From assembly GCA_039683575.1 (NCBI GenBank), contig JBDKRC010000343.1:1-21796 (forward strand): DNA of 21,796 bases, read 5' to 3'. Of this stretch, positions 1 through 21,796 are shown one piece after another. Every line of letters begins with the position of its first letter. Within the stretch, counting starts at the first letter, position 1. The notes below the pieces were generated by a model. The model was not told the origin of the DNA. It searched no databases and saw nothing but the letters and a program-made list of their open reading frames with translations. A program made the translations under genes and the position numbers. The DNA comes from Armatimonadia bacterium (GTDB lineage: Bacteria > Armatimonadota > Zipacnadia > Zipacnadales > UBA11051).

Positions 1-2
1 TT

Positions 3-162
3 CTGTAGGGCGGGGGCTCGTCCCCCGCCGCTCGGGATGGGTCGCAGACGTTCGGCGGGTTACGAGGCCCCCGCCCTACAGCGGAAGGGCAGACAACGTT
101 CGGCGGGGTACGAGCCCCCTGCGACGCAGACGTCGCTACGCCTACAGCGGAAGGGCAGACAA
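3..162. repeat. GTAG-family REP cluster (REPIN/BIME-like): inverted REP pair plus a third interrupted copy
   Basis: GTAG (5-8) is followed by the hairpin GGCGGGGG-ctcgt-CCCCCGCC (9-29). An inverted copy cggcgggttacgaggcccccgccCTACag lies at 53-81. A third copy at 101-147 carries an internal inserted hairpin. The unit acgttcggcggg...cctacagcggaagggcagacaa is tandemly repeated (about 48-96 and 96-162). Confidence 0.8.
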
Positions 163-199
163 ACAAAAAGGCGGGTTCACCGGAGAGGTGAACCCGCCT
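161..199 (-). terminator. Rho-independent terminator of the minus-strand selenoprotein operon
   Basis: 13-bp perfect stem AGGCGGGTTCACC (169-181) / GGTGAACCCGCCT (187-199). The A-rich tract at 161-168 reads as a U-tract on the minus strand. It lies about 20 nt after the TAG at 221-223. Confidence 0.85.
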
Positions 200-220
200 G
201 GGGTACAGCTTCTTAGCTGT

Positions 221-1012
221 CTAGTAGACCGTTGCCTTCGTCTCCCCCTGCGCCTGTCCCAACGGTCCCAGCTCGGCGGTCGCTTTCACTGTATACTCTC
301 CCGGTTGTATTCGCACGGAATACGCACAGGAGCCGCCTCAGCCAAAGCCTAGCCGGTCCAGCTCCACCGTGGTGTCGCTGGCTACCTGGCCATTGGCGCT
401 CTGCGCCACGACGCGGACCCGCGGGCTGCCCTGCGGGGTCCGGCAGTTGATTGAGAAGTCGCCCGCGCTGAGCCGGACGGCTACGCCGAGCGAGCCGGTG
501 CCGGCGCGGGCGGTGATGTTGGTGGTCAGGGGCTCTGCGGTGGCAACCACGGCCTCTTTGAGGTCGGTGAAGAGTTGGAGGTCCTTGCGGAACTCATACT
601 CCCACTTCTCCTCGCCGCGGGCCAGTTGCGGCCGCAGCACGCTCGAGATCCGTTCGCCGCCATAGGGGGCGGTGGAGCGTGTGAGGGACAGAGTAACCGG
701 ATTTTCGGTTCCTTCCCCAAACTTGTTGTATGGGGTCTGGAGGCTGAGCGTTGGGAAGACCAGCATCTGGCCCTTCAACTCTGGCACGAGCTTTTCGCTC
801 GCCTCAAAGACGCCGTTGAAGTTGGTATCCGCGTAAGCCACGTCGTAGGGACCGTCGTCGCCCTTGGAGCGGTCGAAGGCTATCGCGAGGACCTTCGTGC
901 CGTCCTGGGTAACGGCGATCTTAGTGTAGACGGGCTTGCCAAGGAATTGTACCGCTTCCTGCGCCAGCAGTACCTGGCACAGAAACAGCAGCGCAAGTAT
1001 TGATATCACCAT
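221..1012 (-). CDS. Secreted putative selenoprotein with UGGSC (UxxxC) motif; Sec at TGA 338-340; 263 aa from ATG 1012
   Basis: Signal peptide (ILALLFLCQVLLA-QE) and a DxNxNG-type loop (YADTNFNG). The frame stays open after the TGA: LGFG-U-GGSCAYSVRIQPGEYTVKATAELGPLGQAQGETKATVY-TAG(221-223). SECIS-like hairpin at 307-323, terminator just after the TAG. The start may be ATC 1030. Confidence 0.8.
307..323 (-). promoter_or_regulatory. Putative bacterial SECIS element (copy 1)
   Basis: Minus strand GTATTC-cgtgc-GAATAC. The stem starts +15 and the loop +21 after the TGA. G at loop position 2 is followed by U. A possible lower stem is CTCCTG/CGGGAG. Confidence 0.75.
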
Positions 1013-1060
1013 GGTATACCGACCTTTGATGTGGCACTCCTCCTTTGCCTTCTACACTTA

Positions 1061-1077
1061 CTGACAAGACCTGACAA
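1061..1077 (-). promoter_or_regulatory. Direct repeat TTGTCAG-N3-TTGTCAG, possible transcription-factor site
   Basis: CTGACAA at 1061-1067 and 1071-1077 (10-bp period), in the gap upstream of the SD AAGGAGGAG (1045-1037). Confidence 0.3.
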
Positions 1078-1110
1078 TCACAAGTTCGCCCTGCCCTGAG
1101 GCAATTCCTG

Positions 1111-1932
1111 TTACGGCGACCACTTGGTCTCTGCAGTTTTTACCTCGAAGGGACACTTCGGCATAGTCGGCTTGAGGGTTAGCTGGCCCGTGGCATGCGC
1201 TGGTACTCGCCCGGAGTACGAACAACTGCCGCCTCACCCATAGGAGAAGCGCCCGCTCCAGACAAGGTTGCCCTTGCTGTCACGGGCTTCAAAGGAGGGC
1301 GGTTGGGCACGGGGGGTAGAGCTGATCGTGGTGTAGTGCCCGCCGCGGTCCTTGGTCTCCAGGCGCAGGTAGACGTTGCCCGAGGTCTGCCGCGGCATCC
1401 GTGCGGTGGTGATCTGCACTGTGAAGGGGGGCCCCACCAGCAGTTGTCGTTGCGGGGCTGCCACGTCCCTTGCCAGCGGCCCCGAGAGGGAGGTTCTGGC
1501 CTCCCACCGGACCTTGTCGGCCTGCCTGGTGATGACGCAGGTGTTCAGCCTGGTGTCTGCGGGCACCGTCACGGCGCCGTTTGTGGCTTTGAACCGGTAG
1601 CGACGCCCCCTGTCGTAGCCGTCCAGGTAGCCCTCGCCGAGATCTCCCACCTTCAGTGAAAATGTCTTGCCCTGGAAGGTCTGGGGGTTGAAGTCACTGG
1701 GGCTGGTGCCCTGTTGATGACCTCTCACATAGGAGAAAGCCAAGAGCAGTGCGGTGGCGGCGCCGACTGCCCAGAGGGCGCCGATGCCCGACAGCACATA
1801 GCCGACGGCATTCTGGCGGTGTCTGCGGATCGATATGATGCCGACAATGAGGGGGACGAGCCAGCCGAGGAACGCGACTAGCCCAATACCGAGGTAGAGC
1901 AGGACGAAGACCACACCCACACCCATGTCCAT
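1111..1932 (-). CDS. Membrane-anchored putative selenoprotein with UGGSC (UxxxC) motif; Sec at TGA 1234-1236; 273 aa
   Basis: Two N-terminal hydrophobic segments, then a soluble beta-rich domain. The frame stays open after the TGA: SGRFSYG-U-GGSCSYSGRVPAHATGQLTLKPTMPKCPFEVKTAETKWSP-TAA(1111-1113). SECIS-like hairpin at 1203-1219. GGAG upstream of the ATG. Confidence 0.8.
1203..1219 (-). promoter_or_regulatory. Putative bacterial SECIS element (copy 2)
   Basis: Minus strand GTACTC-cgggc-GAGTAC, at the same +15/+21 offsets as copy 1. A compensatory U-A to C-G pair change relative to copy 1. Confidence 0.75.
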
Positions 1933-1952
1933 CGTGTCTCACTCCCGCTGCG

Positions 1953-2723
1953 TCACTTGACGCCGAGCTTCAGACACCTTGCCGTGCAGTCCAGGCAGCG
2001 GACGCACTCGCCATTGTTCATCTCAGCCATCGGGTCGATCTCTACGGGGCAGCGCTCAGCGCACTGACCGCAGGTGTTACAGCTTTCGTTCTCCTGGCTG
2101 ATCCGCCAGAAGGAGAAGCGGTTGAACAGCGAGAGCATGGCCCCAAGCGGGCAGAATACTCGACAGAAGCCGCGCGAGGCGACTGCCGCCAACGCAATTA
2201 TACCCAATAGCACGGCAACGCGCACCATAAACATTATGCGCCAGGGCGAAGAGGCGCCCATGATCGCCCACGGAATGGCCGATTCGAGGGTGCCCACGGG
2301 GCAGAGCGTGCAGTAGCTGACGTTCAGATGGGGGTAAACGAATGGTATGGCGAAGACCAGGCCGCCGAGGAGGACCCACTTGGTGTAGCCCAGGAAGCGG
2401 GGCAAGCGGACCTTGCGGCCCGGGATCTTGTGCAGGAGGTCCTGCAGCAGTCCGAAGGGGCAGACAAACCCACACCACAGGCGCCCAAAGAGCGTGCCGG
2501 CGAGGCCGATGATACCAAGGGCGATGAACGGGAAGATGCGGAGGGTGGAGAAGTTGACCAGTACCCCCACCGGGCACGCGAACGTCGCCGCCGGGCAGGA
2601 GTGGCAGTTCATCGCCGGGACGCAGATGCTGCGAAGCTGGAAGAAGTTGGCGTTCAGCCCCAGCAGGGCGACGAACTGGATGAAATAGCGCGTACGAGTG
2701 ATGCGCCTGAGCTTCTCAAGCAT
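1953..2723 (-). CDS. Membrane 4Fe-4S binding protein (NapH/MauN/YccM-like, Fer4_5 type)
   Basis: Several TM helices. CxxxCP motifs (WCGFVCPFG, FCRVFCPLG), N-terminal CVPAMNCHSCPAATFACP, and C-terminal ferredoxin motifs CNTCGQCAERCP and CVRCLDCTARC. Confidence 0.9.
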   Translation of the reverse strand: MLEKLRRITRTRYFIQFVALLGLNANFFQLRSICVPAMNCHSCPAATFACPVGVLVNFSTLRIFPFIALGIIGLAGTLFGRLWCGFVCPFGLLQDLLHKIPGRKVRLPRFLGYTKWVLLGGLVFAIPFVYPHLNVSYCTLCPVGTLESAIPWAIMGASSPWRIMFMVRVAVLLGIIALAAVASRGFCRVFCPLGAMLSLFNRFSFWRISQENESCNTCGQCAERCPVEIDPMAEMNNGECVRCLDCTARCLKLGVK

Positions 2724-2751
2724 AGGTTCCTAAGCTGTCTTTCGGCTGCTG

Positions 2752-2770
2752 CAACGGGACACGCCCGTTG
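2752..2770 (-). promoter_or_regulatory. Putative bacterial SECIS element (copy 3, intergenic)
   Basis: Minus strand CAACGGG-cgtgt-CCCGTTG. The stem starts +16 and the loop +23 after TGA 2786-2788. Same CGKGY loop as copies 1 and 2, with no U-tract after it. Confidence 0.7.
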
Positions 2771-2779
2771 TTTGAGGGG

Positions 2780-3043
2780 CTAAAGTCAAGTGGGGCAGGC
2801 TTTGTCAGCCTTGCCGCCCTTGGCATCTTTGGTCTTGCTGGCCTGCGGCGAGATCAGTTTGCCGTCGGCAGCGCGCTGCACAGAATGCGTCAGGCTGTCT
2901 TGCAGGACCGAATATTCGCTTTTGCTCGTGCCGGAGACGTCGAAGGTCACGCCCATGGTGGTGTACGTGAGCAGGCCCCCGAAAACAAGCAGGAGGAGCA
3001 ATAGAGCGAGCCAGCGATAGCCGCGTTTCGGTGTGGTTTCCAT
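2780..3043 (-). CDS. Small single-pass membrane putative selenoprotein with C-terminal CxxU (CPTU-L-stop); about 87 aa
   Basis: METTPKRGYRW plus a hydrophobic helix. The 3' end reads GCC TGC CCC ACT TGA CTT TAG (A-C-P-T-U-L-stop), followed by a SECIS-like hairpin. Start uncertain (ATG 3043, or 3085 which overlaps the upstream gene). Confidence 0.72.
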
Positions 3044-3071
3044 GGTCTGTAGCCTGATGGTAGCTCGCGTC

Positions 3072-3932
3072 CTAAGCGCGTGCAAGTATGTATTCCTTGA
3101 ACGTCAGCCACTCTACCCTCTGTTCCGCAAACCACGCCAGAAGCTCCTCGTACAGGCGCCGGACCGAATCCCATGAAGCGGTCATGGCTCTATAGTGGCT
3201 GCCAAAGATGATGACACCCTCCTCGCCTGCCTGTTCCATGAAGTTGGAGTACTCCGACTTGAACAGCGCAAGCCGCTCCTGGTACTGCTCGGGCGGCAGT
3301 GTGCCAATGATGTAGTCCTCCATGCAGGGGACCTCAACCACGCCGGGCGGCTCGATCCAGGGCACACAGGGGTAGTCCGGCTGCCAACGGTGCAGGCTTT
3401 CGTCTCCCGTGAGAGTATAGGCGGTCATGGTGGGGTTGACGCCGCGGCTGGATGAGCAGCTGATGCCAACGTCTGCCAGCGCGTGGTACAGGTTCGCACA
3501 GACCCCAAAGCAGGGGGCGCGGAAGACCAGTGGGCGCTCGCCGAAGAGGCTTTCGTAGGCTTCACAGCCCTGCCGCAGGCGCTCAGTGAGCCGTGCCGCC
3601 GAGTGAGCTTCCTCATAGCGCTCCCGGTTCGCCTCGTACTCCTCGAAGGGGCGTGGGTTCGCGCGACGGGTGCTAGGCTGAGGCAGGCCGAATTCCAGGC
3701 AGGAGCCGTGGGTGAGGCCATGAAGCTGGAAGTCATGCCCAAGATCGCGGGCCCATAGCAGCGTATCCCGCCAAAGCTCGTGGGCCTCGGCATACTGCGC
3801 CGGACGCGGCACCCAGAAGAAGGTCCCGCGTACGCCCACCTCGTTGAGCCACTCGATGACCTGGCGAAAGCCTGCAACGGCCTGTGGGTCGGTCGAGACT
3901 CCGGCATCATCGTTGGTGAAGATGGCAAGCAT
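3072..3932 (-). CDS. Polysaccharide deacetylase family protein (CE4/NodB-like)
   Basis: CE4-type motifs FTNDD, GTFF, HDFQLHGLTH and FRAP. No signal peptide. Confidence 0.8.
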   Translation of the reverse strand: MLAIFTNDDAGVSTDPQAVAGFRQVIEWLNEVGVRGTFFWVPRPAQYAEAHELWRDTLLWARDLGHDFQLHGLTHGSCLEFGLPQPSTRRANPRPFEEYEANRERYEEAHSAARLTERLRQGCEAYESLFGERPLVFRAPCFGVCANLYHALADVGISCSSSRGVNPTMTAYTLTGDESLHRWQPDYPCVPWIEPPGVVEVPCMEDYIIGTLPPEQYQERLALFKSEYSNFMEQAGEEGVIIFGSHYRAMTASWDSVRRLYEELLAWFAEQRVEWLTFKEYILARA

Positions 3933-4027
3933 GGCGTCTCCCCGAGGGAGTACTGAATACGGGCAGGAGTACCCAGGCGTCGCGTCGAAGCTACCCTTGA
4001 CTTTATCTTGACAGGAGGTCCGGGATC

Positions 4028-4666
4028 ATGTCAGCACGCAGGGGATTTACCCTCATCGAATTGCTGGTAGTCATCGCGATCATTGCCATTCTCGCGGCGA
4101 TCCTCTTCCCCGTGTTCGCCAAGGCACGCGAGAAGGCCCGGCAGGCTTCCTGCCTAAGCAACATAAGGCAGATCAACACGGCGCTGTTGGCGTACGCCCA
4201 GGATTACGACGAACGGATGGTGCCACGGTACTATACCGGGTACAACTGGCATCTCACCACCGAGCCGTACGTCAAGAACATGCAGATCTTCCTGTGCCCG
4301 AGCACCAGCAACTACTCGTATGGCTATGCGCAGGACAGCCTGAGTTGGCAGTCCATCGGCGCCTTCGCTTCCCCCGCTGAGACGTTGATGGTTTGTGATG
4401 TGGGACTGTGCAACAACAGTTCCGGCACGACGAGTTGGGACTGGCATGTCAACACCCCCATCGGTTCCTATGCAGCGTTAGCGGTCAAGCCCGCCGATGA
4501 ACTGGCCCTGCCGGTGGCGGGAGACCCTGCCTGGGCCCAGCGCCCGAGGCCCATCCACAACGAAGGCTGCAACGTCGGCTTCCTCGACGGCCACGCCAAG
4601 TGGCTGCGGACCGATGCGTTCTACTACGGCCAGACACCAGTAGACAGGGTCTTCGACAAGCTGTAG
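4028..4666 (+). CDS. Prepilin-type N-terminal cleavage/methylation protein with DUF1559-like and H-X9-DG C-terminal domain
   Basis: [42 protein letters not shown] at the N-terminus and [16 protein letters not shown] near the C-terminus. SD AGGAGG at 4013-4018. Confidence 0.93.
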
Positions 4667-4686
4667 GCTTGCTCCGGCGAATCCGT

Positions 4687-4723
4687 AACGGGAGCATCCG
4701 ATTGGATGCTCCCGTTTCTTTTT
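4687..4723 (+). terminator. Rho-independent terminator between convergent genes
   Basis: 13-bp stem AACGGGAGCATCC/GGATGCTCCCGTT (4687-4716) followed by TCTTTTT. Confidence 0.85.
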
Positions 4724-4725
4724 GT

Positions 4726-6723
4726 CTAGGCGAACCACATTAGGTAGCGCTTCGCCACTTCCTCGCTGAACGCTCCCACAATCCCCCAGATGCCCCCTGC
4801 GAAGAGTACATGCCCGATTGCCAGACCCATGAACACCGGCATGGCGGTGCGGTAGGTCTGTGGGCCGCCGAGCCGGAGAATGAGTGTTTTGCTCAGCCAT
4901 GCAACGAAGGCTGGGAACCAGATTGAGTGACCGTAGCTGCCCGATAGCGCGAGGCCGAGGGGATTGAGCGGGAAGCGCAGGTACTTCACGCGCAACAGCA
5001 GCATGGCCACCGTCAGGGCAAGCCCCACGAGTCGCGCCACGTTGGTCTGCATGTCCATCGGTACTGCGGTGAAAGCGCGGGTCTTGAGACGGTCGTAGTT
5101 GGCGAGGGCCTGCCGTGTCCTGTAGCCGCCCTCGGTGCTGCCGCCGTCGAGGACGTTGGCCCCGAAGCTGTAGTAGGCCTGCATGTGCATGAACAGGCCG
5201 ATGGCGAGGCCAATGGCCAGGCCGTAGATGATCGTGGTGAGCACCTGCTTGCGGCCGAGATCGGCACGGTAGCCCATTCGCACTGCTTCGATCTCAAACG
5301 CGCCAAGCTGGGGGAACGTCATGCGGCTCATCGCGCTGATGGTGGCATAGACCGCTTCGGAGCGCAGGGCTGCGTTGCTGAAGTGTCCGGTCGTGGGTTT
5401 GAGCGCCAGAATGGTCTCGGCAACCTCTTCGCGGGGCACCACATAGTTGATCGGCAGGCCCGTCTGGGCGCGCACCCGGATGTACACGAGGGCCACGCCG
5501 AAGCTCAGGATGACGTAGGCCAGGGCCAGACCAAGGCTCATCCCGGCGCTCACGCAGAAGGCGACAAAGCCGCCCATGCCGACCATCAACCCCCAGAAGG
5601 CCCAGCGTGAGGGTATCAGCTCCTCCTTGTCCCATTCCGGCCTGGCCCCGCCGAGGGCGCTGAGGGCTACCTGCTTGAGATGCTTGCGGCCAACATACAA
5701 CAGGAAGAAGATCAAGCCGACATACGACCCCATGCCCTGCGCGCGCTCGAAGGGGAAGTTCCCGATCTGGTACCCGCCCAGTGTGGCGAAGAAGTTCTCG
5801 AAGCGGAATAGCAGGAAGAAGCTCCAGATGGACAGCAGCACATCCACCGGCACCAGGTAGCCCAGGCCGATGATCTCGGGCCGGAAAGTCATGGTCATGG
5901 GGCGCAGGGCCGTCCAGGGGCGCTCGGTGAGGAGCTTATTCAGCTCGTAGGTCTGCCCGATGGCCGGGGTCTGGGGTGAGAAAGCATGGGCGATGTTGGA
6001 GCCGTTGTAGATGGCGGCGATACCTACCCCGATCCAGAACAGCGGCTGGCGCAGTAGCGAGGTCTGGTCTTTGGCGGCCGGGTCCGGTGCGAGGTGTAGC
6101 GGCAGTTCCGCCAGGGGGAAGGTCAGGCGCTCGTGCTCCGACCAGGGGCGGCGGAAGAGCGATACCATGCACAGCAGCGACAGGCCGATGAGCATGAACA
6201 GGCCGCTCCACATCGCCAGCGGCACCGCCCACGCGTGCCACGGAAACGCTCCGCTGGGGCTGCCCTCGTAGAAGTTGGTGATGACCTGCGAGTCTGAGGG
6301 CGTCATCCACTCCGGCAGCAAGTCGGCGAAGGCGCCGTATTCATTGCCCGGGGCGGCAAAGTAACGGGCCACAGTCAGCGAGGCCAGTAGCTGCCGCACC
6401 CCGTTGGCCTCCAGCGTCACCAGGGCCAGGCTCATGGTGATGTAGATCAGGAGCGCTTGCTTGCGGTACTTGGAGGTGCGGGTGAGGCGGTGGAAGCCGT
6501 AGCCAATCGCCGTCATGGCCACCAGCGCGGTCAGGGCCGGGATTGGCGGGGCACCCTCGGCCACCAGGATCGTGAAAGCGATGAGCGAGGTCTTGCGCAC
6601 CCAGATGGCGCTGATGAGCAGGAACACCGTGGCCCAGATCAGAACAGGTGGCAGGGCAGCCTGCGCGGTGTCGGGGGCCTCGTCGGTCAGCGGCGCGGTA
6701 GTCTTGACGGTTGGCTGATTCAT
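4726..6723 (-). CDS. Polytopic membrane protein, DUF6785/DUF6784-like (putative transporter)
   Basis: 665 aa with many TM helices. Motifs W...WAVPL..W, RRPWSEHERLTFPLA, RVRAQTG, RFPLNPLGL, WLSKTLILRLGG..YR..PVFMGL are recognised from this family. Confidence 0.75.
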   Translation of the reverse strand: MNQPTVKTTAPLTDEAPDTAQAALPPVLIWATVFLLISAIWVRKTSLIAFTILVAEGAPPIPALTALVAMTAIGYGFHRLTRTSKYRKQALLIYITMSLALVTLEANGVRQLLASLTVARYFAAPGNEYGAFADLLPEWMTPSDSQVITNFYEGSPSGAFPWHAWAVPLAMWSGLFMLIGLSLLCMVSLFRRPWSEHERLTFPLAELPLHLAPDPAAKDQTSLLRQPLFWIGVGIAAIYNGSNIAHAFSPQTPAIGQTYELNKLLTERPWTALRPMTMTFRPEIIGLGYLVPVDVLLSIWSFFLLFRFENFFATLGGYQIGNFPFERAQGMGSYVGLIFFLLYVGRKHLKQVALSALGGARPEWDKEELIPSRWAFWGLMVGMGGFVAFCVSAGMSLGLALAYVILSFGVALVYIRVRAQTGLPINYVVPREEVAETILALKPTTGHFSNAALRSEAVYATISAMSRMTFPQLGAFEIEAVRMGYRADLGRKQVLTTIIYGLAIGLAIGLFMHMQAYYSFGANVLDGGSTEGGYRTRQALANYDRLKTRAFTAVPMDMQTNVARLVGLALTVAMLLLRVKYLRFPLNPLGLALSGSYGHSIWFPAFVAWLSKTLILRLGGPQTYRTAMPVFMGLAIGHVLFAGGIWGIVGAFSEEVAKRYLMWFA

Positions 6724-6771
6724 GGTGCGGGCAGGTCTTTCGGCGGGATCATCTTCAACACCTGCCCGGAT

Positions 6772-6785
6772 GGGAACCGTTTGCA
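6772..6785. promoter_or_regulatory. Possible LacI-family operator
   Basis: GGGAACCGTTTGCA, one mismatch to TGnAAnCGnTTnCA, in the divergent intergenic region 6724-6867. Confidence 0.3.
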
Positions 6786-6867
6786 GGCCTCACTCTACGA
6801 AGGTCTGGCTGGGGTGGTTCACGAACGGTGTCCTCTCGCGCCATGATGCCGTAAGGGAGTTGCTCAG

Positions 6868-9800
6868 ATGACAAACCGCGCTGTGTTGTCGTTGCTGCTC
6901 ATCCTGATGGCTGTGCCGCTGGTGGCACAGGAAACGCCGCTGATGCGAAATGGTGATTTCGAGACCTGGCAAGCGGCCAAACCTGACGCGCAAGGGCTCT
7001 CTGGCGGCTGGAAGCTCGCCGAGCAGCCGCAGGTCCCGACAGGCTGGGTACTCAATGCTCACTATGTTGGGGAGATCAGCGTGGGCACAGCCACTCCCCA
7101 CGGCGGCACGAAGTACGTGCGCTTCGCCGGGCGCGAGAAGCAGTCCGGGCACATTTACCAGCCTCTGCAGGGCCTGCAGCCGGGCCAGTGGTACCGCGTC
7201 AGCTTCTTCGCCCGCGGCGGCGCGGTCGAGGTCATGCTGTACGAGTACTTCAAGACCCGCCAGATGAACTCGCCGATGCTGGGCGTCAAGCCCGCTACGA
7301 CGGACTGGCAGGAGTTCGTGGGCTACGTGCAGATCCCGCCTGACGACTTCTCGAATGCCTCGCTGGCGTTCGGCGCCCAACCCGGACAGCCGGTGGACCT
7401 CGATGACGTCAGGATCGAGCGCCTGGAGCTTCCCACGCTCCCGCCCAAGGCCGCTCCCGTGGTCATGGAGAGCGACACCCTGCGCCTCAGCTTCAGTCCG
7501 TTTGGGGCGCTTCAGGAGTTCTACTCCAAGCCCCTGAAGAAGGACTTCGGCGTCCCCACCGACCCCACCCCCGCTGTCAGCATCATGCGCCAGGGCCACA
7601 GCGTCCCTGTTCATCACGTCACCAGGCAGGGCGACTGCCTCGAGTTCGGCTTCCTCGAGCCCGATGCCAGGGTCGTGCTGCGCTTCACCCCCCGCAAGCT
7701 GCATACGCTTATCGAGGTCGTGGACGTGCAGCCCTCGGACGTGACAAGCCTGCAGCTCAACTTCCCCGTCAAGCGCCTGAAGACCATCGGCGGGGCCTTT
7801 GGAGCCACCTACGATGACACCTTCGGCGCCTGCCTCTTCTGCGCCACCAACAACACCTATACCGCCCTGCGCTCCGGCACGGAGACGGTGTACCTCGGCG
7901 GGGGCTGCCGAGCCGAACATGGCTTCCCCGGCGCCAAATTCGTGCTGATCGGTGTGCCTGCGGCGCAGTTCAAGCTCGCCGTAATCGAGGGCGAGAAGGC
8001 CAACGGCCTGCCCTGCCCGGTGCTGGGGGGCAAGTGGGCCCGCGACTCAGAATCGAACCGCAAGTCGTATCTCTTCGCCACCGATGCCCGCGACAGCACG
8101 ATTGACCAGATCATCAAGATCGCCAAGACCGGTGGCTTTGGCACTGTCATCTTCCTCAAAGATAACTGGCTGGCCACGCACGGCCACTATGACATCAACA
8201 CTAAGAACTTCGAGCAGGGCGTAAAGAGCGTGCAGGCGGCGGTGAAGAAGATCAAAGCCGCGGGGTTGGAGGCGGGCGTGCATGTGTTTGGGCCGTCGAT
8301 CTCGCCGGGCGACGCCTATGTGACCCCCAAGCCCGATCCGCGCCTGGCGGGGGTCAAGTGCCCGCCGCTGGCCGAGGCGCTCGACGAGAGGACGGGGACC
8401 GTGACGCTGACCGGCGAAGCGAACCTGCCCCCGAAGACACCGCGCTCGCTGGCCACGCCCGGCTACTATATCCAGATTGGCGATGAGATCATCTCGTATG
8501 CCAACGTCGAGCCGGGACCGCCGTATCGCTTCACCGGCTGCCGCCGGGGCGCGCTGGGAACGGCTATCTCCGCCCATCCTGCCGGGGCTGAGGTGAAGGG
8601 GCTGCTGACCCTGTGGGGCTACTTCCTGATTGATCCCGACAGCACGCTGGCGGATGAGATGACCACGAACTTTGCGCAGGTCATCAACGCCTGCGACTTC
8701 GACTTCGTGTACTTCGACGCCAGCGACGGCATCCTGAACGACTATCTCGACCGGACCTACTACCTCAACAAGCTCCACAGCCTGTTCTACTCGAAGTTCA
8801 AGAAGCCGATGCTCTACCAGACCAGCAACGGCACCGGCAGCAACCTGCAGTGGCATATCGTGCCCCGCAGCGCCTCCGCTGACGGGCATGGCGACATCAA
8901 GGGCTACCTTGACGACCGCTGGCAGGGCATTCTGGGGATGGGCAACAACTGGACGAAGGCCGACATCGGCTGGTACTACTGGTTCCGCGACGTGCGACCC
9001 GACCAGATCGAGTATGTATGCTCGAAAGCCCTCGGTGTGGATGGCAGCATCTCGCTGGAGACCTCCACCGAAGCCACCGAGCGCCTGCCGCAGTCCCGGC
9101 AGATGTATGAGATGATCGGGCGCTGGGAGCAGGCGCGGCGCGACAAGGTCTTCGATGAGAGCGTCAGAGCGAGGCTGCTCGAGCCGAAGCAGGACTTCAA
9201 GCTCTTCCGTGTGGCCGCAGAGCCCGCTGCCGCCCCCAAACCGCGTGGTGCGGGCGTCTCGCCCGCCTCCGCCAAAGGCTGGGCGCTCTACCGGGCCAAG
9301 TACGAGGAGCCACGCATCGTGGACCTGCTCGACGGCAAGCAGAATGTGTTCACCGTCAACAACGATCTCACCACGCCCTGCCTGCTGGGGTTTGACATCG
9401 TGCGGCCGGGACAGGGGCAGGTGGCGGCGGACTATGACGATCCGAAGGCCCTGACTATCGAGACCTTCGACGACCCGGCAGAGTACAAGCTTAGCGAGCG
9501 CAACGCCTTTGCCAAGTTTGTGGTGGGGGACCGCACGGCTATCACGCCGGGCGGCGTGGTGCGGCAGGACGTGTCGCAGACCGTGGAGCCATTTGCCGAA
9601 GCACTGGTGGGCAAGCGCGCGATGACGATGCGGGCCGAGAACAAGGGCGAGCCCGGCGGCTGGACGGGCATTGGCCGGCGGTTTGCCCAGCCGCTGAACC
9701 TGAGCGGCTTCAAGGCGATTGGCTTCTGGATCCACGGGGATGCCAAAGGCGAGACCATCCGGGTGCAACTGCGCGACACGGCGGGGCGGAATGTGGACTT

Positions 9801-10248
9801 CCTGCCGGTGATGAGCTACCAGGGCTGGAAGCTTCACCTGTACCCGCTGCCGGCTGACGGGGCGTTCGACTGGACGAAGGTGGACTACCTGCTGCTGTAC
9901 TTCAACAACATCCCGGCCAAGCAGACGGTGGAAGTGAAGATTGACGACATTCGGCTGCTGCCGGAGCTACGCAAGCCGGCGGAGGTTGGGAAGCTGGTCC
10001 TCGAGGTCAACGGGCAGAAGACGCTGTTCCCGCTTGACCTGAAGCCGGGGCTGGCGATGGCCAACGAGGGTCTCGGCGGCACGAAGCTCTGGTCGGGCGG
10101 CCTGCGTCCGGCTGAGGTTGTGAAGGGCCCGGCCACCTTCACGCTCCCGCCCGGTGAGAACAATATCACACTTTCATGGGACGATCCGGCGGCCTATCCC
10201 GGCAACCTGCAGGTGCTGTTCTACCGGGTGTGGCCGATGGAGAAGTAG
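6868..10248 (+). CDS. Large secreted putative glycoside hydrolase with N-terminal CBM4/9-like and C-terminal CBM11-like domains
   Basis: Signal peptide, then NGDFE...PTGW and LQPGQWYRVSFFARG...LDDVRIE (CBM4_9-like). Central TIM-barrel-like region (KIKAAGLEAGVH, FDFVYFDASD). LNLSGFKAIGFWIHGDAKG...IDDIRL is CBM11-like. GH family not assignable by eye. Confidence 0.7.
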   Translation: MTNRAVLSLLLILMAVPLVAQETPLMRNGDFETWQAAKPDAQGLSGGWKLAEQPQVPTGWVLNAHYVGEISVGTATPHGGTKYVRFAGREKQSGHIYQPLQGLQPGQWYRVSFFARGGAVEVMLYEYFKTRQMNSPMLGVKPATTDWQEFVGYVQIPPDDFSNASLAFGAQPGQPVDLDDVRIERLELPTLPPKAAPVVMESDTLRLSFSPFGALQEFYSKPLKKDFGVPTDPTPAVSIMRQGHSVPVHHVTRQGDCLEFGFLEPDARVVLRFTPRKLHTLIEVVDVQPSDVTSLQLNFPVKRLKTIGGAFGATYDDTFGACLFCATNNTYTALRSGTETVYLGGGCRAEHGFPGAKFVLIGVPAAQFKLAVIEGEKANGLPCPVLGGKWARDSESNRKSYLFATDARDSTIDQIIKIAKTGGFGTVIFLKDNWLATHGHYDINTKNFEQGVKSVQAAVKKIKAAGLEAGVHVFGPSISPGDAYVTPKPDPRLAGVKCPPLAEALDERTGTVTLTGEANLPPKTPRSLATPGYYIQIGDEIISYANVEPGPPYRFTGCRRGALGTAISAHPAGAEVKGLLTLWGYFLIDPDSTLADEMTTNFAQVINACDFDFVYFDASDGILNDYLDRTYYLNKLHSLFYSKFKKPMLYQTSNGTGSNLQWHIVPRSASADGHGDIKGYLDDRWQGILGMGNNWTKADIGWYYWFRDVRPDQIEYVCSKALGVDGSISLETSTEATERLPQSRQMYEMIGRWEQARRDKVFDESVRARLLEPKQDFKLFRVAAEPAAAPKPRGAGVSPASAKGWALYRAKYEEPRIVDLLDGKQNVFTVNNDLTTPCLLGFDIVRPGQGQVAADYDDPKALTIETFDDPAEYKLSERNAFAKFVVGDRTAITPGGVVRQDVSQTVEPFAEALVGKRAMTMRAENKGEPGGWTGIGRRFAQPLNLSGFKAIGFWIHGDAKGETIRVQLRDTAGRNVDFLPVMSYQGWKLHLYPLPADGAFDWTKVDYLLLYFNNIPAKQTVEVKIDDIRLLPELRKPAEVGKLVLEVNGQKTLFPLDLKPGLAMANEGLGGTKLWSGGLRPAEVVKGPATFTLPPGENNITLSWDDPAAYPGNLQVLFYRVWPMEK
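9245..9266 (+). repeat. REP-like palindrome inside the CDS
   Basis: GTGGT-GCGGGCG-tct-CGCCCGC, encoding RGAGVSPA within an Ala/Pro-rich loop. Confidence 0.4.
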
Positions 10249-10264
10249 GGGAGAGGTCCTGGGG

Positions 10265-10300
10265 AATAGAAACGGGCGCGCCCTTGGACGCGCCCGTTCT
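10265..10300. terminator. Hairpin terminator between convergent genes
   Basis: AACGGGCGCG (10271-10280) / CGCGCCCGTT (10289-10298), with an A-rich left flank giving a U-rich tail on the minus strand. Confidence 0.7.
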
Positions 10301-10330
10301 GATTCGGATGGTAGTCGCAGACCGGCCTTA

Positions 10331-11308
10331 CTAATACACCGGCATCGGTCCAAGCCCTACGGCGTGGTTGGTCCACTGGTCGATCCTGAAGTCGCGCGCT
10401 GCCGCCGAGGGCGTTACCTCTACCTGTGACGCGCCGGTTATGTCAAGCAGCCCCAGCCCTTCCGCGTCCCACTGCAGCGCCGCCGCGAGTGTCCCGCCGC
10501 TCCGCAGTTCGCCTGTCCCAGCCATCTGTTGCTGCAAGCTGAAGCTGCCCGTCGTGCCGTCTGCCGCCGTGGTCTCCATGGTTTCCCAGCGCGTTGTCCC
10601 GGTCAAACGGAAGCTCAAGCTCTGCCCACTTGCGTTGCGGTAGGTGCCGCACGCTTTGTCGGCATACGCAATCGTCCACCCTTGGGGCGCGTCAATCAGT
10701 GGTACGTTCAACTGTAGCCGGCTTCCGTCGCCGAATAGCAGACTCAGGTCGTCGTGCGTGCTCTGCTTCTCCATCCGGAGCCCCATTCGGCGCCCGCCGG
10801 TAAGTGTGGCCGTGCCGACCCATTCCGACACAGTCGGGGGCCCAAAATTGGTGTCCACCGTGAAGTGTAGTTGGGCTCCGTTGGGGTAGGTATTGGTCAT
10901 TTCCTCATGAGCCGTCGTGTAGTCGTTGCCATAGACGGCGGTCGAGGTCTGCCGGAACTCACTGCCATCAGGCCACCTGATCGTGCCGTGGCATGCGTTG
11001 TCGTTACTGCTGGCGATATAGTAGTCGAGTCGAGCGCCGTCAGAAGCCGTACCGTAGAGATGAAAGATGCCAGTGGCAGGATCGAAATCCTGGTCGAGGT
11101 CGGGGAAGCTCAGCGGCATATAGAACACCGCCGTCCATGCCGCCACTGTCGTCACCGCGCTCAGATGGTCCGCCGCCAACGTCTGCAGCGACGCGCCCTC
11201 CACGTCTCCGGCCGGGGCGCCGGAGCCGGAACAGCCGCACAGTATGAGAGGCAGCAGCCCCGCCAGGAGTACCAGGCCGATTGTCGATAACTTTGGGGTG
11301 GTAAGCAT
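10331..11308 (-). CDS. Lipoprotein of unknown function, paralog B
   Basis: Lipobox LILCG-C followed by an SGSG linker and a beta-rich body. Colinear paralog of 11788-12756. Start probably ATG 11308 (alternative 11329). Confidence 0.8.
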   Translation of the reverse strand: MLTTPKLSTIGLVLLAGLLPLILCGCSGSGAPAGDVEGASLQTLAADHLSAVTTVAAWTAVFYMPLSFPDLDQDFDPATGIFHLYGTASDGARLDYYIASSNDNACHGTIRWPDGSEFRQTSTAVYGNDYTTAHEEMTNTYPNGAQLHFTVDTNFGPPTVSEWVGTATLTGGRRMGLRMEKQSTHDDLSLLFGDGSRLQLNVPLIDAPQGWTIAYADKACGTYRNASGQSLSFRLTGTTRWETMETTAADGTTGSFSLQQQMAGTGELRSGGTLAAALQWDAEGLGLLDITGASQVEVTPSAAARDFRIDQWTNHAVGLGPMPVY

Positions 11309-11371
11309 TTCCGGCGATCCTGTAGGCATCCTTCGAAAGACTTATCAGCAATGGGAGCCATTATAGCGCAA

Positions 11372-11395
11372 CGGGCGCGTCCGCGGACGCGCCCG
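11372..11395. terminator. Perfect 24-bp palindrome (terminator or processing hairpin) related to the 10271 hairpin
   Basis: CGGGCGCGTCCGCGGACGCGCCCG, sharing acgggcgcg...ggacgcgcccg with 10271-10298. A minus-strand TATAAT lies at 11360-11365. Confidence 0.5.
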
Positions 11396-11501
11396 ACAAA
11401 TAAACGTGTCACAGGTGCTCGGGTGCCTCATCGCCAGCCAGGTCGAGGCAGACCAGGAGCTTCACTGGCGCGAGACGGTCCCAAGCTGGTTACGCCTTGA
11501 C

Positions 11502-11756
11502 TCAGGGATAGGTGGTTGCGGTCTTTACCAGGTTGATGACCGCTACCCCTACCGGTACGTTCATCGGCTTCGGTGTGCAGTAGTGGGCGTCCACCACCGC
11601 GTGGTACTGAAGTGGACCTGTCAGGAGTTTCGAGTATTTGCCCGCGGCGTCGGTTGTCACGGTTCCGGATGCTGTGCCATTGTGGTAGAACGTTATGGTC
11701 TCATTCGGCATGAGCTGTCCGGCTCCGTCCTTCAGCGTTCCTGTTACAAGACCCAT
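11502..11756 (-). CDS. Small carboxypeptidase-regulatory-like/Ig-like domain protein, 84 aa
   Basis: VTGTLKDGAGQLMPNETITFY...TVTTDAAGKY pattern. SD AGGAGG upstream of ATG 11756. No signal peptide. Confidence 0.7.
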   Translation of the reverse strand: MGLVTGTLKDGAGQLMPNETITFYHNGTASGTVTTDAAGKYSKLLTGPLQYHAVVDAHYCTPKPMNVPVGVAVINLVKTATTYP

Positions 11757-11787
11757 GTTGTCCCTCCTACCCAGAATTGTACGCCTG

Positions 11788-12756
11788 CTAGTAGACCGGC
11801 ATCGGCCCAAGCCCTACCGCATGATCGGTCCACTGGTCAATTCTGAAGTCGCGCGCTGCCGCCGAGGGTGTGACCTCGACCTGTGACGCGCCGGTTATGT
11901 CAAGTAGCCCCAGCCCTTCCGCGTCCCACTGCAGCGCCGCCGCGAGTCTCCCGCTGCTGCGCAGTTCGCCTGTCCCACCCATCTGTTGCTGCAAGTTGAA
12001 GCTGCCCGTCGTGCCGTCTGCCGCCGTGGTCTCCATGGTCTCCCAGCGCGTTGTCCCGGTCAGACCGAAGCTCAAGCTCTGCCCGCTTGCGTTGCGATAG
12101 GTGCCGCGCGCCCTGTCGGCATACGCAATAGTCCACCCGGCAGGCGAGAATATCAACGGTACCGTCATCTGCAGTCCGCTTCCGTCATCGAAGATCAGCG
12201 CCAGGTGGTCGACCGTGCTCTGCTTCCGCATCCGAAGCGTCAGATGGCGCCCACCGGGAAGTGTGGCCGTGCCGGCCCATTCCGACACGGTGGGGGGGCC
12301 GAACTGGGTGTCCACGGTATACTGCAACTGCGCCCCATTGGGGTATACATTAGTGATTTGATCGTGGGCGCTCGTGTAGTCATCGCTGTAGACGGTCGTA
12401 GAGGTCTGCCGGAACTCATCTCCATCCGGCCACTTGATCGTGCCGTGGCATGCGTTGTCGTTACTGCTGGCGATATAGTAGTCAAATACAGCTCCATCGG
12501 ATCCGGTACCAAACAGATGGGTGATCCCGGTGACAGGATCGAGTTCCATGTCCAGGTTGGGGAAAGTCGGCGGGACATAGAACACCGCCGTCCATGCCGC
12601 CACCGTCGTCACCGCGCTCAGATGGTCCGCCGCCAACGTCTGCAGCGACGCGCCCTCAACGTCCCCGGCGGGGGCGCCGGAGCCCGAACAGCCGCACAGC
12701 ATGAAAGGCAGCAGCCCCGCCAGCAGCACCGCGCCTATTGTCAGTGATTTGCGCAT
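11788..12756 (-). CDS. Lipoprotein of unknown function, paralog A
   Basis: MRKS followed by a hydrophobic stretch and lipobox FMLCG-C. SD GGAGG upstream. Paralog of 10331-11308. Confidence 0.85.
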   Translation of the reverse strand: MRKSLTIGAVLLAGLLPFMLCGCSGSGAPAGDVEGASLQTLAADHLSAVTTVAAWTAVFYVPPTFPNLDMELDPVTGITHLFGTGSDGAVFDYYIASSNDNACHGTIKWPDGDEFRQTSTTVYSDDYTSAHDQITNVYPNGAQLQYTVDTQFGPPTVSEWAGTATLPGGRHLTLRMRKQSTVDHLALIFDDGSGLQMTVPLIFSPAGWTIAYADRARGTYRNASGQSLSFGLTGTTRWETMETTAADGTTGSFNLQQQMGGTGELRSSGRLAAALQWDAEGLGLLDITGASQVEVTPSAAARDFRIDQWTDHAVGLGPMPVY

Positions 12757-12804
12757 TTCGGTACCTCCAACTGCACTACAGATATGCCCCCCAGATGCCT
12801 TACT

Positions 12805-15800
12805 TTAGAAGCGGTACTGCAACCCCGCCTGAACCTGCCGCCCGCGCTCCGGGTAGCCCTGGTAGAAGCGGTATTCCCTATCCAGAAGGTTCTCCGCCGT
12901 CACGAAGACATCCGTGTGCAGGTTGAACTGTCGTGCTACTGAGAGGTTGAAGAGGCTGTACGAGCCCAGCCGCTCGGCGTTGAGCTGGTCCGCATAGCGC
13001 TTGCCAACGTGCTGCCAGATCAGCGCCAGCCGCCAGCCCTCGGCGTTGAGATAGTCCAGCCGGGCCTGAGCCGCGAGCTTGGGCTGGTAGGGCACTTCCC
13101 GGCCCGCAGCGTCGTCGCTTTCGCTGTCGGTACAGCGCACCCATACCCCGCCGGACAGGTCCCGCCCGAGCCAGCGTTCGAGTTCGAGCTCAGCGCCCTT
13201 GGTGCTGGCCGAGTCAAGCACGAGGGGGGCCGCTCCGGCCGCCCACGCGGGGTCTTGCAGGTCCACGAGCAGGTTGCGCAGATCGCGATGGAACAGCGTC
13301 GCCCGCAGCAGCGAACCGGCGGGTTGGCATTCGTATTGCAGTTCGTACGACTGGCTGTAGCCGCCGCGCGCGAGGTCGAGGGGGGACACGAAGGGCCGCG
13401 ACGCCCAAGCCTCCACCGGGGAGACCTCCGAGACATCGTCGGCCAGAAGGGGCCGGGTGAGCAGCACGAGAGTGCCATTGTCCGATACTCGCCGCCGCAC
13501 GGACACCTTGGGGCGGAACACCGGCTTGGTATCATCAGAAATGGCGACCCGGCCCCCGGCCAGAATCCGCGTCCGCGGGTCCAGCAGCCACTGGTACTCC
13601 AGATAGCCGGTCACGAAATCGCGGTTCAGGACGTTGTCGAAGCTGTGGTGCTCCGGTGACAGTGGATCGGCGGTGGGTATCGCCAGCACGCCCGAGACCG
13701 ACCGCCGCTCGCGCGCCAGCGCCACACCGGCCACAAGGTCGGTGGACGGGCCATAGCGCTTGTCCAGCCGCATCTCCATCAGGGGGCCCTGTGAGGCGAG
13801 CCGCAACTGCGGGAAGAGCTTTGGATCAGTGATTGCCGCGTCCGGGTTGTTGTCGTGCTGCGTCATGTTGCGGTAGCCGGCTCTGAAAGTGAAGTCAGCG
13901 GTATCGGAGAGCGCCGAGCGGGTGAGGTAGTTGAACTCCTGTCCGTCGAAGCGGCTCGTGTAGTTGGTATCGCTGGCAGCGCCTCCGGCCAGCGCCTTGC
14001 CGGGCTGTGGACGGCTATCCCAGTTCGCGCTGAGCAGCAGCGAGGTGGTGCGGTCGGCAGACTTCTGCTGGCCGACGATGCCTACCACCGTCTGGTTGTC
14101 GAAATGGGTGCGGGAGCGGTCCCAGTCACCCTCTTGATGGTCTCCGGCGAGATAGTAGCTCGTCTGGCCGTCATCATCCCGGCCATTGGTGCGAAGCTGG
14201 GCGTACATACCGTCGCCACCGGCGGCAATGGCCTCGGTGCGGGCATAGCCGCGGTTGTCCACGATGACGGAGGGCTGCAGGCTGATCGCCTTCAGGCGCT
14301 CACGCTGGGCCTCCTGCGAGCGTCCCAGGCGGAAGTAGACCTCCGCCAGATGCATCCGCGCGAGAGCGTAGTTGCTGTCATTCTCCAGAGCCTGCCGCAA
14401 CGCCGCCCAGGCCTTGTTCACCCGGTTCTGCTTCAGATAGACCCGGCCGAGCGTCGTGTACGTTCGGGCAGAGCGCTCGCCAAGCTTGACCGCCAGCTCG
14501 CCCTCATGGACGGCCTGCGCGAACTCATTGGCCTCCAGATGCGCCAGGGCGAGGTTCGCACGTACGAGGCCCCAGTTCGGCTGAAGCTGCAGCGCGCGGG
14601 CAAACTCGGTCTTCGCCTCGTCGAGGCGCCCTTTCTGCAGATACACGGTGCCGAGGTTGTTGTGCGCGGCAGCCTGGTCCGGATCGAGCGCCACGGCTGC
14701 TTCCTGGGCCTGCAGAGCCTGCCCCAGCTTGCCCTGGCGGGCCAGGGCCAGGCCTTGGCCCGTCTGCGCGGCAACCAGTTTCGGCTGCAGTTCAAGGGCC
14801 TTGTTGAAGGCCTTCTCGGCTCGCTTGAGATTGTTCTGTGTCAGGGAGATCATGCCGAGAAGCTGCCAGGCAGGGGCTTGTCGAGGATCGAGAGACAGGG
14901 CCATCTCGGCCTCGTGCATCCCGCCGGTCATGTCGCCCTGCGCCACCGCCACGTTTGCCGCCAGGACATGCGCGGTGGGGGAGTTCGGCGCCAGCTTCAA
15001 GGCCGCTTGCGCCTCGTTTTCGGCCTCCTGCAGGTCGCCGGCATAGAAAGCGGCGGTTCCCAGGCTCTCGTGCGCCAATCCGGAGCACGGTGCCAGTTGC
15101 ACGGCCTTGCGAGCCGACCGCAGGGCGGCCTCGCCCTGCTTTTCGGCCAGTTGCACCGCCGACAGGTAGGCAAGCGCCCGGTAGTCAGGCGAGGGCTGCT
15201 GAGCGGCCTGCGTGAGCGCCTTCAGCGCCGCGGCAGAGTCGCCACCACGGATGCCAACCAGCCCCGCAGCGACGAGCACGTCGGGGTCTGCTGGCGCTGC
15301 TGCCAGCGCCCGTGCGACCAACTGCGCTGCCTGCGCCTGGTTCTTGTCCGCCAACGTCGCCGTCAGCGCCAGAGCCTGCCCGGCCAGCGCTGTCGGGCCA
15401 TTCCCAACCTGCTGGAAGGTCCGCAGAGCCTCGTCACTGCGCCCCTGCTGCAGCAGGTTGTAGCCCAGCTTCATCTGCAGGGGAGCGGGGTTCGATAGCT
15501 TCGGCAGCGCTTCTCGGTAGGCCGCGTCGGCCGCCTCCAGGTCTCCGGCGTCATGGAGCAGGTCAGCATAGGCAACCTGCGCGGCGACGTCGCCGTCGGC
15601 TGCCTTCTGACGGGCGGCGTTCAGTTGCTCGGCAGACGTGCCGGAAGGGCTGTACAGCTTCTCAAAGCCCATCCAGACGTTGTCGAGGGAGGCTTCCCAT
15701 TCGATGTACGAGGAGGGGTCAACGCGCATCGGTCGCGTCGGCGCAGTCTTCGCCGTTGCCGAGCTCTGTTCGTTGGCATGGAGAGTCACAGCGCCAAAGT

Positions 15801-16272
15801 CGTTGTGGAAGTCAACAGTGCCCTCTATAACCGTACAGATCGTGCGTCCGTCGGCGCTGACGTCCATGACGAACTGGGTCCCCTTGGCGGCGGCAGTGGC
15901 CCCGGCAGACCCGATCTCAAGCGGTGTCGCGCCGATCAGCCAGAAGAGGATGCGTCCCGTGAGCACGTTCAGGCGTGAGCCCTCCCTGGTGGTCGCAGGG
16001 ATCACGAGGTGGGACAGTGGCATCATCTCCACCCGGCCGCCGCCCTCCAAAGCGATGGTAGCGCGGGACTTCTGATAGGTCTGGACCTCGTCCCTGCTGT
16101 ACAGTGGCATGGCGCTGGCAGCGGGTGTCCACCGGGCGCCCGTGTGCTTGACTTTCACCAGATTCTGCACCCGGACAACCGTTGCCCGCCGGTGGGACTG
16201 TGCCCACAGGGCGGCCCACGGCCCAACGGATAGTGCGACCACGGCTAACAGCGGAACTATCGTTTTCCTCAT
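12805..16272 (-). CDS. FecR domain + TPR repeats + TonB-dependent-receptor-like beta-barrel fusion
   Basis: Signal peptide, FecR-like region (LYSRDEVQT...ATAAAKGTQFVMDV...CTVIEGTV) and many TPRs (AAAHNNLGTVYLQKGRLDEAK). TBDR-type C-terminus (VTAENLLDREY...GRQVQAGLQYRF, terminal Phe). Confidence 0.85.
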   Translation of the reverse strand: MRKTIVPLLAVVALSVGPWAALWAQSHRRATVVRVQNLVKVKHTGARWTPAASAMPLYSRDEVQTYQKSRATIALEGGGRVEMMPLSHLVIPATTREGSRLNVLTGRILFWLIGATPLEIGSAGATAAAKGTQFVMDVSADGRTICTVIEGTVDFHNDFGAVTLHANEQSSATAKTAPTRPMRVDPSSYIEWEASLDNVWMGFEKLYSPSGTSAEQLNAARQKAADGDVAAQVAYADLLHDAGDLEAADAAYREALPKLSNPAPLQMKLGYNLLQQGRSDEALRTFQQVGNGPTALAGQALALTATLADKNQAQAAQLVARALAAAPADPDVLVAAGLVGIRGGDSAAALKALTQAAQQPSPDYRALAYLSAVQLAEKQGEAALRSARKAVQLAPCSGLAHESLGTAAFYAGDLQEAENEAQAALKLAPNSPTAHVLAANVAVAQGDMTGGMHEAEMALSLDPRQAPAWQLLGMISLTQNNLKRAEKAFNKALELQPKLVAAQTGQGLALARQGKLGQALQAQEAAVALDPDQAAAHNNLGTVYLQKGRLDEAKTEFARALQLQPNWGLVRANLALAHLEANEFAQAVHEGELAVKLGERSARTYTTLGRVYLKQNRVNKAWAALRQALENDSNYALARMHLAEVYFRLGRSQEAQRERLKAISLQPSVIVDNRGYARTEAIAAGGDGMYAQLRTNGRDDDGQTSYYLAGDHQEGDWDRSRTHFDNQTVVGIVGQQKSADRTTSLLLSANWDSRPQPGKALAGGAASDTNYTSRFDGQEFNYLTRSALSDTADFTFRAGYRNMTQHDNNPDAAITDPKLFPQLRLASQGPLMEMRLDKRYGPSTDLVAGVALARERRSVSGVLAIPTADPLSPEHHSFDNVLNRDFVTGYLEYQWLLDPRTRILAGGRVAISDDTKPVFRPKVSVRRRVSDNGTLVLLTRPLLADDVSEVSPVEAWASRPFVSPLDLARGGYSQSYELQYECQPAGSLLRATLFHRDLRNLLVDLQDPAWAAGAAPLVLDSASTKGAELELERWLGRDLSGGVWVRCTDSESDDAAGREVPYQPKLAAQARLDYLNAEGWRLALIWQHVGKRYADQLNAERLGSYSLFNLSVARQFNLHTDVFVTAENLLDREYRFYQGYPERGRQVQAGLQYRF

Positions 16273-18311
16273 TCTGTATGGCTCCCCGTCACTGGCATAT
16301 CGTTCGTAGCTTTGGTCGGCAGGGTGAGAGTGAAGATCGAACCCTCTCCAAGAGCGCTCACCAGCCCGACCCTTCCGCCGTGGGCCTCCATAATCCTGCG
16401 TATCGAGAACAGCCCGATACCGGTACCGGGGATATTCATCCCCTCCGGTACGGCGCGTTGGAAACGGTTGAACAGGCGAGCTTGTCCCTCGGGGCTGATG
16501 CCCAGCCCATGGTCAATCACACGAACCGAAACCTGGCCGGGCTCACGCTTGACCTCGACTATGATGGTGCCGCCGCCGGGCCAGTATTTGATGGCGTTAT
16601 CGAGCAGATTGTTGAGCGCGCGGCCCAGATAGCGGGGGTCACCGTCCACCCACACACCCTCTTCCGGGGCCTGCACCTCAACCTTGTGTATTGGGCTCTT
16701 CAGCCCCTGAGTTGTGGCCAGGTCATGCGCCAGAGCGGCGAGGTCAAAGGATCTGACATCCAGTGGCAGTTCCCGGTTAGGATCCGCCACCAGCAGCCCG
16801 TCAATGTCTCCCAGGGCCATCTGCACCTGCTGCTGGATGCGCTGGATCAGCTCCGGGGTAGGGGCGGCGCCGTCCTTCTGCTGCTGCATGCGCAGCACCT
16901 GAGCCAGCGCATTAATCGCCGCCAGAGGTTGCTTGAGATCGTGCACCAGGGTGGTGGTCACGGCGTCGCGGGCCTCGATGTTCTGCGCGAGACTCGCCGC
17001 CGTGCGGCGGCCGCAGGCGTCTGCCCACACCGCTCCTGAGATGCCCGAGAGGAAGATCGCTACGAAGGGTATGAAGGAGTAAAGCCAGTAGTCCATGCGG
17101 GACAGGGCCTGAGCCGCCACGACCAGCACCAGCAACTCGGCCAGTGCCAGGTCAACTGCTCTGGCAGGGTGAAGATACCGGAAGGCAGCGATAGTGCCGA
17201 AGCTGGCGGCAAAGATGATGAGCCACACGAGCCAGAGCGGCACGGGTCTCATGTAACGCCCCTGCATGACCGTATCCAGCGCGTTCGCGTGGACTTCCAC
17301 CCCCGTCATGGCCTTCAGACCCGCCTGCGAGAGTAGGGGGTACCTAACCTCCCGCGCGGGCTGTCCCACCGGCGCAAGCTGTTGGTCCTGCATTGTCCCC
17401 ACCAGCACGATCTTGCCCTTGAACCACTCCCTGCGGTCTCTGGCGGTGGCCTCCAGTACTCTGCGCATCGAATACATAGGAAAGGTGCCGATATTGCCGG
17501 CCCAGTTGATCAGCAGAGCATGTTTGCTCTCGCGATCCGCTTCGCGGGTCCTTTGCGGAGGCAGCAACACAACACTCTCGCAAGTCCAGACCGGGATCTG
17601 GGTGCCCGTGCATTCGACCAGACTATCGCTGATCTCCTCCGGAAGATCCTGGCTGCGGCCGCGGTAGGCGGCATAGCAGGCCAGAGCAAAGGGCGGGCGC
17701 ACCATGGACAGTGTCACCGGCGCGGGTGGGTTGGCTATGGGGTCGCGCTGAATCAGCCGCACACCGTGAACAACCCCGCGCGGGTTGTACAGCACCGGTG
17801 AGGAGACCACTGGTCGCTTGAGTTGCTGAAAAGAGATCGTCTCGAGGAAGTTGAATTTGCCGGGAGTGGGATTGGTGCAGCTAACCACTACGGTCTCCTG
17901 CGGCATCTCCAGGGCGGCCAGGAGTTGGGGGTCATGGTCGTGGCAGGGTACCTCGAAGACCATGTCGAGACCCACCACCTTCGCTCCGGCCAGCTTGACA
18001 GCCTTGATGGCGGTAGCCAGTTCATCCCGTCGCACAGTCGTACACGTGCAGGTGGCAGGCTGTTGGCCCCGGAGCTTCTGCTCGCGGAAAGCCTCAATCT
18101 CTTCAGTCTCTATGCCGATGAGTGCAATATCAGGGTGTACCTGGCGAGGCGGACGTAGTTGGAACCACTTGTCCAGGATGGAGAACTCTGGTGGGGAAAG
18201 CATAGGAGCGGCGCGGCAGCACAGAAACGTGATGACGAAGGCGAAGACCACCGCCGCGGGCCACTGGCTGCTCCAACTGGCCATTAGCCCGCTGCGTCCA
18301 GACCACCGCAT
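16269..18311 (-). CDS. CHASE2-domain sensor histidine kinase
   Basis: CHASE2 motifs (IALIGIE, AGAKVVGLDMVF, FKGKIVLVG, MTGVEVHANALDTV) followed by 3 TM helices. H-box VHDLKQPL, N-box NLLDNAIKY, DHGLGI and GTGIGL. ATGA overlap with the next gene. Start uncertain (18359, 18332, 18311 or 18284). Confidence 0.9.
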   Translation of the reverse strand: MRWSGRSGLMASWSSQWPAAVVFAFVITFLCCRAAPMLSPPEFSILDKWFQLRPPRQVHPDIALIGIETEEIEAFREQKLRGQQPATCTCTTVRRDELATAIKAVKLAGAKVVGLDMVFEVPCHDHDPQLLAALEMPQETVVVSCTNPTPGKFNFLETISFQQLKRPVVSSPVLYNPRGVVHGVRLIQRDPIANPPAPVTLSMVRPPFALACYAAYRGRSQDLPEEISDSLVECTGTQIPVWTCESVVLLPPQRTREADRESKHALLINWAGNIGTFPMYSMRRVLEATARDRREWFKGKIVLVGTMQDQQLAPVGQPAREVRYPLLSQAGLKAMTGVEVHANALDTVMQGRYMRPVPLWLVWLIIFAASFGTIAAFRYLHPARAVDLALAELLVLVVAAQALSRMDYWLYSFIPFVAIFLSGISGAVWADACGRRTAASLAQNIEARDAVTTTLVHDLKQPLAAINALAQVLRMQQQKDGAAPTPELIQRIQQQVQMALGDIDGLLVADPNRELPLDVRSFDLAALAHDLATTQGLKSPIHKVEVQAPEEGVWVDGDPRYLGRALNNLLDNAIKYWPGGGTIIVEVKREPGQVSVRVIDHGLGISPEGQARLFNRFQRAVPEGMNIPGTGIGLFSIRRIMEAHGGRVGLVSALGEGSIFTLTLPTKATNDMPVTGSHTE

Positions 18312-18440
18312 TGGTTGCCGATGATGCACCACGCGCAGGCCCCCTCGGCCTAGGAGCATCTTGTGCGCAGTCTGCACCCGGCGCAGGCGTCGAAGCCTGC
18401 TCGAGCACCGCTGCGGAAGATGCGGAAGAGGAAGATTTGC

Positions 18441-18469
18441 ATGATATAACTGCACGCAAATCCTGTCAA
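18441..18469 (-). promoter_or_regulatory. Sigma70-type promoter for the CHASE2 kinase operon
   Basis: TTGACA (18469-18464), a 17-nt spacer, then TATCAT (18446-18441). Confidence 0.75.
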
Positions 18470-18499
18470 ATTGGCCAAGGAGCCTGGAAGCTCTGGGGA

Positions 18500-19357
18500 C
18501 TATCCGATATCGGACAAGAATTCAGCAACGCCCGTGGCGAGTCCGCGGCAGCGGAAAAGGCAACCAGCACCCCAACCCTCTTCATCCTTGTTGTCTCCGC
18601 CGGCAGTGGTTATGTACAAGTCGTTGTACTCGCTTCCGCCGAAAGCCACGCTGGATATCTTCCGGGCAGGGAACTCAAGGCGCTGAACCAGTCGCCCCGA
18701 GGGATCATACTCCACAATGGCCCCGCCATCCCACTGGGCCGACCAGATGTGTCCGGCGGCGTCCACGGTCATCCCATCAGGCAGACCATGTTCAGGCGGG
18801 GGGGCGACGAACACCCGCTGGTTACCAAGTTCTCCCGTCTGCTCGTCATAGTCGAACTTGTAGATAAGCCGGGCTATGGATTCGGTGAAGTACATCGTCT
18901 TGCGGTCGGCTGTGAACCCCATGCCGTTCGGGCAGCCCAGCCCCTCGAGCAGCACCGTCAGCGTCCCATCGGGATCCAGACGGTACAGACGTCCCTTCTT
19001 CTCGCTTCCGCCCATCGTACCGCAGAAAACCCGCCCTTCGGGGTCTGCGATGACGTCATTGAACCGCGAATCATGCTCGTGCGGTATCTCTTCGATGATC
19101 GTGCGCACGAAGCCATTACGCCACACCCGCACCGCTCCGCGTGCCATGAACAGCAGTAGCGCGCCGTCTTCTTGGATGGTGAAGCCCCCTACTTGCTCCC
19201 CCGCATAGCACTGTTCGTGGTGTCCGCTAACCGGATCGTACCGGAACAGGCGGCCGGTGTTGATGTCCGTCCAGTACAGCCTCTGCTCCCGAGCATGCCA
19301 CAGGGGGCCCTCTCCGCAGTTGCACTGGTAGTCAGCGATACACTCGATATTTGTCAT
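18500..19357 (-). CDS. SMP-30/gluconolactonase/LRE family protein (sugar lactonase)
   Basis: GEGPLWH..LYWTDI, RFNDVIADPEGR, PNGMGF, PDGMTVDAAGHIW and LYITTA. Start ATG 19357 (MTNIEC) avoids overlap with the divergent gene. Confidence 0.93.
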   Translation of the reverse strand: MTNIECIADYQCNCGEGPLWHAREQRLYWTDINTGRLFRYDPVSGHHEQCYAGEQVGGFTIQEDGALLLFMARGAVRVWRNGFVRTIIEEIPHEHDSRFNDVIADPEGRVFCGTMGGSEKKGRLYRLDPDGTLTVLLEGLGCPNGMGFTADRKTMYFTESIARLIYKFDYDEQTGELGNQRVFVAPPPEHGLPDGMTVDAAGHIWSAQWDGGAIVEYDPSGRLVQRLEFPARKISSVAFGGSEYNDLYITTAGGDNKDEEGWGAGCLFRCRGLATGVAEFLSDIG

Positions 19358-19453
19358 TGGTCCGTCACCATTTGAGATCATTGGGCGAGCAGACAGGTAA
19401 TTTGCGCGCGGTTGGGAATAATCCCTGCACTCTCTCCGGAAAGAGGCATTTAC

Positions 19454-20524
19454 ATGGATAAGGTTCGTCTGGGCGTCATCGGCTGCGGCGGCATGTGCAA
19501 GGCGCATTTGCCGTCCGTTGGCGGGAAGTCAGAGCACATCAGCGAGCAGTACCGGCCGTTCGCCGAGCAGATCGAGATTCGCGGCCTGGCCGACGTGAAC
19601 GTTGAGAAGGCGGAGGCGTACAGGCAAGAGTTCGGCGGAGAATACGCCACCGATGACCCCGAGCGCATCTTCACCGATCCCGACATTGACGCAGTGCTCA
19701 TCACCACCTGGCACGACACCCACGGCCCCTTCTCGTTGCGGGCCATGGAGAACGGCAAGCACGTGCTGATCGAGAAGCCGATGGCGATGACGGAGAAGGA
19801 ATGCGACCAGATCCTGGAAATGGAAGCGAAGAGCGGGGTCAAGTACATGGTCGCCTTCCGTTGCCGGTTCGCGAAGGGCGCCCAGGACGTCAAGCGGGAG
19901 ATCCCCCAGCCCGACAACATCATCGCCCACGCGCGCATCAGCGGCATCTGGCCTGAGGGCATCTGGCCCCAGGACCCCATCAAGGGCGGCGGGCAGATGC
20001 TCTCACAGGGCTGCCATGTGATTGACATGATGTTCCACCTCGCCGGGGCCGAGCCGAAGGAGATCTGGGCTACCGGCGGCATGTATCACCACACCAAGCC
20101 CGAGCCGCTGGACATGATCAACGCCACCATCCGTTACGCGAACGGCGCCACGGGCTCCTTCAACGGCGGCGACGGCGGCACCGGCGGTCTCATGATGCAC
20201 CACCCGCTCCCGTGTGGCTGCCCGTTCTACGTCATCTCCATCGCCAAGGGCCGCAGTGGCATGGCCATTGACCACGGCCACGACGCGCGCTTTGAGTCCT
20301 GCGTCCCCGAGGACCAGTGGAAGCCCCCCTATAAGTCGAAGGAGTATGGTCAGGAACTCGGCCAGGAGAAAGCCGGCGGCGTGCCGGACATCCTCCCGGC
20401 CTTCGGGATGTCCATCATCAAGAATGAAAAGCCCATCGCCACGGCCTGGGACGGCGCCCGTACCACGCGCTTCATCCTGCGCTGCTTCGAGTCGGCCAAG
20501 ACCGGCAAGATCATGACGTTCTAG
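19454..20524 (+). CDS. Gfo/Idh/MocA family oxidoreductase
   Basis: VRLGVIGCGGM Rossmann motif, DPDIDAVLI, GKHVLIEKPMA, GGG...GCHVID. SD AAGAGG before ATG 19454. Confidence 0.93.
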   Translation: MDKVRLGVIGCGGMCKAHLPSVGGKSEHISEQYRPFAEQIEIRGLADVNVEKAEAYRQEFGGEYATDDPERIFTDPDIDAVLITTWHDTHGPFSLRAMENGKHVLIEKPMAMTEKECDQILEMEAKSGVKYMVAFRCRFAKGAQDVKREIPQPDNIIAHARISGIWPEGIWPQDPIKGGGQMLSQGCHVIDMMFHLAGAEPKEIWATGGMYHHTKPEPLDMINATIRYANGATGSFNGGDGGTGGLMMHHPLPCGCPFYVISIAKGRSGMAIDHGHDARFESCVPEDQWKPPYKSKEYGQELGQEKAGGVPDILPAFGMSIIKNEKPIATAWDGARTTRFILRCFESAKTGKIMTF

Positions 20525-20562
20525 ATGGGTAATAGCCCAATGCTATCCAAGGGGGCAGAAAT

Positions 20563-21138
20563 ATGACTACTGCTGAGGAAAAGCGGAAGAACCTTGGTTT
20601 GGGGCTGCTGGGTTGCCTGATCTTCACCGCAGCGGTTGCCGCTGCCTCCGCCTTGGTATACTTCGGCGGGCGCTGGGTTCTCAGCCTTCAGCGAGACATC
20701 TCAACCATCATCGTAACTGGCCTACTAACGCTCCTGGCTGGCTTTGCCGTGAAGGGATTTGAGATTTGGTATACGGCTCGAACCAAGGTGAAAGCCGACA
20801 CGTTGTCTCGGCGTCGCGAGACTTACCAGAAATTGCTCGATGACGTGTTCACCTTGGTCATGTCTTCCAACAGCAAGCGGCCGGTGCGGGCTCAGCATCA
20901 ACAGGAGCAATGGATATCGGAGACATTTCCTCGGTTGCTCGTCTGGGCAAGTCCAGAGGTGGCACGTGGGTTCGGCGACTGGATAACCGGCTTCGGGGAC
21001 AATCATCCTGGTACTGAGCAGTCGCTCCTTTCATTCCGGCACATAGTGAACCCCATCCGCCGCGACTTGGGGCTACAGCCTCTGGGGGACGGAGACATCA
21101 AGGCACTGTTCCTTGACCTGCCGAAGAAATCGACCTGA
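20563..21138 (+). CDS. Hypothetical membrane protein (2 N-terminal TM helices plus helical domain)
   Basis: 191-aa ORF filling the gap between same-strand genes. Two hydrophobic segments. Confidence 0.65.
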   Translation: MTTAEEKRKNLGLGLLGCLIFTAAVAAASALVYFGGRWVLSLQRDISTIIVTGLLTLLAGFAVKGFEIWYTARTKVKADTLSRRRETYQKLLDDVFTLVMSSNSKRPVRAQHQQEQWISETFPRLLVWASPEVARGFGDWITGFGDNHPGTEQSLLSFRHIVNPIRRDLGLQPLGDGDIKALFLDLPKKST

Positions 21139-21208
21139 TCGTCCGTCTAGCTGTGCGCCGTTTCGACGATCGGCGCTCCGCAGGCGTGAATCCAATCCGA
21201 GGTTTGCG

Positions 21209-21796
21209 ATGCGTTTCTACCGGCTGCTCCCCGCACTACTCGTGTCACTGGGCTCCTCCGCCTTCGCCGCCCCAACGGTGACCGTCGAGCCGCGCGGCTT
21301 CACCATCACCACGCCTCGTCTCACGGCGACGATTCGTGATGGCGTCATCGTGGCCGTCAAGGACCTGAAAACCGGCGAAGTGCACGCTGACGCCGCTGTG
21401 AATGAGGTTGCGATGCCTCGCGGTCTCGGGCACATGGCGGGGAACATACCGGAGATGCAGAAGCTACACAGCCCGTGGGGCAACCAGCAGATGAAGCAGG
21501 ATGTGCCGCCGGGGACGGCCTTCCCCACGATGCACTGGCCGGCGCCTGACGCGAAGTTCACCACCAGCAAGCTCACGACCGGCCTGCGCGCCACCTGGAC
21601 GGGGCTGATGAACGCCACCGCCAAGTTCCCCGCCGAGAGTCTCAGCCTCGACTGCTGGGTGGACGCTTCCACCGGGCAACTGCTCCTCAGAGCCTCCGCC
21701 AGCAGCCCCGAAAGCGGCATCTACGGGGTCCAGGTGCCCCTTGCCAACCTCCACCCCGACCATCGCATGTACGTGGCCTCCTTCGGCGGCGTCATG
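21209..21796 (+). CDS. Secreted protein, 5' part only (runs off the window); possibly a glycoside-hydrolase-like family
   Basis: ATG 21209 with GAGG upstream. MRFYRLLPALLVSLGSSAFA-APTVTVEPRG signal peptide. Open for 196 codons to the window end with strong GC3 bias. Not in the ORF track because it has no stop. Confidence 0.8.
   Translation, partial: MRFYRLLPALLVSLGSSAFAAPTVTVEPRGFTITTPRLTATIRDGVIVAVKDLKTGEVHADAAVNEVAMPRGLGHMAGNIPEMQKLHSPWGNQQMKQDVPPGTAFPTMHWPAPDAKFTTSKLTTGLRATWTGLMNATAKFPAESLSLDCWVDASTGQLLLRASASSPESGIYGVQVPLANLHPDHRMYVASFGGVM

Follow-up and report, generated by a model that had tools for sequence, protein, structure and literature searches.

A cluster of five genes from an Armatimonadia bacterium, located in a 21,796-nucleotide stretch of DNA that was analysed as a whole (hereafter, the window), raises the question of whether the in-frame TGA codons in three of these genes specify selenocysteine (Sec) and what function the encoded proteins might jointly perform. 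The five closely spaced, co-oriented genes described in an initial sequence-only reading are all present on the minus strand (221-3932; Table 1): a deacetylase-like gene is followed by genes for a small protein with one transmembrane (TM) helix, a NapH-like protein and two G-U-G-G paralogues, with intergenic gaps of 28, 56, 20 and 98 nt, in this order. The terminator reported at the end of the cluster is real, its extent being slightly shorter than the 161-199 given initially. Contigs from two RNA libraries of a single study cross each of the three TGAs as well as three junctions between genes (1167-1333 across the TGA of the TM-anchored gene and 240-616 across that of the secreted gene), with DNA carry-over being possible. 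The deacetylase-like gene, the first in the cluster, encodes a protein that lacks a TM helix, a signal peptide or any hydrophobic segment, and tblastn searches with this protein produced matches only in loci of two genomes of the same genus (G002 and G003); its proposed membership in the operon thus holds within this genus and nowhere beyond it.

Table 1. Features of the locus, in coordinates of the window
Feature	Position	Strand	Details
Deacetylase-like gene	3072-3932	-	286 aa; Pfam DUF2334 2.2e-08, Polysacc_deac_1 3.9e-05
Small one-TM selenoprotein gene	2780-3043	-	85 aa + U + L
SECIS-like hairpin of the small gene	2753-2769	-	6-bp stem, CGUGU loop
NapH-like membrane 4Fe-4S protein gene	1953-2723	-	256 aa; Fer4_5 8.1e-18
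TM-anchored G-U-G-G selenoprotein gene	1111-1932	-	273 aa; TGA 1234-1236
SECIS hairpin of the TM-anchored G-U-G-G gene	1203-1219	-	GUACUC / CGGGC / GAGUAC
Secreted G-U-G-G selenoprotein gene	221-1012	-	263 aa; TGA 338-340
SECIS hairpin of the secreted G-U-G-G gene	307-323	-	GUAUUC / CGUGC / GAAUAC
Intrinsic terminator, end of cluster	169-199	-	13-bp stem, then T-run
REP-like repeats, contig end and junction to the sel contig	1-160	.	contig joining

All three TGAs behave as Sec codons, and selenium incorporation at these positions is predicted from several converging lines of sequence evidence: the decoding machinery, the conservation of the TGA, the conservation of the coding sequence downstream of it and covarying hairpins. 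The genome encodes selA (543 bits), selB (373), selD (387) and tRNA-Sec (73.7), all scoring above the curated cut-offs and clustered on one contig (C331). A profile search for the G-U-G-G family in a phylum sample of 401 genomes identified 76 matching places in 42 genomes; exactly one in-frame TGA, in the same column, is present in 70 of the 76, and the sequence beyond it is conserved (Y-S, a Pro and the strand pattern). SelA was found in 39 of these 42 genomes compared to 217 of the 401 across the sample; one genome (G116) carries the TGA form of the gene, yet no SelA was found in it. The single genome among the 401 that has Cys in the Sec position (G037) lacks SelA. The only other homologue with Cys at this site is P0077, and the remaining full-length homologues contain Ile, Ser or Arg, or a replaced loop. 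The small gene ends with A-C-P-T, TGA (2786-2788), CTT and TAG (2780-2782), that is, C-P-T-U-L, and all 11 homologous loci finish in the same manner, with CPT, TGA, exactly one codon and a stop, so that conservation past the TGA is seen here as well as in the G-U-G-G family; no Cys form was detected among the homologues of the small protein, its only CXXC counterpart being non-homologous. As the sequence-only reading had anticipated, gene callers shorten all three genes: the public gene calls and the database homologues end at the TGA, with 124 of the best 150 of the 577 G-U-G-G representatives stopping at the Gly before Sec and the homologues of the small protein halting at CPT (84-85 aa).

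Each of the three TGAs is followed by a hairpin that begins 14-16 nt downstream and has a 6-bp stem and a 5-nt loop; the distance from the UGA to the loop is 20-22 nt (22 nt in the small gene, 20 nt in the TM-anchored gene), and the loops read C-G-U/G-G-N. In spacing and in the loop G, these hairpins fit the bacterial SECIS model quoted in section 5 of PMC13188914, namely, a stem-loop 16-37 nt after the UGA with a G in the first loop positions. Taken singly, the hairpins, initially described as having a shared loop, are no more stable than shuffled sequences (z = 0.27, -0.56 and 0.11), and a search of Rfam, where no model for such a hairpin exists, gave no match. The support comes from conservation and covariation among relatives rather than from stability: pairing is maintained in 89.8% of the cells, four pairs are changed on both sides, and the score was reached in 0 of 500 shuffles. 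One stem pair in the alignment of the secreted-gene hairpin (n = 35) is C:G in 17 sequences, U:A in 17 and unpaired in one, and in 10 other loci the stem of the small-gene hairpin has changed in a compensatory manner, and the hairpin extends over the start codon of the gene that follows. The notion that the TGAs are ordinary stops or belong to decaying genes, the hairpins and downstream frames being fortuitous or serving another purpose, agrees with the unexceptional stability, the Rfam result and the public gene calls but is already contradicted by the comparative data (the single TGA column, the uniform ends of the small genes, the covariation, the complete machinery and the Cys form in a genome without SelA), and we regard its probability as practically negligible. 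The cluster is a real operon that encodes three predicted selenoproteins together with an iron-sulfur membrane protein.

The small protein, for which no Pfam or NCBIfam family match was found, is predicted to span the membrane once, with the N-terminus inside and the tail outside. Among the 78 related NapH-like loci with enough upstream sequence, a C-x-x-U type ending is encoded directly upstream of the NapH-like gene in 41, mostly from Planctomycetota, with one or two codons between the TGA and the stop in this wider set. Together with the NapH-like gene, the gene of the small protein makes up a conserved two-gene module. In another 29 of the 78 loci, mostly from other phyla, the same position is occupied by a CD1871A-type CXXC mini-protein (NF040920). 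The gene order is the same as in the window, a single-TM protein whose Cys-x-x-(Cys/Sec) motif stands a few residues before the C-terminus being encoded directly upstream of the same NapH-like subfamily, whereas the window protein differs from CD1871A in containing Sec, in its longer exported segment and in its end (CPT-U-x vs C-x-x-C-I-G-x-G). The NF040920 model does not match the small protein at E <= 0.1, hhalign aligned only the TM helix of the two (probability 64%), and a literature search found no functional study of the CD1871A family.

NapH, MauN and NosR are ferredoxin-type membrane proteins that transfer electrons at the membrane to enzymes in the periplasm. The NapH-like protein shares with these families (TIGR02163, NF007013, NF046105) two Fer4_5 stretches, two CX3CP pairs (C84/C88 and C187/C191, both invariant) and C-terminal ferredoxin-type Cys motifs, of which CxxCxxCxxxCP is invariant and the second cluster motif lacks conservation of the fourth Cys. 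Hydropathy and charge place both CX3CP pairs and the ferredoxin-type motifs inside, and five further invariant cysteines (C40, C43, C50, C138 and C141; alignment A6) are predicted to face outside. These additional outward motifs (C-x-S-C-P...A-C-P and C-x-x-C-P) distinguish the window protein from NapH, MauN and NosR; the NapH/MauN model TIGR02163 scores 59.3 bits, far short of its cut-off of 213.05, and there are no nap, mau or nos genes among the identified neighbours. A close orthologue of this protein is present in only 9 of 40 G-U-G-G genomes.

The two G-U-G-G proteins, of which one is anchored in the membrane and the other secreted, are a conserved pair with exported beta-sandwich domains. 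The anchored protein has two N-terminal TM helices preceding the exported part; the secreted one has a signal peptide and two beta-sandwich domains, with Sec placed in a Gly-rich loop of the C-terminal, FN3/Ig-like domain. Contrary to the UGGSC motif proposed initially, a Cys after Sec is common but not universal (28 of the 35 members of the family), and the invariant motif is G-U-G-G. The family of UGSC-containing proteins (NF041046) gave no match, the window motif being U-G-G-x-C with a dispensable Cys. In the AlphaFold model of the secreted protein (pLDDT 93.2), the C-terminal domain (residues ~160-263) aligns with many FN3 domains (Z 8.0-9.6, rmsd 2.1-3 over 65-90 residues), a generic fold that does not indicate a function. 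SoxY is a periplasmic sulfur carrier with an Ig-like beta-sandwich and a Gly-Gly-Cys-Gly-Gly arm. The likeness, a beta-sandwich with one chalcogen residue in a glycine-rich stretch, is an analogy only: in the G-U-G-G proteins the residue is Sec and lies in an internal FN3-like loop rather than at the C-terminus, and the SoxY Pfam family does not match them.

This set of genes recurs beside selA, selD and selB. The end of the window joins the sel-gene contig C331: a public contig from run X2 passes from window positions 81-142 into sequence that matches the beginning of C331 in reverse-complement orientation (29 of 30 letters). The gene order on C331 is B12-binding / URO-D / URO-D / selA / selD / selB / tRNA-Sec, a third G-U-G-G family member lies 2.6 kb beyond tRNA-Sec, and the strong terminator stands between the operon and the sel genes. 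G-U-G-G genes adjoin selA-selD-selB in at least 11 genomes, which represent 5 families, and are located there within about 260 nt of selA. SelD is encoded within 6 kb of 23 of the 80 NapH-like loci, and many Planctomycetota have members of two NapH-like subfamilies as immediate neighbours of selD or selA, the second of these adjoining selA in 4 genomes. The 4Fe-4S, CxxU and G-U-G-G proteins are linked by synteny across several families. Of the selenium redox or metal handling suggested by the sequence-only reading, the adjacency to selA, selD and selB points to selenium; handling of metals is less favoured by this context.

We give an even chance to the possibility that the NapH-like and small proteins form a trans-membrane reductase pair that serves exported Sec proteins, possibly in selenium acquisition. 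The NapH-like protein would take electrons at the cytoplasmic 4Fe-4S/CX3CP side and hand them to its five outward-facing cysteines. The next acceptor would be the small protein, whose C-x-x-U end, acting as a tethered and flexible arm, could reduce adducts formed on the exposed Sec of G-U-G-G proteins or else keep this Sec reduced. We infer this relay from the predicted topology and from the analogous CXXC module; the layout in G002 and G003, where the deacetylase gene and the G-U-G-G pair occur but both the small gene and the NapH-like gene are missing between them, counts against this reading, as do the scarcity of close NapH-like orthologues in G-U-G-G genomes and the terminator that separates the operon from the sel genes. 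Most speculatively, and drawing on the likeness to SoxY, the G-U-G-G proteins could be extracytoplasmic carriers that take selenium species on Sec, to be freed by the relay as selenide for SelD. A dedicated acquisition machine of this kind, with selenium captured as Se-Se or Se-S adducts on the glycine-rich loop and released through the NapH-like protein and the C-x-x-U arm, seems to us rather unlikely. A selenium uptake system that itself needs selenium is awkward, and the G-U-G-G family cannot be the general selenium supply route of the phylum because it is present in 42 of the 401 genomes, compared to 217 with SelA.

That most SelA-positive genomes lack the G-U-G-G family is also compatible with the same genes and Sec codons serving general extracytoplasmic redox or repair functions or sulfur or metal handling (peroxide or disulfide stress, polysulfide, or binding of Hg, Cu or As on the Sec loop), the sel adjacency resulting from co-inheritance. 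We consider this somewhat unlikely, even though many of the prokaryotic selenoproteins in Table 1 of PMC13188914 are redox or metal-binding proteins, the CD1871A mini-protein of Bacillota and other phyla is accompanied by thiol-disulfide oxidoreductases instead of selenium genes (in one of the 29 loci it adjoins a ResA/TlpA-like lipoprotein), and no SelD match was found in any of these loci. Selenoprotein genes are often located near sel genes through inheritance alone, as PMC4807772 states for fdhA, but co-inheritance alone is insufficient for the NapH-like protein, which is not a selenoprotein and still adjoins selD or selA in two subfamilies; moreover, the G-U-G-G proteins contain no redox fold such as thioredoxin or peroxiredoxin, and no known metal-binding domain was found in them. 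Very unlikely, in our view, is a structural or adhesive role in the envelope, with selenylsulfide or diselenide cross-links formed by Sec and set or isomerised by the membrane module. The tandem Ig/FN3-like domains with adhesin repeats and surface proteins as the best structural neighbours, an EF-hand-like D-x-N-x-N-G loop in the N-terminal domain and the pairing of an anchored with a secreted form would all suit such a role, but the fold matches are generic (Z 8-9.6, where the best Z values in such a structure search are typically 7-8), a simple cross-linking role does not readily account for a family that retains Sec with hardly any Cys forms, and the selD/selA adjacency would be left unexplained.

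If the reductase pair indeed serves the exported Sec proteins, it would be the version, built with Sec, of an uncharacterised but widespread module for trans-membrane reduction (CD1871A and NapH-like). The Sec/Cys correspondence with CD1871A offers a first functional handle on this NapH-like module of many phyla. If selenium acquisition is involved, the supply route would be built of selenoproteins and hence self-reinforcing. The operon adds two selenoprotein families, matched by no Pfam or NCBIfam model and by no entry found in the 119-family 2026 catalogue, that have almost no Cys homologues, the property used by most methods for finding selenoproteins; databases contain hundreds of entries for these genes that are cut off at the Sec codon.

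As the sequence-only reading surmised, no description of this system was found, but several known systems share parts of its design. Mammalian thioredoxin reductase ends in Gly-Cys-Sec-Gly, with Sec close to the C-terminus and a Cys nearby, as in the small protein. UXX-star, KCU-star and SaoC, listed in Table 1 of PMC13188914, likewise have Sec 1-2 residues before the stop, which puts the SECIS beyond the coding region, and a Cys nearby; unlike these, the small protein is anchored in the membrane and associated with a NapH-like partner, and the respective NCBIfam models do not match it. SAO and Tso (the 'three selenoprotein operon'), multi-selenoprotein operons from the work of Haft and co-workers that PMC13188914 outlines, similarly combine several unrelated selenoprotein families with non-selenoprotein partners. 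The families (TsoA/B/C/X/Y, Sao) differ from those in the window: neither the Tso models (NF045695, NF045694, NF045708, NF045809, NF047643) nor the Sao models matched the three window proteins or the 35 G-U-G-G family members. Specific selenium acquisition in bacteria is poorly understood, and YedE and YedF, put forward in PMC5322559 as selenium transport proteins from their gene neighbourhood with selD and other selenium genes, are still candidates only. YedE is encoded in 13 of the 401 genomes, none of which is among the 42 that carry G-U-G-G genes, an absence that says little given an expected overlap of ~1.4. Like YedE and YedF, the proteins of the window are linked to selenium through gene neighbourhood; they are unrelated to these, and their locus provides a specific alternative that can be put to the test in a phylum with few YedE-encoding genomes, although more than half of the sampled genomes encode SelA.

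The five-gene operon with three TGA-containing genes that the sequence-only reading had claimed is present on the minus strand of the window at 221-3932, with terminator coordinates that differ slightly from those first assigned (161-199; see the table below). The gaps between the five co-oriented genes are 28, 56, 20 and 98 nt. The NapH-like protein scores 59 bits with the NapH/MauN model (cut-off 213), and the two exported proteins, denoted here G-U-G-G after the motif in which U is Sec at the in-frame TGA, are paralogues with 29% identity. Each of the three TGA codons is followed, after 14-16 nt, by a hairpin of 6 bp whose 5-nt loop begins with C-G. Taken alone, none of the three hairpins is more stable than shuffled sequence, so the case for Sec rests on comparison with relatives; an Rfam search at E <= 5 yielded chance matches only.

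Features of the selenoprotein operon in the window
Feature	Coordinates	Strand	Details
Deacetylase-like gene	3072-3932	-	DUF2334 2.2e-08, Polysacc_deac_1 3.9e-05
Small one-TM selenoprotein gene	2780-3043	-	product ends A-C-P-T, TGA (2786-2788), Leu, TAG
NapH-like gene	1953-2723	-	two Fer4_5 stretches
TM-anchored G-U-G-G gene	1111-1932	-	two N-terminal TM helices; TGA 1234-1236
Secreted G-U-G-G gene	221-1012	-	signal peptide; TGA 338-340
Terminator closing the cluster	169-199	-	13-bp stem and T-run

In one study, two RNA libraries yielded contigs that cover positions 240-616, 388-1160, 837-1203, 1167-1333, 1299-1883, 1829-2159, 2639-3001 and 2778-2979 and therefore span all three TGA codons as well as the small/NapH-like, NapH-like/TM-anchored and TM-anchored/secreted junctions; such libraries may contain DNA, and a contig covering two genes is no proof of a single transcript. 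The deacetylase region (3025-4032) is represented by no RNA-library contig among those listed, which is not evidence of silence. Divergently from the cluster is transcribed a gene for a protein with a prepilin-type N-terminal methylation motif and a DUF1559 domain (4028-4666, plus strand), a combination typical of Planctomycetota.

In the genome of the window, selA (543 bits), selD (387), selB (373) and the tRNA-Sec gene (73.7), all above the curated cut-offs, are neighbors on contig C331. A six-frame search of 401 genomes of the phylum, with a profile derived from nine read-through G-U-G-G proteins, produced matches at 76 places in 42 genomes, of which 70 include a single TGA and 6 lack a TGA. 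SelA was found in 39 of these 42 genomes, compared to 217 of the 401 overall. Among the remaining three, the homologue in G037 has Cys in place of Sec and no TGA, with no related genes around it, G254 yields only a weak N-terminal match that has no TGA, and G116 possesses the TGA form, with SelA not found. A HMMER search of 1.84 billion representatives identified 577 relatives at E <= 0.001; among the best 150 of these, 124 stop exactly at profile position 244, the Gly before Sec, indicating that gene callers cut these proteins at the TGA (93 of the best 150 end with F-G and 28 with Y-G). Another 13 of the best 150 continue past the Sec position, where Cys is found in one (P0077), Ile in one and a replaced loop in others. 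The close database relatives retrieved by a homologous-protein search numbered only 6 for the G-U-G-G proteins and 4 for the small protein, all truncated and without a name.

Past the TGA, the conserved features are G-G, Y-S, a Pro and the pattern of strands. When 35 downstream regions are aligned, 89.8% of the cells pair as the hairpin requires, compared to 30-61% for slid controls; both partners vary in 4 of the 7 pairs, one pair is split evenly between C:G (17 sequences) and U:A (17) with 1 mismatch, and the covariation score was reached by none of 500 shuffles. The loop begins 20 nt past the UGA and has a G early in the loop, which fits the SECIS model in the available text of a 2026 review (loop 16-37 nt past the UGA, G required early; PMC13188914). 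That the TGA codons are not read as selenocysteine is, in our assessment, extremely improbable.

A search with the N-terminal part of the small protein identified 11 homologous loci, in all of which the frame reads C-P-T, TGA, one codon (Leu in 10, Gly in 1) and a stop. The TGA is unlikely to be the true stop because the second stop, two codons on, would then be under no constraint. In ten loci (L061 9246-9295 and nine others; alignment A5), the hairpin includes the ATG and first codons of the NapH-like gene, and compensatory changes are seen in the stem (U-U with A-A versus C-C with G-G); in the window, the hairpin is located in the spacer and not over the NapH-like start codon. Where the hairpin overlaps the start, Sec insertion in the small gene and initiation of the NapH-like gene may be coupled. 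The operon thus contains three selenoprotein genes.

A scan for the NapH-like subfamily, with one genome per species, yielded 80 loci, 78 of them with enough upstream sequence. Directly upstream of the NapH-like gene, 41 of the 78 have a small ORF that ends with C-[PA]-[TS]-U, 1-2 codons and a stop, a count that is conditioned on the end pattern itself; the titles of these loci denote Planctomycetota lineages (35), Verrucomicrobiota (3), Anaerolineales (1) or unclassified organisms (2). Both subtypes of the small protein can be aligned and share Arg, Gly, Cys, Thr and Sec as invariant residues, and no Cys form was seen among the loci examined. As judged by this comparison of loci, the small and NapH-like proteins constitute a conserved module. 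From its basic N-terminus and single TM helix, the small protein is predicted to expose its C-x-x-U end on the outside, on a linker of ~55 residues. The NapH-like orthologues retain two CX3CP and ferredoxin motifs, which hydropathy and charge place on the cytoplasmic side, and five invariant cysteines (C40, C43, C50, C138 and C141) are predicted to reside in two outward loops. A predicted complex of the NapH-like and small proteins (table-11 forms, own alignments) scored 0.12, relative to a mark of 0.32, a value that carries no weight either way on their binding.

In 29 further loci of the 78, the gene upstream of the NapH-like gene encodes a 33-53 aa single-TM protein that ends with C-x-x-C-[IVM]-G-x-[GE] (in L145, the frame as called is over-extended to 246 aa). 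These loci are labelled as Bacillota, Thermodesulfobacteriota, Cloacimonadota, Dehalococcoidia, other phyla or carry no label, and none is labelled as Planctomycetota. One of the CXXC mini-proteins matches NF040920 (CD1871A family CXXC motif-containing protein) with 68 bits (cut-off 32). The CPT-U and CXXC small proteins are clearly alike in architecture and gene position; however, the profile alignment of the small protein with the CD1871A mini-protein covers the TM helix only (probability 64%), so common descent of the two families is not established. In Oceanirhabdus seepicola (L100 4694-6738), genes for a ResA/TlpA-like lipoprotein, a CD1871A-family mini-protein and a NapH-like protein are followed by a two-component system. 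The first three genes in a row suggest that the NapH-like subfamily provides a general trans-membrane route for reductant, alternative to CcdA/DsbD.

The AlphaFold model of the secreted protein (35-row alignment; pLDDT 93.2, pTM 0.86) is confident and predicts two all-beta domains; in the C-terminal domain, Sec lies in a loop that connects two strands. This domain superposes on many FN3/Ig-like domains (Z 8.0-9.6), and Foldseek against the PDB likewise gave generic tandem Ig/FN3 matches only, so that the fold names no function. PDB sequence searches for both selenoprotein families returned nothing useful, Pfam and NCBIfam detected no consistent family over 35 G-U-G-G members, and a natural homologue without Sec matched, in ESM Atlas, only a Planctomycetota cluster that has no name (score 0.86). 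Sec-Gly-Gly is invariant in the 35 members, 28 of which have a Cys within the next six residues. A thioester of the alpha-2-macroglobulin type (Cys/Gln) was rejected, with Gln after Sec in one member only. In the N-terminal domain, residues 56-67 of the secreted protein (window about 812-847) resemble an EF-hand-type calcium loop (D-x-N-x-N-G-x-F-x-x-x-E), a stretch kept as Y-A-D-x-N-x-N-G in relatives.

Distant genomes likewise pair one membrane-anchored paralogue with at least one secreted paralogue. In locus L060 (G354:C19 12847-13287), a membrane-anchored paralogue with neither the G-U-G-G loop nor a TGA adjoins a Sec-containing paralogue, a natural control inside one genome. The genome of the window encodes a third member of 467 aa (L057/C331 10730-12130; motif G-F-G-U-G-G-G-C), 2.6 kb past the tRNA-Sec gene; it has a different hairpin and is preceded by a 588-aa protein with a CarboxypepD_reg domain. 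DUF6785/DUF6784 membrane proteins with 29% mutual identity are encoded near both G-U-G-G loci of this genome (window 4726-6723 and L057 12204-14207, both minus strand); they are absent from the other loci examined and were rejected as a part of the system.

G-U-G-G genes are located at <= about 260 nt from selA in 11 genomes of 5 families, and within 7 kb of selA on the same contig in G002, G003, G070, G205 and, for the third member, the genome of the window. In 8 of 10 distant loci with long flanks, a single strand encodes, in this order, the small CPT-U protein, the NapH-like protein, one to three G-U-G-G proteins, SelA, SelD (CMD fusion) and SelB, often followed by a 2-hydroxyacyl-CoA-dehydratase-like gene and its BcrAD-type ATPase. 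Of 40 G-U-G-G genomes, 9 have a close orthologue of the window NapH-like protein (E <= 1e-120) and 12 more have a second subfamily (about 1e-60), which abuts selA in 4 of these 12. Of the 80 NapH-like loci, 23 have SelD within 6 kb and 19 a G-U-G-G-like sequence, with the TGA and motif outright in 10 of the latter. On this comparative evidence, the exported G-U-G-G proteins constitute a conserved pair that is linked, together with the module, to the sel genes. The overlap between YedE and G-U-G-G genomes is nil, with numbers too small for meaning.

Several other genes recur in these neighborhoods. An HGD-D-like gene (2-hydroxyglutaryl-CoA-dehydratase D-component) and a BcrAD/BadFG-type ATPase gene are found beside selD/selB in many loci (L061 18-1271, L064 5602-6378, L076, L088, L098, L106, L140 and others), with BcrAD matches in 11 and HGD-D matches in 7 of the 80 NapH-like loci, and may form an ATP-driven low-potential reductase of the same pathway. 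SelD at L057 4314-5882 and L061 4461-6050 has a C-terminal carboxymuconolactone-decarboxylase (AhpD-like) fusion and a Cys-rich N-terminal extension. C331 starts with genes for a B12-binding protein and two URO-D proteins, followed by selA, selD-CMD, selB and tRNA-Sec; the first three (L057 40-2792) are a corrinoid protein and two MtaA-like URO-D-family proteins directly upstream of selA. The B12-binding and URO-D set is also present after the G-U-G-G pair in G002 and in the Brocadiaceae locus L080, and could represent a corrinoid methyl-transfer system linked to selenium metabolism, such as the processing of methylated selenium. In G002 and G003, from the same genus, the order is deacetylase, G-U-G-G pair, B12-binding protein, URO-D-family proteins and selA, with the small and NapH-like genes absent between the deacetylase and the pair.

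The window operon itself is very probably located immediately upstream of the sel cluster, with REP-like repeats and the terminator in between, because a public contig of sequencing run X2 bridges the two ends, leading from window 81-142 into sequence identical to the reverse-complemented C331 start at 29 of 30 positions; no exact overlap was found between the window end and C331. REP-like palindromic units occupy window 1-160 and C331 1-60, and DNA contigs of runs X1 and X3 contain variable numbers of units, with joints that skip 69-72 nt. These variable repeats are probably the cause of the assembly break.

The most likely mechanism is a relay in which the NapH-like protein would carry reducing power from its iron-sulfur clusters in the cytoplasm to the Cys motifs that face outward, and the tethered C-x-x-U arm would pass it on to the G-U-G-G proteins at their Sec loop. 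A general trans-membrane reductase role of this kind fits the CXXC counterpart beside a ResA-like oxidoreductase. More speculatively, the G-U-G-G clients might be selenium carriers from which the relay would release selenide for SelD, given that selD and selA are recurrent neighbors, also of the non-selenoprotein NapH-like gene. We give the relay with a selenium-handling purpose, as a package, an even chance. Several observations argue against a general supply role, namely, the restriction of the family to 42 of 401 genomes when SelA is found in 217, close relatives without the module beside the pair, the terminator between the operon and the sel genes, and the counterpart in other phyla without a selenium link. 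An unrelated redox, metal or sulfur role, to which the recurrent sel neighbors would be incidental, seems rather unlikely; the strict reading as selenium acquisition we regard as unlikely. A structural cross-link role is quite improbable.

The 2026 review (PMC13188914) counts 119 prokaryotic selenoprotein families or subfamilies, and its Table 1, in the available text, contains no family of this architecture; the NCBIfam models cited in that text, including Tso 'three selenoprotein operon', UGSC, hypothetical protein DG (G-U-x-G), DUF1573 and the 'star' families, match neither the window proteins nor the 35 G-U-G-G members. The term 'Planctomyc' is absent from the available parts of PMC12013277 and PMC5322559, and a Planctomycetes genome paper describes, in its available part, other selenoproteins (PMC4807772). 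Our literature search retrieved no account of the G-U-G-G family, the CPT-U end or the link between NapH-like genes and selD; supplementary lists may name members. We rate these proteins as two selenoprotein families that are new, in a multi-component arrangement that is also new; a member may have been listed before. In known systems, SoxY has a Gly-Gly-Cys-Gly-Gly arm, to which the putative carrier loop of the G-U-G-G proteins may be likened.

Follow-up and report, generated by a model that had tools for sequence, protein, structure and literature searches.

Two neighbouring genes on the minus strand of the analysed DNA (the window, a stretch of 21,796 nucleotides) each carry an in-frame TGA codon, and both TGAs are, almost certainly, read as selenocysteine (Sec, U). 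The genes belong to a large family of exported selenoproteins with a beta-sandwich fold, which seems not to have been described before and is often encoded right next to the selenocysteine machinery. It is highly probable that the explanation holds as a whole, namely that both products are true selenoproteins, that decoding by SelB and tRNA-Sec is guided by a SECIS element, and that the family provides an extracytoplasmic reactive centre. The preliminary description of this DNA had proposed a new selenoprotein family, and the proposal was borne out by the sel machinery of the genome, covarying SECIS-like hairpins, the pairing of Sec with Cys forms, coding conservation past the TGA, the predicted fold and the co-occurrence of the family with sel genes.

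Gene A (221..1012, minus strand) encodes a putatively exported two-domain beta-sandwich selenoprotein of 263 aa with Sec at position 225 (U225), and its N-terminus is a hydrophobic, signal-like segment. The TGA at 338..340 lies in the motif LGFG-U-GGSC; the frame running from 1012 to 338 reads LGFG-TGA and continues with GGSCAYSVR for 38 codons in all, up to the TAG at 223..221. Gene B (1111..1932, minus strand) encodes a membrane-anchored protein of 273 aa with U233, in which two predicted transmembrane helices are followed by two beta-sandwich domains. Its TGA (1234..1236, motif FSYG-U-GGSC) ends the frame that starts at 1932, and GGSCSYSGR and the codons after it, 40 in total, lead in frame to the TAA at 1113..1111. 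All strings and positions in the preliminary description were found in the sequence, and the serine codons that follow the two TGAs do differ (UCC in gene A, AGU in gene B). Its statement that the two proteins have little similarity elsewhere had to be dropped: BLASTP aligned them at 29% identity over 139 residues (E 2e-7), and by their sequences A and B are paralogues. Export of both was also claimed, which fits the signal-like segment of A; B has a predicted two-helix membrane hairpin and no cleavable signal peptide. A terminator had been placed about 20 nt past the first extension, and an intrinsic terminator-like hairpin (169..199, minus strand; 13 bp, 9 of them GC, followed by TTTTGTTTGT) indeed begins 21 nt past the gene A TAG. 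Contigs from RNA libraries span both TGAs; they all come from one study and may contain DNA. RNA-library cover was absent over some parts of the window, for example 2197..2640.

The region past the TGA bears the signature of coding sequence. Differences per codon position were 0.24/0.17/0.45 past the TGA and 0.31/0.23/0.50 upstream of it, so that the extension is conserved at least as well as the region before it, and past the hairpin the divergence was still third-position-biased (0.28/0.20/0.53). This coding-type conservation agrees with the earlier suggestion of protein-level selection beyond the TGA, and it places each UGA in frame with conserved coding sequence on either side.

The structures of both proteins were predicted with AF2, with a pLDDT of 92.7 and a pTM of 0.85 for A and a pLDDT of 87.2 for B. 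The extension had been thought to form the last strands of an Ig-like sandwich, and this is where the models put the 38-40 post-TGA residues (226-263 of A and 234-273 of B, pLDDT ∼95). The FN3/Ig structural matches (Z 8.4-10) extend to residue 262-263, and in the models the domain is incomplete without the extension, which appears to be needed to finish the FN3/Ig-like fold. Foldseek against the PDB and a wide VIA-align search returned only generic tandem Ig/FN3 structures and no functional relative. A search of the ESM Atlas with the table-11 ORF yielded only clusters of "hypothetical protein", mostly from Planctomycetota and with scores of at most 0.86, which serve as leads only.

Shortly past each TGA a SECIS-like hairpin with a G in the apical loop could be drawn. 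In gene A (295..336, minus strand) the apical stem GUAUUC/GAAUAC and the loop CGUGC occupy 323..307, with a lower stem around them; in gene B (1185..1233, minus strand) the apical stem is GUACUC/GAGUAC and the loop CGGGC, at 1219..1203, so that a U:A pair in gene A corresponds to C:G in gene B, a compensatory change. Of 91 distinct genes, 86 have a stem of 6 bp or more ∼17-33 nt past the TGA, with the loop centred 20-30 nt after the UGA, compared with 12.9% of 30,518 control windows taken from these genes. The 5' arms of the stems show 46 different sequences, and G is frequent in the loops (CGUGC, GGU, GUG). In the covariation analysis double-sided changes occurred in 82 cells, compared with 34 in shuffles, and none of 500 shuffles reached the observed value. 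The hairpin overlaps the conserved Y-S-x-R codons, and part of its conservation may therefore be protein-driven. Folded as whole segments, the two window hairpins had energies no better than shuffles (z -0.15 and -0.09), the folding-energy percentile test was modest (median 0.16), and RNAalifold predicted only 3 pairs on a mixed-register alignment. An Rfam scan of positions 1..3000 at E≤10 gave no SECIS family and only chance-level microRNA and snoRNA matches.

The machinery for selenocysteine insertion is complete in the same genome. selA, selD, selB and tRNA-Sec (73.7 bits) form a single cluster on another contig (C331), and a third paralogue of the family, with the motif GFG-U-GGGC, lies 2.7 kb past tRNA-Sec. 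A search for FdhA (TIGR01553) in this genome, which is 96% complete, gave no match. Across the phylum, 96 family domain matches were obtained in 58 of 401 genomes, and the tally of TGA at the site that had been suggested earlier gave exactly one TGA in 89 matches and none in 7. All 55 genomes with TGA forms have sel genes (selA in 53, selB over the cut-off in the other two), and the three genomes with TGA-less forms only (two Cys, one degenerate) have neither selA nor selB. On this comparison, made by eye between two result lists, TGA forms and sel genes co-occur perfectly across genomes; the background frequency of selA is 217 of the 401.

When the retrieved phylum DNA was re-scanned with the HMM, 99 distinct domains were recovered, with TGA at the motif in 93. 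The remainder comprised two Cys forms, one Ser form and three in which the motif was lost, and no Gly, Trp or Arg occurred among the motif-keeping members of this phylum sample; in one locus (L030) the codon at the site is TGC, for Cys. A wider library held 2,233 profile matches among 50%-identity representatives, and the residue at the site was tallied for the best 150 of these, which gave 148 domain hits. In this subset 65 proteins stop exactly at the site, and Cys, found in 32 of the 148 hits, is the commonest sense residue, so that Cys homologues do align to the UGA. Gly (8), Arg (7) and Trp (5) also occur there among the 148, and at least one Gly form belongs to a table-11 NCBI record. 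Such residues had been named earlier as evidence against the family; they exist, but Cys still predominates among the sense residues, and we judge that standard too strict. Among the full-length homologues in the same best 150 of 2,233, about a third carry a residue other than Sec or Cys at the site, so a strictly catalytic Sec/Cys role cannot apply to the whole family.

The hallmark loop of the family is [YF]-[GT]-U-G-[GF]-x-C. The UxxxC pattern of the preliminary description applies to most members, since Cys stands at +4 in 74 of 91; it stands at +5 or +6 in 7, and 10 have none within +6. A DNA pattern search of named records gave 104 family hits in 72 of 88 loci, and 92 of the hits have the TGA motif; with the 89 of 96 phylum matches, this is a recurrence far beyond chance. 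A single-protein query against genome contigs had given no relatives. The other 16 of the 88 stretches lacked the family domain. Nine of them, in taxa that do not belong to the lineages of the family, seem to be chance matches; all but one of the others are from Lentisphaerae, Verrucomicrobiales, Victivallales, Planctomycetota and Latescibacterota.

Two other ways of reading the TGAs have to be weighed. Were they real stops, A and B would be 224 and 232 aa long and the conserved tail would belong to a 3' UTR element or to a small ORF of its own, as suggested by the database copies, all of which were ended at the TGA by gene callers (the five nearest proteins to gene A all terminate at ...G[FY]G), by the 65 wider-library representatives that end at the site and by the use of TGA as a normal stop elsewhere in the window. 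We consider this extremely unlikely, however, because the third-position bias persists past the TGA and even past the hairpin, the domain takes its final strands, modelled with high pLDDT, from the extension, Cys-codon homologues read straight through the same motif, TGA forms are confined to genomes with selA or selB, and the position and covariation of the hairpin fit a SECIS element. A reading of the TGA as one of the standard amino acids, such as Gly, Trp, Arg or Cys, whether through a suppressor or near-cognate tRNA or because the genetic code is a variant one, is also very unlikely. The Gly, Arg and Trp homologues at the aligned position, one Gly form being a table-11 record, and the location of the site in a Gly-rich loop would be in keeping with such a reading, but TGA is the normal stop of four other genes in the window and the codon is thus not reassigned. 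Further, the genome has the full Sec machinery, whose genes often neighbour family members, the motif-keeping members of the phylum do without Gly, Trp or Arg, Cys is the commonest sense residue, and all three genomes that lack the sel genes have TGA-less forms only. The Trp, Gly and Arg codons are one base away from TGA and may mark lineages without Sec after its loss.

If the TGAs are read as Sec, SelB and tRNA-Sec would decode them under the guidance of the short hairpin ∼17-33 nt downstream, which sits inside the codons for x-Y-S-x-R, and 38-40 more codons would then be translated to complete the FN3/Ig-like beta-sandwich. The exposed, Gly-flanked selenol, usually with a Cys at +4 and possibly in a selenylsulfide with it, would be an extracytoplasmic reactive centre. 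Its substrate may be a soft metal, a thiol/disulfide or some chalcogen species, and these genomes may retain the Sec machinery chiefly for this family as its main client.

The gene neighbourhood points to a possible electron donor. A gene for a NapH/MauN/NosR-like 4Fe-4S membrane protein (1953..2723, minus strand) with an ordinary TGA stop lies 20 nt upstream of gene B, and in many other genomes a NapH-like homologue immediately precedes the B-type gene. The product of the window gene matched Fer4_5 (E 8e-18), Fer4_7 and Fer4_9; besides the Fer4_5 module, this membrane protein has 4Fe-4S dicluster motifs towards its C-terminus. The scores stayed under the equivalog cut-offs for NapH (59 against 213 bits), NosR (53 against 1000) and CcoG (18 against 317, E 0.0015), and the protein is therefore assigned to the superfamily only. 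It may pass electrons to at least the B-type members. Further upstream on the same strand are a small ORF of 99 aa with a TTG start and one hydrophobic segment (2786..3085), which has weak relatives at the same position in three other loci and whose membership in the unit is uncertain, and a DUF2334/polysaccharide-deacetylase-like gene (3072..3932). In two genomes of the same genus a DUF2334-like gene directly precedes the B-A pair, and the NapH-like gene between them is absent. Among 154 partly redundant family loci, 33 contain selA, selD or selB and 20 a NapH-like gene, and the typical gene order is napH-like, B, (A), selA, selD, selB. Neighbour clustering suffered from noise, since GC-rich DNA produces antisense shadow ORFs, and only the NapH-like and CarboxypepD_reg/Trx-like neighbours were retained.

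The likeliest function, as yet unproven, is that of a periplasmic Sec/Cys redox or chalcogen/metal-handling module, and two narrower proposals can be set beside it. In one, the Sec loop would bind a soft metal such as Cu(I) or Hg(II) and have no redox role, and together with the NapH-like protein it would form a split CcoG-type metal reductase or chaperone. CcoG/FixG joins a Fer4_5 Fe-S membrane module to an Ig-like domain. The Fer4_5 neighbour and the membrane-anchored Ig-like B resemble such a protein split in two, and the neighbour weakly matches the CcoG model; here, in contrast, the Ig-like part is a selenoprotein in its own right that does not match FixG_C, and the neighbour falls far below the CcoG/FixG and NapH/NosR model cut-offs. 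SCO proteins are thioredoxin-fold proteins with a CxxxC motif and a distal His copper ligand. The UxxxC spacing recalls the CxxxC site of SCO1/SenC, as the preliminary description had remarked, but the i/i+4 spacing of two chalcogen ligands is all that is shared: the new family is FN3/Ig-like, no Pfam match to SCO was obtained and 10 of 91 members have no second Cys. With no FixG_C, SCO or other metal-binding domain matched, no conserved His or Met partner among the invariant columns and the second ligand Cys absent from those members, metal binding is rather unlikely as the sole role, even though several catalogued selenoproteins listed in Table 1 of a 2026 review (PMC13188914) are metal-binding.

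The other proposal is that the family handles selenium itself, through periplasmic capture or reduction of selenite or Se(0) on the Gly-flanked selenol, with electrons from the NapH-like protein, feeding SelD. Family genes beside or between selA, selD and selB in the 33 of 154 loci, in several phyla, fit this, as does the likeness to the SoxY carrier arm. In SoxY, an Ig-like protein, the reactive Cys is part of GGCGG in an arm at the very C-terminus. It shares with the new family a periplasmic Ig-like sandwich and a Gly-flanked chalcogen (G-U-G-G here); the Sec of the new family, however, is in an internal loop, 38-40 residues from the end and followed by two to four strands, and A and B gave no sequence or profile match to SoxY. 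The main selenoprotein gene of a genome is often linked to sel genes without any role in selenium supply, as for fdhA near sel operons in Proteobacteria (noted in a passage of PMC4807772). A bootstrap problem also arises, selenium being needed to acquire selenium, and no transporter gene is consistently adjacent, so that we find this proposal improbable. At a similarly low probability, the family and its NapH-like partner could be the missing dedicated selenium-acquisition module, a selenol carrier whose Se-Se or Se-S adduct is passed inward for SelD; this would explain the embedding in selA-selD-selB operons of Armatimonadota, PVC phyla, Sumerlaeota and WS1.

Compared with bacterial selenoproteins whose SECIS lies in the coding region (FdhA and Sec-containing Prx/Trx-like proteins), the family has in common the UGA, a close SECIS-like hairpin with an apical-loop G, selA/selB/selC/selD in the genome, Cys homologues and linkage to sel genes. 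It differs in that its Sec forms far outnumber its Cys forms (93 against 2 of the 99 phylum domains), and in its extracytoplasmic FN3/Ig-like beta-sandwich, where most catalogued families are thioredoxin-like. The preliminary description had set the UxxxC spacing apart from thioredoxin-type CxxU/UxxC, and rightly so: the spacer has three residues, and AF2 predicts all-beta sandwiches whose best matches are FN3/Ig, which does not fit a thioredoxin-fold oxidoreductase. The U-x-x-x-C spacing is shared with TsoA (LULAxC, NF045695), as given in Table 1 of the same review (PMC13188914). Other look-alikes with a Sec motif and a near Cys or Gly are the UGSC protein (NF041046), the DUF1573 UGC protein (PF07610) and "hypothetical protein DG" with GUxG (NF049953). 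The motif context and domain of all four differ from those of the new family, and none of their models matched the 11 family members scanned. These 11 gave no matches in NCBIfam r20 and only weak, sub-threshold GEVED and MG2 matches in Pfam. No match was seen among the families that Table 1 of the review (PMC13188914) credits to Haft & Tolstoy 2025, and no paper describing the family was found in the full-text literature, a search that lay outside the BSepDB and deep-Sep supplementary tables.

If the Sec reading is correct, hundreds to thousands of short "hypothetical proteins" are truncated selenoproteins, the selenoproteome gains an exported, non-thioredoxin beta-sandwich scaffold, and Armatimonadota and PVC phyla gain a major selenoprotein. 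The family would tend to be overlooked by gene callers, and also by selenoprotein finders that work by homology and depend on plentiful Cys homologues. Its linkage to selA-selD-selB and to the NapH-like Fe-S protein offers a testable system for the role of a periplasmic selenol, and possibly for how selenium enters the Sec pathway, a point that a 2026 review calls unresolved. Family members are often multi-copy or arranged in tandem arrays; some are soluble with a signal-like N-terminus, others are membrane-anchored, and longer forms add N-terminal domains.

Genes A and B lie next to each other on the minus strand, and each contains an in-frame TGA that is here read as selenocysteine (Sec, U). 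Gene A runs from the ATG at 1012 to the TGA at 340..338 (224 codons, ending LGFG) and is followed by 38 further open codons (GGSCAYSVRIQPGEYTVKATAELGPLGQAQGETKATVY) up to the TAG at 223..221. Gene B runs from the ATG at 1932 to the TGA at 1236..1234 (232 codons, ending FSYG), with 40 further open codons up to the TAA at 1113..1111. The serine of G-G-S-C is encoded by UCC in one gene and AGU in the other. When coordinates and strings were rechecked, the preliminary description proved exact for the TGAs, the open extensions and the differing serine codons, and its terminator about 20 nt past the first extension corresponds to a strong hairpin (13 bp, then a T-run; 199..169, minus strand) 21 nt past the TAG of A. 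The two proteins, said to have little similarity outside the motif, are in fact paralogous across the last ~140 residues (29% identity, E 2e-7), and the export assigned to both relies in B, by prediction, on a membrane hairpin of two helices and not on a signal peptide. TGA is not reassigned here, as it also terminates four other window genes, one of which is the next gene upstream of B. Just past the terminator of A, within window positions 1-160, a ~60-nt repeat (GTCTGCCCTTCCGCTGTAGG...CCCGCCGAACGT) occurs twice, and a DNA-run contig departs from the window sequence at 159.

In the databases, the five closest proteins (216-245 aa, 46-89% identical) each stop right at ...G[FY]G, so gene callers have truncated them at this very codon. 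A profile built from 12 C-terminal domains, run against 401 phylum genomes translated in all six frames, gave 96 matches in 58 genomes; by table count, 89 contained exactly one TGA and 7 none. All matching DNA was fetched and re-scanned with an HMM; the 115 domain hits corresponded to 99 distinct domains, more than the 96 matches because of extra copies in the flanks and some overlapping loci. The TGA tally proposed earlier came to 93 of these 99 domains with TGA at the motif; the other six comprised two Cys forms (HFG-C-GGVC, codon TGC, and GFG-C-ATC), one Ser form and three in which the motif was lost. Position -2 of the 91 distinct Sec forms was Y in 50 and F in 38, position -1 was G in 72, T in 16 and A in 3, and position +1 was G in 87 and S in 4. 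A Cys followed U at +4 in 74, at +5 in 6 and at +6 in 1, and 10 had none within +6. The motif is therefore [YF]-[GT]-U-G-[GF]-x-C, and the UxxxC spacing originally proposed is usual, not obligatory.

The sequence after the TGA encodes protein. Across 88 pairs of relatives aligned without gaps, the three codon positions differed by 0.24/0.17/0.45 after the TGA, 0.28/0.20/0.53 beyond the hairpin described below and 0.31/0.23/0.50 in the 30 codons before the TGA, and the amino-acid change rate was 0.31 in the extension versus 0.38 upstream. AlphaFold2 models built with family alignments (A: pLDDT 92.7, pTM 0.85; B: pLDDT 87.2, pTM 0.73) placed the post-TGA residues of both proteins, at pLDDT ~95, in the two to four strands that close the C-terminal sandwich. 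The structures matched were generic FN3/Ig domains, aligned over 76-89 residues up to residue 261-263 (Z 8.4-10, rmsd 2.2-2.9 Å), in agreement with the Ig-like sandwich suggested for the first extension. In these models the C-terminal domain is incomplete without the extension, and Sec sits in a short inter-strand turn, four residues from the Cys.

Downstream of the UGA, both transcripts can form a SECIS-like hairpin, with 6-bp apical stems at the same offset (GUAUUC-CGUGC-GAAUAC in A, GUACUC-CGGGC-GAGUAC in B) that differ by one compensatory U:A to C:G change. Of 91 distinct genes, 86 can pair at least 6 contiguous bp around a 3-7 nt loop whose centre falls 20-30 nt past the UGA, versus 12.9% of 30,518 windows taken from other parts of these genes. 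The hairpins had 46 different 5' arms, and the commonest loops were CGUGC, GGU, GUG, CGUGA and CGGGC. In a MAFFT alignment of family members (A2), 82 cells were changed on both sides of the stem versus 34 in shuffles, and none of 500 shuffles reached the observed covariation. A control slid by -2 was also high and RNAalifold recovered three pairs only, both because the stem register differs by one nucleotide between subfamilies. Weaknesses are that the hairpin overlaps the conserved Y-S-x-R codons and that the MFE z-scores of both window segments, which lie in GC-rich DNA, were unremarkable.

Metatranscriptomic contigs from three libraries of one study (at most three samples, labeled as wastewater) matched the A/B region at 95-100%. 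The TGA of A was bridged by records covering 279-1038 and 240-616, and that of B by 1167-1333. These contigs are consistent with a transcript that runs to the terminator; they are silent on translation, and DNA carry-over is possible. Word depth in the RNA libraries was 81-330 over A (240-1160) versus about 8-22 over B and the adjoining NapH-like gene (1167-2184), and depth in a DNA run was flat at about 6 over the same region. That A is the more abundant transcript is only hinted at, as contig depths cannot rank genes.

The genome itself (6.23 Mb, 352 contigs, 96% complete) carries selA, selD, selB and tRNA-Sec clustered on contig C331, the tRNA-Sec scoring 73.7 bits against a gathering score of 47. 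A third family member (448 aa, motif GFG-U-GGGC), a longer form with a signal-like N-terminus, lies 2.7 kb beyond the tRNA-Sec at ~10.8-12.1 kb (478-1821 of the fetched locus L023). FdhA (TIGR01553) was sought in this 96% complete genome and not found, and therefore the family may be a main reason for the retention of the Sec machinery there. Across the 401 genomes, selA (E<=1e-30) was present in 217, and comparison of the member and selA tables by eye placed it in 53 of the 55 genomes that have members with a TGA; the remaining two had selB above the curated cut-off. Neither selA nor above-cut-off selB was found in the three genomes with only TGA-less members (two Cys, one degenerate). This is the pattern predicted by Sec decoding, in genomes that, being related, are not independent. 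A distant TGA-less copy of the domain, with the Sec motif lost, occurs in an 865-aa protein on contig C235 of the same genome (54901-55164, E 8e-6; 1036-3630 of locus L110).

Twenty nucleotides upstream of B, on the same strand, lies a gene (2723..1953) for a Fer4_5 4Fe-4S membrane protein of the NapH/MauN/NosR superfamily (Fer4_5 E 8e-18; equivalog cut-offs were not reached). Many loci have a homologue (38-58% identity) immediately before a B-type gene. When family, NapH-like and sel genes were mapped on all 154 fetched family-hit loci, which are partly redundant and a few kb each, selA, selD or selB was present in 33, a NapH-like gene in 20 and both in 16. The recurring order on one strand was napH-like, B-type, A-type where present (sometimes with extra copies), selA, selD, selB. 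In three loci a family gene lay between selA and selB, and in five, all from named genome records, three to seven family genes were arrayed in tandem directly upstream of selA. Beside the B-A pair of the two genomes from the window's own genus the NapH-like gene was absent, and a DUF2334 gene abutted the pair. In nine loci, long forms of the YG-U-GFTC subfamily were preceded by a CarboxypepD_reg and thioredoxin-like protein in which CxxC is replaced by PYDPSC or PYLAPN.

A DUF6785/DUF6784 membrane protein gene near the A/B pair (4726-6723, minus strand) has a 31%-identical paralogue adjoining the third member, convergent with it (L023:1895-3292, minus strand). Weaker or partial matches occur in four further family loci, so this protein is possibly a recurring neighbor. 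Elsewhere in the window, also on the minus strand, a CHASE2 histidine kinase gene (16269-18455) overlaps by 4 nt at its end the gene for a 1155-aa protein with FecR, many TPR repeats and a TonB-dependent-receptor beta-barrel (12805-16272).

The DNA pattern [FY]G-TGA-GG-x-C-x-YS, searched in one-genome-per-species contigs, gave 88 stretches, 72 of them with the family domain. U was at the motif in 92 of the 104 family hits in these 72; the other 12 were not resolved by the regular expression. Their record titles named Armatimonadota, Verrucomicrobiota (including Lentisphaerae, Victivallales and Kiritimatiellia), Planctomycetota (including Phycisphaerales and Tepidisphaeraceae), Sumerlaeota and WS1. 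Nine of the 16 domain-less stretches, from unrelated taxa, were apparently chance matches. A wide profile (alignment A5, including one junk 33-residue row) matched 2233 of 1.84 billion representative proteins at E<=0.001. Site residues were parsed for the best 150 of the 2233 (148 domain hits of at least 25 bits): 65 ended exactly before the site, at the protein's own C-terminus, 32 had Cys, and the others had S (9), G (8), R (7), W (5), T (3), L (3), A (2) or one of six residues seen once each, with 8 not placeable. Gly and Trp, which the preliminary description had taken as signs against Sec, thus do occur, each outnumbered by Cys among these best matches. One of the Gly forms comes from an NCBI record whose gene was called with table 11, and one Arg form is a 14-member cluster; the variants with neither Sec nor Cys are real. 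They weaken a catalytic role for every member, not the Sec decoding of the TGA forms.

No Pfam family reached threshold for the family members, and no NCBIfam r20 model matched any of 11 members. The 119 families in Table 1 of a 2026 review (PMC13188914) include none with this motif or fold, and full-text literature searches turned up no description of the family, with a mention in Haft and Tolstoy (2025) or in supplements being possible. What the analysis shows directly is the recoding signals, the fold and the linkage to sel genes.

The exposed selenol, usually paired with the Cys at +4 and possibly forming a selenylsulfide, would act outside the cytoplasm. An outward orientation of the domains of B is suggested by the positively charged residues (RRHRQ) between its two helices. 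For B-type members at least, electrons are likely to come from the adjacent NapH-like protein, by analogy with the NapH, NosR and CcoG systems. As candidate functions we would rank generic thiol/selenol redox chemistry highest, then handling of selenium or another chalcogen, then soft-metal binding. For the N-terminal domains of A-type and long forms, a weak GEVED match (E 0.06) was the best obtained. These domains carry a conserved LDES-x-G-x-G-x-GYD-x-x-Y-x-D-x-N-x-NG (residues 45-67 in A, for example), the long forms have repeated D-x-N/D-G-N/D-G loops, and by eye both resemble calcium-binding loops.
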